From sequence record MK308675.1: a stretch of 64,000 nucleotides of DNA. One strand, given 5' to 3'. The notes below the pieces were generated by a model. It saw only the letters and a list, made by a program, of their open reading frames with translations. It searched no databases and was not told where the DNA came from. Shown in pieces: positions 1 through 64,000 of the stretch. The translations under genes were made by a program, and so were the position numbers. Position 1 is the stretch's first letter. Each line of letters begins with the position of its first letter.

Positions 1-225
1 GTTTTCAATCCATCGAAACATCCATTTACCTTCTCGAAACTCACACTGCATATTGTGGTATATGTCCCATACCTGCACGACTGTGCAGTCTTTCAAGAAA
101 CGTTCCATCCGAGGATATTGTTGAGCGTTTGTCGCAGCCTTCTTAGCCTCCGCTTTATGGACGTCGCGTGAGGTAATCGTCTTCCCTGCACACTTATCTT
201 TACTGCGGATAGTTCGTATACGCAT
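1..225 (-). CDS. hypothetical protein, partial (runs off window start)
   Basis: ATG at 225 with AAGGA SD upstream; open frame MRIRTIRSKDKC... to base 1 (read manually, not in ORF track). Confidence 0.7.
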   Translation of the reverse strand, partial: MRIRTIRSKDKCAGKTITSRDVHKAEAKKAATNAQQYPRMERFLKDCTVVQVWDIYHNMQCEFREGKWMFRWIEN

Positions 226-279
226 AAGGGTTTTCCTTAAAAGAAAAGACCAGAGGGGTTTCCTCCGGCCTGTTTGGGT

Positions 280-891
280 CTATAGTACGTAAAGGTTAGA
301 TAGGTCGGAGTTCGCACGTAGGCAAATGTGCTCTTTCCCGTCTTCTTTTACGTAGACTACGATATTGCAGAGTTGCTCTTCGGTTACGTTCAGTGCCAAA
401 GATGTTTCAGTACTGTCGTATAGAATAACTCCATGTTTGGTAGGTACCAAATTGTCATAGGGCGTCTCAATAAAAGGAGTATCCCATAGCTTAGAGAAAG
501 CCATTATGAGCTCATCCTGAAGAGACGCTACGACGTGGCCAAAACCACGGTCGTGAATGTTGTGCGACATGTAAAGGACAGACTTCCCTTCCTTTACGTG
601 AGCGCGGAACTTAAACTTAAGCGGCCATAGGTTCTTGTTCTGCAAGAGGTTCTGCATAGCAATTTCCAGATGAGTAGCCACATAAGGCAAGCTCAGTACT
701 TTACGGTCTATTTCAAAAAGGACCGTTGAAGACTCACTGACCTTATCCTTAGCCGCATGAATGATTTGCTTCGCCGTTACGTCATGCCTTAAGATGTTAC
801 GGGTTGCTTCATCGACGTATGTGAGCTTATCGCTAAGGTTCACAGTGGACGTCTGACAGTAAGGTTGCTTTTTACTTAGCATTATCTTCAT
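280..891 (-). CDS. hypothetical protein
   Basis: 203-aa ORF in tightly packed minus-strand operon; start may be 882. Confidence 0.75.
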   Translation of the reverse strand: MKIMLSKKQPYCQTSTVNLSDKLTYVDEATRNILRHDVTAKQIIHAAKDKVSESSTVLFEIDRKVLSLPYVATHLEIAMQNLLQNKNLWPLKFKFRAHVKEGKSVLYMSHNIHDRGFGHVVASLQDELIMAFSKLWDTPFIETPYDNLVPTKHGVILYDSTETSLALNVTEEQLCNIVVYVKEDGKEHICLRANSDLSNLYVL

Positions 892-1081
892 TCTCCATTA
901 CGTTAGAGATGCGCGTGAAGCTATCTGCGGTTAGACCTGCCTGTATCACTACAGAGTAAAGAGAAGGGCGCGGCGACATAACAGGCATGTTGCCTGAGTT
1001 CGCCATGTTTTCCCATGTTGCTAGTTCGCCCTTGTAGAAGTTAAGGGCGGACTGTTCTTTAGTCGTTAATGTTTGTTGCAT
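872..1081 (-). CDS. hypothetical protein
   Basis: 69-aa ORF overlapping both neighbours in operon fashion. Confidence 0.6.
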   Translation of the reverse strand: MQQTLTTKEQSALNFYKGELATWENMANSGNMPVMSPRPSLYSVVIQAGLTADSFTRISNVMENEDNAK

Positions 1082-1379
1082 CTTCCAAGCTCTTCCTTAG
1101 ATATTGTCCCACCAGGGAATCATTGTCTTTGCGGATTCTGGCACGTCTTTCCTCTTCCTCTTTTATTTCAGCTTGAGGAAGTTTTACTTTAATGTGCCAG
1201 TAATAAACCGGCCACACCAGGAAGGCATCGATAAAACCGATTACCCAAAAGATGCCGCCGCCTGTTACATGCGTTAGGCCTGAGAATAAACAGATAAGGC
1301 CTAACACAGTATAGATGAAGAGGAAGACCAGCATGTACTGGTCTAACAACTCTATCTCTTTTTCTATTCTCTTGGGCAT
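1059..1379 (-). CDS. small membrane protein (2 TM)
   Basis: two hydrophobic stretches followed by charged tail. Confidence 0.7.
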   Translation of the reverse strand: MPKRIEKEIELLDQYMLVFLFIYTVLGLICLFSGLTHVTGGGIFWVIGFIDAFLVWPVYYWHIKVKLPQAEIKEEEERRARIRKDNDSLVGQYLRKSLEDATNIND

Positions 1380-1684
1380 AAACCGATTAGCTCCAAACCG
1401 AGTTGCTTACAGATGAAAGCACCGCGTTCCCTAATCTGCACACAGGCGTAGGAACACTGCATTCTGGCTTCTTCCGGCGTATCCGCTATCTCTTCTAAAG
1501 CTAGCTTATGGACATAACTCTCGTACCACACCTTACCACGCAAAGCAGCAGTAGTCGTATCGCGTCGGTCAACTTCTTCTTCCCAGAACACGTACGGTAC
1601 CGCTACTTGCAAATAAGTAAGCACTAGAGAGACCAGAATAATTATCCAACCGAGGTCAGGATTATTTAGAAAAGAATCTATCAT
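1364..1684 (-). CDS. small membrane protein
   Basis: start moved to MIDSF (GAGGA SD upstream); one TM segment. Confidence 0.65.
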   Translation of the reverse strand: MIDSFLNNPDLGWIIILVSLVLTYLQVAVPYVFWEEEVDRRDTTTAALRGKVWYESYVHKLALEEIADTPEEARMQCSYACVQIRERGAFICKQLGLELIGLCPRE

Positions 1685-2474
1685 ACTCTTTGTCCTCTTT
1701 CTGCTTGTGTGCCAAGTTATCGAGCCAGAATAGCTCATGTTGAAGTTCACGGGTACCGCGTAGCCAGTGAATGCGCTCTAGGCCGTCATTGAACATTAGT
1801 CGGTCGACATCGATAAAGTAAGTAGTGCGGTCAGCATCTAAGACTTCATCGCCTACAGGCTCACGTGTCTCTTCCGTTACCACACAGTTACCAAAGACAT
1901 CGCGCAACATAATTGCCACACTGCCTTGCAGGATATGAGCAGACTTAATGTTGTTCTGCTCATCGCGCTGTACGTGGAAACCACGGTGGTCATTCACGCG
2001 TACTTTACCGCGAGGTTTCAGAGGACCACGTTCCAACGGGTTCGTGTAGTCTAAGAAAGGCGGAGTATCTTTACCTTTCTCGATAGTCCCTTTAACTTCA
2101 GCTAAGAAGTCTTCGTAGTCGGCCATGAAGTTAGCACCGCTTTCTTCCATCATGGATAGGATGAAGCGAGCGTCAACAACTATATTTACGTGGGCGCCGT
2201 CGCAGTTACAATCCTTAGCTTCCAGAGCAGAGTTAGTAATAGCCACGTTACGACTACGCAGAATATTGCGACCTGATGCCTTGACGTGGTTGTCGATTTC
2301 CGCCTTAGCTTCCTCTAGCTCTTCCAGGAGCTGACATAAGCCTCCCCATTCACGCTCGGCTGCTAGTTCTTCAGCTCGGGAGTCTAGTTGACCGCTCAAC
2401 CAAACATTGCTTTTACCGTTTAGATGACGGATACGGTCTTTTGTTTTAGCGATAAGTGCATTTAACTTTTCCAT
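1662..2474 (-). CDS. hypothetical protein
   Basis: 270-aa ORF, GAGG SD. Confidence 0.8.
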   Translation of the reverse strand: MEKLNALIAKTKDRIRHLNGKSNVWLSGQLDSRAEELAAEREWGGLCQLLEELEEAKAEIDNHVKASGRNILRSRNVAITNSALEAKDCNCDGAHVNIVVDARFILSMMEESGANFMADYEDFLAEVKGTIEKGKDTPPFLDYTNPLERGPLKPRGKVRVNDHRGFHVQRDEQNNIKSAHILQGSVAIMLRDVFGNCVVTEETREPVGDEVLDADRTTYFIDVDRLMFNDGLERIHWLRGTRELQHELFWLDNLAHKQKEDKEYDRFFSK

Positions 2475-2486
2475 GATGTACCTCTC

Positions 2487-3533
2487 TTACTTAGCTACTT
2501 TAAAGTTACCACGACGAACTTCCATGTACTTGCGTTGTTCGTCATTAGGTTCACAGAACCCAGTTAAAGGATAGTCGGCCTCATAGCGAGTAGATGAGTG
2601 GCCGCCATGTAAACGTTCAAAGCCCATACATTCCAAATGGTCCGAAATGAGCGTTTGGAAACCATGCCAATACACAAGCTTATTCTTATAAGTGTGTAAG
2701 GCACCGTTCTCTACAGCTTCAACGAAATCGCGGCGTAGTTTAACACGTGAACGCCAACGACTGTAGAAGTCTAATTCCAGACGACGTTTATCCGTTGGGC
2801 TCATGGTAGCTTCTTTTAGTAAGTCTGAGAAGCGACGCTCCAAACGGATGTACGTATCTAAGTCAGGATTCTCGAAGTGTTCAGTGGAGTGAGAGTGCAC
2901 TGCAAGACCTAAAGGAATTGTAAGTGGTCGTCCCCAACCGCGACAAATCTCTACTGGTTTTGCAGTAGCTACATATTCGCGTAAGCGCTCAACGATAGCA
3001 CGCTTAGCCAGTTTGTAGTCGTGGCGAGCGATAGGAATTGAAATGCGTTCCCATTCGCCGTTCTCTAGAACAACCATACCTGCCCCTGTTTCTTTCTGGA
3101 AGATGGAAACAGTATGGTTTTCTTCGTAACAGCCTTCGCCGTCATAGAACGTGTTGTCATGAATGGCAAAAGCTAGGTCATGGCCTTTCAAGTAGTCGTC
3201 TAATCCGACAGCAGTTCGTGCAATTGGCGTGAACTCTTTCCCGGCTTGGAAGTCTAGCCATTGTTTCTCAGCTACACCTTCAAACTTAAAGTAGTACATT
3301 CCCAAAGGACGAATATGGCCAGGATTAACTTTAATGGTGCGACCGCCGTGTAGCTCCATACGTAGAAGAGTACGGTTCTCTAGGTTAGCGCTCCATTCAC
3401 CGAACACTAACAGACTATCGATTTTAAACGTGCCTTCCTGCCAAATCTGAAGGTAGACGGTAACATTGGTTTGAGAAAGGAAGCGCAGGACTTCCGGTAC
3501 GCTTTGCTCATCGAGCATAATAGAAGTTGACAT
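2487..3533 (-). CDS. hypothetical protein
   Basis: 348-aa ORF, GAGG SD. Confidence 0.8.
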   Translation of the reverse strand: MSTSIMLDEQSVPEVLRFLSQTNVTVYLQIWQEGTFKIDSLLVFGEWSANLENRTLLRMELHGGRTIKVNPGHIRPLGMYYFKFEGVAEKQWLDFQAGKEFTPIARTAVGLDDYLKGHDLAFAIHDNTFYDGEGCYEENHTVSIFQKETGAGMVVLENGEWERISIPIARHDYKLAKRAIVERLREYVATAKPVEICRGWGRPLTIPLGLAVHSHSTEHFENPDLDTYIRLERRFSDLLKEATMSPTDKRRLELDFYSRWRSRVKLRRDFVEAVENGALHTYKNKLVYWHGFQTLISDHLECMGFERLHGGHSSTRYEADYPLTGFCEPNDEQRKYMEVRRGNFKVAK

Positions 3534-3544
3534 AGTGACCTCTT

Positions 3545-4015
3545 TTATTTAAGGAATGTTTGAAGCGACTTGGCGATGATGTTGATTTCGTCCATGTCTA
3601 AAGGTACCTTCCAAGACTCACAGATAGGCTCAAGGTTATTGTAGATGATTGCGGCTTCACCCTCAAGGTCTTGGTAGACAAAGTCATGAGCGTGGCCGTA
3701 CTTATCGTCTTCATCCCAACGCTTTTCCCACGATGCTCCGTCTTCATCTAGGCCGTAGATATCGAAACGGTTATTATCCAGATAGACAACCACATGAGAA
3801 AGAACCTTCTCGAAAAGTTCTCCGTCTTCGTCTTTCTCTTCACGGTAGATGATGGAAATGGATGCATCGTGTCGCTCGTTTAGAGCACAAAGTCTAACCA
3901 GTGCCATTGCAAACTCGGCACAGTGACCTGAAGAGAAATGTTCTTCTAGGTCCGAATCTTCACCTGCTTTATAGTCGCAGATACAAGCATTTAGACGTTC
4001 ACTGAAAGTAGCCAT
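3545..4015 (-). CDS. hypothetical protein, possible papain/transglutaminase-like fold
   Basis: G-H-C-x-x-F-A-x-A-L ... H-V-V-V ... D-I-Y-G pattern suggests a Cys-His-Asp triad. Confidence 0.5.
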   Translation of the reverse strand: MATFSERLNACICDYKAGEDSDLEEHFSSGHCAEFAMALVRLCALNERHDASISIIYREEKDEDGELFEKVLSHVVVYLDNNRFDIYGLDEDGASWEKRWDEDDKYGHAHDFVYQDLEGEAAIIYNNLEPICESWKVPLDMDEINIIAKSLQTFLK

Positions 4016-4016
4016 A

Positions 4017-4466
4017 TTAACCTCGGTCTTCCACTTCTAGACTACGATAAAGAATTTCACGACCACAGCCTTCATTGTCAGAGTTCTCTCCGGATAGCAG
4101 AAAGCCCGATTCATTGAAGACTTTAATCTCCTGATGCCAGTCTGGTTTTGTATCCTTTACAAGAATTGACTTGGTGATATTCTCTTTGGCGTCGATGAGG
4201 AGTTCTCGGTACATGTCGCCATCGCTCGCTAATGCGAAAGTGATGCGAGTTTCCTCGGTAGACGTTTCCCAGTTAATCTGGATTACTTTAGACATTAGTG
4301 TCTGGTTCTTAAGGCGACCTACGTTGTAAGTGGCGCCTAAGAATTCTTCCATCGTTGCTGAACCCAGGACACTCTCGACCAACAGTAGGTCGTATTGGTC
4401 AAACCCAATGAGGTTAGCGAAAGCGTAGATTGCAGATGATGGTACTTTTGAAGTTGGAGTTAACAT
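4017..4466 (-). CDS. hypothetical protein
   Basis: 149-aa ORF, AAGGA SD. Confidence 0.8.
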   Translation of the reverse strand: MLTPTSKVPSSAIYAFANLIGFDQYDLLLVESVLGSATMEEFLGATYNVGRLKNQTLMSKVIQINWETSTEETRITFALASDGDMYRELLIDAKENITKSILVKDTKPDWHQEIKVFNESGFLLSGENSDNEGCGREILYRSLEVEDRG

Positions 4467-4628
4467 CGGTTATTTCCTTTTAAGTTAAAATGGTTAAGCA
4501 TCGGCTTAACAGAGAAAAGGGAGGTACTAGCGATATGCGTTCCCTCCCGATTTTATTTAAATGGCTCTTACTAATACTATGCTAGGAACTAGTGGCCTAA
4601 CCGTGTTTACGGCAGACCACTAACTTCT

Positions 4629-4835
4629 TTATAGTCTGTTTAACCAGTACCACAATAGGAGATAACCTACTGTGGGCAGGATAACGCCAGAACTAATGGC
4701 AGCTACGCCGACCGACTTTGCAAAGAAGCCGGAAAGCTGGATAATCTCGAAGCCGTGGATGACCTGAGTTAATCCTTTATATAGCCACCAAAAGAACTGG
4801 ACAAACAGAGTTAAAGATTTACCGAGCATACGCAT
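4629..4835 (-). CDS. small membrane protein
   Basis: hydrophobic; AGGAG SD at 4843-4847 places the start at 4835. Confidence 0.6.
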   Translation of the reverse strand: MRMLGKSLTLFVQFFWWLYKGLTQVIHGFEIIQLSGFFAKSVGVAAISSGVILPTVGYLLLWYWLNRL

Positions 4836-4924
4836 CAGAAATCTCCTCATCAGGAGTAAGCCCTCGCCCTAAGGACGCTCGAACGTCCTTAGGGCATTCT
4901 GCTTTTTATCTAAAGCATCGGTAT

Positions 4925-4937
4925 GGTAATATAGGTT
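4925..4937 (-). promoter_or_regulatory. early-type phage promoter motif (AACCTATATTACC)
   Basis: identical 13-mer at 47079-47091, variants at 37430, 50545, 59762; all upstream of minus-strand genes; contains the TATTAC core reported for phiKZ early promoters. Confidence 0.6.
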
Positions 4938-4950
4938 TTATTTTTAACTG

Positions 4951-4960
4951 AATCTTATGA
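4951..4960 (+). promoter_or_regulatory. late-type promoter motif AATCTTATGA
   Basis: recurs before structural and lysis genes; contains TATG as in phiKZ late promoters. Confidence 0.55.
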
Positions 4961-4988
4961 CTTGTTAACCATTACAGGAAATATAACA

Positions 4989-5717
4989 ATGCAAAACGGT
5001 TTCAAACATCGCTCAATGGCGTACTGGCGTCAGGTGAGTAAGGGATTAAGTGCAGGCGCTCTAGTTGGTGCCGATGCTAATGACCTGCCAGGTGGCGCAG
5101 TGCATCCAATCGATGAATTAATGCGACCGCTTACAGGTAACGTGGAAATTGCAGGTTGGAAGATGGAAGGCACCGAGCCTCAAGAGAATACGCTATCGTA
5201 CTCTCTGGCTACAGCTAACACCATCGAAGATTCGCTAGCAAACATCGACATCGAGTTCGACCCAGCTGAATTCGTACCAGGTCAGTTACTACGCTGGCGC
5301 ATGGGTTTCTCCATCGAACCGGACGACCTTAAGCGCGTTACGACATCGCATCTAGTGTGGGGACTAGGGCAGACCAACAGTAAGGCCGATGGTGGCTGGA
5401 CTATCGTATGTGAAAACGAGGTCTTAGACTGTGTAGTGGATGTCATCTTTGAGATGCGCACCGACGGCGCGGATAACTACAGTTTCCGTGTCTTCGACTA
5501 CAGCATCCAGGCAGGTGCCTTCAACGGTAAGCTACCTGAAATTGAATTCAACGTTCGCGGCGGTGGTCTGCGCGACCTTGACTCTAAGGCAAACCTTACT
5601 ATGGGCCTTAATGTCGAAGCCCCGGAGACTGGCGCCCTAAACGTTAAGTTTACCCAACACTTCATCGAACTGGATACAGTCGAGAAGATGCAAGAAGCAG
5701 CACTAGCTCTTCTTTAA
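4989..5717 (+). CDS. hypothetical protein, probably late/structural
   Basis: AGGA SD before ATG 4989; preceded by late motif, followed by terminator. Confidence 0.75.
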   Translation: MQNGFKHRSMAYWRQVSKGLSAGALVGADANDLPGGAVHPIDELMRPLTGNVEIAGWKMEGTEPQENTLSYSLATANTIEDSLANIDIEFDPAEFVPGQLLRWRMGFSIEPDDLKRVTTSHLVWGLGQTNSKADGGWTIVCENEVLDCVVDVIFEMRTDGADNYSFRVFDYSIQAGAFNGKLPEIEFNVRGGGLRDLDSKANLTMGLNVEAPETGALNVKFTQHFIELDTVEKMQEAALALL

Positions 5718-5719
5718 AA

Positions 5720-5758
5720 GACTCCCTCTCTATCTTCGGATAGGGAGGGGTCCTTTTT
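5720..5758 (+). terminator. intrinsic terminator
   Basis: GC stem with TTCG loop followed by T run. Confidence 0.8.
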
Positions 5759-5799
5759 AACCGCCTATTGAAATCTCATAGCTAAATAGGAGAACCATT

Positions 5800-6282
5800 G
5801 TGGATTTAAAAAACTTAAAAGACCTCAAGAACATTCAGGAGGTCCCCTGGAAAGGAGACGGGCGTTCCCGCTTCTTCCGCAAGATACCATGTGTGATGTT
5901 GAATCGCCATTCGTGGGTTTTTGATACCAAGAAGCTAGACTCCAACCAGAAAGCCTTTACGTACACTTACTGTCAGCACTGCGGCATTCCGCATATCGTC
6001 TTTTCTAAGAAGTTGCAGAACGTTGCACTGCCTGCGACACAATGTCACATTACAGCCATCGAACCCAAGACAGGTTATGCTTTTAATCTTAAAGTGCTAG
6101 ATGTAAACTATGATACTGGAGTAGGTTTGGTTAAGGTGTGGCGCGGTAACGCTTATTCTAAAGAGCGCTTTATCCAGCTCTACAATCTAAGAGACTGGAG
6201 CTACGTACACGACGATTTCCTAAACTTGCGTAATTGGGAAATCGAAAGAGAAATCGAACTACTGAGGGAACGCAACGCATGA
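5800..6282 (+). CDS. hypothetical protein
   Basis: AGGAG SD, GTG start; late-like motif AATCTCATAG at 5772. Confidence 0.75.
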   Translation: MDLKNLKDLKNIQEVPWKGDGRSRFFRKIPCVMLNRHSWVFDTKKLDSNQKAFTYTYCQHCGIPHIVFSKKLQNVALPATQCHITAIEPKTGYAFNLKVLDVNYDTGVGLVKVWRGNAYSKERFIQLYNLRDWSYVHDDFLNLRNWEIEREIELLRERNA

Positions 6283-6953
6283 TTCAAGTAGACTTCTGTA
6301 AACTGCTAGACTCACGAGAGCTAGGTCGCTTCACGGACGCCGAAGGTCTTTTCGACCATTTTAACAAGGCCTCCGACGAACGTAAAAAGATTCTGACTTT
6401 CCTTAAAAGCATTGAGACGGCCGAACGATACTCGCTGGAGAAGGTTCACTTTAACGATGCCTTGTTGTTCCTTGGTTCTGTTGAGGAGACGGAAAAGGTG
6501 GACCTGGCTTGGCTTAAGGTACATCGCCCGATTCTTGAAACGGGTAGTAACTTTAAGGTACTCATCGTGCGCGTTAAAGGTGAGACAGTATGGTCCGTGT
6601 ACGGACTCGACGTACCTACTTTTGACGGGTACCTTAGAAAAAGCCGCACGGGGCTAGACGCGGATAAGTTTATGTCTGCGGTAGACCTATTAAGAATAGC
6701 CGATGAAGACCGAGCATGTCTAGAACTTCGCGACTATTACGAAAACACTTCCAGTAAAGACATCGGTGACGATATCGTCTTTACTACGGAAAGAGACATC
6801 GTAAAAACTCTAAAAATCTGGTATCGCTCAGATGCCATTCTCACGGTAAGCCCTGCCACGCTTAAATGGATTACGGACGCTATTGACTTTATGCTCAAGG
6901 TTCCGCAACGCCAGCCTATTGGCGATGATAACTTAATGGAGCGTCTAAAATGA
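6279..6953 (+). CDS. hypothetical protein
   Basis: ATGA overlap with upstream stop places start at 6279. Confidence 0.75.
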   Translation: MIQVDFCKLLDSRELGRFTDAEGLFDHFNKASDERKKILTFLKSIETAERYSLEKVHFNDALLFLGSVEETEKVDLAWLKVHRPILETGSNFKVLIVRVKGETVWSVYGLDVPTFDGYLRKSRTGLDADKFMSAVDLLRIADEDRACLELRDYYENTSSKDIGDDIVFTTERDIVKTLKIWYRSDAILTVSPATLKWITDAIDFMLKVPQRQPIGDDNLMERLK

Positions 6954-7480
6954 AAATAGTTAAAGCAGGACAGTATGTTCTTTCGGACGGTAAGACCGTA
7001 AAAGACGAGGTTTACATTCGCTTCGAAACCGGCGAAGGCGAACAGGTGGAGTTTACGCCAAGGGCAATGGCCCCAATCTTAGCTGCCGCTATTGGCCAGG
7101 GCATCGCTGCCGACGTCAAGTTCTTCAAGCCCTATCTGAAACGCCTAATAAAGAACATTCGAGCGAACATGACTGAGCCAGACAGAATGTTCTCCGAATG
7201 CGAATATACGGACCTAGTAGGCATTCCGGACTTCAAATGTGAAGTAAAGGCAGTCATGGTTCAAGACAAGCTGAACATAAAGCTAGAGACTCTTACAGGT
7301 TGGGAGTCAGAGCAGACGGCACCGAATGTGGTTAATCTATACAACGATGATTTACTCTTCGACCCTGAGAACTTCGGCAACAAGAACAGCATTGTTGTGG
7401 GCGGCGACATCTTAGGTAGCGTGACTTACATCCTACATACTAAAAGGGAACAAGTATGCGACATCCAACCTCAAAAATAG
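6950..7480 (+). CDS. hypothetical protein
   Basis: ATGA overlap, 176 aa. Confidence 0.75.
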   Translation: MKIVKAGQYVLSDGKTVKDEVYIRFETGEGEQVEFTPRAMAPILAAAIGQGIAADVKFFKPYLKRLIKNIRANMTEPDRMFSECEYTDLVGIPDFKCEVKAVMVQDKLNIKLETLTGWESEQTAPNVVNLYNDDLLFDPENFGNKNSIVVGGDILGSVTYILHTKREQVCDIQPQK

Positions 7481-8238
7481 AAACCATAGACGAGCTAGTA
7501 CAGGCTATCTATACTGCTACTCATGTTTTCTACGCGCCGTCGCTACCTGACGTCTATCGCGTCTCCAGTACGTATTCAGTAAACGGCGATACTATTACGA
7601 TGACTGGCTACCATTCCAATACTGGAGAGGCACACCAGTTAGTGTTTGAGTTAGGCCATCTGAAAGATTGGGAGTTCTTCGACGTGAAGGATTCTAAGAT
7701 TTCTAACGGGATGTCCTGTGCTGACTCTAAGGCTCTTTTCCAACCTCTGAATACCGCCGACAGAAAAGAAGGACATTGGCCATGTCGCGTATTCGCAATT
7801 ACGTTATATCAGTTACTCAAACAAGGCTTTGACTTAGAAGGACACTTTGCTTTCCATCCGGTGCAACGCCGTATGTATGAGTTCCGATGTAAGGAGGAAG
7901 AATACTTCTTCTACAATAAGGACTGCGTTCGCTGTAAGTCAGAGAAGAAGATTTGGCAGATGCGTCTAGCAGGAGCGTCCACAGAGTGGGCTACAATCGA
8001 CCCATTGCTAAACTTCGATACATTTGTCATGGTAGACCGAGATGCCTTTAAGGAGGGCGCTGAGGTCGTTCTAGGGACATCGGTAGAATTCATGTCTCAG
8101 TTCCAACCGTGCCTGTCGGAAGGTAAAGGGCACATTGGCAACATGGGCATGGTAGATTTCTATGTAGCAACTGACTTGTTTGATGTTTTCAAAGTAGGTG
8201 AGGTTATACATGTCGACTCTGAAGGATTTATTTCTTAA
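7456..8238 (+). CDS. hypothetical protein
   Basis: 260-aa ORF in operon. Confidence 0.75.
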   Translation: MRHPTSKIETIDELVQAIYTATHVFYAPSLPDVYRVSSTYSVNGDTITMTGYHSNTGEAHQLVFELGHLKDWEFFDVKDSKISNGMSCADSKALFQPLNTADRKEGHWPCRVFAITLYQLLKQGFDLEGHFAFHPVQRRMYEFRCKEEEYFFYNKDCVRCKSEKKIWQMRLAGASTEWATIDPLLNFDTFVMVDRDAFKEGAEVVLGTSVEFMSQFQPCLSEGKGHIGNMGMVDFYVATDLFDVFKVGEVIHVDSEGFIS

Positions 8239-8873
8239 GTGGGCTGGCATTGGTAGTAGGGAAACTCCTGAGTGGGTCTTCCCTCTTTTCATTGCCATTG
8301 GCTGGCATATGGCTAGCCTGAAATGTAAACTCTTTAGTGGAGGCGCTCCGGGGCCAGACACTGAGTTCGAACGTGGAACGATTCGTTTCATGCGCGATAA
8401 TAATGTTCGTAATCTTATGGAGATTTGGTTACCATGGCGTACCTTCGGGAAGCGTAAGGGAATCGACGGAAATCACTACAAGGTTCTAGATAAGCCCGAC
8501 TATGATTTCGCTCGGCATATTCTGAATGATTCCGGTGTTTGTGTAAACCCATGGTTCGTTAAGATGGGCCAAGCAATACAAAAGCTTTTTGCCAGGAATG
8601 TATACCAAATCCTTACAGGAGACTGGTCTAAAGTGGACCTGGTCATTTACTATGCCAAAGAGAACAGAGAGAAGGGAACCGTTGGTGGCGAGAACTCGTA
8701 TCGCAGTTTACCTAGCGCGCCATTTAGACATCCCGACTTATAACCTGGCTATCCGAGAAGACAGGGATAAGCTCTTTGACCTCATTGGGTTTAGGAGGGC
8801 AGATTATGCCGAAGCCAATGAAGTTATCACTCAACTTGACAATGGCAGGGAGCCGTTTGCTGACGCAGCATGA
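8210..8873 (+). pseudogene. SLOG/DprA-like phage protein interrupted by a +1 frameshift near 8691
   Basis: AGIGSRETP, SGGAPG-x-DTEFERG, LPW-x-x-F, KL-x-ARN-x-x-QIL motifs in ORF 8198-8743; expected C-terminal GGT...IP-x-x-NL continues in the frame of ORF 8589-8873. Confidence 0.65.
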
Positions 8874-9135
8874 CGGCATTGTCGTTGGGGCCCAGCATTT
8901 GGGCCAAGTTAAAGTAGTGCCGAAAGTCGTAGAAGTAAAGGTGAGTCCTGTTCAGGATTTTAGTTACACATTTTGGAAGAACGTCTTCTCTCGTAGAAGA
9001 AAGCAGCTAAGATGTTTACGACGTTTGGAAGTAAAAGGTTTAAATGACGGTGGTGCGAAAGCATTGGCCTGCGCTCTTAGAGATTTACATATCCAGCCGG
9101 AGACAATAGTCTTTGACGGTGTGCTCGTGAACTAA
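8806..9135 (+). CDS. hypothetical protein
   Basis: AGGAGG SD 7-8 nt before ATG 8806. Confidence 0.55.
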   Translation: MPKPMKLSLNLTMAGSRLLTQHDGIVVGAQHLGQVKVVPKVVEVKVSPVQDFSYTFWKNVFSRRRKQLRCLRRLEVKGLNDGGAKALACALRDLHIQPETIVFDGVLVN

Positions 9136-9184
9136 TCTATCATAACTTACTCTCTCAGCGAATATGCTGAGAGAGGAGTTATTT

Positions 9185-9673
9185 ATGTTAGCTGAAATTG
9201 AAAAACATGTTGTTTATCTCAGTCCGACCGGCATTCGCTTTGTCGTAACTGACTTTGCATGGCATGCTCAGGACTGCAGTATCCGAATGGTTAACTATAC
9301 CAATATCGAGCCGACTCACGATAAACCTGCCTTTACTAAGTGGGTAATTGAAGAGTCATTATTCCTAAAGCAGTTCAGTGAGCCAGAAGGACCGACCCAA
9401 ATCTATCCTTGGTGCAAATCGCCTCGTCTTAGCGAAAGAGACGAGCAAATCCGCGAGAGCTTAATCTTCGGGGACTGGCATGTGTCGCCTGCCCGAACGG
9501 TCTTTGACCCTAAAACAATGAGAGAGGGGCCTGACGATGTTCACCCTAAAGAGTTATCTCGACGCCTTGGGCAAGCACAGGAAGTATCGTCCGTTGCCAA
9601 AGAGCCTAAAAGGCAGACATTACGCCGTGTACGCACGGGCTTTAAACTCGTTCCCTCAGCGAGAAAGTTTTAA
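9185..9673 (+). CDS. DUF1653-like domain protein
   Basis: Y-x-S-P-x-G-x-x-F-x-V...A-x-H-x-QD...MV-x-Y...W...F pattern; GAGGAG SD. Confidence 0.5.
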   Translation: MLAEIEKHVVYLSPTGIRFVVTDFAWHAQDCSIRMVNYTNIEPTHDKPAFTKWVIEESLFLKQFSEPEGPTQIYPWCKSPRLSERDEQIRESLIFGDWHVSPARTVFDPKTMREGPDDVHPKELSRRLGQAQEVSSVAKEPKRQTLRRVRTGFKLVPSARKF

Positions 9674-9962
9674 AGTAAATGGGGTTTCTATCTGCACTAA
9701 GATAGAAAGAGTAGTCATTGGGGACTATGGCGCTTATGTGGAAATAGCACCCGATAACTTCATGGGCCCAATGGATGTCGCTAAAGGACAAGAGTGGCGT
9801 TTAGATAAGGACTACATCGAGCGAGCCGGACTGAGCATTAAGTACTTGTGGTATGAGTGTTTAGGTAAGAAGCTTTACTTCCAACTGGATACCGTGAAGT
9901 ATGCCGATTATAAGCCTGGCTTTTATTACATTTCCGTACTAGATTTTGATAAGGTGAAATAA
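9537..9962 (+). CDS. conserved phage hypothetical protein
   Basis: ERVVIGDYGAYVEI and TVKYADYKPGFYYIS motifs; GAGG SD. Confidence 0.75.
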   Translation: MFTLKSYLDALGKHRKYRPLPKSLKGRHYAVYARALNSFPQRESFKVNGVSICTKIERVVIGDYGAYVEIAPDNFMGPMDVAKGQEWRLDKDYIERAGLSIKYLWYECLGKKLYFQLDTVKYADYKPGFYYISVLDFDKVK

Positions 9963-10723
9963 TGGAACTTGTTGCACTAGAGCATATAGATAAAGAAACT
10001 TGGAACGCTATGCGCTTGCGCTTAATCGACGCTGTGGATGAGGCACCTAAGGGATGGAAGAAAGACGGCTTCCGAAATTCCCTTGCTTGTCTGACAACGG
10101 CATTTGAGAATAGAGATTACCTGGAAGTGCGGCCAATTCATACTCGAGACAGTCTCTTTCGAACGTCCGGAGATACCGTGGACGGCGGTTACTTAACTTG
10201 GTATGTTGAAGATGACCTTTTAGGACTACTTGTCGCAACCGAAGCAACGCAGAGTTCGCTTTACGCACATCACGGCATTAACCTAGAATACCCCTTCGTC
10301 AGTGCTGATGCGGTCACGCATCTGATAGCATCTTCGGAAGAGGACTACATAGAGTTCTTGTCTGGTGGCACAGACTATATTCGAATAGCGACCGACTTCC
10401 TCCATGTTCCAACGAAGTCACACGTAATGACCTTTACGACGTCTAACTGGGACATTCGAGAAGCTGACATTGGATTAACAACACCGCCTTATAGTAAAGT
10501 GCCTCATTTCGAAAAGCTTCGCATGTTGGAACAGGACCGCAAGAAATCGGTTGCCGTTTTACATCGCTGTATTGAAGAAAACGTACGTCTTGTCAAGCAC
10601 ATGGGCCACCCTGCCGTCATTGAGTCGATTAATCTCATTGGCCTTACTAAAGACGATATGAGCTTTAAAGTTCGTTCTTGTGATGAAGTTTTCTCATGTA
10701 GTTTCCTAGAGTGGCTGGATTAG
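9962..10723 (+). CDS. hypothetical protein
   Basis: 253-aa ORF, stop/start overlap. Confidence 0.75.
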   Translation: MELVALEHIDKETWNAMRLRLIDAVDEAPKGWKKDGFRNSLACLTTAFENRDYLEVRPIHTRDSLFRTSGDTVDGGYLTWYVEDDLLGLLVATEATQSSLYAHHGINLEYPFVSADAVTHLIASSEEDYIEFLSGGTDYIRIATDFLHVPTKSHVMTFTTSNWDIREADIGLTTPPYSKVPHFEKLRMLEQDRKKSVAVLHRCIEENVRLVKHMGHPAVIESINLIGLTKDDMSFKVRSCDEVFSCSFLEWLD

Positions 10724-10776
10724 CGTCAAATCTAATAGACCTATAAACACCAACCTAAGAACTAAGAGGCTCCGCC

Positions 10777-12993
10777 ATGTCGTTAATACAAAGCGATGCC
10801 CCTTTCTTTATAGATACGCACGCAGACATAGACCCACATAAGTTTCTAAGTACTACGTGTGGCTATGAAGCATGGGAAATCGAATATGCTTGTGAAGCGA
10901 TTGACTTTATTCTAAACGCACTACCCATGGTGCGCTGTGAAGAACACAACAACGTTGTCCGCGTCGGTGGATTCTGGGCAAGAGACTTGAACAATGACGT
11001 GCGTAAAGAATGGGGTTCTCAAAGAATCAACAACTCTATCTTTATAGATTTAAGTGCACGTCAGTTAGTCTTCCATAGTTTCTTCGCAGTAGAAGTTCTT
11101 TACATCTTAGAAGTCTTAAAGAAAAGACAAACTAAGACGTCCAACTCGGCCATCGAAGAGATGTCCCGAGCCATCTACGAAAACACGTGGATAAAGAAAG
11201 CTCAAGAGCGTTCGCCGTTATCTATTAACTGGTCGGCCATCTCTCGAGACATGAACGTTACTCTGTTGGAATCTCAGCGTAACTTCATTGTTAACTATTC
11301 CCGTTACGTTCCTAAGATGAACCTAAACGGGATGATGTTAGCAGCTCCTCCTGGTACAGGTAAGACAATTGCCGGATTCAGTTTCTCGCTAGCAATGAGT
11401 GCTGACATCACCATCTTTGCTGTTCCTAAGAACTCACTTACTGAGGTTTGGGAAGAGACAATCAAAACGCGCTTTAAAAAGAAGCAGAAGTATTGGATAA
11501 GTACGCGGGGCGATAACCCTACAGGTAAAGAGAAGTATATTATCTGTCACTACGAATCCCTACAGAAGCTTGTAGATATTGCTCCGCGTTTAGCAAGTAA
11601 GAATGTCGTTATTTGGCTCGATGAGTCCCATAATTTTAATGAGGAGTCATCTACCCGTACCAATCGCTTTGTTAGTCTTTGTAAACAATCTAGAGCCGAG
11701 CATGTAGTCTGGGCATCTGGCACACCTCTAAAAGCTATCGGTAAGGAAGCAGTACCTTTCCTTACAACAACTGACCCTCTCTTTACAGAAGCCGTTAGAA
11801 AGCCTTTCATAGGTATCTTCGGGTCGACTAAAGCTCGTGCACTCGACATACTACATAACCGTCTAACTAAGGTTACGTTTAAAGTTGAGAAAGCAACAGT
11901 CGTTAATAATGAGAAAGAAGAATACGTCACTCACATTAAGACGAAAGATTCACACCTTTATACACTAATGCAGGTCCGTCAAGACGTTAAAGCTTTTGTC
12001 CAGGAGCGTAACGTCCACTACCAAGCAGAGATGCCTGAGATTGTAAGACGAACACAAGAACTGCTTAGTAACTTCGAGACTACCCGTAAGACCCAAGAAG
12101 AGAAAGTTGCTTACCGCAATTATCGCTTTATGGTCGAAGAAGTACGTAAGGGTCTCAACATGGAACTACATAAAGACTGGCTCCCGTTGATGAAGCGCTA
12201 TGAAAAAGAAGAGATAGAACCTACGATGGATATGGCTACGAAGAAAGAATTTCGTAAGCTTATCTCTCGCTACAAGTATATCGTTCTTGTTATTCGCGGA
12301 GAAGCACTAGGACTAGTAGTTACACGCAAACGAATCGATGCAATTAAGTCTTTAGTGGCTGAGTCTCCTTTTGGTAGCATTATTAACCAATCTGAGAAAA
12401 AGACGCTTATCTTTACGTCTTATGTGGATGTAGCAAACGCAGTAAAAGATAAAGTAAAAGGTCAGGGCTTTGAGCCACTGATGGTCTATGGCAGTACTAA
12501 CTTGCAGCTAACAGACATAATGACTAAGCTTAAAGAAGACCCTAAAGCCAACCCGCTTATTGCAACCTACGCTTCTCTTTCTACAGCGGTTCCCGTCATC
12601 GAGTGCAACACGGTAGTCCTCTGCGATGAGGCATTCCGCGTACACATTCGCAAACAGGCCATTTCGCGTGTCGACCGTTTAGGTCAAGATGCCAAAGTTC
12701 ACGTAGTCTCGCTTCTTTTAGATACGAGACCGGACGATAACATCACTACTCGCTCTTTAGACATCATGAAGTGGTCTAAGGAAATGGTAGACCAAATGTT
12801 AGGTGTCGATAGTGAAGACGAAGTAGAAATTGCTATGGAAAGTTGCTACGACCTCTTAGAACAGACCGAAGAATGGGAAGAAGTTCCTAGCATTGAAGGC
12901 TACCGTGTAGAAGCGGAACCTATTCCTGAGAAAGTAGTTAACTACTCTTGCATATTTGATATTCCTCGTCGTTACTTCCAAGAAGCAGCATAA
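10777..12993 (+). CDS. SF2 (DEAD-like) helicase, probably virion-associated
   Basis: Walker A APPGTGKT, Walker B DESH, motif III SGT, motif VI QAISRVDRLGQ; late motif at 10729. Confidence 0.85.
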   Translation: MSLIQSDAPFFIDTHADIDPHKFLSTTCGYEAWEIEYACEAIDFILNALPMVRCEEHNNVVRVGGFWARDLNNDVRKEWGSQRINNSIFIDLSARQLVFHSFFAVEVLYILEVLKKRQTKTSNSAIEEMSRAIYENTWIKKAQERSPLSINWSAISRDMNVTLLESQRNFIVNYSRYVPKMNLNGMMLAAPPGTGKTIAGFSFSLAMSADITIFAVPKNSLTEVWEETIKTRFKKKQKYWISTRGDNPTGKEKYIICHYESLQKLVDIAPRLASKNVVIWLDESHNFNEESSTRTNRFVSLCKQSRAEHVVWASGTPLKAIGKEAVPFLTTTDPLFTEAVRKPFIGIFGSTKARALDILHNRLTKVTFKVEKATVVNNEKEEYVTHIKTKDSHLYTLMQVRQDVKAFVQERNVHYQAEMPEIVRRTQELLSNFETTRKTQEEKVAYRNYRFMVEEVRKGLNMELHKDWLPLMKRYEKEEIEPTMDMATKKEFRKLISRYKYIVLVIRGEALGLVVTRKRIDAIKSLVAESPFGSIINQSEKKTLIFTSYVDVANAVKDKVKGQGFEPLMVYGSTNLQLTDIMTKLKEDPKANPLIATYASLSTAVPVIECNTVVLCDEAFRVHIRKQAISRVDRLGQDAKVHVVSLLLDTRPDDNITTRSLDIMKWSKEMVDQMLGVDSEDEVEIAMESCYDLLEQTEEWEEVPSIEGYRVEAEPIPEKVVNYSCIFDIPRRYFQEAA

Positions 12994-13057
12994 AGATAAC
13001 CTCTTCTATCGAAAGATAGAAGAGGAATCTTATGAACCACACTTTAAGGAACTAACA

Positions 13058-13759
13058 ATGGCTAAGAAACTATGGCCTATTGAGTTCGGACCTTTCTATA
13101 CACCAGAGCAATTAGCTTCCATGGGCACCTTCGAAGGCAGGTACTGGGAATCGGTTGCTAAGTCAGGTAAGAAACCAATAGGTAACATGAAAAGTTGGAA
13201 GTCTTTTGAGAACGTCGTATCTTTTTCAAAGGAAGAAAGAGACCCTAAAAAGTTTAATAAGTTCGGTGTTAAGTCTCGTTCTGATTTAAGCGATTGGCGC
13301 TCTAAAGGCTGGCTGACTAAAAACTCTCCTTTTGGTCACTACCAATGGTACATTCACTTCTTCTTTGGTCGTCGAGAAATCGAACACAAAGGTAAATCGG
13401 AAGACGAATGGCAGATTGGAAGATGGCGCTCTTATATTGCGCGACATATGGGCGGTATAAAGGCAAGAGGTGGAGCTACCGACAAACAGAAGCAAGGCAT
13501 GTTGCAGTGGTACTGGAACTATGAACATTCCTTTAACGAGAAGAGAATCGAAACCAACGCTAAGAAGATGGCTCGGGCCACCAAGTCAGAAATCTGCACG
13601 ATGGACGAGTTCTTAATTGAATATGGCTTTAAGAAACCGCCTAAAGAGAAAGAAGAAGTTTCTCAGGAGTCCCTAATCGTTACGACTAATCCTTGGGAAG
13701 AGTCTCGAGAAGAAGTTAAGATTATTACACCTGAAACTCACCCTAGTTTCTTTTACTAA
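13058..13759 (+). CDS. conserved uncharacterised protein (P-x-x-TP-x-x-L...QWY...GRR...QI-x-RW family)
   Basis: AAGGA SD before 13058; late motif at 13026; recognisable Trp-rich motif set. Confidence 0.7.
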   Translation: MAKKLWPIEFGPFYTPEQLASMGTFEGRYWESVAKSGKKPIGNMKSWKSFENVVSFSKEERDPKKFNKFGVKSRSDLSDWRSKGWLTKNSPFGHYQWYIHFFFGRREIEHKGKSEDEWQIGRWRSYIARHMGGIKARGGATDKQKQGMLQWYWNYEHSFNEKRIETNAKKMARATKSEICTMDEFLIEYGFKKPPKEKEEVSQESLIVTTNPWEESREEVKIITPETHPSFFY

Positions 13760-13768
13760 AGATATGAT

Positions 13769-13800
13769 GTCCTCTCTGTCTCCTAGGAGACAGAGAGGAC
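13769..13800. terminator. bidirectional terminator, 32-bp perfect palindrome
   Basis: GTCCTCTCTGTCTCCTAGGAGACAGAGAGGAC between convergent genes. Confidence 0.75.
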
Positions 13801-13804
13801 TTTA

Positions 13805-14311
13805 TTAGTCCAGTTTAGGTAAATTGTAGATAGCCGAGAATCGATTAGTTGTAGCGTATTTGTATACTTCTGAAATGGGCTTACCTGAAGGCTTATCGTC
13901 GTCGGTGTAAAGTAAATCCATGATAACTATGGTCTTAGCGTAGGATTTACGTAGCTCTTCAATTTGACGAACATATTCCAATTCAACGGTTTTCTCATAC
14001 GAATCTTTAGAATGTACTAACTGTTCTACATCGGTCATGTCGCCTTCTTTACCTTTAGCAAAGACTTTAAATGGAGACTTGTCGTATGACGTAGCAATTA
14101 AGATACGTTTGTCCTTTTCGTAAAGTCCTAGAGCAGTGGCGATAAAGGTATAGATTTCATCCGCTACAGCTTTATTCCAAGTACCGACGCCAATGACAAT
14201 AACTTCTCGCTTTTCGAAGGTTTCTTGTGCGCCCGCCAATGTTTCGCGGATTTTATTCATGGCCGTAACTTCTTTTAAAGAGGCATCCATGATTGGATTG
14301 GTTCTTAACAT
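13805..14311 (-). CDS. hypothetical protein
   Basis: AGGAG SD before ATG 14311. Confidence 0.7.
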   Translation of the reverse strand: MLRTNPIMDASLKEVTAMNKIRETLAGAQETFEKREVIVIGVGTWNKAVADEIYTFIATALGLYEKDKRILIATSYDKSPFKVFAKGKEGDMTDVEQLVHSKDSYEKTVELEYVRQIEELRKSYAKTIVIMDLLYTDDDKPSGKPISEVYKYATTNRFSAIYNLPKLD

Positions 14312-14362
14312 TACTATTCTCCTGTTTGTTCTACATGATTTCACAGTGAAGTTATAAGGAAT

Positions 14363-14389
14363 CTGTCTCTCCTTAAAAAGGAGAGACAG
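14363..14389 (-). terminator. intrinsic terminator-like hairpin
   Basis: CTGTCTCTCCTT/AAGGAGAGACAG stem just after the stop of 14394-15803. Confidence 0.65.
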
Positions 14390-14393
14390 GATA

Positions 14394-15803
14394 TTAAGCT
14401 ACACCATACTTACGCAAGAATAAGCCAAGCTCATTATTTAAACGAATGACGTATTTCTCATTGGTATCTTCATGAACTACAACTGGGAGACCAATATGGA
14501 TTTTCCAAGTAGCCCCAGTGTTACCGACTGCCCAAGTAGTATTAGCGGCAATTGCACCGTTCGCTTCAAAGACTTGTCCTTGGTAAACAACTAGGTCGCC
14601 AGCAGCATAGGCTTCAGACGCAACATAATCCGGAACTGGTTTACCCCACGTCGCATTGCCACGCAGAACCTTACCTCGGTCGCTAGAAGTAGGTGCAGGT
14701 ACGCTGCCTGAAGAACCACCATGGGAAGCTGTTGCTCCTTTCATAATGTTTCGTGCAGCAATAAGCGTAGAACCAATTAGCTTAATAGGTCCTACGTACC
14801 AGTTAGAGGTGTTCGAGGTTGTTGCTGTTTGGAAAGGCGTTGAAGTATTAGCTGCGTGTGAACCTATGCAGACTGCGAAGTACTCGGCATCGTCACTAAT
14901 TACAACATCGTTAGCATTGTAAGCAATGCTATCACGCCACAGGCCTCTAAATCCAGTTACGTCTTCGCCACTGACGATTGGTTTCCAGGTGTCGCCTGTC
15001 GTTCCTGGCATAAACGTGGACCGCGATGTCGCGCCATTAGCTTTCCATTGAATTCCTTTATGGAATGTCAGTGCGTCAGCAGGGTAAGCTTTACTGCCCG
15101 TCCAGCCTTCAATGACTGCTCCCCATTCGCCGTCAGACTTTAGAGCTAAGTTAGGGTCAGCCGGTAACTTAGGTACAAGCCCTGGCTTAATAACGGTTGC
15201 TTTAGAGCCATTAGGGTCGAATTGTTGGTCAGGCCATGCTTGGAAGTATGCGCGCCATTTATCCGTGTCTGTCGCACCTGGGTTATAAACAGCATCGTTA
15301 AAGTTTGTTGCTGAGGATGACGTATGGTCCGTCGTACAGATTAGGAAAAGGCCATTGCCTGCGTAAATGTAATCGCCTAACTTATAGTTAAAAGACGATT
15401 GCCAGCTACCTTTAAAGTTTTCTTCATCCGATGCGTCTAGTGCAAAGCGAATAGGTGTCCAGCGTGAAGTCTCGGTACCAATTAACGGATTAGGTAAAGG
15501 CCCATTTGCTCCGTTAGCTTTTAGATAGATGTTGCCAAAGCGAATTAAATCGCCTTTAGCGTAAACGCGAGTGCTGTCGTGCGGCGCGATGTTCAAGTCG
15601 CCTAATTCTGGTGAAATCCAGTATTGGTCAGTGTATCCCGTAATAGGAATGCGGTAAGTTGTCTCTGGTAAACTATCAGCCAAAGTAGCGGCTTTGTACA
15701 TCAATCCCGTTTCATGACAAAAAACGATGCCTGGAGTTGGATGATGCGCCTTCATTTGCGCGATAGTATCTTTCATTAGACCGTTTATGGTAGAAACGTT
15801 CAT
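14394..15803 (-). CDS. tail fibre-like protein with five CBM5/12-like carbohydrate-binding repeats
   Basis: repeats of Y-x-x-G-D-x-V/I...Y/F-x-A/C...W; fibre motif MKGATAS...VPAP...K-x-LRG-x-x-TW. Confidence 0.7.
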   Translation of the reverse strand: MNVSTINGLMKDTIAQMKAHHPTPGIVFCHETGLMYKAATLADSLPETTYRIPITGYTDQYWISPELGDLNIAPHDSTRVYAKGDLIRFGNIYLKANGANGPLPNPLIGTETSRWTPIRFALDASDEENFKGSWQSSFNYKLGDYIYAGNGLFLICTTDHTSSSATNFNDAVYNPGATDTDKWRAYFQAWPDQQFDPNGSKATVIKPGLVPKLPADPNLALKSDGEWGAVIEGWTGSKAYPADALTFHKGIQWKANGATSRSTFMPGTTGDTWKPIVSGEDVTGFRGLWRDSIAYNANDVVISDDAEYFAVCIGSHAANTSTPFQTATTSNTSNWYVGPIKLIGSTLIAARNIMKGATASHGGSSGSVPAPTSSDRGKVLRGNATWGKPVPDYVASEAYAAGDLVVYQGQVFEANGAIAANTTWAVGNTGATWKIHIGLPVVVHEDTNEKYVIRLNNELGLFLRKYGVA

Positions 15804-15964
15804 AGTTAAAAAATCCTTATAAGTGCACTATAGGGGTCATTAAATTAGTCCGCTCTAAATAAACTCGTTTATTTAATGGCGACAAATCTTCTAGAGTATG
15901 ACCAACATTTATATAACAAAAAACATACCTTTTCACCACACCTTTCCTGTAAGGGGAATAAAAG

Positions 15965-17011
15965 ATGACAAGTAAAAAAGTAAGAAGCATGGCTTGGTTC
16001 CGTGATTACTTTTCAGATGCTAATTCTGGAGTAGAGAATGGGATACCTGACGGTTTCGAAATCACAAGTGAAAACGGTGCATTTACCATCGTTAAAATTG
16101 TAGGCGAGGACAGACACGTTCTTGGCTCCATGGGTATGGAAGAAAGCTTCTTCCGAGACTCCATACGTACGGGTTCTTCTTCCGTACAAGTAGGTGGTCG
16201 ACACTCCATGGGGTCGGCAGGTGAAAATGCCGGCTTCATTAATCTACATACAAACATTTTTTACCATCCGGGATTATGGCACGGAATAGGCATCGATGGA
16301 GAAGACGACTATTTAGAAACCACTCGACATCTAGAAAAACTAGAAGAAGTGCAAACGGACGCGGGCGGCTACGGTAGTCTCTTTATCGATTACAACTTTT
16401 TAGCTAATCCGTTCTCTTTTAATTTCTGTCTTCATCGCGTCAAGTTTTGGCCTGAGGCGTACCGCGGTCGCATTGTTTGGGAAACCATAATGGATGGCGG
16501 TGAGGTATCGAAGGCTTATGCAGACATTGATACTGATGGAAACACAGAATATGTCTTGCAGTTACCGTATCCGATTTTTGTCCCCAAAGGTAAAGCGGTT
16601 ATTTATCGTGTAACAAAAGAAAACGGCGCATATCTAAGAATAAAGAACGGGGATACTGACCCAGCCGTAGGTATGCGTACTGGCTATCTAAGACGATACG
16701 ATGACTACCAGGCGATTAATGGCTATTGTTTTATAACTGCTTCTGGAGATTATCTCCATAATGCACATCACTTGGTAGATGCTTCGGGCGGTGCCATTGT
16801 TGTCGACGTTGAAGACAATAAACATTTAGCGGCGTTCTCAATTAGGGACGCTAACGGCACCATAGGCGGTGCCAACACTTTAGAAATACAGTTCGGCGGA
16901 CAAGGTTCTGTTAACATTGTTAACCCTAATCACTATTATACTTTTGTTAAGGATAAAGCAGGCGAGTGGTGGGCACTCAATGAAATTACCGGAGTCAACC
17001 GAAAAGTTTAA
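15965..17011 (+). CDS. putative tail fibre/baseplate-associated protein
   Basis: late motif at 15885; beta-rich; C-terminal VDASGGAIVV segment of fibre-attachment type. Confidence 0.55.
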   Translation: MTSKKVRSMAWFRDYFSDANSGVENGIPDGFEITSENGAFTIVKIVGEDRHVLGSMGMEESFFRDSIRTGSSSVQVGGRHSMGSAGENAGFINLHTNIFYHPGLWHGIGIDGEDDYLETTRHLEKLEEVQTDAGGYGSLFIDYNFLANPFSFNFCLHRVKFWPEAYRGRIVWETIMDGGEVSKAYADIDTDGNTEYVLQLPYPIFVPKGKAVIYRVTKENGAYLRIKNGDTDPAVGMRTGYLRRYDDYQAINGYCFITASGDYLHNAHHLVDASGGAIVVDVEDNKHLAAFSIRDANGTIGGANTLEIQFGGQGSVNIVNPNHYYTFVKDKAGEWWALNEITGVNRKV

Positions 17012-17034
17012 CCCTGTAAAAACGGAGTCGGTCC

Positions 17035-17958
17035 ATGACAGACACTATTATTATTACCTTAGGGGCTGATGTAAAAGCAGCCCAAGATACTGTAGGCGAT
17101 GCGGACAGTGGACTGGTAAAGCAAGTTAATGACCTTTCCGGTCAATCCACTTCTTTTCTCGTTGACCGAAGTGACAGCAGTCAAAATTTGGACACTTACC
17201 TTTCCCCAGGACGGTTTTATTTAAGTGCCGTCGATGACGCCCCATCCGCACTAGACGGTATATCGGAGTTTATTCTTAGCGTTAAGTCTGGACCTGTCGA
17301 TGAAGACCATTATGTCGTTCAAGAAATTTCAGGTCTTAACAATTCGGACAATGCGCCAAAGCTCACCAGAACTATTTTTGTAAATGCCGATGGCAGTTTA
17401 GGCCTAATCGGCTCATGGCGAGGCGTAGGCACAACCGTCGACATGGAAACTGCCATTGCTAGCCTAGATATTAAAACGCGTTATCCCGAAGTTACTGTCG
17501 GCAAACAATGGTCTTCTACTGAAACAGACGACTATGCAGATATTTTAGTGGGCCAAGAACTTTCCCCTAATTATACCGGCATTACTTTTGATTTGGAACT
17601 ACGTACTCGTTTAAACGGCGGAGATTATCAGTGGGCTCTTTATGCTACTCCGTCGGGTGGGTCGGTTAACACAACATGTTGGTTTGCGAGAACCAGTGAC
17701 CTGGGCACAGGTGGCGGTACACAGCGCGAAGCTATGACTAGCTATGTTAAGTTCAACCGTAACCAAAACTCGCGAGTGGCTGTAACGGGCTGGCAAGATA
17801 TCGACAACCCTACAATCTTTACCTTAGTAGTTTCTCGCCACGGTAGTACCGACCCTGACGCTACGATTATTAAGGGTGAGTACATGTTTAACGATTCGGA
17901 CTACGGAATACTTAACTTCCGTGTTGTGGGCGTTAATGAAAACAACATAACGATATAA
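17035..17958 (+). CDS. tail fibre/receptor-binding paralog 1
   Basis: N-terminus DTI...D...TVGD...GLVK-x-VN-x-L shared with next two genes. Confidence 0.6.
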   Translation: MTDTIIITLGADVKAAQDTVGDADSGLVKQVNDLSGQSTSFLVDRSDSSQNLDTYLSPGRFYLSAVDDAPSALDGISEFILSVKSGPVDEDHYVVQEISGLNNSDNAPKLTRTIFVNADGSLGLIGSWRGVGTTVDMETAIASLDIKTRYPEVTVGKQWSSTETDDYADILVGQELSPNYTGITFDLELRTRLNGGDYQWALYATPSGGSVNTTCWFARTSDLGTGGGTQREAMTSYVKFNRNQNSRVAVTGWQDIDNPTIFTLVVSRHGSTDPDATIIKGEYMFNDSDYGILNFRVVGVNENNITI

Positions 17959-17967
17959 GGAAGCATC

Positions 17968-18897
17968 ATGAGTGATACAATCGTCCTAGGACTACAGGCT
18001 GACGTAGATGCCCTTAAAACTACCGTAGGTAACAATAGTTCAGGCTTAGTGCAAGCCGTCAACCAGTTAGAGTCCGAAGGCGGAAGCGAAATTACAGACC
18101 GCACTGGCGAAGTAGTAAACTTGAATAACGAGTTAAATCCTCAAGTGGCTTGGTTGTCTGAGGTTACTAATCTCCCATCGGATGCCCCTACTACGGGAGC
18201 GCTCTATCTCTTGACAATAGAGGGCGTTCGAGACCAAGCCGAACAAACCGTGAAACAAACGGTTTCGCTCTTCATGCCAGGCAATGATTTCCCAGAAGGT
18301 CAATGGTCACGTCATGTCTACTTTAGTGGAAATGCCGTGAGTGGACGTTCTGATTGGCGAACGGACCTTTTCACTGGCCCTCAATTGGACCGGTTCAGTA
18401 TTTACCATGAAGAGATAGCACGATATTCCGGTAGACTTGTTGCAGCCGGTACTTCATCTGAAAACTTTAATTCTCAGTTTATGGTTCCAGATACTAAAAT
18501 TGGAAATGACAGTTCGGAGTTTAACATTCGTATTGACTCTTTCCTTTCAGGAACAACTCCCGGTATTCGTATCTCGGCCGATAGTGCTAATACATGCAAC
18601 TATTTCATGGGCTATATGCTGTCTAACGACTACGGTGCTAATGACACAGTAGAAGAGCAAGCCTCTGAACATTACGGTTCCATGACGCGAAGTCGCGATA
18701 CGCGAGAATATAAACTAGGCCCACACGCCTCACGTCGTAGCGTTTACTTTAGAATCGTAATAGGTCGCGGTGGCGGTAACAATAAAGAAAACATGGTTGT
18801 CGAAGGCAACGTTACAAGAGGCGAAACAGACAACGAAGTTGTCTGGGCTTGTCGTGTGGTTTCCAATAGCAAAAATAACGAGGTAGTCGATGTCTAG
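17968..18897 (+). CDS. tail fibre/receptor-binding paralog 2
   Basis: shared N-terminus, divergent C-terminus. Confidence 0.6.
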   Translation: MSDTIVLGLQADVDALKTTVGNNSSGLVQAVNQLESEGGSEITDRTGEVVNLNNELNPQVAWLSEVTNLPSDAPTTGALYLLTIEGVRDQAEQTVKQTVSLFMPGNDFPEGQWSRHVYFSGNAVSGRSDWRTDLFTGPQLDRFSIYHEEIARYSGRLVAAGTSSENFNSQFMVPDTKIGNDSSEFNIRIDSFLSGTTPGIRISADSANTCNYFMGYMLSNDYGANDTVEEQASEHYGSMTRSRDTREYKLGPHASRRSVYFRIVIGRGGGNNKENMVVEGNVTRGETDNEVVWACRVVSNSKNNEVVDV

Positions 18898-19840
18898 TCC
18901 AGATACAATCGTCATAAGTACCAAGTCTGACTTTGATGAGGTAAATACCGACATAGGTGATGCGGCAGCCGGATTAGTTAAAAGAGTCAACGACTTAGAG
19001 CTTTCTGGTGGCAATAAGCCTTATGAGAAACTTACATCGAGTTTAGATTTAAACTCGCTACAGGAAGACGGCGGATATTTTGCTACGGCCGTGACGAACG
19101 GTCCTCCGATGACAGCATTTGAAAACACGCACTATCCAAACTTTATGATTGAAGTGTCGTCTACCGCATCAAGCGGTGCGCGCATCATGAAAAAGAAACT
19201 CTATTGGATATCTGTTAACGGTTTTCAGGTTATATGGCAAAGAACTTATTCAGTGGCAGCAGATGACACCGTTACGGCGGACGATGACTGGGAAGAAATA
19301 ATACAGTCTCAATATTCTGGTTTACCGCGCGGAAAAGAATATGAGCTCGATAAGATGGAAAGTGGTGGCATCATAACTTTCACTACCAGCGATAACTTAG
19401 AAAGAACCGGATGGCTCTTAAGGAACTTTAGTTCAGCCATTACCGCTAACAGCGTACCTGCCTTAAGTATCCGAGTTAGATATCGTTATAACTCCGATAA
19501 CCAGAGACAATATAAACTGGAACTGGTTACAGTGGCCGATTGGCTGGTTGCCTCAGCGTCTCTTTCTATAGGAGAAGCTACATCAACGGGTTCCGGCTCA
19601 CATACCGAATTCTGCGATGAGTCATCTAGCATTGTACGTAACAACAATGAAATGGTTCTTTTCGACTGGATGGATTCACGTCGTGCAGTACACGGGACCA
19701 TTATGGTTGTTAACAACATCATTTCTGTTCCTACATCTGTGACGTTAGAACTCACTACATACATTATCGACACCAACCGGGTGGCGTTACATGTTCGTGA
19801 AGTTTCAGCAGACCAAGCCGAACTAAGTTACCTACCATAA
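18890..19840 (+). CDS. tail fibre/receptor-binding paralog 3
   Basis: shared N-terminus, divergent C-terminus. Confidence 0.6.
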   Translation: MSSPDTIVISTKSDFDEVNTDIGDAAAGLVKRVNDLELSGGNKPYEKLTSSLDLNSLQEDGGYFATAVTNGPPMTAFENTHYPNFMIEVSSTASSGARIMKKKLYWISVNGFQVIWQRTYSVAADDTVTADDDWEEIIQSQYSGLPRGKEYELDKMESGGIITFTTSDNLERTGWLLRNFSSAITANSVPALSIRVRYRYNSDNQRQYKLELVTVADWLVASASLSIGEATSTGSGSHTEFCDESSSIVRNNNEMVLFDWMDSRRAVHGTIMVVNNIISVPTSVTLELTTYIIDTNRVALHVREVSADQAELSYLP

Positions 19841-19847
19841 ATAAAAA

Positions 19848-19879
19848 TAGTATCTCTCTGTTTCGGTAGAGAGATACTA
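19848..19879 (+). terminator. intrinsic terminator
   Basis: TAGTATCTCTCT stem, TTCG-containing loop, T run downstream. Confidence 0.75.
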
Positions 19880-19984
19880 ATCTTTTTTAACAGGTGCCTT
19901 TAATAAGAGACAAATCTTTTAGAGAGAACTCTCTCCAACAAACCACCACACACGTCTTTAAGACAATATAAGGGAAGCTTAATT

Positions 19985-20506
19985 ATGGGTTTCACAACAG
20001 TTTCTAATACTGCCTTTTTCGGAGGAGGCGGTGGTCCTGGCGGCGATGATGCGGGCTATTCGCGTGTTTCATATTCGGCCGATGCGCGAGATATTAGCGC
20101 AGATACTTGGACCGGTCTTTTTCCCGGAGGCACGGTGCTCTCCAATGAAAGAGGCATGCCGGCAGGCGTCTCCGGTATAATCAACCCTAGCGGCATCAAT
20201 CCGGGAACATTATCCGTAGATGACGTAATGGATTTTGAAGTTAACTTCTCTGTTACGCCAGAAATAAATAACTGCGATGTAAAAGTCCGCCTCACTTTCA
20301 CCCGAGGTGGCGAAACCATAACCTTCGAAGAAGACTTAGAAAAACTAAGCAAAGGTGCTGGTGAAGAATATTCATTAAAAGCCGGATGGACGCTTCCGTT
20401 TGAAGACAGCGACATGATAGGCAATCCAGTTAGTGTTGAAGTTTTAACTTCGGCGCCATGCGCATTAAAAACAAAAACTTGCGTGGCGTACCTAACAAGA
20501 ACATAA
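19985..20506 (+). CDS. putative structural protein (beta-sandwich)
   Basis: late motif at 19913; Gly-rich N-terminus, beta-rich body. Confidence 0.6.
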   Translation: MGFTTVSNTAFFGGGGGPGGDDAGYSRVSYSADARDISADTWTGLFPGGTVLSNERGMPAGVSGIINPSGINPGTLSVDDVMDFEVNFSVTPEINNCDVKVRLTFTRGGETITFEEDLEKLSKGAGEEYSLKAGWTLPFEDSDMIGNPVSVEVLTSAPCALKTKTCVAYLTRT

Positions 20507-20716
20507 CCACAAAACATTTAAAAACATCTCCTGGGATTTCTTTTTTCATTCCTTTTAGGTTACGACTTTCTAGTAACCAACAATTCTTTTATACTATAAC
20601 CCTTTTCCTTTTTTCCTGTGAGAAGTGCTATACGTTTTTCCCTAACTATACCACTATTGCGCTCTTATTGATAAATGATAAGATTCTTCAAACCTTTCTC
20701 TGTCGAGGGGCAAAGA

Positions 20717-21892
20717 ATGAATATTAAAGTTGAAGTAGGTACCCTAGTTACACATCTAACGATTGGGTCAATTGTACTTAACGTCACGGGCTCTACGCAT
20801 GAACTCGTTGACTTAAGCGGGGATAATTCTGGCGACCCCGTGACGATACGTCGCAAAGACAACCAGCAAAAAGAAATTAAATCGGCAGCTTTGTCCGACT
20901 TTAAACAAAGCGATGGCTCCACTGCCCTCTTAACAGAAACAGGCATTAATGGCTTTAATGAACTAAAAGGCATCTTGTTTGACGACAATGCTTTGGACGC
21001 CAGCGACATTGAAGACTTTACGTCCGCTGTTCAAGCTGTAGCGGGTTCAGGCGGAGGAACGTTCCCTTCTAGTGGCGATGCAGGTACCCCGGCGGATTCT
21101 ACAGTCAGTCCTATTACCGGTAAGACCTTTGGTGACATCCAAGGTAAAGGCGTTGCGGAAGCAATCATGGAAGCATGGTTCCCTTCTGTTGTTCCCAACC
21201 AAGTAGCGCCTATTTTAGGTTTCACGTCTGGCTTAACAACAGCCGTTCTGGCCGGCAGCGATGTTTCTATGAATCTAGAATGGGCCTTTACGGCCAATGA
21301 TTCTCAGGGTAAAACACCAGACCCTTATGTTTTAACTGCTGCACCTGGCGTGGGAGCACCGACGGTTCTTAACCCGGCGGATACGGATACGATTGCCACT
21401 TTAAACTTAACCGACGTAACTTCTAACTACGTTATAAGCTTGGAAGGCGACTATTTAGAAGGTGTCGTGCCTCAGGATAATTACGGAAACGACCAACCGG
21501 GGTCGCGTTTACCTGCCGGTACAGCTCAGACTAGCTTTACGCTTATTCCTTTCTGGAAAACTCACCACGGCCTAGTAGCGACAAATACAGTTTTAGAAAC
21601 GGACTCGGCGCTTCTACGTACCCAGCTGAATAACCTATCTGGGGAACAACAAGGAGCTATGACGTCTTTCTCTAATTTGACTATCGGCGCAGGGCAAGAT
21701 TATCTAATTTGTATCCCTGGCACATACACTTCTGTAAATGCCGTCCGTGCCGGTTTCCCGGTTAACATCGCGTCAGTTGAAGGTCAAATCACGCCAGATA
21801 ACTACGCTGGGAGCGGGACCAATACATACACCGTTATACGCATCGAAGGACGGGCCGCTGACTCTGTTATCGATACATTGACTATATCTTAA
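20717..21892 (+). CDS. putative virion structural/fibre protein
   Basis: GAGGG SD before ATG 20717; T/S/G-rich, Ig-like composition. Confidence 0.65.
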   Translation: MNIKVEVGTLVTHLTIGSIVLNVTGSTHELVDLSGDNSGDPVTIRRKDNQQKEIKSAALSDFKQSDGSTALLTETGINGFNELKGILFDDNALDASDIEDFTSAVQAVAGSGGGTFPSSGDAGTPADSTVSPITGKTFGDIQGKGVAEAIMEAWFPSVVPNQVAPILGFTSGLTTAVLAGSDVSMNLEWAFTANDSQGKTPDPYVLTAAPGVGAPTVLNPADTDTIATLNLTDVTSNYVISLEGDYLEGVVPQDNYGNDQPGSRLPAGTAQTSFTLIPFWKTHHGLVATNTVLETDSALLRTQLNNLSGEQQGAMTSFSNLTIGAGQDYLICIPGTYTSVNAVRAGFPVNIASVEGQITPDNYAGSGTNTYTVIRIEGRAADSVIDTLTIS

Positions 21893-21902
21893 GGAGCTAG
21901 AC

Positions 21903-22124
21903 ATGTATATTGAAAAGTTTCCAGCTGCCTTTGAACCTTCCGTAAATGTACCCTTAGACAAAAGAACTAAGATAGCTGACATTACTTCGGCAGATGCCGT
22001 TTTCTTGGCAACAGCCTATGTGGGCCTTGTTGTTTATGATGAGGCTACAAGTACTCTTTTTAAAATCACTTCGACGGACGGCACACAAGACAACTTGACT
22101 TATGAAGAGTTAGGTGGCGGCTGA
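21903..22124 (+). CDS. small structural protein, possibly N-terminal part of a read-through product
   Basis: AAGGAG SD; F...PLD-x-R...Y-x-G-x-x-V motif seen in fibre N-termini; ends TGA in frame with next ORF. Confidence 0.7.
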   Translation: MYIEKFPAAFEPSVNVPLDKRTKIADITSADAVFLATAYVGLVVYDEATSTLFKITSTDGTQDNLTYEELGGG

Positions 22125-22172
22125 GTACCTACGTATTTTGCCGGACTTAGAACCACTGCTGACGAAGTCACT

Positions 22173-22706
22173 ATGTCTGCTTCTGGGTTTGAGGCACTCG
22201 CCCACGGCGGGGCTAAGCAAAACCAGGTCTTTTTCGATAGCGGGGAGGATGACCTAGGTGACCTCATTACTGCTCAGCCTATGTTGGCAACTATTCCTGC
22301 CGGGAGTTATAAGGTCGGAGACCAAATCCGTATAAAACGCGTGATGACCATTACGCCTCAAGTTAACGGTACTCGCGGCACTAAGAACGCATACCCTACG
22401 GGGGCAAGTGACCAATACGCCTTTGTTGTAGAAAATCCGCCTAGTTCTGCGTTCGAGTTAGGTTCTGGAATTGGCGGCGATACCCATCTATACCCTCGTA
22501 TCTTTAAAGAAGGCGCCGGGTATTGGGTAAGTAACCTAGGACATTCGCATGTAGTTGAAATTAACCACGGCCATGAGGCTAGTTTCTCAGGCTATCAAAC
22601 CACCATCAACGACTTAACTATTTCTTACAAGAAAGGGATGAGTCAGGCGGAAATTGATTTAAGGCAACCTACGTACTACTGTAATACCTTTATGGTTATT
22701 TACTAA
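22173..22706 (+). CDS. putative structural protein, possibly C-terminal part of a read-through product
   Basis: same frame as 21903-22124, no intervening stop other than TGA 22122, no clear SD. Confidence 0.55.
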   Translation: MSASGFEALAHGGAKQNQVFFDSGEDDLGDLITAQPMLATIPAGSYKVGDQIRIKRVMTITPQVNGTRGTKNAYPTGASDQYAFVVENPPSSAFELGSGIGGDTHLYPRIFKEGAGYWVSNLGHSHVVEINHGHEASFSGYQTTINDLTISYKKGMSQAEIDLRQPTYYCNTFMVIY

Positions 22707-22720
22707 AGAAAATAAGAAAC

Positions 22721-22746
22721 TCCCTCTAGTCCTAGGACTAGAGGGA
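22721..22746. terminator. bidirectional terminator, 26-bp perfect palindrome
   Basis: TCCCTCTAGTCCTAGGACTAGAGGGA between convergent genes. Confidence 0.75.
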
Positions 22747-22752
22747 TTATTT

Positions 22753-24138
22753 CTATTTGTCTTCTTTTAGGCAGATGGTTTGGTCTGCGCGGCGGACATC
22801 TAACTTATCGATTTCGTCACGGTAACCATGTAGTTTAAAGCCAAGGTTAAGCGTTTCCATTTTGTTGAGCATGTCTTGAGCAATGCGTCGCACCGTCGGA
22901 TGGACAGTAGGCCCGGACCTAAGCTCGGCCGTATAAACAGCATTGTCGATTGGGTAAGACGTTTCCGTTGCAACGCGGTAACCCATCGGTATGATGTATT
23001 CCCAGTCCCAATGTTCGTTGTCGCCCCAGCCATGTACCGTTAAGTCCATGTAGGTCTTGTGGATTTTATCCAGTAAAGCTTCTACGATAGAACGAGCTTC
23101 TTCAGGCATTTGCTCTAGGTACCACGGTTCGAAACCAATCTGTGTGCCTAGCGGACTACGAGAAGTATTGCCTTTACGATGGCGGTTTAGGTCACGGTAA
23201 CCGCCGAAGTCAACATTGTAGTTGAACTTAAGACGTCCGAAGTTACCTAGGTAGTCGGCCAGAGGAGCATACTTAGGGCGCTCTGCTAGATGACGTGCCC
23301 ATTGTTGGATGCCTACAGAGTCCAGTAGACGAGAGTCCATATGAACCTGTCCGATGGCATCACGATGTGTTGGTGGGACAGCTGCGCTCGGCATCATCTG
23401 ATGGTTAGCGCGGTGCTGCATAGACGCCCACATAGCGATGTCGTCCGTTAGCGAAGTAAACGACTCTGGGTAGCGTTCACAAAGACTAGCGTGCATGTCA
23501 CGAGCCATCAGGCGCACTTCTTCGTTAGGGTGGCCCCATAGAACACGAAGGACGTAAGAAGCGTTCTGTAGGTCTACGTCCCAAACGCCTACAGTTTTAC
23601 AACCAGCAGGAAGAAGAGAGCGACAGATGTCAAACTTACGAGCGTTCAATGTAGCGTCCCATTTCTTATCGCTTACGCCTTCTGGTTTAGTTAGCGTAGC
23701 TTTAAGATGGTCGAACACCATAGGCTGGATGATTTCGTAGACAGACATTGTCTCTTCAATCAGTGGACGGAAACGTTCCATTGTTTCGGGTAGATAAACG
23801 CCTTCTGCTTCAAAAGGAATATATCGTGTAGAAGCTTCAGTGCCTTTATAAAGAGGATTAAGGTTTTGCAGTTCGTTAATAGCAATCATAGAGACGCCAG
23901 AAACGAAGACTTTCGTGTGTCCCTGTTTGCCTACCGATTCGTGACCATAGCCCAAATAAATCGATTTCATGAAGCGCTCAGGGCCTTCGGCCATAACTTT
24001 GGCAAGGTTGCCTTTAGGCCCTTCCTGAGAGCGAGAACAAAGAGCAGACAACATGGCGGATGCTTGAGCGTCTAGATTGTAGTCGGCTGCGTCGACAACG
24101 CTAACTTGACGTTCTGCTGTTTCTGATTTAAATGTCAT
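22753..24138 (-). CDS. thyX: flavin-dependent thymidylate synthase (long, two-domain type)
   Basis: GYGHESV, EASTRY and DFGGYRDLNRHR motifs; C-terminal ELRSGPTVHPTVR. Confidence 0.8.
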   Translation of the reverse strand: MTFKSETAERQVSVVDAADYNLDAQASAMLSALCSRSQEGPKGNLAKVMAEGPERFMKSIYLGYGHESVGKQGHTKVFVSGVSMIAINELQNLNPLYKGTEASTRYIPFEAEGVYLPETMERFRPLIEETMSVYEIIQPMVFDHLKATLTKPEGVSDKKWDATLNARKFDICRSLLPAGCKTVGVWDVDLQNASYVLRVLWGHPNEEVRLMARDMHASLCERYPESFTSLTDDIAMWASMQHRANHQMMPSAAVPPTHRDAIGQVHMDSRLLDSVGIQQWARHLAERPKYAPLADYLGNFGRLKFNYNVDFGGYRDLNRHRKGNTSRSPLGTQIGFEPWYLEQMPEEARSIVEALLDKIHKTYMDLTVHGWGDNEHWDWEYIIPMGYRVATETSYPIDNAVYTAELRSGPTVHPTVRRIAQDMLNKMETLNLGFKLHGYRDEIDKLDVRRADQTICLKEDK

Positions 24139-24899
24139 TATTCTATCTCTTTTAGTAGTGCGGATTGTTCGCGATATTTATTAAAATGGTCAGCCCAAAG
24201 CATTTCGATTACGTTCGGTTTAAGCTGACGATGTGCCTCAATTAATGTCTCTAGTCTTTCTTTTCTGCATGACCAATAATAGTCGAAAGCCAGACGCAAA
24301 GTTGGAAAGGTTCGATTCTTTCCGTTTCTTGGGTTAACATTATAGATAACGTTTTCGTTGGACGAGTTACCTTTTGGGTAAATGCCGGTTAACTTCCCTG
24401 CTGTATTTCTTTCGGCCAGAGAAGCATTGATGGCTCTAGGTAATAAGACGCAGGTTTCGGGAGAATAGAGTCGAAGTCCTTGTCCCACGAGGTCTTTGTC
24501 CACTTCCCAGACATCTTTACCTGTAGGTTGATTTTCTGTAAACCACTTTGCCCAGACTTGAAAATTCCACCAAGATTTGTCTACTTCGACGCCTTTATAA
24601 AACAACCACCTAGGGCCTTTCTCATCATAGCACCTTTGGAACGTATTTCTCCATATGTTAAATAAATGCTTGCCTCGAAAGCGCGTCTTTGATGTAAAGT
24701 CACCTTCTCCTAGAAAGCCCCTTCCGTAGACGGATGGGAAATAGGGGTCTCGTAGTTGTCCGTTCTCAGCCTTGTGTTTCGTCGTCCACTTAACGTAGCC
24801 GGTAAGGAGAAAGGAGACCCTTACCCGTTTACAGGTAACAATTTCTTCTATCCTAAAAGAACCTGTTCTCTGTGAAGCGTAGGTATCTCCTATATTCAT
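24138..24899 (-). mobile_element. free-standing HNH-type homing endonuclease gene
   Basis: SVYGRGFLG, IWRNTFQRCY, DKSWWNFQ-x-WAKW, DKDL...YSPETCVLLP-x-x-IN motifs typical of phage HNH-family endonucleases. Confidence 0.7.
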
Positions 24900-24910
24900 A
24901 ATCTATTTCT

Positions 24911-25495
24911 CTATTCTGCATCAAGAGGAGCGTCTGCGTCACTGAGTCCGTTCTCTCTTGCTGCTTTCTTTTGTTGATTGATAAGTTGGAAATCGGAAGG
25001 GATGTACTTAGGGCGGATGTGTCCGTAATCTAGCATAACCGGGCGCGTTACTCCTTCGTGGGTTAACATGCCCCAGTTAGCATCGTGTACGTCTTCCAGG
25101 AAGTCTGGAATCATCTCCGGGATATCTTCCGGAGCGATAGGGTCGCACTTAAGCATGACTAAGTAACGGCCGCAATCTGAAATATCCGCAACGGGACAGA
25201 ACCACTTAGCTAGCTCCGGCTTGTCCCTTACTTGAGACCACACGTCCCATTCTCGAATGTTATCCGAGATTCCATAGAAACGTCCGCTTTCATAGAAGCA
25301 AGCTACCTTGACGACCTTAGGTTGACTGTAGTTGTCTTCTTTACCTTCTCCTAATAAAGGAGAGCGCATTGAAAAGCAGAACTTACCTCCGTTTAAGTCA
25401 AAGACCTTTCTAGAGGTTCCTTTTGGATAAGCGTGAGGTAAAAGAAACTTAAGTAAGTCCTCTTTATCCTCAGGCAATATGTCACCGTTGCGCAT
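24911..25495 (-). CDS. protein kinase-like fold protein
   Basis: KGTSRKVF, VVKVA, N-x-x-EW, catalytic-loop DVHDANWG and DYG motifs. Confidence 0.65.
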   Translation of the reverse strand: MRNGDILPEDKEDLLKFLLPHAYPKGTSRKVFDLNGGKFCFSMRSPLLGEGKEDNYSQPKVVKVACFYESGRFYGISDNIREWDVWSQVRDKPELAKWFCPVADISDCGRYLVMLKCDPIAPEDIPEMIPDFLEDVHDANWGMLTHEGVTRPVMLDYGHIRPKYIPSDFQLINQQKKAARENGLSDADAPLDAE

Positions 25496-25503
25496 AGTTT
25501 ACC

Positions 25504-26130
25504 TTACAAGAAATGATTGATGCGACGATACGCCATTAGCATGCAGCCCACTGCGGTATCAACTTCTTTATTAATTGACCATGTTTGCATGACTTCGTCC
25601 CACACATATGGGAACGCGGCTTTATCTGCCTTGGTTAGGAGACGATATTCTCGAGGAGGACATTTATTTCCTCGGCAACGGGCCACCGACCATTCAAGTC
25701 CATCTAGCGGAAGGTAGTTACACATCAATCCTTCGACGCAAGTTTTATCCGATAATTCCGGAACGCACTGGTTGTCGACAATAGCGATGAAGTCGGCTGA
25801 CGTACTTGCATATGCCACCATGATTTCTATGCTCATTGAGGCAATTTCTACATGAGGGATAACCACAACTTTAATAAAGCCGTTTTCAGCTTTTATAGCT
25901 AGACGGAATAGACCATCCCGATAGACTTCTTTATAGTAGTCTTCGTTCAGTACGCCACCCGTGAAGGTTAAAGGCATCGTTGTGCCGTCCGCTTCGGTTA
26001 GCGTGATAGTGAACTGGTCGGAAATAGCAGCTACCTTCACGTCGTGATAAGGCGGCTTCCATTCAAAGCGTTGAACTTGTCCGGCTTTACCGGACAGTTC
26101 TAGCTCTTCAATGATTCTGCGAGCTTCCAT
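25504..26130 (-). CDS. hypothetical protein
   Basis: 208-aa ORF in operon. Confidence 0.75.
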   Translation of the reverse strand: MEARRIIEELELSGKAGQVQRFEWKPPYHDVKVAAISDQFTITLTEADGTTMPLTFTGGVLNEDYYKEVYRDGLFRLAIKAENGFIKVVVIPHVEIASMSIEIMVAYASTSADFIAIVDNQCVPELSDKTCVEGLMCNYLPLDGLEWSVARCRGNKCPPREYRLLTKADKAAFPYVWDEVMQTWSINKEVDTAVGCMLMAYRRINHFL

Positions 26131-26132
26131 AG

Positions 26133-27314
26133 TTAACCTGCTTGTATGGTTTCAGTGCGGTTATCCGTAAGGAAGACGACGAGAGGTGAGCCGTAGCCTT
26201 TCTCGGGCATGTCAACGACATATTCGCAGTCGTTGGATACCTGGCTGCGTTTAATGACATCGAACTCTTCCCATTCATCGGTGGCTAGATTCTTAGCCAT
26301 AGCGCCCTCAATGCGAGTGGTGTCCGGACACGCGGAAGCGCGATAGTGGTTCGAGTATAAGTTCTTAAGGGAGAATGTCCGGCCCATGATTTGGTTAGCT
26401 TCAAACGGAAGGTCGCTCTTGCACGTCAGGACGTCTACTTTCAATACAGAGTCTGCATCGCCAACCGAATTTGCCATCAGTGCGATACGTGAAAGCGCGC
26501 GCCCTGCTTTGCCGCTCGAAAGATTCCAAGATAGGTGACAATCCTCAGTCAAGACAGAGCAGCTTGTTCTTCTTTCAAAGGTTACCGGAATTCGAGCAAT
26601 AGCGTCTTTTGTTGGGACGTCTACTTGGACCACCGAAATCGGGAAGTCGCCTATCTTTTCGATGCGACCTACCATTTCACCAGCTGGCACGTCTAGTTCA
26701 AATCTTACTACTTTCATTTTCTCTGTTCCTTCCTCGCTGCCGCCTTTCTCGCGACTCTTAAGTTCTTTCCAAACACGGTAACCTTTAAGGTTAAGTGCGT
26801 TGTCACCGTGCTCACCGTTAACTACGATGCGCACACATAGTTCATGACCGTATAGTTCCGACTTACCACACTTACTTACGGCGTTACCGTCGAACAGCGG
26901 ACCTTTAGCCATTTGCTCTAGTACTTCTTCTGCTTCCCCAGAAAGAGTATCTGCGATGTAAAGCACTTCTGCTTCCATGATGATGTCTTCAGCTTCAGCG
27001 AAGATTGAGTTGTACTCGCTACGGATATACTCCATGCCATAAATCGCGATTTCCGGACGGCACATCAGGACTTGAAGAGTCTCTACGCAGTCTTCGCAGA
27101 AGTTATCGTTATAACGCTCTAACATGAAGGCTTTAAACTTGATGATTTCTTTACTAAGTTTGACGTAGTCTTTTACCAAACTAGGGATGTCAACTTTAAT
27201 GCGGTGAGCTTCTAGTTTAGCGACTAGCTCTTTCTCGTCGTAGACTTTACCTGACTCAGAAATGCGACTGTGAAGAAAAGAAGGATTAATCCCTTTTAAG
27301 TGTTTTAAGTACAT
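26133..27314 (-). CDS. hypothetical protein
   Basis: 393-aa ORF, AGGAG SD. Confidence 0.8.
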   Translation of the reverse strand: MYLKHLKGINPSFLHSRISESGKVYDEKELVAKLEAHRIKVDIPSLVKDYVKLSKEIIKFKAFMLERYNDNFCEDCVETLQVLMCRPEIAIYGMEYIRSEYNSIFAEAEDIIMEAEVLYIADTLSGEAEEVLEQMAKGPLFDGNAVSKCGKSELYGHELCVRIVVNGEHGDNALNLKGYRVWKELKSREKGGSEEGTEKMKVVRFELDVPAGEMVGRIEKIGDFPISVVQVDVPTKDAIARIPVTFERRTSCSVLTEDCHLSWNLSSGKAGRALSRIALMANSVGDADSVLKVDVLTCKSDLPFEANQIMGRTFSLKNLYSNHYRASACPDTTRIEGAMAKNLATDEWEEFDVIKRSQVSNDCEYVVDMPEKGYGSPLVVFLTDNRTETIQAG

Positions 27315-27371
27315 CGTGGTTCTCCTAAATAAGTTACATATTATCGCCGATGGCTCTTATTTTTAACACCA

Positions 27372-27387
27372 AATCTTATAGACCTTA
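27372..27387 (+). promoter_or_regulatory. late promoter motif AATCTTATAGACCTTA
   Basis: identical 16-mer at 50206-50221 (minus) upstream of the paralogous gene. Confidence 0.65.
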
Positions 27388-27408
27388 CTATTAACTTTAA
27401 GAGAGACC

Positions 27409-28650
27409 ATGACAATGGATATCCGCGAATCGATTAATGCCGCACTAAATGCTAATCGCCTAGAAAACGCTGAAACATTTACTGTAGCCGAGACTCAGCA
27501 ACTTATGACTGAGTTCACTACTCTAGCTAAAGAACACTTCGAAGCATCTAACGTTCTAGCTGCTCTTGAGAGACTCATGGTTGAGTCTAAAGGTGCTAAG
27601 CCACAACTTGTACTGTCACAAGCAAACATGCTCTTAGGGGAGCGCTGGGAGCTTTCTCTACCTTCCATGGAATCGTACGACGAACTAACTACCGAAGTTG
27701 CAATGGAAGGTATTGTGGATGTCGGTAAGAAGATTCTTAAGTTCGTTAAAGACACAGCTAAGTCACTTAAGAAGAAAGGCAAGGTGTTCTTCCGTGCTTT
27801 AGGTAACCTATTCCGTAACGACTACCAAATCGCTCAAGACGTTCTAGCGGAGCTAAATGGTAAACCTGACTTTAAAGAAGGCGAACTTAGCTTTAGCGAC
27901 GGTGGTCAATTCTTCATGGGTGAAGGTGTGGAATACCGCACTGCTGCTGAAGTAGTGACTGCGATGGCTTCTAACATTCTTACTCTAGACGCTGAGCGTT
28001 TTAATAAGCTATTCTCAGATGCAGCTAAAGCAGTAGCATTTGCTGAGAACGATGCGGCCATGAATATCAGTGAAGTTACTAAGCACTGCATTGAGACCAT
28101 GAACCTCAATCATACTTCTGACCACGATGAGAAAGCGTACTACATCACTGACGGTAAAGTACCAGGTAGCTGGAAATACAGCGCAGTAACTGAGAAAGCA
28201 GTTGTGGGCGGTCAGATTGCCGAATTCCTTATGGAAGGCGACTCTATTCTGCCGCGCCGTCGCGGTGGCATTAAGATGCAGGCGATGACTGAAGAAGAAG
28301 TACGTGCAGTTTGTGACGTAATCATGAAGTACTCTCAGCATGGACAGAACTTAGTTTCCGTTATGGCTGACCGTTACTGGGATACTGTGGCTTACATGGA
28401 TAAAGTAGATAGCTCCATGTGGGAAACTCACGAGTACACGGATTACGAGAAAGACGAAGATGGTAACGATGTAGAAATCACTACGACCATCACTTACGAC
28501 TTAGCTCGCAATGAACAACACTGGAAAGCATACGTTCGCATTTCTAATGTGTTCTGGGTAACCATGCATTACCTAAACGCTCTATTCAGTCACGCTAGTA
28601 ACTGTAACAAAGCAATGGCCGAAATGGCTCAGTCTTCTTACGAAGTATAA
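27409..28650 (+). CDS. phiKZ-like internal head (virion) protein
   Basis: PSMES...ELTTEVAMEGI propeptide motif followed by Lys-rich amphipathic helix. Confidence 0.7.
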   Translation: MTMDIRESINAALNANRLENAETFTVAETQQLMTEFTTLAKEHFEASNVLAALERLMVESKGAKPQLVLSQANMLLGERWELSLPSMESYDELTTEVAMEGIVDVGKKILKFVKDTAKSLKKKGKVFFRALGNLFRNDYQIAQDVLAELNGKPDFKEGELSFSDGGQFFMGEGVEYRTAAEVVTAMASNILTLDAERFNKLFSDAAKAVAFAENDAAMNISEVTKHCIETMNLNHTSDHDEKAYYITDGKVPGSWKYSAVTEKAVVGGQIAEFLMEGDSILPRRRGGIKMQAMTEEEVRAVCDVIMKYSQHGQNLVSVMADRYWDTVAYMDKVDSSMWETHEYTDYEKDEDGNDVEITTTITYDLARNEQHWKAYVRISNVFWVTMHYLNALFSHASNCNKAMAEMAQSSYEV

Positions 28651-28667
28651 AAAGAAAAATAAGATAG

Positions 28668-28692
28668 CTCTCCTCTGCATTGCAGAGGAGAG
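28668..28692. terminator. bidirectional terminator, near-perfect palindrome
   Basis: CTCTCCTCTGCA-T-TGCAGAGGAGAG between convergent genes. Confidence 0.75.
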
Positions 28693-28698
28693 TATTAT

Positions 28699-29346
28699 CT
28701 ATTTAAAGTCTCGGCTTAACCAATGCAGAGTAGCCTTTACCTTTTCAGCGGTTTCTTCAATAGTGCCTGAAGAATCTACCATAGCGGCATGGTCTGTCTT
28801 GGCCGCCAAATCCATGAACTTTAAACGAGCTCGCTGGAAGAAAGCCAGTCCGGACATTTCGATGCGGTCTAGCTCACCACGGCCACGGGCACGTTCCATC
28901 CCTAACATTGGGTCGACATCCATGTAGATGTAGAAGTCAGGCTCAAAGCCACCTAGTGCCACATCGCGAATGGGCATTAACTGGCAGTCAGGAATGCCGC
29001 GACCTGCACCTTGGTACGCTAAGGTAGACCAATCGTGTCGGTCACCGATAACTAACTTACCTTTCATAAGGGCAGGTTTAATGACGTTCTCTACTAACTG
29101 AACTCGAGCTGCGTACATCATGAGAAGCTCCGTTCGGTCATTGAGTACCTCGCCTTCATGTTCTTGCTTTACAAGAGCACGAAGTTTCTCGGCTAACACC
29201 GTACCGCCTGGTTCACGAACACACACGATGTCGTCTGGTGAAATACCGACGGAAATGGCATAATCTTTAATTGCTTGAATGGCAGTTGACTTACCTGCGC
29301 CTTCTAGACCTTCGATTACAATAAAGCGGCCGTACTTTGAAATCAC
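28699..29346 (-). CDS. tmk: thymidylate kinase
   Basis: IVIEGLEGAGKST P-loop, REPGGT, DRH...AYQG; GTG start at 29346 with AGGAG SD. Confidence 0.92.
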   Translation of the reverse strand: MISKYGRFIVIEGLEGAGKSTAIQAIKDYAISVGISPDDIVCVREPGGTVLAEKLRALVKQEHEGEVLNDRTELLMMYAARVQLVENVIKPALMKGKLVIGDRHDWSTLAYQGAGRGIPDCQLMPIRDVALGGFEPDFYIYMDVDPMLGMERARGRGELDRIEMSGLAFFQRARLKFMDLAAKTDHAAMVDSSGTIEETAEKVKATLHWLSRDFK

Positions 29347-29963
29347 GCTGGTTCTCCTGTTACTTCTGTGAACACGGGATAGTTGGAAAGGAAACGGAAC
29401 AGTTCGTCGGTTGTTGCGCCTAAAGGTGACGCCGTATCGATGAAGCACGCGGCACGTCCGTGAATGGCGTAACTGTAAACGAATCTCTGTTCGCCCGTCC
29501 TAGGGTTGACAATCATGCTAGGCGTTGGCGCTAGGCGGATTGTGAAGCGGTCGTCGAGCATCGGGTCATAAGCCGTAATGGGTGAACCTCCCAAGAGCGC
29601 TTCGTACGCATCGAACGTCACTTCGCCAGGAGGCGCATAGTTCGCATCGATGTAACGAACTTGTGGAGCCACGAAAGACGGCTCTGCGAATTCCGTATAG
29701 TGGAAGTACGTCTTATTGCGAGAGTTGATTTCGAACTCGATGTCCGCAGACGCAGTTAGGTCAAATCGCTGCAGATTGCCAGCGTCGACGTAGTCCACAA
29801 AACTGTCCGGACGCAGTCGAACTTGAAACAGCTTACCTTCGGCATCTACAGAACGACATTCCCAGATGCGGTACACTACGCCGTTCAGTAAGTTGGTTAA
29901 GTAGCGAGGCATCTGCGTACCTGCCGCTATGCGTCGGAAGATTTCCATTAAGTCTTCTTGCAT
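29343..29963 (-). CDS. hypothetical protein
   Basis: 206-aa ORF, GGAG SD. Confidence 0.75.
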   Translation of the reverse strand: MQEDLMEIFRRIAAGTQMPRYLTNLLNGVVYRIWECRSVDAEGKLFQVRLRPDSFVDYVDAGNLQRFDLTASADIEFEINSRNKTYFHYTEFAEPSFVAPQVRYIDANYAPPGEVTFDAYEALLGGSPITAYDPMLDDRFTIRLAPTPSMIVNPRTGEQRFVYSYAIHGRAACFIDTASPLGATTDELFRFLSNYPVFTEVTGEPA

Positions 29964-29978
29964 GGTGGTTTCTCCAAG

Positions 29979-30533
29979 TTAAAGTTTAATGCCTAGCTTA
30001 CGTAAAGCGTAGACTTCGTCGTCGTTTAATTCAACAGATTCTGCGATTGTGTTTTCTATGCCCTTATAAACATCGCTTAGCTTTTCTCGCCACTGGTCAC
30101 GTTCTACTTTAAAGGGCGCCAAGGCAATGCGTTCGGAACCAATAGTTCTTAAGTGGTGTTCGGGAACCTCTCCCTCAGGAACTGGCAACCACGTCACATC
30201 GCCATACTTCTCTACCGTCTCTTCCGTGACGTTGAAACGAAGAATTTTGAAGTTCACTTTATGGTTGTCTGCATTAGGCCACTGCTGAGGAAGCATCTTT
30301 TCCTCAGTCTCGTAAAATACTTGACTCTCAGAGAGGAGTTCCTTTGTGCGGGCACAGTGCCCTGAGAAGTCCGCTTTAGGGTATCGGTCAGGATGGAACA
30401 GGTCTCTCATTGGTTCCGAGATTTCCCGGGCCAAGTTAAAGGCATCGGCCGTTGGGCCGCACGTATAGCAGAGTTCGCGATACTTCGGCTCAATGAGGCG
30501 CTTAAGCGCCTCAGGTCGGTAGGTTAAACGCAT
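29979..30533 (-). CDS. hypothetical protein
   Basis: 184-aa ORF in operon. Confidence 0.75.
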   Translation of the reverse strand: MRLTYRPEALKRLIEPKYRELCYTCGPTADAFNLAREISEPMRDLFHPDRYPKADFSGHCARTKELLSESQVFYETEEKMLPQQWPNADNHKVNFKILRFNVTEETVEKYGDVTWLPVPEGEVPEHHLRTIGSERIALAPFKVERDQWREKLSDVYKGIENTIAESVELNDDEVYALRKLGIKL

Positions 30534-31174
30534 GGCGGTACTTCTCCGTGCTCTAGGATTTTATGTTGAAGTAGTAACGCTTCAACTTCTTTCTGTGAAA
30601 GAAACCCTGGAACTTCGGTACGTACATTTAAAGCCTTGCCGCTATACATACAAATCAAGCGGAAGGGCATGCGAGGTTCTTCACGTAACTGTCCCAGAGA
30701 AATGAACTCCTCTTTTGGCTCCACAATCAGTAAGCGGTTATGGCCGCCACTCCAAGGCTCCAGCTCGAAACGCGTAGGCATATCGGATTGGAAGCTATGC
30801 AGTGGGATAGCGTATTGCTTTCCTTTGAACTCATAGACATAGTTACGGAGAGATAGTCCTACCTTAGAGAACGACCATTGAGGCAAGTCACAGAGAGGTA
30901 TCTCTAAACACTCGAACTCTTCTCCCATTACAGGGATTACGATAGACTGTCCATCTTTTATAGTATATGAACCTTTCGTCATATCAAAAGTGCGCCCGGT
31001 ACTAACATGACAGAACGAACAGGACGTAGACATCGCCTGAGCGAATTCCTTTAGTTGCGTTTCCGGGGTTTTCATCAAAGAAACGGCAAGGGCCTTATCC
31101 ATTTCGAAGAGGGCTTCGCTCGCTTCCTCTTGACCCGCATTAATTTGCTTTATTAGGTTAAAGTAGTTAGGCAT
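30524..31174 (-). CDS. hypothetical protein
   Basis: 216-aa ORF in operon. Confidence 0.75.
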   Translation of the reverse strand: MPNYFNLIKQINAGQEEASEALFEMDKALAVSLMKTPETQLKEFAQAMSTSCSFCHVSTGRTFDMTKGSYTIKDGQSIVIPVMGEEFECLEIPLCDLPQWSFSKVGLSLRNYVYEFKGKQYAIPLHSFQSDMPTRFELEPWSGGHNRLLIVEPKEEFISLGQLREEPRMPFRLICMYSGKALNVRTEVPGFLSQKEVEALLLQHKILEHGEVPPCV

Positions 31175-31583
31175 TTTGTTTCTCCTGTTCTTTTAGCTTT
31201 TTAGCGTCAGTAATCTTCTCTTGAGTTTGAACAATCGCTGTATCAATCCAATCGTTACCGTTCTCGTCTAAACGAGTAGGACGCAAGTATTGGTCCATCT
31301 CTTTGGACAGCGCTTCTAGTTGACGCTCTGAGATAAACTTAAAGCGACGTAGGTTCTTCGGTAAGAAAAGTCCACGGAAATGATAATGGCTACAGAAGTC
31401 TTTATCATTCTTTAGGCGACGAACGAAGGCCTCATAGAAACCTTCCTTATAAGCAGTAAGTAGTTTCTTACCTACTTTGTGCTTTTTGTTATATGGGTTC
31501 CAGTAGTTAGTCGGACCATACTTTTTGAAGTTCTCCGCACCTTCGCGTTTAGCTTGGAGAATCTGCTGCTGGAGCTTATTCAT
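31167..31583 (-). CDS. hypothetical basic protein
   Basis: start moved to MNKLQ, adjacent to upstream stop. Confidence 0.7.
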   Translation of the reverse strand: MNKLQQQILQAKREGAENFKKYGPTNYWNPYNKKHKVGKKLLTAYKEGFYEAFVRRLKNDKDFCSHYHFRGLFLPKNLRRFKFISERQLEALSKEMDQYLRPTRLDENGNDWIDTAIVQTQEKITDAKKLKEQEKQNA

Positions 31584-31584
31584 G

Positions 31585-32097
31585 TTAGAGTTCCGTGTGT
31601 TTGTAGAAATACTCACGCTTTAGTCGTTCTTCGTAAGGAACAGGCGCATCTCCGTGGTTCATTAAGATGCGGTTGTGTGCCCAGTTTTGACAGCGACCTA
31701 AGATTTCTAGGTACGTGGCAATAGACTCTACGCCATCAGAGACGTAGGCCATCTCGTCACCTTCATTGCCCCAATCAGCAGGAATGAAGAGATGACACAT
31801 GTCGTTACGTTTTTGGTAGACCTCACAGAGCTTGCCATCTACTGCATAGACCGGCTTACCTGCTTCTTCGTAGATGCTTTCCATTCCGTTTTCCGCAGAG
31901 TAGAACGTAACCTTTGAAGAGAAGCTATCCTGCGCATCTTCAGCATCTTTAAAATGTGCTACGACGATTGGCAGGTTATCTTCGTTGCGGGCGACGACAA
32001 AAGCCTGGAGATGTTCCGCAGCCGGACCACCGGTAACTAGGATGGTTAGTACTTCTTCCGTATCTGGCTTCTGCCAGTTTAAAATAGACATGGTCAT
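31585..32097 (-). CDS. hypothetical protein
   Basis: 170-aa ORF, AGGAG SD. Confidence 0.75.
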   Translation of the reverse strand: MTMSILNWQKPDTEEVLTILVTGGPAAEHLQAFVVARNEDNLPIVVAHFKDAEDAQDSFSSKVTFYSAENGMESIYEEAGKPVYAVDGKLCEVYQKRNDMCHLFIPADWGNEGDEMAYVSDGVESIATYLEILGRCQNWAHNRILMNHGDAPVPYEERLKREYFYKHTEL

Positions 32098-32108
32098 GGT
32101 AGTTCTCC

Positions 32109-33143
32109 TTAAACAGACGCGATGTAATGATTAAAAGCCGAGAGGCTCTCTTTAGCGAAGATGTGATTGACGATGATGCCTTCGAAGAGCTTAGCATTAG
32201 GTTTCTCCGGCAGGTCGGATTTAGCCATAATGTTTTTAACGCATTGACGGACATCTTCAATCGTGCGTTCCAGTTCGTCGAGTAAATCTTGAGTCATCTC
32301 ACTACGTTTGATTTCCAGAATCTTCTTAGCTAAGTTTTCTTCTAGAGGTAGGGACAGATGGCTGTTCTCTGCGATATCCAAGCACTGGAAGGCAACACGA
32401 TAAATGTGCCCCAAGGCCTTAGCATCGTAACCATTACGTTCAGTGAGCTTCATGCGGTTGCCGTAGCCATTGAACTTCTTCTCGATTCCGTAGAAGAACT
32501 GCTCCGCTGGAGCGTTCAAGTTAAACTGCTTATCCTTAAAGCGAACCTTTGCGAACTTGCCTTTGTCGACGATGTCCACAAGGCCTTCTTCAACAAAGCG
32601 GTCTAAGTCAAAGGCGTCACGCACGTACTTAGCGTCTCGGTTGAACGTATCCATGATGGCCTGGAGCTCACGCATAGCGGAGATTTTACGGTCATAGTCC
32701 GCGCAGTGCGTTTCCATATACTCCATCATGCCCGTCAGTGACGTTGACAGCGCGTACTTACGTTGCGCCGATAGTTTATACCATAGTTCCGAAGAATAGA
32801 GGACGTAGGTTTCAGGAGTATACAACGTATCGATAAGGTTAGTATCGGTCTTCTCGATACATTCCGTAAATGACGTGATGGGTTTAACTTCAACTTCTAG
32901 GTCTGCTTCTTCCAGTTCCAGCTTAACGGTTTGACAAGCTCGGGAACTTAGGATATCCGAGCAGCTAGGCTGATACCATGCTTTAAAGTCTACGTCGGAC
33001 TGGGCATCGGCTGTACCATGTAGATAGCTGCCCGACACGCCTAAGAACAATAGCGTCCCGCCAATCTCTTTAACTGCGAGATTGACCTGTTCCAGTACGC
33101 TGAGCTCTTCTTCTTCCGTTAGGAAATCTCTTAGCTTTTTCAT
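32109..33143 (-). CDS. Pol beta-superfamily nucleotidyltransferase (T4 NrdC.11-like)
   Basis: GVSGSYLHGT-x-x-x-x-SDVDF motif; GYD-x-KAL-x-H-x-x-R near C-terminus. Confidence 0.8.
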   Translation of the reverse strand: MKKLRDFLTEEEELSVLEQVNLAVKEIGGTLLFLGVSGSYLHGTADAQSDVDFKAWYQPSCSDILSSRACQTVKLELEEADLEVEVKPITSFTECIEKTDTNLIDTLYTPETYVLYSSELWYKLSAQRKYALSTSLTGMMEYMETHCADYDRKISAMRELQAIMDTFNRDAKYVRDAFDLDRFVEEGLVDIVDKGKFAKVRFKDKQFNLNAPAEQFFYGIEKKFNGYGNRMKLTERNGYDAKALGHIYRVAFQCLDIAENSHLSLPLEENLAKKILEIKRSEMTQDLLDELERTIEDVRQCVKNIMAKSDLPEKPNAKLFEGIIVNHIFAKESLSAFNHYIASV

Positions 33144-33144
33144 T

Positions 33145-34425
33145 TTAACCTCTTAAATATTTGCGAACGAAATCTACTTCGTTAGTTGCAGTGTTGAGTA
33201 CCTTATGGCGCAGAATGTGATTACAGGCTTGTAGCTGGGCCTTATGAATGAGGTCCGGCACAGACTTCTTGTTAGCGCAGTTTTCTGCAATCGACTTTGA
33301 GTCCACGCCCTTGAGTTGTTCAACGGCCTCAAAGAACAAGTAGACTTGCTCATAGCGCTTACTTTCAAACTCTGCGATTTCTTCCCGCTTGTGTCCTCGG
33401 CCTCGAGCATCTGAGATACACACCGCCATGGTGCCCGCCAATAAGCGAGGGTTCTGAACCGCACGGTGCTCTCGAATAATCTCTAAGAGTTTCTTCTTAG
33501 TTATTTGAGAACCTTTGGTCGTCGACTGGTGAATCTTAGTGTGGTTCTTACAGGCAACTAGCGCTAGCTTACGATATTGACTAGGCACTTTCCAGTCATC
33601 GCAGAACTTCTCGATTAAAGGAAGGCCCACCTCAGCATGACCGTAAGCATTGCCTCGTTCTCTATAGCAAGAAGGCTTCCCAATGTCGTGTAGGAACGCG
33701 GCTAACGTGACTTTAGGACAACCGAAGACCTTAGCTGCATAGTCCGTGACAAGTCTCGTATGGTTCGCTACGTTGCCTTCTGGGTGGTGTTCTAGATTCT
33801 GAGGTGTATCTTCATATTCTCCCCATAGACCATAAGCACCGACATCAGAAAGGAACTTGAAGAACGTAGAAATAGAACCGCCATGGACGATAACCTTTTC
33901 GAGTTCTCGCCACCAACGTTCCCGTGATACTTCTTCTAGATGCTCAGAAGCGATACGACATTCGCGGTAAAGTTCTGCTGTAGGCTCTAGGTCATAAAGA
34001 GCTAAGAAGCGAGCAGCACGCAGGACACGAAGTGGGTCTTCATGGAAATGTTTACCGATAGGACGTAGCATGCGTTGCTCTACGTCTTTAATGAAACCAT
34101 GTGGGTCGATGAACTCTTCTTTCTCTTCGTCATACGCGATAGCATTGATGGTGAAGTCACGGCGCAACAGGTCCTCTTCTAACGTAACGCCTTCCCAGTT
34201 ACAATCGAAGCCAGTATGACCTACACCTTCTTTCTTATCAGTGCGGGCAAGGGCGTGCTCGTCACCGTACGCATCCATAAAGACAGGGAAGTCTTTACCG
34301 ATTTGTATAAAGCCTTGACGGACCATCGAAGTAGGGGTTTCATTAATAACCACGTAGTCCACGTCTTTAGGTTCAAGTCTCATTAACTTATTGCGGCACC
34401 AGCCACCTACTATATATTTTTCCAT
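33145..34425 (-). CDS. cca: tRNA nucleotidyltransferase (CCA-adding) with HD domain
   Basis: VGG-x-x-R...KDVDYVV, GKDFPVF, EDL-x-RRDFTINA, DPLRVLRAARF, HHPEG, LHDIGK. Confidence 0.9.
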   Translation of the reverse strand: MEKYIVGGWCRNKLMRLEPKDVDYVVINETPTSMVRQGFIQIGKDFPVFMDAYGDEHALARTDKKEGVGHTGFDCNWEGVTLEEDLLRRDFTINAIAYDEEKEEFIDPHGFIKDVEQRMLRPIGKHFHEDPLRVLRAARFLALYDLEPTAELYRECRIASEHLEEVSRERWWRELEKVIVHGGSISTFFKFLSDVGAYGLWGEYEDTPQNLEHHPEGNVANHTRLVTDYAAKVFGCPKVTLAAFLHDIGKPSCYRERGNAYGHAEVGLPLIEKFCDDWKVPSQYRKLALVACKNHTKIHQSTTKGSQITKKKLLEIIREHRAVQNPRLLAGTMAVCISDARGRGHKREEIAEFESKRYEQVYLFFEAVEQLKGVDSKSIAENCANKKSVPDLIHKAQLQACNHILRHKVLNTATNEVDFVRKYLRG

Positions 34426-34477
34426 TTTGAAAATCCTTAATAAAGCCGTAGTCTAAAACAGACTACGGCAGGGATGA

Positions 34478-35032
34478 TTAATCTGCTCCAGGAGGAGGCG
34501 TTTGTAGTGTGTACTCTGGCTGGTACCCGTTACCGTTAGTTCCGTCGAAAACTCGACGCTCCATCTTGGCGTTGTCGTCTCCAACGAAAAGTCTGTGATG
34601 GTTTCTTCTGTCGTTCTTTGGAGGAATCATTTCCGAAGACATGTCTTCCACGTAGTCCTTAGGCGGTTTTTCGTTAGACTCAAACTCTTCCTTGCGATAT
34701 GGTTCCAGTAACGCGTTCGCAATCACCGATACTGCCGCATAAGCACCTTCTTCTTTCATGTTCATGCGAGCAATATCTTCTGCGTCTTTCGGCATAGCGT
34801 TTTGGATTTTCTCCAGTTCGTCCACAATGGGGCGAAGCTTCGCTAATGCTTTGGCCACAGATACGGTAGCGTTGGTGTTGATATATAGAGACTGGTTAAC
34901 CATCTCGCGATAACGCTTCTTATAGTGCGCTGCACGTTTCTTGGCTTTAGATGTGGTTAGGTAATGTGAGATTGCCCAACCGACCATGATACCGGCACCC
35001 GAGAACAATACAGCCATTATTGATTCATTCAT
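34478..35032 (-). CDS. membrane-anchored coiled-coil protein
   Basis: N-terminal TM segment, helical body. Confidence 0.7.
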   Translation of the reverse strand: MNESIMAVLFSGAGIMVGWAISHYLTTSKAKKRAAHYKKRYREMVNQSLYINTNATVSVAKALAKLRPIVDELEKIQNAMPKDAEDIARMNMKEEGAYAAVSVIANALLEPYRKEEFESNEKPPKDYVEDMSSEMIPPKNDRRNHHRLFVGDDNAKMERRVFDGTNGNGYQPEYTLQTPPPGAD

Positions 35033-35898
35033 TATAGTTTACCTGTTGCTTTAAAGAGGAAATTGATTTCGGTAAGTTTAGTGTTGACAGAATCAATTCT
35101 GAACTGACCGTCGGGTAGGAAGTAAATAGATGCCACTTCGACATCGACGCAATCTTCCGTACTAAAGAAACGCTTAATGGTTTCACCTTGGACCGGATGC
35201 TCCACTGAAGCTGAGAGCATTTCCAGACGAGCAACTTCAGAAGGTCTGCGAGTGGACTGAATGCTAACATCTTCCAGGTTAATATTGTTCTTGCCTCCAG
35301 GCCAGTGAATGTACTGACCCATTAGCTCAAACACATTCCCCTGAACCGGTCCGCCGTTACGTACAGCTAGGGTGTAAGGGATAGTAAATTCCGGAGTTTC
35401 CTGTTTGACAATCTGCATCTTGAAGTCAAATGCGTCGAGGCCATCTGTACGAACGTAACTATGTTCGCCTTTTCGATTGAAACATAAAAAGGTACCTGGG
35501 CAACTAGAATACCGAGATACGACCGTAGACCGTGGAGCCGTCTGTAGTGCGGCAGGTAGACGAGAATCTTCGACGATGATTCGGATACCGAAGACATTTA
35601 GTAATGCCTCCATATTTCCGCCTTTGGCTTGGAATAGTTGCTTATCGACAACTAGAATCTCGGGTGGATTTTCGATGATGTCTTGTGGCGATTTGTAACC
35701 CATCACGTTCTCGGTAAAGTAGCCGATGCGTTTTAAGGCGTGCTTGTGAGCTAGGAGTTCCGACAGATGTAGGGCTAACTGCGAAGTACCTGAAAAGGTA
35801 TCTCCTAGGACCCGATAAAGGCGCTGTTTACCTAAAGCCTTCGCGTTGAAGGACGTCTTTACAGTTGTTTTAGTTTGCGAAAGAAATGTGCTGTTCAT
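35032..35898 (-). CDS. hypothetical protein (degenerate P-loop-like N-terminus)
   Basis: RVLGDTFSGTSQLA and EILVVD segments. Confidence 0.6.
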   Translation of the reverse strand: MNSTFLSQTKTTVKTSFNAKALGKQRLYRVLGDTFSGTSQLALHLSELLAHKHALKRIGYFTENVMGYKSPQDIIENPPEILVVDKQLFQAKGGNMEALLNVFGIRIIVEDSRLPAALQTAPRSTVVSRYSSCPGTFLCFNRKGEHSYVRTDGLDAFDFKMQIVKQETPEFTIPYTLAVRNGGPVQGNVFELMGQYIHWPGGKNNINLEDVSIQSTRRPSEVARLEMLSASVEHPVQGETIKRFFSTEDCVDVEVASIYFLPDGQFRIDSVNTKLTEINFLFKATGKL

Positions 35899-35971
35899 GA
35901 GATAGACTCCGGCATAATTACGTTTATAAGCGATTGGTCTTTACGTGACCTAACGATGTAACATGACGCAG

Positions 35972-36451
35972 TTACGGGCGAATGCGTTTAAAGTCATCGC
36001 GGACTTTCTGGATGTAGACAACATCATATCGATAGACACTTCGTAGAATGTCTACAACTGAGTCTAGCCACACTTCGAGAATTTCGCGAGGATACTTCTC
36101 TGTTTCAAAGGCGGCTTGTTTACATATCCATTCCATGTGAGCGACAGCAGATGCGTCGTTCTTAGAAAGGTTTCTTACCGAGGCTTTCGCTGCTTGCTTA
36201 GATGCCAGTTTAATATGGTCCAGTAAGAAGTATGCGAAAAGGTTTGTTGCATTAGCGTGGATGGTCTGGTAAATAGGTCGCTTACATTTGCGACATTTAT
36301 AGCCAGGCTTAACTGCGGGGTCTTCATAGCTGTACTGAAACAACATGAGTTGGCGAGTCTCACAATCAGGACACTCTAACTCACGTCGGTTCATGACGGC
36401 ACCTAGGTAGTCGCGATAGACTGCTCCGTTAAATAAAGTTTGGTCTAACAT
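35972..36451 (-). CDS. zinc-ribbon-containing hypothetical protein
   Basis: CPDC and CRKC pairs. Confidence 0.7.
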   Translation of the reverse strand: MLDQTLFNGAVYRDYLGAVMNRRELECPDCETRQLMLFQYSYEDPAVKPGYKCRKCKRPIYQTIHANATNLFAYFLLDHIKLASKQAAKASVRNLSKNDASAVAHMEWICKQAAFETEKYPREILEVWLDSVVDILRSVYRYDVVYIQKVRDDFKRIRP

Positions 36452-36488
36452 ATAGTCTCCTATCTAAAAAATTTTAAGATAAGGTTTA

Positions 36489-36520
36489 TTATCCCTCTGC
36501 TCCTAAGAACAGAGGGATAA
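36489..36520 (-). terminator. intrinsic terminator
   Basis: TTATCCCTCTG/CAGAGGGATAA stem after stop of 36524-37381. Confidence 0.7.
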
Positions 36521-36523
36521 GGC

Positions 36524-37381
36524 TTAGCTGATGCGCAAGTAAGTTACGCCCGTAGCGTTTCCACCGGCATACCCGATGCGGTTTGCTGAAGGGTCGTACG
36601 TCAAGAACAGCTCTTTGACTTCTTCATCTTCGTAGTACTGGTCTTTATAGAACATCTTGATGTTGCCTGCATCGTAGATGAGTTCTTTGAACCACATCGG
36701 TTTCTGTTCTAAGCGGTAGCCGCCAGGAATGTCGTCATCCACATCGTTATCGCGAAGGTCGTCTTCGCCCATAAGCACATCTTCAAAGAAGCGTAACTCA
36801 ACGATATCCGCTGGGTTGCCGTCCATGTGGTAAGATTGCTCACGAAGATTCATCTCGCCGTGTAAACGATAAGACGTATTCTTTCTCGCGGGAATCACAG
36901 CCGTTGCAATGTGCGCATATTCGCCAGACAGATAAAGTTCTGACTTTTCTGAAGACGCAGTACATTCTTGCTGAATGTAGCCGTGCAGTACGTTGGTCAT
37001 AGAAGAATCTGTAACCACGATAATGTGTTTCTTCTCTAGCTGTTTGCGATAGCGATTAAAGAACTCAAAGTTACGTTCGATACGTAGGTCCAGAATAAAG
37101 ATGTCGTAAGCGCTAGCCACGATTTCTTCGGACTGGTCTTCCCACATGCGCTCACTGCCGCTATGGAAGATAAGTTTAGGTGTGCCTTTAGCATCGAAGT
37201 ATTCCGCTAGACGGAAACCTGCCGCTTGTGCCCAACTCCACTGACCGCAATGTTTTTCGCCGGTGAACTCTAGTTGAGCAGGGAAGTCAGGGTCTTGCAC
37301 CATGATTTCCATGTAGCGAGTACCTAAAGCATTGAAGGTATCAAAGAAGAACATTGCGCGGGCGATGTTTAAGAATTTCAT
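36524..37381 (-). CDS. hypothetical protein (degenerate P-loop-like segment)
   Basis: FTGEKHCGQW and YDIFILD segments; GAGGA SD. Confidence 0.65.
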   Translation of the reverse strand: MKFLNIARAMFFFDTFNALGTRYMEIMVQDPDFPAQLEFTGEKHCGQWSWAQAAGFRLAEYFDAKGTPKLIFHSGSERMWEDQSEEIVASAYDIFILDLRIERNFEFFNRYRKQLEKKHIIVVTDSSMTNVLHGYIQQECTASSEKSELYLSGEYAHIATAVIPARKNTSYRLHGEMNLREQSYHMDGNPADIVELRFFEDVLMGEDDLRDNDVDDDIPGGYRLEQKPMWFKELIYDAGNIKMFYKDQYYEDEEVKELFLTYDPSANRIGYAGGNATGVTYLRIS

Positions 37382-37429
37382 AACGTCCTCGTTAATAAAG
37401 TTAAATAAGAATAGTCAGATTAGCAGTCT

Positions 37430-37442
37430 GGCTATATAGGTT
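37430..37442 (-). promoter_or_regulatory. early-type promoter variant AACCTATATAGCC
   Basis: similar to 4925 and 47079 motif, upstream of 36524-37381. Confidence 0.45.
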
Positions 37443-37444
37443 TA

Positions 37445-38596
37445 TTATCCTCTTCGCTTACGCGTTTCGTGTAAGTTTTGAAGAGCCAGTTTAACAGCGT
37501 GGCGGGCACCAGAGATTTTCTCTTCGCAGCCGAAACTGATGTCGATGCCTTCATTGTCGCAGCCGAACTTCCCAGCTGACTTCAGAACGCCATCGCCGCG
37601 AGATTTTACTGACCAACGTCTCCAGCGTTTCTCTCCAGGCCAACGACTCCATGTTTGTTTGTACTCCGTCATGTACACGTCGAACCAAACACGCTCCATC
37701 GGATAGCCTTCGCAGTACAAGGAAGTTTCTAAGATAGCGTCAATGTGCGTGCCACCGTCATCTACGATATCGTCTCGGCCTTTAAGTAGTCGCTCCCAAC
37801 TGAGGTAATGGTGTAAGCCTCTCCATCCGTCCGTATTTCCGCAATCATCATAGAAGAACGTACTCACCATATGTTCTTTACACATGTAGAAGCCCGTAAT
37901 ACGAGACTCGCGAACTAAGTAACTTAGGAAAGGTAGTTCCGCTGAGAAGTATCCGCCGAACAAAACGAAGTTAAAACGTAGACTGAAGTTTGTCTCATCA
38001 CCGTAGCCCGTATAAACTTCAAAACGTGGCCAACCTGGCCCTTCCCAGCCCCACTCCAAGCGTAGGTCGCCTAAGTGTAAGTAACATTCATTGGTGTTCT
38101 TAACTCGGTGGAACCATATGGCATCTTTACAGCGCTGCCACAGCGTCATGCGCTTACCTTTCTCCACGGGAACTACGATGCGATGCAGAGACTTGTGTAA
38201 GGCCCAAACTCCACAGAACCCATAAACGATGAGCTGTAGGTTAAAGATGAGTAAATCGATTATAGGCAAGTAGCTCCCGTCCATACCGCACATTCGCGCG
38301 ATTACCGCAAGTACTACCAGGTAGCCGAAAACTTCTCTGGGTTTCTGACGACTATAAGAACTAGTCTCTCTTACTGACCCTAGGGTTACCAGCGAGGCCA
38401 ATAGAAGCCATGCGGTATAGACCATCAGGGACTCAGGGGAAACGATACCGAGATACGGCACATACTCGCGCCCCATGAAGTAAGTAATCGCCATATCCCA
38501 GCCAACATCCATTACAGAGAACAACAACATTAAGAAAAAGGCGAACGTTGACGCAGCTTGGAACGTCGCCCCTTTCTCTTTAAATAGGTTAAGCAT
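37445..38596 (-). CDS. membrane protein with soluble C-terminal domain
   Basis: about 4 N-terminal TM segments. Confidence 0.75.
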   Translation of the reverse strand: MLNLFKEKGATFQAASTFAFFLMLLFSVMDVGWDMAITYFMGREYVPYLGIVSPESLMVYTAWLLLASLVTLGSVRETSSYSRQKPREVFGYLVVLAVIARMCGMDGSYLPIIDLLIFNLQLIVYGFCGVWALHKSLHRIVVPVEKGKRMTLWQRCKDAIWFHRVKNTNECYLHLGDLRLEWGWEGPGWPRFEVYTGYGDETNFSLRFNFVLFGGYFSAELPFLSYLVRESRITGFYMCKEHMVSTFFYDDCGNTDGWRGLHHYLSWERLLKGRDDIVDDGGTHIDAILETSLYCEGYPMERVWFDVYMTEYKQTWSRWPGEKRWRRWSVKSRGDGVLKSAGKFGCDNEGIDISFGCEEKISGARHAVKLALQNLHETRKRRG

Positions 38597-38681
38597 TTCT
38601 TATCTCCTTAGTTTATTACCAATAGATTTTAAGCGAGGGTTAAAAGTAACAAGGCCCTGTCCGAAGACAGAGCCCTGCTGT

Positions 38682-39332
38682 TTATTTCATGTACGGTTTA
38701 AATTCCGTCCAGTGTACCGGAAACTCCGGCAGTAGGTTAAGCGTATCTAAGGTATAGATTAGCGAACGTCCTGTCATTTCACCGGCCTCGAAGAACTGCA
38801 CGAGCTTTAACGCAGCAGCATATAAGAGGTCCTTGCCTTGACTCTGCCACGGCACAGATACTGTTTCGAAGGTACTTCTTCCGTCTTCTAGGAAAGACAG
38901 GTTAATACTCTTGTCAGTTAAATGTACTTCGGCGAGACGCAGACTCTCCGCCTTAGGGTAGGAAAGTATCAGTTCTAAACTAGCTTTTACTTTTTCTACT
39001 CGGGCAGGTAAAGTCTTGTACGCGGTATTTAGAGGAGAACACATTAGCTGCCCTCCTTTTAGTTCTATCCCAAATGAGCCAGAAGAACGGCCCATCGTGA
39101 ACGCAATTTCAGTTACGTTTTCATTAGTGTGGTGTTTGACTCCGTGAGCTGGGTTCTCACCTACGACCGGCACGACGTCAATCTTTTCCACAGCAACTAA
39201 AGCGATTGAAAAGTTATTAGCGTCTGCGGGAACATTGTTTAACACACACGGTTCTTGTGCTAAGTCAATGCTCCCACCGTCGATGGGTAAGTCCAACTCT
39301 AAAAACGTACGTTTTGTCGAACGAGTTTTCAT
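38682..39332 (-). CDS. hypothetical protein, possibly late
   Basis: AGGAG SD; late-like motif AATCCTATGA at 39352-39361. Confidence 0.75.
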   Translation of the reverse strand: MKTRSTKRTFLELDLPIDGGSIDLAQEPCVLNNVPADANNFSIALVAVEKIDVVPVVGENPAHGVKHHTNENVTEIAFTMGRSSGSFGIELKGGQLMCSPLNTAYKTLPARVEKVKASLELILSYPKAESLRLAEVHLTDKSINLSFLEDGRSTFETVSVPWQSQGKDLLYAAALKLVQFFEAGEMTGRSLIYTLDTLNLLPEFPVHWTEFKPYMK

Positions 39333-39360
39333 TGTTGTTCTCCTTGTAAAGTCATAGGAT

Positions 39361-41822
<2,462 letters not shown>

Positions 41823-41824
41823 GA

Positions 41825-42274
41825 CTATCTCCTCGGGAAGTTACGGAGAGCGTAGTCGTCATAGACTCCGCCGAATATCCAGCTATTAAGGACGCCGGTA
41901 TAGAACAGACATAAGCTTGACGCAAAGTCATTGGCCAATGTCGTATCTTCTCCGTAGAAGGTTAAATAAGTAATACCTCCGGCACAACAAGCCAGAGCGA
42001 TTAAGATGATTCCGCGACGAGTTTCCCACTTCCCTAGCTGAGTGTCCTCACCTACTGCGGAGCCTCCTTCTCCATTAACGTGGTTGTCTGTAGCTGCACC
42101 GAACACATAGCCGGCGATTACTAGAGCACACATTAAAAGGAGAGAAGAGGCTAGCGTGGCATGGAGAGAAGATTCGCCTTCTCCCCAGCCTAACAGATAC
42201 AGTAAGATGAAGGCAGCCCAACTTAGAGATAGCTTAATCGTGAGACGTCGCATACCCCAGTTTGCTTTAGACAT
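41825..42274 (-). CDS. 4-TM membrane protein made of two internal repeats
   Basis: two copies of W-x-x-RR...YL...G...L...A...FG-x-x-x-D. Confidence 0.7.
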   Translation of the reverse strand: MSKANWGMRRLTIKLSLSWAAFILLYLLGWGEGESSLHATLASSLLLMCALVIAGYVFGAATDNHVNGEGGSAVGEDTQLGKWETRRGIILIALACCAGGITYLTFYGEDTTLANDFASSLCLFYTGVLNSWIFGGVYDDYALRNFPRR

Positions 42275-42596
42275 CTATGTCTCCTGTTTCTATTTTGAAG
42301 AACTCCGCTTCATGCGGGACTAGCTCTTGGCTACCATAGGGACCGGTTTCTGCCAACGTTTTAATTCGTCTGGCGAACTCGGCTGGCCAGCGGACAATCA
42401 TCTGCTTTATGGCGTAGAGTGCAGCTAGGTCATCAGGACAACTAGAGGCCAACGCATAGCAATCGACTAACGCCTGAAGCTGTTCCTCTAGCGTTTTGTC
42501 GCCACCTGGAATCGACGGAAACTCAGTACCGAGATAGGCACAGACTTCGAAGTACCGCTTTACTGTTTTGGTTGTTACGCGAACATTAACAGTCAT
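42267..42596 (-). CDS. hypothetical protein
   Basis: 109-aa ORF in operon. Confidence 0.7.
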   Translation of the reverse strand: MTVNVRVTTKTVKRYFEVCAYLGTEFPSIPGGDKTLEEQLQALVDCYALASSCPDDLAALYAIKQMIVRWPAEFARRIKTLAETGPYGSQELVPHEAEFFKIETGDIDV

Positions 42597-42605
42597 GTGT
42601 ATTCC

Positions 42606-43520
42606 TTAGTCTTCGCCTTTACGGTTCACGGTAAGTGTATATTCGCCCACCGTGCGCGCAGAGTTCGTCCAGCAGTTAGTTTCCCAATCCATCGGACGGT
42701 CGCCCAGAAGCCTGACCATGTCTTCCTGAGAGAAATCTACGAACGTCATTCCGTTTTCACGTCTCTCTCGCAGGCTGACGCATAGCACTTTTTCAGCGAC
42801 TGAAGTGAACCCACCTTCCTTAAACCGAGGACGCCAATAATCTTCAACGTCTACGTAAACATCAAAGACTGTGTCAGTTGGCTTATGTGAAAGCGTAATT
42901 TTAAGGGCATCTGTTCCGACAGCCGTCTTACTCCAAATTCGGAAGAAGTCCCACATGTCGACCACGAGGCGCCGTACGCTTTCCTTAGAGACCCATCCCG
43001 GAACACCACTATGCTTAAGGCGCATTGAACGCGCTTGAGTCGCACGGTGTGCTAGTTCCGCCATAGACAGTACTTCGTTACCGCCAGGTACGTTGTGTGT
43101 CTCTAACATCAGACCAGCGTGGTTACAGCTAAACGCACGAGGCTTCCCTTCTTCATCGGCTTTCCAGCCTTTATGCAGCGGATAAGGCGGAACACCCGCA
43201 ACGTCTTGATAGAGCATGCGCGCTAGGTTATACTCCATTTCGTCACGGACGAAAATGGTTGTTTCGTATAAGCTCTTAGGAATTACCGGGTGTCCATCTT
43301 TCATCTCAGAAGGACATTCGCGTTTTAGCCAGCGGTCTTTAAAATGCTTACTCATAACCACTTTAATGTTCTGTGCCTCTTCTTCACTTAGCTCTACGCC
43401 AAGCAGGTCTGACAATGTTTCTGACGGTACGATAGCGTCCATTGCCATTTCCATAAACTGCATGTAGTCCGAACATGCTTTGTTTAGTATTTCACCGCGC
43501 TCTGTATTTACTGAAGTCAT
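42606..43520 (-). CDS. hypothetical protein
   Basis: 304-aa ORF in operon. Confidence 0.75.
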   Translation of the reverse strand: MTSVNTERGEILNKACSDYMQFMEMAMDAIVPSETLSDLLGVELSEEEAQNIKVVMSKHFKDRWLKRECPSEMKDGHPVIPKSLYETTIFVRDEMEYNLARMLYQDVAGVPPYPLHKGWKADEEGKPRAFSCNHAGLMLETHNVPGGNEVLSMAELAHRATQARSMRLKHSGVPGWVSKESVRRLVVDMWDFFRIWSKTAVGTDALKITLSHKPTDTVFDVYVDVEDYWRPRFKEGGFTSVAEKVLCVSLRERRENGMTFVDFSQEDMVRLLGDRPMDWETNCWTNSARTVGEYTLTVNRKGED

Positions 43521-43524
43521 TTTA

Positions 43525-44247
43525 TCACCAATCTAACTTTTCTGCTTGTTTAAGGATTTTCTTGCGCGCCAGGTCCGTACGGATAATAGAAGAAAGTTCG
43601 TCTGGTCCTAACTTCATATCTTCTAAGCACTGGCCGTGGTAGCTACATTCCATCTGAGGACTTTCTAGCGTACCTTTGTTTACTACGCGCTCGAACGGGT
43701 CTTTACGTTCGTCTGCGCACTTAGGGCAGCCAATGCGTTCAATCTCTTTACCTAGTAAAGAAACCTGAATCTGCATCGCTAGGATGTCCGTGGCTGGGTT
43801 CTGAATTTCTAACAGGGTGTTAACGAACTCGCCTAGTTCTTCCTCCCCAGAAATGAAAGGTTTAATGTGGTTACACTTAGCACATTGCTTAGTTAACTCT
43901 ACGCGACCGGGTTCGTGCTTGAATAAAGGAACCATCTTACCGCCTTCACATTCAGTACAAGGCGTGTTCATATTAATGAACTCTAGATGTATTTTCTTCA
44001 GTGCCACTTCTTCAAAGAAGGTTTCTGCTTTCTCAGCAGAGAGCTGCAACACATGGTTCGATGAAGTAATCCACGTTTCGGACACACCATTCAATTCTTG
44101 CGTGGTGTGGCGACAAACAGAATGACAATTCGTGCAGCTAAACACACTTATAGTGTCGTCTTCCTTGCCATTCATGTCATAAGACGCATCCAGGGATAGT
44201 GCATGGGTTTCGCAGTTCTTACACATTAAGTCTTCGTAGACGCTCAT
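43525..44247 (-). CDS. multi zinc-ribbon protein
   Basis: five CxxC pairs plus CSYHGQC. Confidence 0.7.
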   Translation of the reverse strand: MSVYEDLMCKNCETHALSLDASYDMNGKEDDTISVFSCTNCHSVCRHTTQELNGVSETWITSSNHVLQLSAEKAETFFEEVALKKIHLEFINMNTPCTECEGGKMVPLFKHEPGRVELTKQCAKCNHIKPFISGEEELGEFVNTLLEIQNPATDILAMQIQVSLLGKEIERIGCPKCADERKDPFERVVNKGTLESPQMECSYHGQCLEDMKLGPDELSSIIRTDLARKKILKQAEKLDW

Positions 44248-44777
44248 AGTTCCTCCGTCAGGAATTCAATTTTGTTTCGGAATCCCGACGTTAGGATTTC
44301 GATGTTAGAAGAATACTTCTTAATGCGACCGAATTCACCAGTCTCAATAGAAGCGTTTAAGTTACGTGAACTATCAGCCACCTTAACGATGCGGGTAACC
44401 GGGCGGCGCTTGAGCATTACCATCTGTCCTTCATAAGGCTTGCCGCCTAAGATGTTCGCGTAATCGATTAAGTCAGGATGCACACCCATTTCGCGTAAAT
44501 AGGTTTGACATTCCCAATGGTGCTCTACAGCATCATGGATGTAGCCTAAAGCTTTCAAGAAGAAAGAGGCATCGCGAGGTAAAGCCTTCTCTACCATGGA
44601 AAAGACCGCTTCGCCTACATCACGTACGTGGTAGCTAAATGGTGCGTTGCCGTATTTCTCACCCGCATGTATTTCTAAAGCTAGGCGAAAACAAAGTGCG
44701 GCTTGTTGGGAAGGCTGGTACTTCTTACCTTCTCCCCAATCTTCGGGCACCCAAGTAATCAATTTAGGGTCAATCAT
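44244..44777 (-). CDS. HD-domain hydrolase, RelA/SpoT small alarmone hydrolase-like
   Basis: IHAGEKYGNAPFSYH, IHDAVE, VKVAD-x-x-RNL motifs. Confidence 0.7.
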   Translation of the reverse strand: MIDPKLITWVPEDWGEGKKYQPSQQAALCFRLALEIHAGEKYGNAPFSYHVRDVGEAVFSMVEKALPRDASFFLKALGYIHDAVEHHWECQTYLREMGVHPDLIDYANILGGKPYEGQMVMLKRRPVTRIVKVADSSRNLNASIETGEFGRIKKYSSNIEILTSGFRNKIEFLTEEL

Positions 44778-45505
44778 TTTTCCCTCATCTCCTTTATGCG
44801 TTGTTCTGCGACCTCATCCCAACTAGGCATCTGAGCTATCGCACCTTTAGTAGACATGGCCCATATATAAGAACTCTCACGCTGGTTCTCATCAAAGCCT
44901 TCTAAAGAACCGTGCCTTAAGATGTAACGAGCACGGTAGTAATCGCGTACGCCAAAACCTTCAACAGGGTCCGGGCACACGGCTTGGTCTAAATATTTGA
45001 AGTAGTCAGATACGCTGTCGTCAATGACCACCCAGCGTTTAATAGATGGGTTCTCACGGAGATAGTCGTCTACGCCTTGCTCTCTTGAACTTAACTCCGT
45101 ACCATACCTTTCTTCGATGCGCCACGGCTCACCTTCGCCTTTATTGCGTAAAGTGATAGAACTAAAACCAAAGGCCTCATGTAGCTTACTCGCGGCCAGC
45201 AGAGTCTTCATGTGACTCTTCCATACCGAGACATAAACTATGCGAGCATTGTACTCTTTGGCTAGGCGATTAATGAGACCTACGGCATAAGGGTCTATGC
45301 GTAAACCCATTAAGTGAGCTCGCTCTGTCTGCACGACTTCGTCCACATCTAAGAAGATAACTGCTTCACCGTCTCTTTGCTCGTCCATTATGTTTGCGAA
45401 CGCAGAACGGAAAGCATTCTCGTAACCGTTAGCCAACATGTCTACAAGTTCGGGGTTCTCTCTTAGAAGTTCTTCGTACTTCTTTATTTCTTCGTAATAA
45501 TCCAT
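44774..45505 (-). CDS. HAD-superfamily protein (Swiss Army Knife RNA repair-like)
   Basis: VIFLDVDEV, RIVYVSVWK, R-x-x-GVDDYL, WVVIDD, DP-x-x-GF motifs. Confidence 0.75.
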   Translation of the reverse strand: MDYYEEIKKYEELLRENPELVDMLANGYENAFRSAFANIMDEQRDGEAVIFLDVDEVVQTERAHLMGLRIDPYAVGLINRLAKEYNARIVYVSVWKSHMKTLLAASKLHEAFGFSSITLRNKGEGEPWRIEERYGTELSSREQGVDDYLRENPSIKRWVVIDDSVSDYFKYLDQAVCPDPVEGFGVRDYYRARYILRHGSLEGFDENQRESSYIWAMSTKGAIAQMPSWDEVAEQRIKEMREK

Positions 45506-45548
45506 CTGACCTCCTTTCTATTAAATCCGGATTTAGGGTTAATAAAGA

Positions 45549-45572
45549 CAGGAGAAGCCGAAGCCTCTCCTG
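45549..45572 (-). terminator. intrinsic terminator with cUUCGg loop
   Basis: CAGGAGAGG-CTTCGG-CTTCTCCTG on minus strand followed by T run. Confidence 0.75.
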
Positions 45573-45580
45573 GTTTATTA

Positions 45581-46567
45581 TTAATGTGAACTACGGTACT
45601 TGCGCACCATTAATGACGGGAATATGTAATCTGCATCTAGTAAAGACGGATGCCACATTATCCACGCTCTAGACTTTCCTAGATGGCGAGCCATGTCTGT
45701 TTGGAAGCGACTACCTTCATGCCAGTGGTCCGTAGAATAGTAGTTAGTTAGCGTAGGTAACTCACGCTTCTTCCGACAATCTCGAGCAGCGCAAGAAGCC
45801 ATGAGCTGAGTTTGCCAAGTAGCTAGGCCGTGGCGCGAATGCTCTATGTTGTCGACCGTTAGTCTTGCTGGGCTAAGACTGCGACACTGATTTATCGCCA
45901 CCTCGTTATCATGTGAAGGCCAGTAATGTAAAGATTCCGTACCATTCTTCTTGGCCTTCTGTTCGAAACCACCGTAGAGAACAGTGTCAGCTATTTGAAC
46001 GAGGTCCAGGTGGTCGGACATAGAGTAATCGAAAGCTTCGAATAGCCATTCAGGAACCGCTATAATCTTCTTCTTCAACATGGAATTGAAGTGATGTTCC
46101 GTTATCGTGCGGTTCGACTCCAGATAGACTTGAGTCACGTTAGTCTCAAAGAGGAGCGTATGTAACTCTAGTCCTAAACCCCATATCGTCTTACCGTCTT
46201 GTCGACCAGCTTGGAACCATACGTCTTCGAGGTGGTTGTCTACAGCATAAAGAATACCTAGTGTCTCTGTGCTGATTTTAAAGGGCAGGTATTCAGAGAG
46301 GCCCGGGTTATAGACTCGCAGTACCTCTCTAAAGAAATAGGTTTTATTTTCACGACACTCGAAAAAGATAATGCCTTTTTCTTGGTCAGTTAAATCTTCG
46401 GACCAAGGGTCTAGCCCTATTGTTTCAGGGAACTTAACCCGTAAAGGATACTTGTAGTTTCCCACACGCATCTCTCTTAAAGTTTCCGAGAGAATGTTAA
46501 AGGAATGGTTAGAGGTCCCCGGATAAGAATACTCGCCGGCATTCGGATTGAAAGGTTTCAGTTGCAT
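45581..46567 (-). CDS. truncated terminase large subunit-like ATPase
   Basis: GLDPW...EC-x-x-N-x-x-YFFREVLRV and Walker A GRQDGKT resemble phiKZ-type TerL N-terminus; no nuclease domain. Confidence 0.6.
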   Translation of the reverse strand: MQLKPFNPNAGEYSYPGTSNHSFNILSETLREMRVGNYKYPLRVKFPETIGLDPWSEDLTDQEKGIIFFECRENKTYFFREVLRVYNPGLSEYLPFKISTETLGILYAVDNHLEDVWFQAGRQDGKTIWGLGLELHTLLFETNVTQVYLESNRTITEHHFNSMLKKKIIAVPEWLFEAFDYSMSDHLDLVQIADTVLYGGFEQKAKKNGTESLHYWPSHDNEVAINQCRSLSPARLTVDNIEHSRHGLATWQTQLMASCAARDCRKKRELPTLTNYYSTDHWHEGSRFQTDMARHLGKSRAWIMWHPSLLDADYIFPSLMVRKYRSSH

Positions 46568-46681
46568 TGTTTTAACTCCGTCGTTAAACAAACTAAGGCG
46601 CGATTGCCATTCTATTCTCAGGGAGAATAAAAAATAAAAGATGAGGTAAAGAAAGAGGGAGGCCGAAGACTCCCTTATAGT

Positions 46682-46744
46682 TTAGCAGCCTGAAGAGCCA
46701 CGGCCACAGCCGCCAGGCAGTACAATACTAAAGTTTGATAACAT
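46682..46744 (-). CDS. 20-aa Gly/Cys-rich peptide MLSNFSIVLPGGCGRGSSGC
   Basis: GGAG SD 6 nt before ATG, directly after upstream stop, followed by cUUCGg terminator; below ORF-track cutoff. Confidence 0.5.
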   Translation of the reverse strand: MLSNFSIVLPGGCGRGSSGC

Positions 46745-46759
46745 TGTTTTCTCCGTGTT

Positions 46760-47047
46760 TTAAAGGACGTATTCTTGACCTTCTTCGAGGCCGTGTGGCT
46801 GTTCAGTGATTAGGTAAGCTTGACGATTAACGAAGTAATGTCCCGGGACTACCAGCACGTTATCGTTTTCGTCGTCGATGTAAACGGTTAAGATATATTG
46901 GTTGCCTTTTTGACGTAAGACTTCGTCTACCTTTGCGTCGAGAACTGGCCAGCCGTAAACGGTCCCGTCGTACTCAACACCTTCGCCGTTCGGACAAGAA
47001 ACTAGCCCCTTAGTTAATAGGTATTCAAGGATGTCATCGATTTCCAT
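46760..47047 (-). CDS. hypothetical protein
   Basis: GAGGA SD; directly downstream of early motif 47079. Confidence 0.8.
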   Translation of the reverse strand: MEIDDILEYLLTKGLVSCPNGEGVEYDGTVYGWPVLDAKVDEVLRQKGNQYILTVYIDDENDNVLVVPGHYFVNRQAYLITEQPHGLEEGQEYVL

Positions 47048-47078
47048 AGGGTTTTCCTCTTACATTGATATTCACATA

Positions 47079-47091
47079 GGTAATATAGGTT
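47079..47091 (-). promoter_or_regulatory. early-type promoter motif AACCTATATTACC
   Basis: identical to 4925-4937. Confidence 0.6.
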
Positions 47092-47104
47092 ATAGTTTGC
47101 TCTG

Positions 47105-47114
47105 AATCTTGTAG
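47105..47114 (+). promoter_or_regulatory. late-type promoter motif AATCTTGTAG
   Basis: upstream of chitinase gene. Confidence 0.5.
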
Positions 47115-47161
47115 GGACGCTGTTCCTATAATGAACGTTCATTTTAATCGGGATTAAAGTT

Positions 47162-48922
47162 ATGTACGATAACAAAATCATTAGACTCGCACGTTATGCG
47201 GGAGAAGACTTAGAATTCATGCCGTGGTTCTTTGTGGACGACGACAGCGGAGTTACTCAGAAGGAAATCCCTGAGTTTAAGAATACGCTTTCGTTTGACG
47301 CGAACGATATCTGCGAGAAAGAAGGTAAACTGTACTACACAGAAGAAGCCTTAGCTCCGGCAGACTGGGACGACACTAAGTGGAAGGAAATCGCTGTAGT
47401 GTTGGCTTACTTAAACAACCACAAGACTTATCTGGAATACGAACTTGACTCTTTCGTTCTTCACGAAGACGTCATCTATAAGAACAACAAAGTAGTGTCT
47501 GGAGAGTTCAACAGTGCCGACTGGGACGAAGTAGATGTAAACACGCTTATTGCTGACATCTATACCTACACCGCAGCAGGTGCTTCTTTGGAGATTACTA
47601 CTCTAGCTTCTATGCCATCAGCTAAGCTAGGTTTGTTCGCTCCTGAAATCGTGCTACCTACTCCAGGTACAGGTACGGCTTCATTCTTTATGTATTACCC
47701 TTCGTGGTCTACTCAGACGTTTGGTTTGGGTGATACAGACGCTGTATTGCGTAAACCGTCTAACATGCCTGACTATGTAACTCACACCATGTTGAGCTTT
47801 GCTAAGGCACATGGCTTTACGTTTGATAAGAGCTCCCCTGACATTGCTGAAGCAAACACGGGCTTGCAGTTCCCTGTAGGAATCGACGCAGCTATTCTTA
47901 AAGAAGATATCGCTAAAGCTCAGGCAGCCGGACAGAAGGTTTACATTTCAGTGGGCGGTGCTACTTACGGACGTGACGCTGGTCGCTTAGACCCATGGAC
48001 TAACATGATTACTGAGGCGAAGGACTTAATGTCAGGTACCGCATTTGATGCACTTACTCACGTTGAGACAGACGCATACATTCAGTTCATGGAGTACTTC
48101 GAGCTAGACGGTATCGACTTGGACTTCGAAGACAACCCAGCTTACCACAACAACGACTTTGTTGAGTACCTAGAGAACTACCATGCTCTCTGTTACCTGA
48201 TGCGCTACATTGCCGATGCTGCGGCTACAACGCTCACTAAGACTGTTGAAACTGCAAGTGCTTGTTGGTCTACTGGTTTTGACCAAACGGCTCGCTCTAA
48301 GGCAGACACAAACACTCCTGGCGCAGACCATGAACTAATCGGTTACTTCGGTGACCATGCTGGTCGTGACCGTATGGCTTTCGGTGGTTTCACTGATAGT
48401 GCAGGCGATGCTCGGAATGCCGCACAATACATCGACAACTATATCCTTATGTCGTACGACGCGATGTTCGGTAATCATAAAGACGGTAACCCTGAAACAG
48501 ATTCAGATTCCCTTTATGACCCGGTCGTTTGTTACAACGAGGCACGTGCTATTATTCCGGCCTCTAAAGTGGTAGCTATTGGTTTAATTGCTGGTGACCA
48601 CGGTTTCGGTGACCACTACCTAATGTTGAATGATGCTGACTGTTCTGATACAGCCCCTCATCAGACTCTATTAGAGAAAGACCAATATCAACGTTTCGTT
48701 ATGGCTCCTTATTCAGTAGAGCGCCTATGTCGTACGGTTCGTGAAAACGAAGTGAATGATAAAGACGGTTGCTTGATGTGGGCAGCATTTAAACTGCTCG
48801 GCGATGGTGCTACGTATGAGTTCGATGGAGTTAAAGCAGGTACTGTTACAGAAATCTGTGAGAAAGCTTCTTTAGAGTTCGGCGTCGGTACTGAAACTGG
48901 TTACGTGATGGATTACGTATAA
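47162..48922 (+). CDS. glycoside hydrolase family 18 (chitinase-like) with N-terminal carbohydrate-binding-like repeats
   Basis: ISVGG and DGIDLDFE (DxxDxDxE) catalytic motif; two N-terminal Y/F-x-x-x-x-x-V/C...Y...W repeats. Confidence 0.85.
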   Translation: MYDNKIIRLARYAGEDLEFMPWFFVDDDSGVTQKEIPEFKNTLSFDANDICEKEGKLYYTEEALAPADWDDTKWKEIAVVLAYLNNHKTYLEYELDSFVLHEDVIYKNNKVVSGEFNSADWDEVDVNTLIADIYTYTAAGASLEITTLASMPSAKLGLFAPEIVLPTPGTGTASFFMYYPSWSTQTFGLGDTDAVLRKPSNMPDYVTHTMLSFAKAHGFTFDKSSPDIAEANTGLQFPVGIDAAILKEDIAKAQAAGQKVYISVGGATYGRDAGRLDPWTNMITEAKDLMSGTAFDALTHVETDAYIQFMEYFELDGIDLDFEDNPAYHNNDFVEYLENYHALCYLMRYIADAAATTLTKTVETASACWSTGFDQTARSKADTNTPGADHELIGYFGDHAGRDRMAFGGFTDSAGDARNAAQYIDNYILMSYDAMFGNHKDGNPETDSDSLYDPVVCYNEARAIIPASKVVAIGLIAGDHGFGDHYLMLNDADCSDTAPHQTLLEKDQYQRFVMAPYSVERLCRTVRENEVNDKDGCLMWAAFKLLGDGATYEFDGVKAGTVTEICEKASLEFGVGTETGYVMDYV

Positions 48923-48927
48923 AGACT

Positions 48928-48957
48928 ACTCCTACCTCCTTTGCGGGAGGTAGGAGT
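48928..48957. terminator. bidirectional terminator
   Basis: 12-bp stem ACTCCTACCTCC between convergent genes. Confidence 0.75.
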
Positions 48958-48964
48958 TTATCTT

Positions 48965-50179
48965 TTATAGTACGTGACGTTTACACATGTCCAAGTATGC
49001 TTCGTACAGTCTTCCTTGGAACTCAAAGAAGTCTTGCGCTGCATAGATAATCTGAATGAATAGATTGTAAGAGATGTTCCCCAAATGACGATGTTGGTCT
49101 TTAGAGATTTCCATGTCTTCAGTTTTCTCTGAGTAGGTTTCCATAATAAGGCGACCTACGTCATCCATCATGCCCATGGCAGCGTGCCAGTTCTTGGTAG
49201 ACGTTAGCGTTGTACGCTTCATGTTGCTAAGCACAGACTTAAGCTCATTTGCAGATAGAGGAGCAATCTCTTCAACACCAGACTTACGAACTACATCATC
49301 GTTGTCCGTGTACCAAGTTACATCGCGTAGAACTAAGTAGTACTCGCTTAGAGTCGCTTTACGTTCTAGGACAGTCGCTTGTTGGAAGCCACCTGCTACG
49401 CCTTCACGCGTTGCGTAGAAAACATATGCTGGGTTCTTAGAAGAGTAAAGCTTCTTACCGTCTGCTTCAGATTGGCCAGTACGGTCCAAGTAAAGAGTCG
49501 CTGCTTGGCTAATTGAAAGTAGAGCAGACTTGTAATCAGGCCATTTATCTTTCTTAAGTTTAGCTAGGACTTCTTCGAATGCTTCGAAAGTCAGGTTACG
49601 GTTAGACATACCTGCCCATTCCGTTAATGCTTTCTCTACTTCGGTAGGAACGCCGTCAGCTTGGAAGTAAAGGCGCTTAGGTTTAGGAATCTTAACGGCT
49701 TCTTCCGTGATGTCGCCCTGAGACACTAGACGAGTAATGTCATCTAACTTACCGTCGAAGTCTTTAAACTTCATCGAGATGGCTTGGCCAATCTTCTTGA
49801 TTTTCTTTTTAGCTTTATCTAGCTTATCGTTCCAGATAGCTTTAAGGGTATCGATAACAGAACCGATGCCTTCCATTGCGACTTCAGTAGTTAGCTCTAC
49901 ATCTGACTCCATTGCGAAAGACTGTAGCTGTAGCTCTGGCGTGGCTTTAAGGATGTTGTTCGCAGACGAAATAAGCATCTCTGCGGTTGCGCCTTCTGAG
50001 TTATCTTTCAAGAAGGTTAGTTCACCGATTAGCTTAGCAGCGTCACGGATTGTTTCGTTTTCTTCACGGCACTCCTGAAGGAATGCTTCCGCTTCTTCTA
50101 CTGTTTTGAATTCACCAGTATCGAAAGAGGCGTCGAGCTCAGCTTGTTTTACCTGAGCGAAATGTTGTCGTAAACTCAT
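48965..50179 (-). CDS. phiKZ-like internal head (virion) protein, paralog of 27409-28650
   Basis: SFAMES...ELTTEVAMEGI motif shared with 27409-28650. Confidence 0.7.
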   Translation of the reverse strand: MSLRQHFAQVKQAELDASFDTGEFKTVEEAEAFLQECREENETIRDAAKLIGELTFLKDNSEGATAEMLISSANNILKATPELQLQSFAMESDVELTTEVAMEGIGSVIDTLKAIWNDKLDKAKKKIKKIGQAISMKFKDFDGKLDDITRLVSQGDITEEAVKIPKPKRLYFQADGVPTEVEKALTEWAGMSNRNLTFEAFEEVLAKLKKDKWPDYKSALLSISQAATLYLDRTGQSEADGKKLYSSKNPAYVFYATREGVAGGFQQATVLERKATLSEYYLVLRDVTWYTDNDDVVRKSGVEEIAPLSANELKSVLSNMKRTTLTSTKNWHAAMGMMDDVGRLIMETYSEKTEDMEISKDQHRHLGNISYNLFIQIIYAAQDFFEFQGRLYEAYLDMCKRHVL

Positions 50180-50205
50180 TGTCGGTTCCTAACGATAGTT
50201 AACAT

Positions 50206-50221
50206 TAAGGTCTATAAGATT
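50206..50221 (-). promoter_or_regulatory. late promoter motif AATCTTATAGACCTTA
   Basis: identical to 27372-27387. Confidence 0.65.
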
Positions 50222-50272
50222 CGAACGAAAAAAAAAAAGAGATTCCTCCTAGCCGTAGCTAGGAGGGTCTTA

Positions 50273-50461
50273 TTATACTACGTTGAAGTAAAGAGCGTTC
50301 TCTTCAGTGATAACGCGAGTAAGTGTTTTCTTGCCTAGGGCGACACCTACTAAGACAGAGTTCCCTTCGTGCTTAACCGAGCGAATGCGGAAGTTTGCTG
50401 CTTGTTGGTTGTCTACAAGAGTTTTGCCTACGTGAGAGCTGTTGTAATCTGTTACATTCAT
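50273..50461 (-). CDS. small hypothetical protein
   Basis: GGAG SD; early motif variant at 50545; terminator downstream. Confidence 0.75.
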   Translation of the reverse strand: MNVTDYNSSHVGKTLVDNQQAANFRIRSVKHEGNSVLVGVALGKKTLTRVITEENALYFNVV

Positions 50462-50544
50462 AGTAATTCTCCAATAAAATTTTTAATAAAGAAAGAACCA
50501 CAACCCGAAGGCTGTGATTCGAATTATGTTTAGAAAGTCACTAT

Positions 50545-50557
50545 GGCAATATAGGTC
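50545..50557 (-). promoter_or_regulatory. early-type promoter variant GACCTATATTGCC
   Basis: similar to 4925 motif. Confidence 0.5.
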
Positions 50558-50563
50558 ACACTT

Positions 50564-51067
50564 TTACTTCAAACCGATGTACTGGTATGCGTAGCCAATT
50601 ACAGCATTGAGTGTGGATGTTCCGTCTGAGTATTCTACTGCGCCTCTGACTTCATAGATGCGGAACTGGTCGAAGTCCTCTTCGAACTCTACCATCTGCC
50701 AGCTGTCGAACTCATCGATGTCGCCGAATACTAAAGCGTCTCTGTCTATGACAGAATGTTCTCGTGCTCGGAGTAGACTTACTTCGTCATATCCGTCTAT
50801 TGTAGAGAAGAAGAAATAACCGATATCTACTTCGTCAGATTCCAGTTCATAAACCGGCATGACTGCGCCTGCGTATTTGGTGCGGCCAGATATATAGAGT
50901 TGGTTCGCATACTCATCGTTTTTGTCGCGGTTCTTAATCGTCTCTACTGCAGAGATAGGAGAGATGAAATATCGGCCCGACGTAATGCGAAAGCCGAAGA
51001 TATCTTCTTTCGCTTTGAGTGCGCCGTTAAGGCCGTTTGCTATCTCTGTTAGATATTCTTGGTCCAT
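50564..51067 (-). CDS. hypothetical acidic protein
   Basis: AGGGG SD before ATG 51067. Confidence 0.7.
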   Translation of the reverse strand: MDQEYLTEIANGLNGALKAKEDIFGFRITSGRYFISPISAVETIKNRDKNDEYANQLYISGRTKYAGAVMPVYELESDEVDIGYFFFSTIDGYDEVSLLRAREHSVIDRDALVFGDIDEFDSWQMVEFEEDFDQFRIYEVRGAVEYSDGTSTLNAVIGYAYQYIGLK

Positions 51068-51095
51068 TGTTTGCCCCTTAAACAATAGTTATGGT

Positions 51096-51809
51096 TTACT
51101 CCGCTACTGAAGTGTGGCCTTCTACTGCAACGAAGAGTTTGATTGGAGGTAGAGCTACAGTGTCGCCGTTTAGGTCTTTTCGTAGTTCTGCGAGATATAA
51201 GCCGCTTAAGTCGTAGTAGCCTTTGCCTAGCGCCACTAATTCTTCTTGATTAATCAAAATGAAATCACCCGCAGACGTTTTCATTTTATATTCTTCGTGA
51301 TAGCGACCTAGTTCAACCGGTAGTTGAGTTTCTTTATCTACAATCGTACCGCCTGAGCCTAGTAAGGTGTCCGTGCTGCCCGGAATATAAAGCAGACTCC
51401 CTTCTGGATTAAACGGAATGCCGCCTCGCGGATATTGCCAGATTAATGAAACTGGGTCTTCACGGTACTGTGAGTTAACAACCAGTACTCGTGGTCGGTA
51501 AGCCGTAAAGTAATCTTCGCTGTCTATGCCTGTAGGCTTATAGATGCTAGCCAGGATTTCCATTAGAGATACCGGAGAGCCATCTGGCGATAGGTCCGGA
51601 ATGTTATTGAACATCAGTTCTTCTAAAGGAATGGATTTATCGCGAACGTAAAGTTTCTTTTCATCTACGGATACGATATTGTAGTCGTGCGTCAGATACA
51701 TTTCCAGCGTACCGCCCTTAGCAAAGGGCGCAGGAATGCGCACGGGCGTTGCTTCCGTTAATTCAACCGTCGTGTCGAAGTCGCGGAGTAATATTGCGTA
51801 GTCTTTCAT
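51096..51809 (-). CDS. hypothetical protein
   Basis: GAGGA SD before ATG 51809 (MKDYAILL). Confidence 0.75.
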   Translation of the reverse strand: MKDYAILLRDFDTTVELTEATPVRIPAPFAKGGTLEMYLTHDYNIVSVDEKKLYVRDKSIPLEELMFNNIPDLSPDGSPVSLMEILASIYKPTGIDSEDYFTAYRPRVLVVNSQYREDPVSLIWQYPRGGIPFNPEGSLLYIPGSTDTLLGSGGTIVDKETQLPVELGRYHEEYKMKTSAGDFILINQEELVALGKGYYDLSGLYLAELRKDLNGDTVALPPIKLFVAVEGHTSVAE

Positions 51810-51874
51810 GATGTCCTCAGTTATGAAAATAAATAAAAGGAGTACCACAAGATTTCTCCTGTGGTACTTTAAAC

Positions 51875-52816
51875 TTAATCTAAGTGGGTTAGAACTTCTT
51901 CTACTACCGGGTGGCGCTGACAATCGGCCGCTTCCAGAATATGGAAATGTGCAGACGGTGAAATGTCCTGTAGTTTCTCTTGCAAATACTCCAGACCGGA
52001 CTTAGTACCTTTCGGTAAGTCAATCTGACCTAGGTCGCCCGTAAACGTCATCTTAGACTCAGGACCCAAACGAGTAATAAGCATCTTAGCCTGCTCTACT
52101 GTTGTATTCTGAGTTTCATCTAGGAGTACGTAGGAATGGCTTAGCGTACGACCACGTAAGAAACCAATCGCTGCTACTTCGATAGTCTTACTCTCGATAA
52201 GCTTCTCAACTTCCTCGATACCTAACATTTCAAACATAGCGTCGAAGATAGGGCGTAAGTAAGGGTCAACCTTTTCTTCTAAGCCGCCAGGGAGGAAGCC
52301 TAGTTTTTCACCAGCTTCTACGGCAGGACGAGCAATGATAATTCGGTCGATTTGAGTTTCATTATCTTTCAGGTCAGAGATAGCCTGGGCAACTCCAAGC
52401 AATGTCTTACCCGTGCCGGCAGGACCGATACCAAAGTTAAGAATGTTCTTTCTTAACGAATCCATGTATGCGGCTTGATTAGGCGACTTAGCAGTATAGT
52501 TGCGTTTGCCTGCTCGAATGGTCGGCATTTGTTCCCCGAAATCTAGCATCTTGCGGCGATTCTCCAGAACCGATTCGAAGAGTGCTTTAGTGATTTCTTC
52601 CCCACGGATTTTCTCCGCATATAGGTCGAGGTATACTTCTCTGGCCAGATGTGCGTGCTGTCCGCGGAAGGTAACTTTACCGTTAACTTCGACTACGACG
52701 TTAAACACATAAGAGACTCGGTCAATGAAAGAGTCGTCTTGTCCATAAATATCGCGAACGTCGAAACGCTCATAGGCTTCATCGTTCAAGTCGATATATG
52801 CTGAGTTTTTTGCCAT
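51875..52816 (-). CDS. phoH: PhoH-family ATPase (YbeZ-like)
   Basis: GPAGTGKT, ARPAVEAGEKLGFLPG, RGRTL, LDE-x-QN, TRLG, GD-x-x-QIDLP. Confidence 0.92.
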   Translation of the reverse strand: MAKNSAYIDLNDEAYERFDVRDIYGQDDSFIDRVSYVFNVVVEVNGKVTFRGQHAHLAREVYLDLYAEKIRGEEITKALFESVLENRRKMLDFGEQMPTIRAGKRNYTAKSPNQAAYMDSLRKNILNFGIGPAGTGKTLLGVAQAISDLKDNETQIDRIIIARPAVEAGEKLGFLPGGLEEKVDPYLRPIFDAMFEMLGIEEVEKLIESKTIEVAAIGFLRGRTLSHSYVLLDETQNTTVEQAKMLITRLGPESKMTFTGDLGQIDLPKGTKSGLEYLQEKLQDISPSAHFHILEAADCQRHPVVEEVLTHLD

Positions 52817-52880
52817 AAGTGATTTCCTTATAGAAGAAGAGGTTTAGGTAACTCAACGAATTACCTAAACATTACTGGAG

Positions 52881-53705
52881 TTAGAACTCCACTACCATGT
52901 CAGCATCAATAGAGACGTCAGCTACGTGCTCTGTCTTAACCGCATAGAATTTTTTACCCGATTTGAAGACCGTCCCTTCTGGAAGAGTTAGTCCGGTTAA
53001 GGTCGAGTATTCCTTAAGCCCCACAGCAATCTTATCTCGGAATGCTAGCGGTATTTGTTTTCGCAACACCGGGAAACGGCCAGTAACGCCTGTGCCGTCC
53101 GGAGTAAGTTTTTCTGACCACCTTAGGTCCATCGCTACCTGTAAAGTGTAACCATTTGCCATACGGCCTATGAGGTCGTTTACAGAATAGTTTTCGTCGA
53201 TGACTTTAAGTAGAAGGTCGAAAATAGGTTCCAACACCAACGAGATGAAGCTTCCTGCTTCAGTGTAAGTGACGGGTGCTAACTTCTCGATAGCCATTAA
53301 AGCACATTCGGCTAGAGCTTGCTCAGTACGAATGCCTTGCGTTACCCAGGTACGACTTAACCATAGCCGGTCACGGCCTTGTTTAAAGGTAGCCGAGGTT
53401 GGATATAGCAATGTGAATGCGAAGTCGCAGAACTGCTTCATTGGGTTAGCTAGTTCTTTCGCTCTCTGTTTGGCAAGTGATTCCGTAATAGCTTTAGAGC
53501 CACGGGTTAGACGGAAACGATAGAGGTGTGAAAAGTGATGCATCATTGCATCCAAATACACCAGACCTTCGGCAACATCTTTCGTTGCAGGAAGCATGTC
53601 TTTCGTAATCGTCATCTTGCCCCACTTACCGTCCTTGGTTGCTTGATACAAGGCGCTGTTGTGGGTTCTTAAATTCATGGCCAAAGTATGGATTGTATCA
53701 GACAT
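52881..53705 (-). CDS. hypothetical protein
   Basis: 274-aa ORF co-oriented directly downstream of endolysin. Confidence 0.75.
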   Translation of the reverse strand: MSDTIHTLAMNLRTHNSALYQATKDGKWGKMTITKDMLPATKDVAEGLVYLDAMMHHFSHLYRFRLTRGSKAITESLAKQRAKELANPMKQFCDFAFTLLYPTSATFKQGRDRLWLSRTWVTQGIRTEQALAECALMAIEKLAPVTYTEAGSFISLVLEPIFDLLLKVIDENYSVNDLIGRMANGYTLQVAMDLRWSEKLTPDGTGVTGRFPVLRKQIPLAFRDKIAVGLKEYSTLTGLTLPEGTVFKSGKKFYAVKTEHVADVSIDADMVVEF

Positions 53706-53715
53706 GGCTCTTTCC

Positions 53716-54600
53716 TTATTGGTTGGCTACGAGCAAACTCATACGGCCAAACGTGTTACCGCCTACGATGCCATCCTGAACTAGACCTTCTTTAGCCTGG
53801 AAGGCCTTGATTGCAGTGAGGGTACGTTTTCCGTAGTGGCCGTCCACTTTATGTAGATAGCCGAGAGCTCGTAAATATTTTTGCACTTCTCTAACCGATT
53901 GTCCACGGTCGTTAAATCTCACAATCGGACGTTTGTAGATAGAGGAGTCTTCCAACATAATGCCAAGCGCACGGTTGGTCTTCGCGATACGGTCAGGTAA
54001 GCCGTGCTGTCCGCCATTAATGATTCGAGTCACCACCTTAGTCGCGCCTTCGTCCGCCCATTCTAATGCGGTCTTACCGTTGCGTTTGTTTGTTTTAAGG
54101 AACCAACAAGCCGCCATAAGGCCGATAGCGGCATCATTGATAAGAACATTAGGCTGTTCTTCTAACTCTAGTCCTAGGGCCGTACCGGCCGCGATATAGT
54201 TATTCTTACCCGTTAACTGGATTGGGCCACGGCCGCGATAAAGGTATCCTTCTCCTGGGGCATTGTTACCCATTCGTCCGCCATAGACAAAGTTGGCAAT
54301 CTTCTCTTTCTGGCGATGATACTTCTTAGCCTGGCCTTTAGTTTTAAAACGGGATGGCCAGACCTTCATTAGAGTCTGCCAACTATAGTTCAAATTCTCT
54401 TCAAAGCGAACAAAGCCACCCGACTCATGCGCACACTGTCCGATAAGCATAGCCCAACGACGTACTGTGTTGATGCCTTGGTTTTCGATTTGCTTACGGA
54501 ACTGCATGACACTGTAAGCATATTCGATTGATGCACCGCAAGCGATAAGTGCCTCTACTAGGTTGTCGTTTGAAAGCGGGTCTTTCTTGGTCTGAAACAT
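53716..54600 (-). CDS. modular endolysin: GH19 catalytic domain plus C-terminal peptidoglycan-binding domain
   Basis: QCAHESGGF, ENLNYS, YRGRGPIQLTGKNNY; C-terminal VQ-x-x-L...DG-x-YG-x-x-T...FQ...DGIVG; late motif at 54622. Confidence 0.9.
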   Translation of the reverse strand: MFQTKKDPLSNDNLVEALIACGASIEYAYSVMQFRKQIENQGINTVRRWAMLIGQCAHESGGFVRFEENLNYSWQTLMKVWPSRFKTKGQAKKYHRQKEKIANFVYGGRMGNNAPGEGYLYRGRGPIQLTGKNNYIAAGTALGLELEEQPNVLINDAAIGLMAACWFLKTNKRNGKTALEWADEGATKVVTRIINGGQHGLPDRIAKTNRALGIMLEDSSIYKRPIVRFNDRGQSVREVQKYLRALGYLHKVDGHYGKRTLTAIKAFQAKEGLVQDGIVGGNTFGRMSLLVANQ

Positions 54601-54681
54601 TGATTTAACTCCTAGGTTGATTCATAAGATTCTGGACAAAAAAGAAAAAAGATTAGAGGAGAGCCGAAGCCCTCCTCTTAT

Positions 54682-55389
54682 TTACATTATTTCTTTGGCG
54701 ACTTTGCCTTTGTACACGTGTTTCAGTTCTGTGAAGTTAATATAGCTATTTTCTTTTAGTCGTATCTCTCGTTCCCCGTTAATGAGGTTATCCTCTATGC
54801 TTAACGCCCAGAGACAATCTGACTCGTAGTTAAGGAAGGTAGCTTTTCTTCCGCAGAACGTGGTTGTTTTGATGCGAGCTTTGGAAACCTCGATGCCTTT
54901 AAAGAACGCCAAAGTATAGCGCTCTCTGTCTAGCGCTTTAAGCCAATATAGGAAGTTAGCAATGACAACCACGGCTAACTGCAAGAAGCCAATGGCCCAG
55001 ACATATGTCTCCAGAGTAGTAAAAGCAGGTTCGCCTAATAACTCTTCGGCTAAGGCGAAGACGCCGCATATCACCGCTAACGGTAGGAGGAAAAGACTCA
55101 AAGAGAACTTCTCTATGATTTCGGCCTTGGATTGCAAAGTGCCCATTTTCTTTTCTCTGAGTCTGGTCGTGACATGAAGAGCCCGGCGTAAGCCGTCTAT
55201 AAGAAACGTAGTGGAGTTCTCGGCATGATGAATGCTTGAAAACATATAGTCGAAGTTACAGTCTTGGATGTTCGACGTGAATAGTCTCTTGGGCACCATG
55301 ATTGCATAGCGCACCTTGCGGTCTATAAAGAACCCATCTTTCCAGAACGGATTAATTACGTTTAAAAAGCCTTTAATCAATTTCAACAT
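54682..55389 (-). CDS. membrane protein (2 TM)
   Basis: central hydrophobic hairpin. Confidence 0.7.
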   Translation of the reverse strand: MLKLIKGFLNVINPFWKDGFFIDRKVRYAIMVPKRLFTSNIQDCNFDYMFSSIHHAENSTTFLIDGLRRALHVTTRLREKKMGTLQSKAEIIEKFSLSLFLLPLAVICGVFALAEELLGEPAFTTLETYVWAIGFLQLAVVVIANFLYWLKALDRERYTLAFFKGIEVSKARIKTTTFCGRKATFLNYESDCLWALSIEDNLINGEREIRLKENSYINFTELKHVYKGKVAKEIM

Positions 55390-55401
55390 TTTCTTTTCTC
55401 C

Positions 55402-55986
55402 TTACATGAACGGATGAAGACTAGAAAGAAGTTGCTTCAGTCTATCTTCGTTATTTTCATGTAGATAACACACTTCTGGACTACCGCATGTAAATAGCTT
55501 GTCGTTGAGTGCGTCGTAGGTTAGGGTGAAATCTTTATTACAGATTGCCACCGCATGCTTAGTGAATTTAAGGGAGCCTTCTCGGTAGGCCGTTGCCCAC
55601 TCGTACGTTAGGCGTCTCGCTGCCGGGCTAGTATAAAGCTCTTTGTCTTCATAAAGCCACCATATGTAACCGCCATATGAGAAAGCCAAAGCTATAGCTG
55701 GGGCTAAGTCTTCTGAGCGCGATATTAGAACCATGCCTAGAATGACCATAAAGATGGTGCCCAGGATAAAGCGGTTCACCAATACACCATCGGGCATATC
55801 TTCGTTATAGTACGGAGAGAACTTACCGACCGAATTATTCATAGCTAGGAATGGGTCGTAGGTTTGCAGGGCATAAGTGCCTGGGCTAACTTCACGCCAT
55901 TTGAATCCTTTCTTTCCGAAGCGAGTAATCGCAGGTAATAGGCCTTTAGGCCAAGTTCGTTCACTTACATAATAAAGAGGTTTCAT
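55402..55986 (-). CDS. membrane protein (2 TM)
   Basis: central hydrophobic hairpin. Confidence 0.7.
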   Translation of the reverse strand: MKPLYYVSERTWPKGLLPAITRFGKKGFKWREVSPGTYALQTYDPFLAMNNSVGKFSPYYNEDMPDGVLVNRFILGTIFMVILGMVLISRSEDLAPAIALAFSYGGYIWWLYEDKELYTSPAARRLTYEWATAYREGSLKFTKHAVAICNKDFTLTYDALNDKLFTCGSPEVCYLHENNEDRLKQLLSSLHPFM

Positions 55987-56216
55987 TATCTATTCCTTCT
56001 GTATGAGATGTTTTGGTAACCTTGTTTTTCAAGCTCAACTTTAGCATGAATGAAGTGGATTCCCATTAGTTCACCTTTCGCTGTAAACTGCGTGCCGTTG
56101 TCTGTCCGTTTAGACGACACGTCGAAGATTTGACCGAAGCGTCCAATCGATTTCTTTTTACCTTCGCCAGTCACATCGATTAGGTCCGACGGTTTTAAAG
56201 TGAATGCAAGTTTCAT
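55986..56216 (-). CDS. small hypothetical protein
   Basis: AAGGA SD; stop/start overlap. Confidence 0.7.
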   Translation of the reverse strand: MKLAFTLKPSDLIDVTGEGKKKSIGRFGQIFDVSSKRTDNGTQFTAKGELMGIHFIHAKVELEKQGYQNISYRRNR

Positions 56217-56229
56217 TATTAAGTTTCCT

Positions 56230-56523
56230 TTATACTAATTGAAGTTCTCGTGCGCTAGATGTAACTAGCTCATAGATAGAATGTGCAAGGTCACGTGCGC
56301 CACGTACGCCTTTTGAAGTTAGAGACATAGTAAGAGCTTTACGTGTTTTAGCATCGTAGATAGCTGATACGTTTTTGTGAGTCACAACTTTAACTAGAAG
56401 TTTCTCAGCAACGCGGTTGCAGTTGCCAGGGAATACTACTAGGTCAAGAGCAGCATAGACGTCGCCGTCTTTAGTACCTAGTTTTAGAGAGTCAGTTGTG
56501 ATGTAAGAGTTAGAAGTTTTCAT
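56230..56523 (-). CDS. small hypothetical protein
   Basis: 97-aa ORF, AAGG SD. Confidence 0.7.
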   Translation of the reverse strand: MKTSNSYITTDSLKLGTKDGDVYAALDLVVFPGNCNRVAEKLLVKVVTHKNVSAIYDAKTRKALTMSLTSKGVRGARDLAHSIYELVTSSARELQLV

Positions 56524-56596
56524 TGTATAGTAACCTTGTTGTCAAAAATAGACATTGTAGTAACCACTCCCTCGAAAGGAAGTGGCTACGGATTAT

Positions 56597-57148
56597 CTAC
56601 TTGGTTTTATTAGTAGTCTGAAGAACGTCGTTCAACAGAGGGTATTTTGATTCAAAGTCGGGGTGGTCTTTTACATTCGTAGGAATGATTGCCTTGAACG
56701 TAAAAGGTCGGACATACTCTTTGGAAAGCTTGGCGTTCCAGCATTCGCCGTGTACGAATTCCCCGTAAAGTTCTTCCGGTGACCACATTGAGAACGGACC
56801 TACCATTTGGCGAGCGTCGCGATGCTTAGGATGGCGTTGTAGGAAGAGCTCATAGTTAAGAGAGGCCCCAGCGCAAACATTACATTGGTCTCTCCAATCA
56901 AGCAATTCATCGGAAGTGTCATCTTCGAAGTGAATGAACACTGCCCATTTACGGGGGACATAATACGTAGTAGTACGCCATAGGAACGTTTTAGTTTCCT
57001 GTACCATGTCCTCATAAACTGCAAGGGCTAAGTTGCCCTCACGGATATAGCCCAACATCTTAGCGCCCCATACAGGGCGCTGAGAGTGGCCGATGTCACG
57101 CATGCGTCTGTCGACTACGGTTTTAAGTTTCACGCTATTTTCCTTCAT
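56597..57148 (-). CDS. hypothetical protein
   Basis: 183-aa ORF in operon. Confidence 0.7.
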   Translation of the reverse strand: MKENSVKLKTVVDRRMRDIGHSQRPVWGAKMLGYIREGNLALAVYEDMVQETKTFLWRTTTYYVPRKWAVFIHFEDDTSDELLDWRDQCNVCAGASLNYELFLQRHPKHRDARQMVGPFSMWSPEELYGEFVHGECWNAKLSKEYVRPFTFKAIIPTNVKDHPDFESKYPLLNDVLQTTNKTK

Positions 57149-58457
57149 ATGCTAGGATATGACGTCCGTCAATAACACTGTTATCGTTCCAGAACCAGCC
57201 ATTAGGGAGTTCATAGTTGCAAAGGTTTTCAAGCTTAACAACGTGGTAGGTGGGTCTGACTACGTCAAACACCTGGTTTGCAGAGTAGAGCCATTCGATA
57301 TCCAAGGCGTAGTTAGAATCGAACGTACAGCGAGCAACTGCTACGCTGTCTGGCTTTTCTCTGTGAGTGCGAGGATGCATTAACTCAATAATCATACCAT
57401 CTTCACCGAAGTGTAGGATGAACTCCTTATAGTTAAGCTCCAACGCTTTAGCGACCCAAGAAGCGTGGATGTTGTAAATTACCTTTTCAGGTTCCTCACC
57501 CTTAACCTTGCGCTCAGATAGGTTCTCGTCGATAAACTTAGAAAGGCCGAGCTCTTCAGTGCTCAGTTCTTTAAGTTCACCATCGTCGAAAGTCATGACC
57601 TTAACCTGACCGCCTAGCGCGCTCTCCACGGTCTGAAGGAACTTACCGAGTTCTTCAAGTAAGTTATGTTCAGCTGCGATTTTAGCCGACCCGTAAGCGT
57701 GCTCAGTTGGCTGAGATGTAGTCTCGCCTTCAGGTAACGCTTGCATGCGGCCTCGCATTTGACGATTAGGCATTGGGCGCTGCATGGCATATGTGTTCGT
57801 GTCGAGGTTGCTCGGAGCAGAAGGTCTTACTGCGGCAAGTAGTTTACTGCTGACTTCCACTACGCGAGCTAGGTGCATTGAAGGATTAAAGCGGTCGTTT
57901 GCTCCGACAAGTTCGGAGAAAGCGACATATAGTCCCTGGACGACGTCGGTAGGTAGACGTGCAATCCACTGAGGTAGACGAGGCTTACGCTCTTCGAAAT
58001 GGTCAGCGCGGTACATGTCGTTTAGGAAGTTAACCATCGCTTCCGCTTTACGCGCATCGTCCTCGACCCAGTGCGTAATACATTGGCCTAGTGCATGGAA
58101 GCTGTCGCGACTGACATTTGGACCAGACATCTCAGTGCGGGCTGCTTCAACTATTACTTCCGCAATGCGACGACGTAGTACGTCCAGGGCCCGGCCTTTA
58201 GGACAGCCTTCATCCATTAAGTCTTGAAGCGCTTTAGGGATTTCTTTGCCTAGCTCGTCTATTTTAGTTAACGGTAGCTTTTCAACTGCTTCGGCGACCA
58301 ACAAGCTCGCACGAGTACGAAGCTGTTGAGTTTGGAAAGCTGTTTCTAAAGAACCGAGTGCCGTAGCGCCGATTGCTGTGATTACCGCATCGGTATCGTT
58401 GTGAGTATCCATGATTTGGTTTAGGTCTAGGATAAGTGCTTTAAGTACGTGGTTCAT
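57135..58457 (-). CDS. hypothetical protein
   Basis: 440-aa helical ORF. Confidence 0.8.
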   Translation of the reverse strand: MNHVLKALILDLNQIMDTHNDTDAVITAIGATALGSLETAFQTQQLRTRASLLVAEAVEKLPLTKIDELGKEIPKALQDLMDEGCPKGRALDVLRRRIAEVIVEAARTEMSGPNVSRDSFHALGQCITHWVEDDARKAEAMVNFLNDMYRADHFEERKPRLPQWIARLPTDVVQGLYVAFSELVGANDRFNPSMHLARVVEVSSKLLAAVRPSAPSNLDTNTYAMQRPMPNRQMRGRMQALPEGETTSQPTEHAYGSAKIAAEHNLLEELGKFLQTVESALGGQVKVMTFDDGELKELSTEELGLSKFIDENLSERKVKGEEPEKVIYNIHASWVAKALELNYKEFILHFGEDGMIIELMHPRTHREKPDSVAVARCTFDSNYALDIEWLYSANQVFDVVRPTYHVVKLENLCNYELPNGWFWNDNSVIDGRHILAYEGK

Positions 58458-58570
58458 AATGAGTCTCGCTTATGTTGAGTGATTTTAAATAGAGTTGTGT
58501 TATTAGGATAGTGAGATTTCAGCCCGACGGCCAGGGGTAGCCTTTTTGCCGTATTATGGGTTGATAATGA

Positions 58571-58921
58571 CTATAGAGTAATATCGAGTAAGATAGCTTT
58601 AGCTAGGTTTACAGGGCGGCCCTCTTCAGTGCCGTTAGGCACACTGATAGGCTGCGGTACGTACTCGTTGTCAAGTACGTTAACGTTAAGGAACTCAATC
58701 AAGTCATCTAGAGCTTCCTTAGGGGAAGAGCCGATACCCGACTTACGACGTTCCGGTAAACGCGGGTCCGTCTTAATGCGGATGTGACGACGATTGTCTG
58801 CACTGCGCAACTCGGCGTAGTAAAGAGGGCGCTCTACTTTAGCTTCTGTGCTAATGTAGATTTCTGTACGGAATTCAATTTCTAGATTTTGTTCTTTTAA
58901 GATAGTAGATAGATTTTTCAT
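58571..58921 (-). CDS. hypothetical protein
   Basis: 116-aa ORF, AAGG SD. Confidence 0.7.
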   Translation of the reverse strand: MKNLSTILKEQNLEIEFRTEIYISTEAKVERPLYYAELRSADNRRHIRIKTDPRLPERRKSGIGSSPKEALDDLIEFLNVNVLDNEYVPQPISVPNGTEEGRPVNLAKAILLDITL

Positions 58922-58995
58922 AATCTTTGCCTTTAAGAAAAGGAGGCGTTTAACCTCCTTGATTATTTTTAATAGCCTTTATCAAATAGTATGAC

Positions 58996-59178
58996 TTAAG
59001 CCCTGTTCGGATTTAACTGGTCGAATGTCATTTGACGAATCTTCCAGAAATCTCCCCAGGTGACGAAGATATGTTTCTCCGAACCATGGGTATGAGTCGA
59101 AACGTGTTTGTAATCACCTTCGCCGCTAATGTGCGTGAAAGTTTTTACACCCTCGTCGTCGACGGAAACCTCTGTCAT
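58996..59178 (-). CDS. His-rich 60-aa protein, tandem copy 1
   Basis: AAGGA SD; 40 of 59 residues identical to copy 2. Confidence 0.8.
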   Translation of the reverse strand: MTEVSVDDEGVKTFTHISGEGDYKHVSTHTHGSEKHIFVTWGDFWKIRQMTFDQLNPNRA

Positions 59179-59288
59179 AAGCTGATTCCTTATGTAAGTG
59201 GCGACGATTTCCCTTTAAGGTGTTACCGCACCTTAAAGGGAACCCTAAGTCCAGTTTTCTCGTAAACTGGCAACGCTGTGACAATCAA
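59179..59288 (-). promoter_or_regulatory. structured 5-prime leader, copy 1 (two hairpins)
   Basis: hairpins 59251-59270 and 59209-59242; covaries with copy 2. Confidence 0.65.
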
Positions 59289-59372
59289 AACTAAGTTTTT
59301 CTTAGGTCTCAAGTGGAAGAGTAATACGAGAAAGAGGAGACATTGCAACCTCCTCGTATTTAAGTTGTACTG

Positions 59373-59552
59373 CTAAGCAGCAGGTTTAAGCTGGTCGTGC
59401 AGCATCTGCCGCGCCGTCCAGAAGTCGGTCCATGTGACGAATACGTGTCTTTCTGAACCGTGCTGATGGATTGTGACATGTTTGTAATCGCCCGTCCCAT
59501 TTACGTGGGTAAAGGTTTTTACTCCATGTTCATCAACACTTACACTAGTCAT
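59373..59552 (-). CDS. His-rich 59-aa protein, tandem copy 2
   Basis: start moved to MTSVSV by alignment with copy 1; AGGA SD. Confidence 0.8.
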   Translation of the reverse strand: MTSVSVDEHGVKTFTHVNGTGDYKHVTIHQHGSERHVFVTWTDFWTARQMLHDQLKPAA

Positions 59553-59662
59553 AAACATAGTTCCTGTGTTAGTTGTAAGTAACTTACTCCTACGGTGCGT
59601 CCACACCGTAGGAGTAACCCTCTTTCTGTTTTCTAGTTAACAGACAACTACAGAACAATCAA
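59553..59662 (-). promoter_or_regulatory. structured 5-prime leader, copy 2 (two hairpins)
   Basis: hairpins 59625-59644 and 59584-59617; offset 374-375 bp from copy 1. Confidence 0.65.
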
Positions 59663-59694
59663 TATATGTATACTCAAAAAGAAATACACCCATA

Positions 59695-59720
59695 CTCCTA
59701 TCTGCTCGAGCAGATAGGAG
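59695..59720. terminator. 26-bp perfect palindrome, terminator-like
   Basis: CTCCTATCTGCTCGAGCAGATAGGAG. Confidence 0.55.
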
Positions 59721-59761
59721 GGGGATGTTTTAAAGGATTAATAGTAGAGTAAAAGCATAAA

Positions 59762-59774
59762 GATAATATAGGTT
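59762..59774 (-). promoter_or_regulatory. early-type promoter variant AACCTATATTATC
   Basis: 11 of 13 match to 4925 motif. Confidence 0.5.
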
Positions 59775-59917
59775 ATAGAATCTTTTCAAGTTCAGGACGT
59801 ACGTTTTTAAAAACAGAGTTTGCTTATAGTATAGTAGAAGTCATCACGCCGGACGTCGAGAAACCTCCGTTCGGTTCTTTATTGCTGACACGATATGTTA
59901 TACTTCTACGACATATA

Positions 59918-59949
59918 CCTCCCTCCTCTGTTTCGGCAGAGGAGGGAGG
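59918..59949. terminator. intrinsic terminator, 13-bp stem
   Basis: CCTCCCTCCTCTG-TTTCGG-CAGAGGAGGGAGG right after stop of 59958-60203. Confidence 0.75.
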
Positions 59950-59957
59950 ATTATGTT

Positions 59958-60203
59958 TTATTTCAGTAAGTTTTCTAGCCATTTACGTTTGTCTTCACGG
60001 ACGAACGTAAGCGGAACAGGAACAGTGTCTCGACCACTCTTCTTTATTTCCACAGCTTCTCGCACAATAGCGATTTCTTCATTGTTAAAAAAGAAGATGC
60101 GTTCGCGTTCTTCCGATAGCGTCTTCTGTTGGACCTTACCAATTTGTGTTAAGATAGGTCCTACTTCGGAAAAGAAGCCTTGAGGCATTTGGGTCATTTG
60201 CAT
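59958..60203 (-). CDS. small hypothetical protein
   Basis: 81-aa ORF, AGGAG SD. Confidence 0.65.
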   Translation of the reverse strand: MQMTQMPQGFFSEVGPILTQIGKVQQKTLSEERERIFFFNNEEIAIVREAVEIKKSGRDTVPVPLTFVREDKRKWLENLLK

Positions 60204-60667
60204 GGGAACATGTCTCCTAGGTCCGCTAGAACAGATGAGTAGTATGGTATCCCTTCGTGGACTTTAGCTTCTAGGTTTACCATGATGGTTTCTACGGTGC
60301 CTTTGGCTGGGTTCTTAACACGAACCACTTCCACGCCGCCTAGCTTATGAATGAAGAAACCGAGGATTTCTCCTTTCTTACAGAACTGGGCCAGATGACG
60401 ATAAGTATCCAGAACCATCTCTACAGTATCGCCTGCTAAACATTCCATGCGGAAGCCTAATGTGATGCCGTAGCTGATAGGGCCATGATACGTATTGTAC
60501 ATCTGTAGCTTAGCAGCGCAGTTGTCGAAGAACGGTGGTGCTTTACGGCATACGCAGTCAGGCAATACATAGTTACCCGTTGCGTTTGCAGTCATGTAGA
60601 GACGATTGATGTCTTCGGTAGCAATCTTCTCGTTAGGTTTTAAATGTAAGCAGAAGAATTTACGCAT
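60194..60667 (-). CDS. hypothetical protein
   Basis: 157-aa ORF in operon. Confidence 0.75.
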   Translation of the reverse strand: MRKFFCLHLKPNEKIATEDINRLYMTANATGNYVLPDCVCRKAPPFFDNCAAKLQMYNTYHGPISYGITLGFRMECLAGDTVEMVLDTYRHLAQFCKKGEILGFFIHKLGGVEVVRVKNPAKGTVETIMVNLEAKVHEGIPYYSSVLADLGDMFPCK

Positions 60668-60676
60668 AACTTTATC

Positions 60677-61186
60677 CTAGTCTTTTTGAAGTCTACGAGT
60701 CACTTCCTCAAACAGCTCTTCATAATCCATGTTGTACTTTAAAGTATCGTCAAAGAAAAGGATGGAGTGAGTGAGTTCGTTTTTATCGTTGACATAGTGA
60801 ACGAAATAGTTAGGTCGTCCTTTTACTTGAACGATGGCTAACGGCGTATAAGGTTTAGAGCGTAGGCAGCCTTTAAAGACTGACAGTAAATCGTAAGCAT
60901 GTTGATAAGACATCTCACTTACGAAGGCAGTACGTAATAGGAAGTACCCGGGGCCTACATCGTGGTATTTGTAGTTCCAATCCGGTGCGTCCAGAATTGA
61001 GCCTAGGAGCGTCTCTACGGACTTTCTTAGACTACTCGTTGCATTCGGTCCTTCAAACATATTCTTCGACTCTACGTAGCCCTCATAGCCTAATTTGTAG
61101 GCAAAGTGCTTAAGTGTCGAGAGTAATGATTTGTGTGCGCGAATGCGACTGATGTCCAAAGACATCAGCACGCGTTGGTATGACAT
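60677..61186 (-). CDS. hypothetical protein
   Basis: 169-aa ORF in operon. Confidence 0.75.
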   Translation of the reverse strand: MSYQRVLMSLDISRIRAHKSLLSTLKHFAYKLGYEGYVESKNMFEGPNATSSLRKSVETLLGSILDAPDWNYKYHDVGPGYFLLRTAFVSEMSYQHAYDLLSVFKGCLRSKPYTPLAIVQVKGRPNYFVHYVNDKNELTHSILFFDDTLKYNMDYEELFEEVTRRLQKD

Positions 61187-61708
61187 TTAGCCCTCCAGAG
61201 CTCTCAATGTTTTGTAGTGAGCGATTTTATCTAGGTCGTAAATTCCCTGCTGTTCAAAGTATTCGCCCCACTTCAGGATGGAAGGTTCAATCTCTACTCG
61301 GTCAGACGGAATAGCGACCCAACCCCAGGAATCAATCTCTAGGCCTCCGTGGTCTCCATCGTTCAGGAAGTCCTGGAGACTAATATTAATCTCCTCGATG
61401 ATGTCTAGTGACGAACAAGGCTTAGATACCTGAGTCTCCGCCAGCATGTAGTCTCTCTGTTTAGCATCGAAGCCGAAGAAGACGAATCGCCAGATAAACT
61501 TAGACGTGTTTAATTCACGTATCCAAGCTGACAGCACCGCGCCTGGAACCTTGACAGTAGATAGTCCTGTACCGTCGGCATTGTGTACAGTCGCTCTTTC
61601 TGCAACAGAAGAGTCTGAAATCCAGATTTGGTCGAAGAAACGTTGGCGAACAGTTTCTAAGTTTTTGTTAGGATTATATTTACGATTTCCTCGTGGTTTC
61701 TTTGCCAT
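61187..61708 (-). CDS. hypothetical protein
   Basis: 173-aa ORF, basic N-terminus. Confidence 0.75.
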   Translation of the reverse strand: MAKKPRGNRKYNPNKNLETVRQRFFDQIWISDSSVAERATVHNADGTGLSTVKVPGAVLSAWIRELNTSKFIWRFVFFGFDAKQRDYMLAETQVSKPCSSLDIIEEINISLQDFLNDGDHGGLEIDSWGWVAIPSDRVEIEPSILKWGEYFEQQGIYDLDKIAHYKTLRALEG

Positions 61709-61724
61709 AATGGTTTCTACCTTT

Positions 61725-62591
61725 TTAGTTGTATGCTATCCAAGTGCCTTCACTGTGCACTGATTGTTTAAACGGGTTTTGTTTAGTGTAACGGATTTTC
61801 TTTCCGGTCTTAGGGTCTGTCCAGTATTCCGTAAAGAATACATGCCCACTACTTACGCCAACCGGCCTTAAGTATTTAACCCAGTTAGGGAATCTACTTA
61901 AATTGTGCATGGAAATGAAATGCGTTGCCTCTAGAAGCATAGGCTCCTTACCAGAGATGATGCTCTTAGAGAGGTTAACGATTTGATTCCAGCGAGTTCC
62001 ATCTGCTGTACCTGGCTTGGCACTCTTAGGACGGAAGGTTTTACGTTTACCCCAAACTATCTCATGTAAGATACTGGAGTAAGGTTTCATGGATTCGAAT
62101 TGGCCTCCGTAACCTTCAGCAGCTACAAGACAGGCATTCGTTTCGTACCAACTTAAGTCCACGCGCTGGTAAACTGAGTTGGCTGTCTTAATGGCATCGA
62201 GCGGAGTCCCTGCTCTTTCTTCTCCATACATGAGAATTGATAAGCAGAGCTCTTCTTGCCAAGGGGCTAAGTTAAGAGTTGGTTGGAAAGTGTTGTTCTC
62301 TGGTTGAGAATGATAAAAGTCTTTGTAGTAGGCCATTGAAGCTTCGACAGATTTAGTTGCGGCCTGGGCAACGACAATCTCTTTTTCGGCATCTGCCAGT
62401 TCGTACTCTAGCTCGTCGGCAAACTCGTGTACGTTTTTCAGTTTATGTTCTAAGATTGTCACCTTCCCGGCATACCAGTTGATATCTTCATACAGGTGAG
62501 AGATGTGACAAAGCGACAGTATAAGAAGAGTGATTAGGGCGCAACAAACTGCGCCCAGACCTGCTTCCATTGGTGAAAGCGTTTTAGCCAT
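61725..62591 (-). CDS. membrane-anchored SleB-like cell wall hydrolase
   Basis: N-terminal TM and coiled coil; LC-x-x-x-x-MYGE-x-R, V-x-x-RV, QFE, ATHF, P-x-W, GHVFF motifs; start moved to 62591. Confidence 0.75.
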   Translation of the reverse strand: MAKTLSPMEAGLGAVCCALITLLILSLCHISHLYEDINWYAGKVTILEHKLKNVHEFADELEYELADAEKEIVVAQAATKSVEASMAYYKDFYHSQPENNTFQPTLNLAPWQEELCLSILMYGEERAGTPLDAIKTANSVYQRVDLSWYETNACLVAAEGYGGQFESMKPYSSILHEIVWGKRKTFRPKSAKPGTADGTRWNQIVNLSKSIISGKEPMLLEATHFISMHNLSRFPNWVKYLRPVGVSSGHVFFTEYWTDPKTGKKIRYTKQNPFKQSVHSEGTWIAYN

Positions 62592-63237
62592 AGTAAAGTT
62601 TTCCTTTCTTAAGAATGATGGCACAGCGTAGAGGACCGAAACTGTCACGTTCTACAACGCGATGTTTGAAACCTAAGCGCTCAAGTTTATCTACGCTGTC
62701 GTAGTTTAACTGGCCTTCTTTAATCATAACTTGGTCGGTCATAGCCATTACGGCACTGACTGCTGGAGAAGCATCGATGAAATCTAACTTCTCTAAGAAC
62801 GACTGACGATAGCGTGCATCGCATGAGATGTGTTGAAGCCCTTTAAAGAAATCATCCTCAGTTGCATCTTCTAAAGACATGAAGGCGTCCACGGGCTCTG
62901 CTTTCGGTAGGCCCCACTTCTCGGCTACGCGCTCGTTTAGAGCTCGCCATTCGTCGCTATCGGAACTGAGATAGTCGATATCGATATCCAACTCTTCAGC
63001 GACCTTAACGACGTATTCCAGGATGTGCTTAGCCGTCTCGCGGTAGACTAATTCCTCACCGTCGTATGTAGGCGACTCAGTATTAGGATACCAGCCTGTA
63101 CCTTCTAGGACACAGTCGTAGACGTCGTCTGATAAACCTTCAGCGGCGTAGAAGTTCAAGATAGGTATTGACAGCAGAATGGTCAATAAGTTGTTTTCTT
63201 GGTCTTCAGTCCAATTGCGGCGTAAGTAATTATACAT
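62584..63237 (-). CDS. conserved phage hypothetical protein
   Basis: C-terminal ERDSFG-x-L...I...KG-x-x-x-YG motif; GGAG SD. Confidence 0.75.
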   Translation of the reverse strand: MYNYLRRNWTEDQENNLLTILLSIPILNFYAAEGLSDDVYDCVLEGTGWYPNTESPTYDGEELVYRETAKHILEYVVKVAEELDIDIDYLSSDSDEWRALNERVAEKWGLPKAEPVDAFMSLEDATEDDFFKGLQHISCDARYRQSFLEKLDFIDASPAVSAVMAMTDQVMIKEGQLNYDSVDKLERLGFKHRVVERDSFGPLRCAIILKKGKLYYG

Positions 63238-63270
63238 AGTGGTTTCTCCAAGTTAAAGTTCTTTCCGGTT

Positions 63271-63987
63271 TTAGGCGCCGTTGCCTGGTGTATATAAATC
63301 GAAGAAATACTCTCGAATCTCATCCGTTGTATACTCACCGAAGATATGGTAAGTTTCCACTCTCCAGCGATTTATTTCTATGGGTAAGCTAAACCCCTTA
63401 GGGGTATCGTCGAATGCGTATGTGTGTTCGAGACTGTAACGTACTCGACCGACTGAATAAGGAGCTTCTTCTTTTGCAAGTTCCATTGCTGTGTCTAGTG
63501 GCAGAGGACGCATAGTAATGAAGTTATCTTCATGTACTGCTACCTGACCCATTGCGTCGGGTAAGCAATCGTCTATATCTTTAACGAAGACCTCGTGTAG
63601 GACATAGCCTCGACCATACAGGTCCTCAATCTTATCTTCCATGAACCACCAGCCCACGAAGCGCTTGGCGACCGTACTGAAATAACTAGCATCTCCGTGA
63701 GCTAGAAAATACAGCGATGGGTGACTTCCACAGTCCCAGCCTATGTCGTCCATTAGTTCAACGGAGTCAGGAGTCTCGAAGAATGTTGGCTCGGGCACAT
63801 TTGACATTGTGGGACCGAAGCGGAATAGTCGTTTCTTTGGTTCGTCATCGAAAGTGCGCCCATGCTTCTGTAGAGCATAGCGAGCTTCAATTTGTTTACA
63901 TACCCATTCCTGGTGTTCTGGAGTTAGGTAGTGTTCTGGATGGGCCATCACCCATTCCGTTTCCGTTACGTTTCCCGGTTTAATCAT
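63271..63987 (-). CDS. hypothetical protein
   Basis: 238-aa ORF, GAGGA SD. Confidence 0.75.
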   Translation of the reverse strand: MIKPGNVTETEWVMAHPEHYLTPEHQEWVCKQIEARYALQKHGRTFDDEPKKRLFRFGPTMSNVPEPTFFETPDSVELMDDIGWDCGSHPSLYFLAHGDASYFSTVAKRFVGWWFMEDKIEDLYGRGYVLHEVFVKDIDDCLPDAMGQVAVHEDNFITMRPLPLDTAMELAKEEAPYSVGRVRYSLEHTYAFDDTPKGFSLPIEINRWRVETYHIFGEYTTDEIREYFFDLYTPGNGA

Positions 63988-64000
63988 TTTAGTTTCCTCT

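What the first reader, a model, noticed from the sequence alone, without database searches (positions are those of the whole stretch)
47162..48922. Phage-encoded modular GH18 chitinase under a late-type promoter
Seen: intact DxxDxDxE motif (DGIDLDFE) and SxGG, two N-terminal aromatic repeats resembling CBM5/12, own late-type motif (47105) and terminator. Established: GH18 chitinases are known from baculoviruses and chloroviruses; phage lysins called chitinase are usually GH19, and this window has a separate GH19 endolysin. Inference: a virion-associated or lysis-released enzyme acting on chitin surfaces or GlcNAc-rich biofilm or capsule where Vibrio hosts live.
Basis: partly seen in the sequence, partly recalled or inferred. 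Interest (0 to 1): 0.7.

Follow-up and report, generated by a model that had tools for sequence, protein, structure and literature searches.

The report
Tail-fibre-type GH18 glycosidase, Vibrio jumbo phage
A giant virus of marine Vibrio bacteria carries an unannotated gene that joins a tail-fibre-type attachment module to an intact chitinase-family (GH18) enzyme, so the virus particle may carry an enzyme that binds or cuts chitin-like sugars, a family not so far reported on phage tails.

Summary
ORF 47162-48922 (+, 586 aa) is QAX96285.1, annotated "hypothetical protein", of the phiKZ-related jumbo Vibrio phage vB_VmeM-Yong.

- **Catalytic domain.** Residues ~170-586 form a divergent GH18 TIM barrel. 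All signature residues are present: YYPSW, SVGG, DGIDLDFE, MSYD and Trp540.
- **Transcription unit.** The gene has its own recurrent upstream motif and a 13-bp terminator hairpin. The same motif class precedes virion-protein genes and, as a variant, the separate GH19 endolysin gene.
- **N-terminal repeats.** They are CBM5/12-related. Their closest solved relatives are the baseplate-anchoring N-termini of the Milano gp124 tailspike and the 7-7-1 long tail fibre.
- **Module swapping.** In related phages the same N-module is fused to a GDSL esterase, or to a domain shared with an Ackermannviridae tail protein. Other clade members lie directly after giant fibre-like genes.
- **Distribution.** The phage GH18s form one small clade, found in Vibrio jumbo phages and uncultured phage-like contigs. 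Two orthologs have lost the catalytic motif but remain intact ORFs.

Best reading: a late-expressed, tail-mounted GlcNAc-glycan binding and cleaving protein. The substrate and presence in the virion are untested. I rate it a new variant of a known kind, of moderate interest.

The parts
47080..47089 (-). Class-A promoter-like motif (CCTATATTAC read on the - strand) serving the divergent neighbour gene 46760-47047. It is not part of the GH18 unit but shows that the two divergent genes use different promoter classes.
   Evidence: The motif has 20 copies genome-wide, most of them a short distance upstream of start codons. It fits the conserved ~10-nt AT-rich early (virion RNAP) promoter type described for RNAP-encoding jumbo phages (PMC7598289).
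47104..47114 (+). Class-B ('late-type') promoter-like motif GAATCTTGTAG, 57 nt upstream of the start codon.
   Evidence: AATCTTNTAG occurs 5 times against 0.8 expected in the window and 8 times genome-wide, all oriented toward a downstream start. The same class precedes a virion structural protein (phrog_3004, E 7e-117), internal-head-protein-like genes and, as the variant GAATCTTATG, the endolysin. Similar motifs precede homologs in BONAISHI, sm033, L004 and L008. No sigma-70 promoter was found.
47162..48922 (+). Complete ORF of 586 aa (QAX96285.1, annotated 'hypothetical protein'). It is the only + strand gene in a long run of - strand genes.
   Evidence: There is no signal peptide or TM segment, and GC is 46.2 % against 45.6 % for the window.
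47162..47566 (+). N-module, aa 1-135: a lineage-specific beta-hairpin (aa 6-25) followed by two CBM5/12-derived repeats (about aa 40-77 and 89-125).
   Evidence: AF2 secondary structure. The profile hits 7-7-1 long tail fibre res 28-123 (E 2.6e-11) and Milano tailspike gp124 res 28-132 (E 4.3e-10). Foldseek's top five hits are those same chains. hhalign to CBM_5_12 segments gives 97.9 %. The module is shared with a GDSL esterase in L002 and with BONAISHI P0079.
47567..47647 (+). Predicted disordered linker, aa 136-162.
   Evidence: pLDDT is below 50 for residues 135-162 and for 139-165.
47669..48919 (+). Divergent GH18 (beta/alpha)8 catalytic domain, aa ~170-586.
   Evidence: Pfam PF00704 E 1.3e-6. 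The family profile hits 128 PDB GH18 chains. Foldseek returns only GH18 barrels. The domain belongs to a phage-only clade with SH-aLRT 99.
47948..47959 (+). SVGG (SxGG motif, strand beta-3), aa 263-266.
   Evidence: It aligns to SVGG of B. circulans ChiA1 (1itx).
48107..48130 (+). DGIDLDFE (DxxDxDxE, strand beta-4; Glu323 is the predicted acid/base), aa 316-323.
   Evidence: It aligns to DGVDLDWE of 1itx. The motif is lost in orthologs P0009 and P0010.
48449..48460 (+). MSYD (MxYD motif, strand beta-6), aa 430-433.
48779..48781 (+). Trp540 (conserved beta-8 Trp of the -1 subsite, in 'DGCLMW').
48928..48957 (.). Bidirectional intrinsic-terminator hairpin (13-bp stem, 7 GC pairs) shared with the convergent gene 48965-50179.

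Best explanation
The gene encodes a tail-fibre or tailspike-type modular protein, made in the cytoplasm late in infection.

Domain layout:
- N-module (aa 1-135): a lineage-specific hairpin followed by two CBM5/12-derived repeats.
- Linker: about 30 residues, flexible.
- Catalytic domain: about 420 residues, a GH18 TIM barrel with the full substrate-assisted catalytic apparatus. That apparatus is Asp319, Asp321 and Glu323, Tyr432 and Asp433, Ser263 and Trp540.

The N-module is homologous to the baseplate-anchoring N-terminus of the Milano gp124 tailspike and the 7-7-1 long tail fibre.

The most likely mode of action is that the N-module attaches the protein to the tail, probably as a trimer like its solved relatives. 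The tethered GH18 domains would then bind and cleave a beta-1,4-GlcNAc-containing glycan during host finding or adsorption. That glycan could be chitin, on which Vibrio hosts live, or a GlcNAc-rich host envelope or biofilm polysaccharide.

Shown here: the ORF, the fold, the motifs, the homology of each module, module swapping in relatives, the shared promoter class, and the narrow phage-only clade.

Inferred: timing of expression, incorporation into the virion, oligomeric state, and substrate.
For: GH18 fold and complete catalytic signature:
-.

N-module homology to anchoring modules:
- Sequence profiles hit the N-terminal region of solved tail fibre and tailspike proteins at the same position in the chain: 9rkv_M at E 2.6e-11 and 8fqc_P1 at E 4.3e-10.
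- The query alone ranks gp124 first, at E 0.038.
- Foldseek with the N-module model returns those chains as its top five hits.
- The whole-protein model also hits 9rkv_M.

Cassette behaviour of the N-module:
- In L002 it heads a GDSL esterase gene adjacent to the GH18 homolog.
- In BONAISHI P0079 it heads a distal domain that is homologous to the C-terminus of a 903-aa protein. That protein sits beside another annotated tail protein in the Ackermannviridae phage Kuja. The same domain occurs in proteins of other V. coralliilyticus phages.

Fibre-gene context:
- Clade members sm033_302 and P0007 lie directly downstream of homologous giant repeat-rich ORFs that match tail-fibre PHROGs.

Expression class:
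- The promoter-class motif is shared with virion structural, internal-head-like and endolysin genes. It differs from the 20-copy early-type motif that drives the divergent neighbour.

Other points:
- There is no signal peptide.
- Orthologs with dead catalytic motifs remain intact ORFs, one at the syntenic locus. This fits a structural or binding role.
Against: - No virion proteome or structure exists for this phage group. The BONAISHI paper has no mass spectrometry and left ORF238 as hypothetical.
- The gene is far from the presumed tail and baseplate region. It lies among replication, PhoH and lysis genes.
- The first ~37 residues do not align with gp124 or gp015, so the actual docking interface is not conserved.
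- Foldseek TM-scores for the N-module are low, 0.25-0.28.
- The same repeats also resemble the tandem chitin-binding CBM12 domains of Vibrio chitooligosaccharide deacetylase. They could therefore be plain carbohydrate-binding modules.
- The target's motif copy differs at one position from the dominant AATCTTATAG. It also lies further from the start codon, 57 nt against 33-44 nt for the five AATCTTATAG copies.
- GH18 barrels are usually monomeric and have not been reported as tailspike heads.
Confidence: 0.55

Rival explanations
1. It is a soluble, non-virion late protein released at lysis. The tandem CBM5/12-like repeats bind chitin and the GH18 domain degrades chitin or chitin-associated matrix around the lysed cell. 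This would free progeny or alter the chitin niche, in the manner of an auxiliary or lysis-released chitinase.
For: - The catalytic signature is intact.
- The N-module is related to CBM_5_12 and to the tandem CBM12 domains of Vibrio chitooligosaccharide deacetylases and chitinase ChBDs.
- There is no signal peptide, so release would need lysis.
- The promoter class is shared with the endolysin.
- The gene lies near the lysis region, not near tail genes.
- The hosts are chitin-associated vibrios.
Against: - The best sequence and structure matches of the N-module are tail-anchoring modules, ahead of free CBMs.
- The module is exchanged with a domain shared with a Kuja tail protein.
- Relatives sit beside giant fibre-like genes.
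- Catalytically dead orthologs are retained.
- A benefit to a strictly lytic phage from chitin turnover after lysis is unclear.
Confidence: 0.25
2. It is mainly a non-catalytic glycan-binding or structural protein, a 'chi-lectin' on or off the virion. On this view the intact motif in this phage is ancestral and hydrolysis is not the selected function.
For: - Two of eight full-length or catalytic relatives in the phage clade (P0009, P0010) have lost DxDxE, MxYD and the beta-8 Trp, yet remain intact ORFs of 549-577 aa.
- P0009 is the positional ortholog and the sister of the query.
- GH18 pseudo-enzymes that keep glycan binding are well known. CHI3L1-type chitinase-like proteins appear among the fold matches.
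Against: - Six of the eight proteins in alignment A1, and sm033_302, keep every catalytic residue despite only 36-46 % identity. This indicates purifying selection on catalysis in most lineages.
- The dead variants sit on end branches about five times longer, indicating changed or relaxed constraint rather than the ancestral state.
Confidence: 0.1
3. It is an accessory peptidoglycan hydrolase used in entry or lysis.
For: - GH18 chemistry acts on beta-1,4-linked GlcNAc, which peptidoglycan contains.
- The gene is late-type and lies about 5 kb from the endolysin.
- The BONAISHI paper notes that jumbo phages often carry several wall-degrading enzymes (PMC6207643).
Against: - A canonical GH19 + PG_binding_1 endolysin is already present.
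- The protein has no peptidoglycan-binding domain and no match to PHROG lysis families.
- All relatives are polysaccharide-degrading modular enzymes carrying CBM2, GH5, ChiA_N and fn3.
- All structural neighbours are chitinases, chitinase-like proteins or GlcNAc-ases.
Confidence: 0.05
4. It is a functionless passenger gene (a moron) that is in the process of decay.
For: - It has a lone inverted orientation with its own promoter and terminator.
- Its distribution among related phages is patchy. The pir03 relative lacks it.
- Some orthologs are dead.
Against: - The 586-aa ORF is intact and its composition matches the genome.
- It is identical in four isolates.
- The locus and orientation are conserved in a distant relative.
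- 77 residues are invariant across six proteins at 36-40 % identity to the query.
Confidence: 0.03

Closest known systems
GH18 family chitinases and chitinase-like proteins (e.g. B. circulans ChiA1 1itx, S. marcescens ChiB, C. violaceum 4txg, Chitiniphilus ChiL 6kst)
   Same: (beta/alpha)8 barrel with the SxGG, DxxDxDxE and MxYD motifs and the beta-8 Trp. The predicted mechanism is substrate-assisted retaining hydrolysis.
   Different: - Only 11-16 % identical, with TM about 0.5-0.58 normalised to the target.
- The Pfam model matches only its first half, positions 2-184 of 317.
- The subfamily has its own conserved blocks: WSTG-D-T, AGR(D/E)R, PYSVER and DQY.
- No characterised member and no NCBIfam model.
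- No signal peptide.
Milano gp124 tailspike (8fqc) and 7-7-1 gp015 long tail fibre (9rkv)
   Same: The N-terminal tandem-repeat module occupies the same position in the chain, about residues 28-130. The proteins are almost the same length (586 against 587 aa). They share the architecture of an N-terminal anchor followed by a distal functional domain.
   Different: - The distal part is a GH18 TIM barrel joined by a disordered linker, in place of a beta-helix plus jelly-roll.
- The first ~37 residues, and the Cys residues that tie gp124 to the baseplate, are not conserved.
- Virion location is unproven here.
Phage virion-associated polysaccharide depolymerases and esterases (tailspikes with enzymatic heads)
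   Same: A conserved N-terminal anchor with interchangeable enzymatic or receptor-binding heads, exchanged among phages of related hosts. Here the heads are GH18, a GDSL esterase, and a domain shared with a Kuja tail protein.
   Different: - Known depolymerase heads are mostly beta-helix lyases or hydrolases, sialidase propellers or SGNH esterases.
- Two full-text searches found no report of a GH18 tailspike or depolymerase, and the single paper returned by a third search concerns another subject.
- The substrate is unknown.
Viral GH18 chitinases of eukaryotic viruses (chlorovirus vChti-1, hytrosavirus, giant-virus GH18s) and the prophage GH19 chitinase AMG
   Same: They are virus-encoded chitinase-family enzymes. 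The GH18 examples appear as distant fold matches. A prophage chitinase that supports host growth on chitin has been shown (PMC11788074, as summarised).
   Different: - Those are soluble or secreted enzymes.
- The tested prophage enzyme is GH19.
- GH18 is rare in phages: 14 of 1.43 million soil viral genes and 6 of 50,697 phage genomes for this clade.
CBM5/12 chitin-binding modules (e.g. the tandem CBM12 of Vibrio chitooligosaccharide deacetylase, ChiB/ChiC ChBDs, 2rts)
   Same: The same small beta-hairpin repeat with the pattern Y-x2-(D/G)-x-V-x3-x-LY ... G-x-W-x4-W. hhalign gives 97.9 %, Pfam CBM_5_12 is hit in 4 of 8 orthologous N-modules, and there are Foldseek hits.
   Different: - The query's own repeats do not reach Pfam thresholds.
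- From inspecting the sequence, the exposed Trp-Trp pair typical of chitin-binding CBM5/12 is not evident. I did not test this.
- The closer relatives are tail-fibre anchors.

Membership tests
Glycoside hydrolase family 18 | (beta/alpha)8 TIM-barrel fold | tested here: met
   In the AF2 model (pLDDT 83.8) the catalytic domain is mostly above 90. Apart from one local tail-fibre hit, the listed PDB Foldseek matches are GH18 barrels with probability 1.00.
Glycoside hydrolase family 18 | DxxDxDxE on beta-4, with the catalytic Glu | tested here: met
   D316-G-I-D319-L-D321-F-E323. It aligns to the catalytic motif of 1itx in the profile search. D319, D321 and E323 are at least 90 % conserved in A1.
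Glycoside hydrolase family 18 | SxGG (beta-3), MxYD (beta-6) and the conserved beta-8 Trp | tested here: met
   S263-V-G-G266, M430-S-Y432-D433 and W540.
Glycoside hydrolase family 18 | Pfam PF00704 at the curated gathering score | tested here: inconclusive
   The query alone scores 28.7 bits against a cutoff of 29.6. The collection's precomputed Pfam tags list PF00704 for the query and its relatives. Ten bacterial relatives pass at 36-69 bits. The family profile hits 128 PDB GH18 chains.
Glycoside hydrolase family 18 | Hydrolysis of beta-1,4-GlcNAc linkages (chitin, chito-oligosaccharides or another GlcNAc glycan) | not testable with these tools
   This needs an enzyme assay. No characterised member of this subfamily was found.
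CBM5/12 carbohydrate-binding module | Sequence-profile match to CBM_5_12 (PF02839) | tested here: inconclusive
   The query N-terminus has no Pfam hit at E <= 1. Four of eight orthologous N-modules hit, the best at E 1e-5. hhalign of the N-module profile against bona fide CBM_5_12 segments gives 97.9 % and E 3.4e-13. phmmer relatives are strong CBM_5_12 repeat proteins.
CBM5/12 carbohydrate-binding module | Binding to chitin through exposed aromatic residues | not testable with these tools
   This needs a pull-down on chitin beads. Coordinates of the model were not available for surface analysis.
Tail-fibre/tailspike N-terminal tail-binding module (Milano gp124 / 7-7-1 gp015 type) | Sequence homology to the module, at the N-terminus of the chain | tested here: met
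   Profile A4: 9rkv_M res 28-123 at E 2.6e-11 and 8fqc_P1 res 28-126 at E 4.3e-10. Profile A5: E 1e-8 and 6.7e-8. The query alone ranks gp124 first at E 0.038.
Tail-fibre/tailspike N-terminal tail-binding module (Milano gp124 / 7-7-1 gp015 type) | Structural similarity of the module | tested here: inconclusive
   The top five Foldseek hits are 8fqc_Q1/P1 and 9rkv_M/N/O at E 9e-7 to 2e-5 with probability 1.00. However, TM is only 0.25-0.28 and rmsd is high.
Tail-fibre/tailspike N-terminal tail-binding module (Milano gp124 / 7-7-1 gp015 type) | Conservation of the extreme N-terminus and Cys residues that dock onto the baseplate | tested here: not met
   The alignments begin at profile position ~38 and gp124 residue 28. 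gp124 Cys15, Cys24 and Cys26 have no counterpart here. Residues 1-37 are conserved only within the Vibrio-phage group.
Tail-fibre/tailspike N-terminal tail-binding module (Milano gp124 / 7-7-1 gp015 type) | Physical presence on the virion tail; trimeric state | not testable with these tools
   No proteome or structure exists for Yong, BONAISHI or sm033.
Tail-fibre/tailspike N-terminal tail-binding module (Milano gp124 / 7-7-1 gp015 type) | Location within a tail or baseplate gene cluster | tested here: not met
   In Yong the gene lies among DNA ligase, PhoH and endolysin genes. In sm033 and L016, however, the homolog directly follows a giant fibre-like gene.
Phage endolysin / lysis cassette | Peptidoglycan-binding domain, lysis-family match, adjacency to holin or spanin | tested here: not met
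   There is no PHROG match at all, so no lysis family either, and no PG-binding domain. A separate GH19 + PG_binding_1 endolysin lies at 53716-54600.
Secreted bacterial-type chitinase / auxiliary metabolic gene | N-terminal secretion signal | tested here: not met
   The N-terminus is charged. The maximum 10-residue hydropathy in the first 40 residues is 0.88, and there is no TM segment.

The most novel reading that the evidence does not exclude
The virion carries a baseplate-tethered, active GH18 chitinase and uses it on an environmental polymer rather than on a host receptor. Particles would dock on chitin surfaces, where vibrios graze, and cut their way along or through chitin and chitin-bound biofilm. 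This would concentrate phage at the host's feeding sites, a 'chitin-surfing' counterpart of phage adherence to mucus. Lineages with dead enzymes would keep only the docking function.
Probability: 0.2. Interest if true: 0.8.

Novelty: new variant of a known kind. Interest (0 to 1): 0.55.

Why it matters
Enzymes on phage tails decide which cells and which niches a phage can reach, and they are used as anti-biofilm and anti-capsule tools. A GH18 head on a tail-fibre anchor would add a new catalytic family to that toolkit.

It would also give a testable link between jumbo vibriophages and the chitin surfaces that structure Vibrio ecology.

The paired active and dead orthologs offer a natural experiment on when catalysis, as opposed to mere binding, is needed.

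In practical terms, four Yong genomes and BONAISHI ORF238 are annotated 'hypothetical' at this locus and can now be annotated. The two promoter classes defined here help with reading the transcription programme of this phage group.

Tried and rejected
- **Sigma-70 promoter upstream.** The scan found none. A TATAAT at 47127-47132 has no properly spaced -35 element.
- **Single-sequence searches.**
  - PHROGs gave 0 hits.
  - NCBIfam gave 0 hits.
  - PDB phmmer gave only E 0.6.
  - Profiles were needed to get further.
- **Collection scans.**
  - IMG/VR scans with two alignments found no relatives.
  - The scan of GTDB species genomes found only five distant GH18s.
  - The first attempt at that scan failed for lack of a conserved stretch.
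- **P0079 as an SGNH esterase.** I first read SGNH-like blocks by eye in the C-terminus of BONAISHI P0079. Pfam, PHROGs, hhalign against the GH18 profile, and PDB all gave nothing. I therefore withdrew that call. What is shown is homology to the C-terminus of the Kuja tail protein. The true GDSL esterase carrying the N-module is the L002 protein.
- **Peptidoglycan hydrolase and secreted-AMG readings.** Both were rejected on domain content and on the missing signal peptide.
- **Recent horizontal insertion.** GC and GC3 match neighbouring genes, and the locus is conserved in L007.
- **RNA genes.** tRNA and Rfam scans of the window found nothing.
- **Errors.** One PHROG call failed on a mis-framed coordinate. 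One script failed on file names.
Full report
**What is there**

The window is the last 64 kb of the ~290-kb genome of Vibrio phage vB_VmeM-Yong, whose host is Vibrio mediterranei. The region 47000-49000 is 100 % identical in four deposited isolates.

The ORF at 47162-48922 (+, 586 aa) is real. It is annotated QAX96285.1, 'hypothetical protein'. It is the only + strand gene in a long run of - strand genes.

It also carries the other GH18 signatures: YYPSW (aa 178-182), MSYD (aa 430-433) and the beta-8 Trp540.

There is no signal peptide or membrane segment. GC and GC3 match neighbouring genes, so this is not a recent insertion.

**Is it GH18?**

On its own the protein is borderline:
- Pfam PF00704 gives E 1.3e-6 and 28.7 bits against a 29.6-bit cutoff. 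Only the first half of the model is matched.
- PHROGs, NCBIfam and single-sequence PDB searches find nothing useful.

An exhaustive HMMER search of 1.84 billion representatives finds only 86 relatives. A profile of 20 of them hits 128 solved GH18 chains, the best being 1itx at E 8e-16. That alignment covers SxGG, DxDxE and MxYD.

The AlphaFold model has mean pLDDT 83.8, and the barrel is mostly above 90. Among the 50 listed PDB matches, all but one local tail-fibre hit are GH18 barrels. Identity is 11-16 % and TM is about 0.5-0.58 normalised to the target.

Membership in GH18 is therefore secure, and the catalytic machinery is complete. The subfamily is divergent and has no characterised member. 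'Chitinase' remains an inference.

**Relatives and distribution**

The more distant relatives are bacterial modular enzymes with CBM2, GH5, ChiA_N, fn3 and CHB_HEX_C modules.

Among 50,697 phage genomes, only six carry a homolog. They are the four Yong isolates, BONAISHI (ORF238, left as 'hypothetical' in its paper) and vB_VpaM_sm033. All are Vibrio jumbo phages.

IMG/VR scans and the GTDB species-genome scan gave no close relative.

In a maximum-likelihood tree, the nine GH18 domains from phage contexts form one clade (SH-aLRT 99), separate from 36 other sequences.

GH18 genes are rare in phages generally. One soil survey found 14 among 1.43 million viral genes, and it notes that the experimentally tested prophage chitinase is GH19.

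**The N-terminal module**

The model shows three parts:
- a beta-hairpin at aa 6-25;
- two small repeat units at about aa 40-77 and 89-125;
- a disordered linker at aa ~136-162, ahead of the barrel.

- The region's phmmer relatives are multi-repeat proteins with strong Pfam CBM_5_12 scores.
- Profile-profile comparison with bona fide CBM_5_12 segments gives 97.9 % probability.
- Four of eight orthologous N-modules reach Pfam CBM_5_12. The query's own copy does not.

The closest solved relatives, however, are not free carbohydrate-binding modules:
- The N-module profile matches residues 28-123 of the Agrobacterium phage 7-7-1 long tail fibre (E 2.6e-11).
- It matches residues 28-132 of the Milano tailspike gp124 (E 4.3e-10).
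- It matches T4-type long-tail-fibre proximal subunits more weakly.
- The query alone ranks gp124 first at E 0.038.
- Foldseek with a separate model of the N-module returns those chains as its top five hits. The tandem CBM12 domains of Vibrio chitooligosaccharide deacetylase come next.

[quoted passage not shown] Two caveats apply. TM-scores are low (0.25-0.28). The first ~37 residues, which include gp124's docking cysteines, are not shared.

**Module swapping and context in related phages**

The N-module behaves as a cassette:
- In an 84-kb phage-like metagenomic contig (L002), two adjacent genes begin with it. One continues into a GDSL esterase and the next into the GH18 domain.
- In BONAISHI a second protein (P0079) has the module followed by a 440-aa domain. 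That domain recurs at the C-terminus of a 903-aa protein in the Ackermannviridae phage Kuja, next to another annotated tail protein. It also recurs in proteins of four other V. coralliilyticus phages.
- A second architecture of the same GH18 clade (sm033_302 and P0007) lacks the module. It lies directly downstream of homologous, repeat-rich ORFs that are 2282 aa (annotated) and at least 1885 aa long and match tail-fibre PHROGs.

These are the patterns expected of host-interaction proteins on tails.

**Dead orthologs**

Two full-length relatives have lost DxDxE, MxYD and the beta-8 Trp. P0009 reads 'SGVVLYYG' and P0010 reads 'TGYLIDFR' at the catalytic motif.

P0009 is the positional ortholog on a 91-kb contig with phiKZ-type internal-head-protein hits. 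It has the same lone + orientation, and the downstream genes include a PhoH and a GH19 endolysin homolog. It is also the sister of the query in the tree.

Both dead forms are intact ORFs on end branches about five times longer than the others. Catalysis is conserved in most lineages but can be lost, so a binding or structural role is probably also under selection.

**Transcription signals**

No sigma-70 promoter is found upstream.

The phage group encodes multisubunit RNA polymerase homologs. Two phage-specific motif classes are evident.

Class A:
- Its consensus is aaaaCCTATAT(T/A)(A/G)C, with 20 copies genome-wide.
- One copy drives the divergent neighbour at 46760-47047.
- It fits the conserved AT-rich early promoter type of such phages.

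Class B:
- Its consensus is AATCTTNTAG.
- It occurs 5 times against 0.8 expected in the window.
- It occurs 8 times in the genome. Seven copies fall in DNA my ORF caller scores as intergenic. The eighth lies 80 nt upstream of a gene start, under an ORF that is not in the gene list.
- Variants ending in ATG also occur.

Class B sits 31-80 nt upstream of the following genes:
- the target;
- the convergent gene at 48965-50179;
- a virion structural protein (phrog_3004, E 7e-117);
- internal-head-protein-like genes;
- the GH19 endolysin.

Class-B-like motifs, usually just after a terminator hairpin, also precede homologs in BONAISHI, sm033, L004 and L008.

'Late-type' is therefore a reasonable inference, but it is not proven. 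The target's copy has G where most copies have A, and it lies somewhat further from the start codon.

The 13-bp hairpin at 48928-48957 is a credible bidirectional terminator.

**Interpretation**

The best-supported reading (confidence about 0.55) is a late-expressed, tail-fibre-type protein. Its N-module anchors it to the tail. Its tethered GH18 heads bind and cleave a beta-1,4-GlcNAc-containing glycan, which could be chitin or a host envelope or biofilm polysaccharide.

The main rival (about 0.25) is a soluble chitin-binding chitinase released at lysis. Smaller rivals are a largely non-catalytic lectin-like protein, an accessory peptidoglycan hydrolase, and a passenger gene.

Virion proteomics, enzyme assays with an E323Q control, chitin pull-downs and a transcript time course would decide among them.

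**Novelty**

- Phage tail enzymes and viral GH18s are both known.
- Two full-text searches found no report of a GH18 head on a tail-fibre anchor. The single paper returned by a third search concerns a T1-like coliphage lysis module.
- The gene is unannotated in every deposited genome I examined.
- I rate it a new variant of a known kind, with interest about 0.55.

Noticed in passing
window 4926-4935, 37431-37440, 47080-47089 and 50546-50555 (all on the - strand); 20 copies in the whole genome: There is a strongly conserved motif, aaaaCCTATAT(T/A)(A/G)C, mostly a short distance upstream of - strand genes. It fits the early (virion RNA polymerase) promoter type described for RNAP-encoding jumbo phages. 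The divergent intergenic regions at 4851-4961 and 47048-47161 each carry one class-A and one class-B motif 25 nt apart, pointing in opposite directions.
   Followed up: partly
window 45581-46591 (-): A 336-aa ORF matches the N-terminal part of terminase large-subunit PHROGs (phrog_32359 at E 1e-15, phrog_2 at E 3e-13). The genome also has a gene annotated 'DNA helicase or terminase large subunit' elsewhere, at record 107033-109183. This may be a split or duplicated terminase.
   Followed up: no
L007 10001-11734 (P0009) and L008 2941-4590 (P0010): These are full-length orthologs of the GH18 protein in which the DxDxE motif, the MxYD motif and the beta-8 Trp are all replaced. They are still intact ORFs. 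P0009 is at the syntenic locus with the same inverted orientation. Both have very long tree branches.
   Followed up: yes
L009 10001-11818 (BONAISHI, 605 aa, P0079): This is a second BONAISHI protein with the same N-module. Like the Yong gene, it is a lone + strand gene in a - strand run, with AATCTTATAG 68 nt upstream. Its C-terminal 440 aa recur at the end of a Kuja (Ackermannviridae) tail protein and in proteins of phages YC, RYC, GR11A and GR28A of V. coralliilyticus. It is probably a receptor-binding protein.
   Followed up: partly
L002 8303-9976 and 10001-11758: In a phage-like metagenomic contig, a GDSL/SGNH esterase and the GH18 homolog are adjacent genes, and both start with the same N-module. 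An esterase plus a glycosidase pair would suit an O-acetylated GlcNAc-containing polysaccharide.
   Followed up: partly
window 48263-48265 (Cys368) and 48641-48643 (Cys494): Two cysteines, in the motifs 'ACWS' and 'DADC', are invariant in the six closest phage-clade proteins but are mostly Ala in the other relatives aligned in A1. They may form a clade-specific disulfide or metal site.
   Followed up: no
window 48965-50179 (-) and 27409-28650 (+): Both genes carry the strongest form of the class-B motif, AATCTTATAGACCTTA. The 27409 product weakly matches phiKZ internal head proteins (PF12699, E 2.8e-4). The gene at the position of 48965-50179 in contig L007 carries the same weak Pfam tag, although the two proteins share no BLASTP similarity at E 1e-5. 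They may be internal head proteins flanking the GH18 gene.
   Followed up: partly
L023 1-6544 (sm033_00301) and L016 2-5659: These giant ORFs (2282 aa annotated in sm033, at least 1885 aa in L016) are homologous and built of many ~60-aa repeats. The L016 ORF matches tail-fibre PHROGs. Each is followed immediately by a GH18 clade member with a different short N-terminus of the 'ILPGxI' type.
   Followed up: partly

What the first reader, a model, noticed from the sequence alone, without database searches (positions are those of the whole stretch)
58996..59662. Tandem 374-bp units: His-rich micro-protein behind a covarying two-hairpin leader
Seen: two minus-strand ORFs (60 and 59 aa, 40/59 identical, five His conserved) start 374 bp apart. 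Each has a 110-nt leader with the same layout on the sense strand: TTGATTGT-N6-GTTG, hairpin A (20 nt), GGGTT, hairpin B (14-bp perfect stem, GGTG-N6-CACC apex), ACTTACA, SD, ATG. Stem sequences differ but pairing is kept: 5 compensatory pairs in hairpin B (TTCCCTTTAAGGTG vs TTACTCCTACGGTG) and 2 in hairpin A, while single-stranded motifs stay identical. Inference: the structure is under selection, so this may be an undescribed cis-regulatory RNA (autoregulatory operator, metal or ligand switch, processing site) or a DNA hairpin signal paired with a small metal- or RNA-binding protein. I do not recognise it as a known riboswitch class.
Basis: partly seen in the sequence, partly recalled or inferred. 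Interest (0 to 1): 0.85.

Follow-up and report, generated by a model that had tools for sequence, protein, structure and literature searches.

The report
Duplicated small-gene cassette with two-hairpin leader
A jumbo Vibrio phage carries two old tandem copies of a small orphan gene, each preceded by the same conserved box and two stem-loops kept intact by compensating mutations; this is a real, selected but lineage-private mRNA leader whose function is still unproven.

Summary
The window is the last 64 kb of Vibrio phage vB_VmeM-Yong, a phiKZ-like jumbo phage. On the minus strand two 374-bp units each hold TTGATTGT-N6-GTTG, a 6-7 bp hairpin A, GGGTT, a perfect 14-bp hairpin B, an SD, a 59/60-aa His-rich ORF and a terminator.

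Synonymous sites between the ORFs are saturated, yet hairpin B stays perfect through 5 double substitutions (chance about 2e-6). Pairing and the single-stranded boxes are therefore under selection.

There is no Rfam hit. A covariance model finds only these two copies in the 290-kb genome. The protein, the leader and the flanking genes occur nowhere else in the phage, viral, metagenome or genome collections, so wider covariation cannot be tested.

Context found here:
- A top-scoring phiKZ-type early promoter plus a 5'-UTR hairpin lies 100 nt upstream of unit 1.
- Hairpin B lacks the T-rich tail of this phage's terminators.
- The box is not a canonical promoter.
- One other locus has an analogous leader: promoter, two hairpins, small ORF.

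Best reading (about 0.4): an RNA-level module that defines and protects the 5' end of each cistron. A riboswitch is unlikely. Autoregulation by a weakly PUR-like protein remains possible. Interest is modest.

The parts
59750..59787 (-). phiKZ-family early-type promoter (GAAAAGATTCTATAACCTATATTATCTTTATG) that opens the operon
   Evidence: PWM score 37.4; only 27 genome positions score >=15. The motif matches published phiKZ/EL/201phi2-1 promoter cores, and such motifs are early vRNAP promoters centred near -10.
59695..59720 (-). Palindromic 13-bp 5'-UTR hairpin (CTCCTATCTGCTC/GAGCAGATAGGAG); with the promoter it forms an 88-nt module
   Evidence: I5. The module recurs at 90% identity at record ~124.1 kb, where SD and ATG follow 38 nt later, so it is not a stop signal.
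59645..59662 (-). Box 1, TTGATTGT-N6-GTTG
   Evidence: Identical at all 12 specified positions in both units. PWM score -18, so not a canonical promoter.
59625..59644 (-). Hairpin A of unit 1 (TCTGTT-AACTAGAA-AACAGA)
59584..59617 (-). Hairpin B of unit 1, 14 perfect pairs, loop TGGACG, preceded by GGG
   Evidence: I3.
59561..59565 (-). SD of ORF1 (AGGAA), unpaired
59373..59552 (-). ORF1, 59-aa His-rich protein (QAX96301.1)
59334..59355 (-). Terminator T1 (GAGGAGGTTGCAATGTCTCCTC + TTTCTCGTAT)
   Evidence: The tail has 6 T in 10, typical of this phage's terminators.
59271..59288 (-). Box 2, TTGATTGT-N6-GTTG
   Evidence: PWM score -10.
59251..59270 (-). Hairpin A of unit 2 (CCAGTTT-ACGAGA-AAACTGG)
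59209..59242 (-). Hairpin B of unit 2, 14 perfect pairs, loop CGGTAA, preceded by GGG
   Evidence: I2.
59186..59191 (-). SD of ORF2 (AAGGAA)
58996..59178 (-). ORF2, 60-aa His-rich protein (QAX96300.1)
58940..58960 (-). Terminator T2 (AAGGAGGTTAAACGCCTCCTT + TTCTT), homologous to T1; the next ORF starts about 20 nt later

Best explanation
Each 374-bp unit is a self-contained expression cassette (leader, small ORF, terminator) for an orphan His-rich beta-sheet protein. The two cassettes are the first two cistrons of an operon opened by a phiKZ-type early promoter at about 59787.

The two stem-loops act in the mRNA. They form a stable 5'-proximal structure in front of each cistron. The conserved box directly upstream, whose GTTG abuts hairpin A with no spacer in both copies, is where that cistron's 5' end is made. 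That could happen through a non-canonical (middle- or late-type) start or through endonucleolytic cleavage of the read-through transcript.

The resulting RNA begins with hairpins A and B, which would shield it from 5'-end-dependent decay and set the expression level of each copy independently of upstream terminator leakage.

Shown: the anatomy, selection on pairing and on the boxes, the promoter context, and that hairpin B is not terminator-like.
Inferred: that the hairpins act at the RNA rather than the DNA level, that the box defines the 5' end, and that the hairpins stabilise the mRNA.
For: - Selection on pairing and on the single-stranded boxes persists despite saturated synonymous divergence.
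- Both leaders fold into the same two hairpins with strong z-scores, and the SD is free.
- A bona fide early promoter plus 5'-UTR hairpin lies upstream and reads into unit 1.
- Hairpin B tails have 4 and 2 T in 10, against a mean of 5.7 for 68 true terminators, so hairpin B is not a stop signal.
- T1 and T2 are typical terminators, and the downstream 116-aa and 440-aa genes have no canonical promoter. Read-through and/or internal 5'-end formation is therefore required.
- The only other two-hairpin leader in the genome (window 4833-4950) has a canonical promoter where the box sits. Its predicted start falls 1-3 nt before its first hairpin, and it has the same 30-nt distance from hairpin B to the ATG.
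- Typical 5' UTRs in this phage and in phiKZ are short and unstructured, so this leader is a special feature.
- Two flanking G·U-capable pairs that extend hairpin B exist only on the sense strand.
Against: - There are no transcript data, so the 5' ends are unknown.
- The box fails the canonical promoter PWM and does not recur as a class in the genome. Its role as a start or cleavage site is inference.
- All stem pairs are Watson-Crick with no G·U inside the stems, so DNA-level hairpins are not excluded.
- A purely protective hairpin does not explain why the GGTG/CACC apex, the GG in the loop and the GGG before the stem are conserved. Stems do, however, evolve slowly by compensation.
- The evidence rests on N = 2 copies.
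Confidence: 0.4

Rival explanations
1. Autogenous operator: the small protein binds its own leader (hairpin B apex, flanks and/or the box) and controls translation or stability of its mRNA. The two paralogues have co-diverged with their own hairpins.
For: - Leader and ORF were duplicated and kept together.
- Sequence-specific conservation lies outside the pairing: the box, GGG, the GGTG/CACC apex and the loop GG.
- The AF2 model has a bbbb-alpha topology, and its best PDB matches are PUR repeats, which are dimerising nucleic-acid binders.
Against: - The fold evidence is weak: pLDDT 69, Foldseek E 0.16-0.4, TM about 0.48, and no Pfam, PDB sequence or PHROG hit.
- Hairpin B ends 30 nt before the AUG and the SD is unpaired, unlike classical phage translational operators.
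Confidence: 0.2
2. Processive antitermination or attenuation element: box plus hairpin A and/or the two stem-loops modify the transcribing polymerase (nut- or put-like) so that it reads through T1 and T2 into the promoter-less downstream genes.
For: - Each leader precedes a typical terminator (T1, T2), and the downstream genes lack canonical promoters.
- A conserved box followed by a hairpin, and two adjacent stem-loops, resemble the nut and put layouts (comparison from my own knowledge).
Against: - There is no sequence similarity to known elements and no Rfam hit.
- The phage uses its own multisubunit RNAPs, for which no such mechanism is known.
- Similar terminator hairpins sit between most co-directional genes genome-wide without such leaders, so read-through does not seem to need them.
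Confidence: 0.1
3. DNA-level signal: the palindromes extrude as DNA hairpins or cruciforms and serve as a promoter (as in N4 early promoters), a protein-binding site or a recombination site that also generated the tandem duplication.
For: - All 41 stem pairs in the four hairpins are Watson-Crick, with no G·U, so the structure is equally good on both strands.
- The box is conserved like a DNA recognition site.
- A PeSL-like promoter plus hairpin module nearby has clearly been copied by recombination.
Against: - Covariation at non-conserved positions is expected for folding, not for duplex binding.
- The orientation and spacing relative to SD and ATG are conserved.
- The loops are 6-8 nt and the stem is 14 bp, unlike N4 promoter hairpins.
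- Only two copies exist, so it is not a promoter class.
Confidence: 0.1
4. Riboswitch or metal-sensing RNA controlling a metal-binding His-rich protein.
For: - The protein has five conserved His.
- The leader is structured and conserved.
Against: - There is no Rfam match, even at permissive E-values.
- The element is two plain perfect hairpins with no junction or internal loop and with hairpin B loops that differ at 4 of 6 positions.
- There is no expression platform: no terminator tail after hairpin B, no SD sequestration and no conserved alternative fold.
Confidence: 0.03

Closest known systems
5'-terminal stem-loop mRNA stabilisers and intercistronic processing hairpins of phage early operons (E. 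coli ompA-type 5' hairpins; T7 early-region RNase III sites; T4 RNase E processing sites with a downstream stem-loop) - from my own knowledge and the review PMC3014915
   Same: Stable hairpins sit in front of a cistron in a polycistronic early transcript. A short single-stranded conserved segment lies just upstream of the first hairpin. The SD is left free. The sequence of the stems is free to covary.
   Different: Hairpin B is a perfect 14-bp helix (16 bp with flanks), shorter than classical RNase III substrates of about 20 bp and without their internal loop. The box GAUUG only partly fits the RNase E RAUUW consensus. No cleavage or half-life data exist. The host is Vibrio and the polymerases are phage-encoded.
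PeSL (promoter-early stem-loop) regulatory cassettes of T4-type phages (PMC2839356, PMC4122927)
   Same: They are small composite promoter plus stem-loop modules that flank orphan genes in variable regions and are copied or recombined. Here an 88-nt promoter plus hairpin module occurs twice at 90% identity, and the His-ORF cassettes are tandemly duplicated with their regulatory parts.
   Different: PeSLs use sigma-70-like promoters and their stem-loops are terminators present in many copies. The box of this leader is not a recognisable promoter, the leader occurs only twice, and hairpin B is not terminator-like.
Phage translational operators (T4 RegA, gp32 and gp43; MS2 coat-protein hairpin) - own knowledge, PMC3014915
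   Same: A small phage protein is encoded next to a conserved RNA hairpin in its own leader. Pairing is conserved while the stem sequence drifts.
   Different: Known operators overlap or abut the SD or AUG, whereas here the hairpin ends 30 nt upstream. RNA binding by the protein is not shown.
PUR repeat / Whirly-like fold (Pur-alpha repeat III, PDB 5fgo, 8chw)
   Same: The predicted bbbb-alpha topology and the size of about 60 residues match. PUR repeats dimerise to form a nucleic-acid-binding domain.
   Different: The match is not significant (E 0.16, TM 0.48), the model is of modest confidence, and there is no sequence-level similarity.

Membership tests
Any Rfam family, including riboswitches | Covariance-model score at or above the family's gathering threshold | tested here: not met
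   No match at gathering threshold in the whole window. The best permissive hits over the leaders are E = 3-10, far below gathering.
Riboswitch (generic) | Conserved multi-helix aptamer with junction or internal loops, plus an expression platform (terminator or SD-sequestering alternative fold) | tested here: not met
   The element is two plain hairpins; the hairpin B loops differ at 4 of 6 positions; the SD is unpaired; hairpin B has no T-rich tail; no conserved alternative pairing was found.
Intrinsic terminator / attenuator of this phage | Hairpin followed by a T-rich tail (68 reference terminators: mean 5.7 T in 10) | tested here: not met
   Hairpin B tails are GTTACTTACA (4 T) and ATCGTCGCCA (2 T, lowest 3% of terminators).
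phiKZ-family early promoter | Match to the conserved AT-rich core (here ACCTATATTRCC) centred near -10 | tested here: not met
   The boxes score -18 and -10 on a PWM where real sites score >=15. By contrast the site at 59750-59787 scores 37.4 and is a member.
PeSL cassette (T4-type phages) | Composite strong early promoter plus stem-loop terminator, repeated in variable regions and mediating recombination | tested here: inconclusive
   The leader itself has no recognisable promoter and only 2 copies. The adjacent 88-nt promoter plus hairpin module is duplicated at 90% identity and is PeSL-like, but it has a phage-RNAP promoter and a non-terminating hairpin.
RNase III processing site (T7 type) | About 20 bp of double-stranded RNA, often with an internal loop, cleaved in vivo | tested here: inconclusive
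   There are 14 perfect pairs, extendable to 16-20 bp with a 1x1 loop and G·U pairs in the MFE fold. Cleavage is not testable with these tools.
Phage translational operator | Hairpin overlapping or adjacent to the SD or AUG, bound by the encoded protein | tested here: not met
   Hairpin B ends 30-31 nt before the AUG and 18-20 nt before the SD. Protein binding is not testable here.
PUR / Whirly-like nucleic-acid-binding proteins | bbbb-alpha repeat with significant structural or sequence similarity to PUR repeats | tested here: inconclusive
   The topology matches, but Foldseek gives E 0.16-0.4 and TM about 0.48, with no Pfam or PDB sequence hit.
N4-type DNA-hairpin promoter | 5-7 bp stem with a 3-nt loop, recognised by a single-subunit virion RNAP | tested here: not met
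   The loops are 6-8 nt and hairpin B has 14 bp. The phage encodes multisubunit RNAPs. Extrusion is not testable here.
Type I toxin-antitoxin locus | Small hydrophobic membrane toxin with a structured 5' UTR and an antisense RNA | tested here: not met
   The His-rich protein is hydrophilic and predicted to be a beta-sheet plus helix. There is no PADLOC hit.

The most novel reading that the evidence does not exclude
The leader and its ORF form a duplicated, co-evolving RNA-protein pair. In this reading a PUR/Whirly-like His-rich micro-protein recognises the box and the apex of hairpin B in its own mRNA, for autoregulation or for handling of early mRNAs in a phiKZ-like phage. That would be a new operator and RNA-binding-protein family private to this phage lineage.
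Probability: 0.12. Interest if true: 0.6.

Novelty: new member of a known kind. Interest (0 to 1): 0.3.

Why it matters
Post-transcriptional control in phiKZ-like jumbo phages is almost unexplored. Published transcript maps report short 31-40-nt 5' UTRs and say nothing about structured leaders, and middle and late promoters cannot be predicted from sequence.

This locus offers a compact, experimentally tractable case: two paralogous leaders with natural compensatory mutants. It could show how such phages define and protect the 5' ends of individual cistrons, or how a tiny orphan protein controls its own mRNA.

The value is limited because the element is confined to one phage lineage with two copies and its function is unknown.

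Tried and rejected
1. Known RNA family: rejected.

2. Homologues for covariation: none found by any route. These were the word-indexed protein search, exhaustive HMMER over 1.8 billion representatives (only the paralogue and repetitive His-rich junk), tblastn of phages, IMG/VR by protein, DNA patterns in IMG/VR (91 chance hits, none with more than 5 of 8 free stem pairs), metagenomes and genomes. The flanking genes are also private to Yong.

3. CM search of relatives: not pursued. The nearest relatives share only about 45% identity in RNAP beta and lack the gene.

4. Box as a sigma-70 promoter: there is no acceptable -10 at 16-18 nt (read), and the scan finds none there.

5. Box as a canonical phage promoter: the PWM rejects it. 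The 6-of-8 resemblance to TATATTGT is not significant.

6. Box as a recurrent promoter class: there is only one extra 1-mismatch intergenic site (record 103254), at chance level. No other enriched upstream word resembles it.

7. General rule that promoters are followed by hairpins: rejected. Only about 7 of 26 have z < -2.

8. Leader 3 (window 4833-4950) as a true homologue: the sequence identity is at random level, so it is analogous only.

9. Conserved long-range pairing of the box with the region before each terminator: at chance level, with about 0.6 sites expected per unit and a bulge needed in unit 1.

10. Hairpin B as a terminator for either strand: the tails do not fit, and there are no plus-strand genes.

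11. Defence, anti-defence, Pfam, PHROG and PDB annotation of the protein: nothing found.

12. Integron attC and type I TA readings: core motifs and hydrophobicity are absent (by reading).

Full report
**Identity of the window.** The region is 100% identical to the four isolates of Vibrio phage vB_VmeM-Yong (about 290 kb, host Vibrio mediterranei). The window is the last 64 kb of record MK308674. The published comparison with phage pir03 shows that Yong belongs to the phiKZ-like jumbo phages with split multisubunit RNA polymerases. Its closest sequenced relatives (sm033, BONAISHI, pir03, C-ZP2022) share only about 45% amino-acid identity in a core RNAP subunit. In the deposited annotation every gene around the finding is a 'hypothetical protein'.

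**The observation.** Reading the minus strand confirms two units 374 bp apart. Each runs in this order:
- TTGATTGT-N6-GTTG;
- hairpin A directly abutting it (TCTGTT/AACAGA in unit 1, CCAGTTT/AAACTGG in unit 2);
- an 8-9 nt spacer ending in GGG;
- hairpin B, with 14 perfect pairs, a GGTG/CACC apex and a 6-nt loop;
- about 30 nt that include ACT(A/T)ACA and an AGGAA Shine-Dalgarno;
- ATG and a 59/60-aa ORF;
- a GAGGAGG...CCTCC terminator.

Both leaders are exactly 113 nt from the box to the ATG. The repeat finder reports the two 14-nt perfect inverted repeats (I2, I3). The alignment of the whole units shows that homology runs through the terminators as well. The proteins share 40 of 57 residues, with five invariant His.

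**Is it more than chance?** Between the ORFs, 13 of 16 fourfold-degenerate sites differ, dS cannot be computed, and dN is 0.26. The duplication is therefore old, the ORFs are under purifying selection, and neutral DNA should be randomised. Against that background several things stand out:
- The box is identical at 12 of 12 specified positions.
- Hairpin B keeps 14 of 14 Watson-Crick pairs although 5 positions changed on each arm: 9 pairs are invariant and 5 are changed on both sides.
- With 5 random substitutions per arm, a perfect stem has probability about 2e-6, and the simulated mean is 7.7 pairs.
- Sliding the 3' partners by 1-3 columns drops pairing from 97% to 40-57%.
- Each leader alone folds into the two hairpins with z = -4.3 and -3.9.
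- Hairpin A has two further double changes (by reading).

Selection on pairing and on the single-stranded motifs is therefore well supported. The whole case nevertheless rests on two sequences.

**Is it known, and does it occur elsewhere?** Rfam gives nothing, either at permissive E-values over the locus or at gathering thresholds over the window. There are no tRNAs. A covariance model built from the two leaders finds only those two copies in the complete Yong genome, at E about 1e-26. The next hit has E = 0.3.

The protein is an orphan:
- It matches no Pfam, PHROG or PADLOC family and has no PDB relative by sequence.
- The word-indexed search finds only the protein itself.
- Exhaustive HMMER over 1.8 billion representatives finds only the paralogue, plus long repetitive His-rich proteins matching short stretches.
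- tblastn against 50,697 phage records finds only the four Yong isolates.
- IMG/VR holds no relative.

Structure-neutral DNA patterns of the leader gave 91 chance-level hits in IMG/VR, none pairing at more than 5 of the 8 free stem positions. More specific patterns gave zero hits in IMG/VR, the metagenomes and 185,579 genomes. The flanking 440-aa gene is also private to Yong.

**Context in the phage's own regulatory grammar.** I assembled the record in pieces and extracted the intergenic regions.

*Promoters.* One word is strongly over-represented: AAAGTAAAACCTATATTACCTTTRTG. It is nearly always on the minus strand, 42-60 nt upstream of an ATG. A PWM built from it separates 27 sites (score >= 15) cleanly from everything else. 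Its core matches the published predicted promoters of phiKZ (TATATTAC), EL (WTTTYAAACCTACATTATY) and 201phi2-1. The jumbo-phage RNAP review states that such motifs have always proved to be early, virion-RNAP promoters centred near -10, and that middle and late promoters cannot be predicted from sequence.

One of the 27 sites, with score 37.4, lies at window 59750-59787, about 100 nt upstream of unit 1. It is followed by a 13-bp palindromic hairpin (59695-59720). This 88-nt promoter plus hairpin module recurs at 90% identity at record ~124.1 kb. There, SD and ATG of a gene follow the hairpin after 38 nt, so the hairpin is a 5'-UTR element and not a stop signal. The promoter therefore reads into unit 1.

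Downstream of unit 2, the 116-aa ORF starts about 20 nt after terminator T2. Neither it nor the 440-aa gene has a canonical promoter. The two His-ORF cassettes thus appear to be the first cistrons of an early operon.

*What the leader parts are not.*
- The boxes score -18 and -10 on the promoter PWM.
- They have no acceptable sigma-70 -10 element.
- They do not recur as a class. One 1-mismatch intergenic site, at record 103254, is at chance level.
- No other enriched upstream word resembles them.

*Hairpins genome-wide.* Of 66 perfect hairpins of at least 9 bp in the genome, 59 are intergenic, and most sit just after stop codons. Sixty-eight such terminator hairpins have on average 5.7 T in the 10-nt tail. 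Hairpin B has 4 and 2, so it is not terminator-like, whereas T1 (6 T) is typical.

Structured 5' UTRs are not the rule. Only about 7 of 26 promoter-proximal regions have z < -2, and phiKZ 5' UTRs are typically 31-40 nt.

*An analogous leader.* The single other two-hairpin leader is at window 4833-4950. It has a canonical promoter, a 6-bp hairpin starting 1-3 nt after the predicted start, a 12-bp hairpin, CTTAC, SD and ATG 30 nt after the hairpin, a 68-aa two-TM ORF, and a terminator. Its sequence identity to the His-ORF leaders is at random level, so it is analogous rather than demonstrably homologous. Its promoter does sit exactly where the box sits in the His-ORF leaders.

**The protein.** AlphaFold2 on the two-sequence alignment gives a modest model (pLDDT 69): four beta-strands and a C-terminal helix. 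The best PDB fold matches are PUR repeat III of Pur-alpha, a dimerising nucleic-acid-binding bbbb-alpha unit. They are not significant (E 0.16-0.4, TM about 0.48). The viral structure library returns only uncharacterised small phage proteins. This is a lead, not evidence.

**Mechanism.** The best-supported reading (about 0.4) is an RNA-level module that defines and protects the 5' end of each cistron. The box marks where that cistron's mRNA 5' end is made, either by a non-canonical start or by endonucleolytic cleavage of read-through transcripts. Hairpins A and B then form the structured 5' end that stabilises the message, while the SD stays free.

This reading fits the zero spacing between GTTG and hairpin A in both copies. 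It also fits the parallel with the window-4935 leader, the typical terminators flanking each unit, and the non-terminator tails of hairpin B.

It does not explain why the hairpin B apex and the loop GG are conserved. That keeps an autogenous operator model alive (about 0.2), even though hairpin B lies 30 nt from the AUG, unlike classical phage operators. Antitermination (about 0.1) and DNA-level hairpins (about 0.1) are not excluded; no stem contains a G·U pair, so the structure is equally good on both strands. A riboswitch or metal switch is unlikely (about 0.03): the hairpins are plain, the hairpin B loops differ at 4 of 6 positions, there is no expression platform, and I found no conserved alternative fold.

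**Comparison with known systems.** The element works most like 5'-terminal or intercistronic stabiliser and processing hairpins of phage early operons. Its modular, duplicated organisation in an orphan-rich region recalls the PeSL cassettes of T4-type phages, a resemblance that is stronger for the adjacent 88-nt promoter plus hairpin module. It is not a member of any curated RNA family. It fails the tests for terminator, canonical promoter, riboswitch and classical operator, and the RNase III and PUR-like tests are inconclusive.

**Verdict.** This is a real, selected, lineage-private structured leader of a duplicated orphan gene. It is a new member of a known kind of element, and its function is unproven. 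Interest is modest (0.3). The most novel reading not excluded is a co-evolving micro-protein and RNA operator pair (probability about 0.12).

Noticed in passing
window ~4950, 37440, 47089, 50555, 59787 (minus strand); 27 sites genome-wide: Yong has a sharply defined promoter class, AAAGTAAAACCTATATTACCTTTRTG, homologous to the phiKZ/EL/201phi2-1 early-promoter core. It appears not to be annotated in the record.
   Followed up: yes
window 59691-59777 and MK308674 record ~124060-124146: An 88-nt module of early promoter plus 13-bp palindromic 5'-UTR hairpin is duplicated at 90% identity in front of unrelated genes. It is a PeSL-like mobile regulatory cassette in a phiKZ-like phage.
   Followed up: partly
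window 4629-4950 (minus strand): A single-gene cassette: canonical promoter, a 6-bp and a 12-bp 5'-UTR hairpin (z = -6.4), then a 68-aa ORF with two hydrophobic segments and its own terminator. The ORF is private to Yong.
   Followed up: partly
L004 3431-3909 (record 103031-103509, minus strand): A 480-nt unannotated, hairpin-rich stretch between two genes. It includes TTGATTGT-N6-GTTT followed by a hairpin, and a GGGTT...CACC/GGTG hairpin. It could be a long structured leader or a non-coding RNA.
   Followed up: no
window 59838-59910 (minus strand): A 73-nt segment closed by an 8-bp stem (GUAGAAGU/ACUUCUAC) lies between the terminator of the 81-aa ORF (59918-59949) and the early promoter. A sub-threshold Rfam hit (BTnc231, E 0.025) falls on the opposite strand and is probably chance.
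   Followed up: no
genome-wide; e.g. record 18418, 34141, 39618, window 48928: Terminator hairpins share CT-rich 5' arms and GA-rich 3' arms with recurrent words (ACTCCTAC...GTAGGAGT). Hairpin B of leader 1 carries the same TACTCCTAC word, which hints at a common origin or a common constraint on the hairpins.
   Followed up: no
genome-wide upstream regions lacking the canonical promoter: TTTTTAACC is enriched in the sense orientation upstream of genes (11 versus 2 antisense). It may belong to a second promoter class or to terminator tails.
   Followed up: no
window 1-268 versus record 226533-226800: My string comparison of the window start with the XC31 record overlap was not identical, although the 1.8-kb locus is 100% identical to all four isolates. 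The window may derive from another isolate or differ by a small indel.
   Followed up: no
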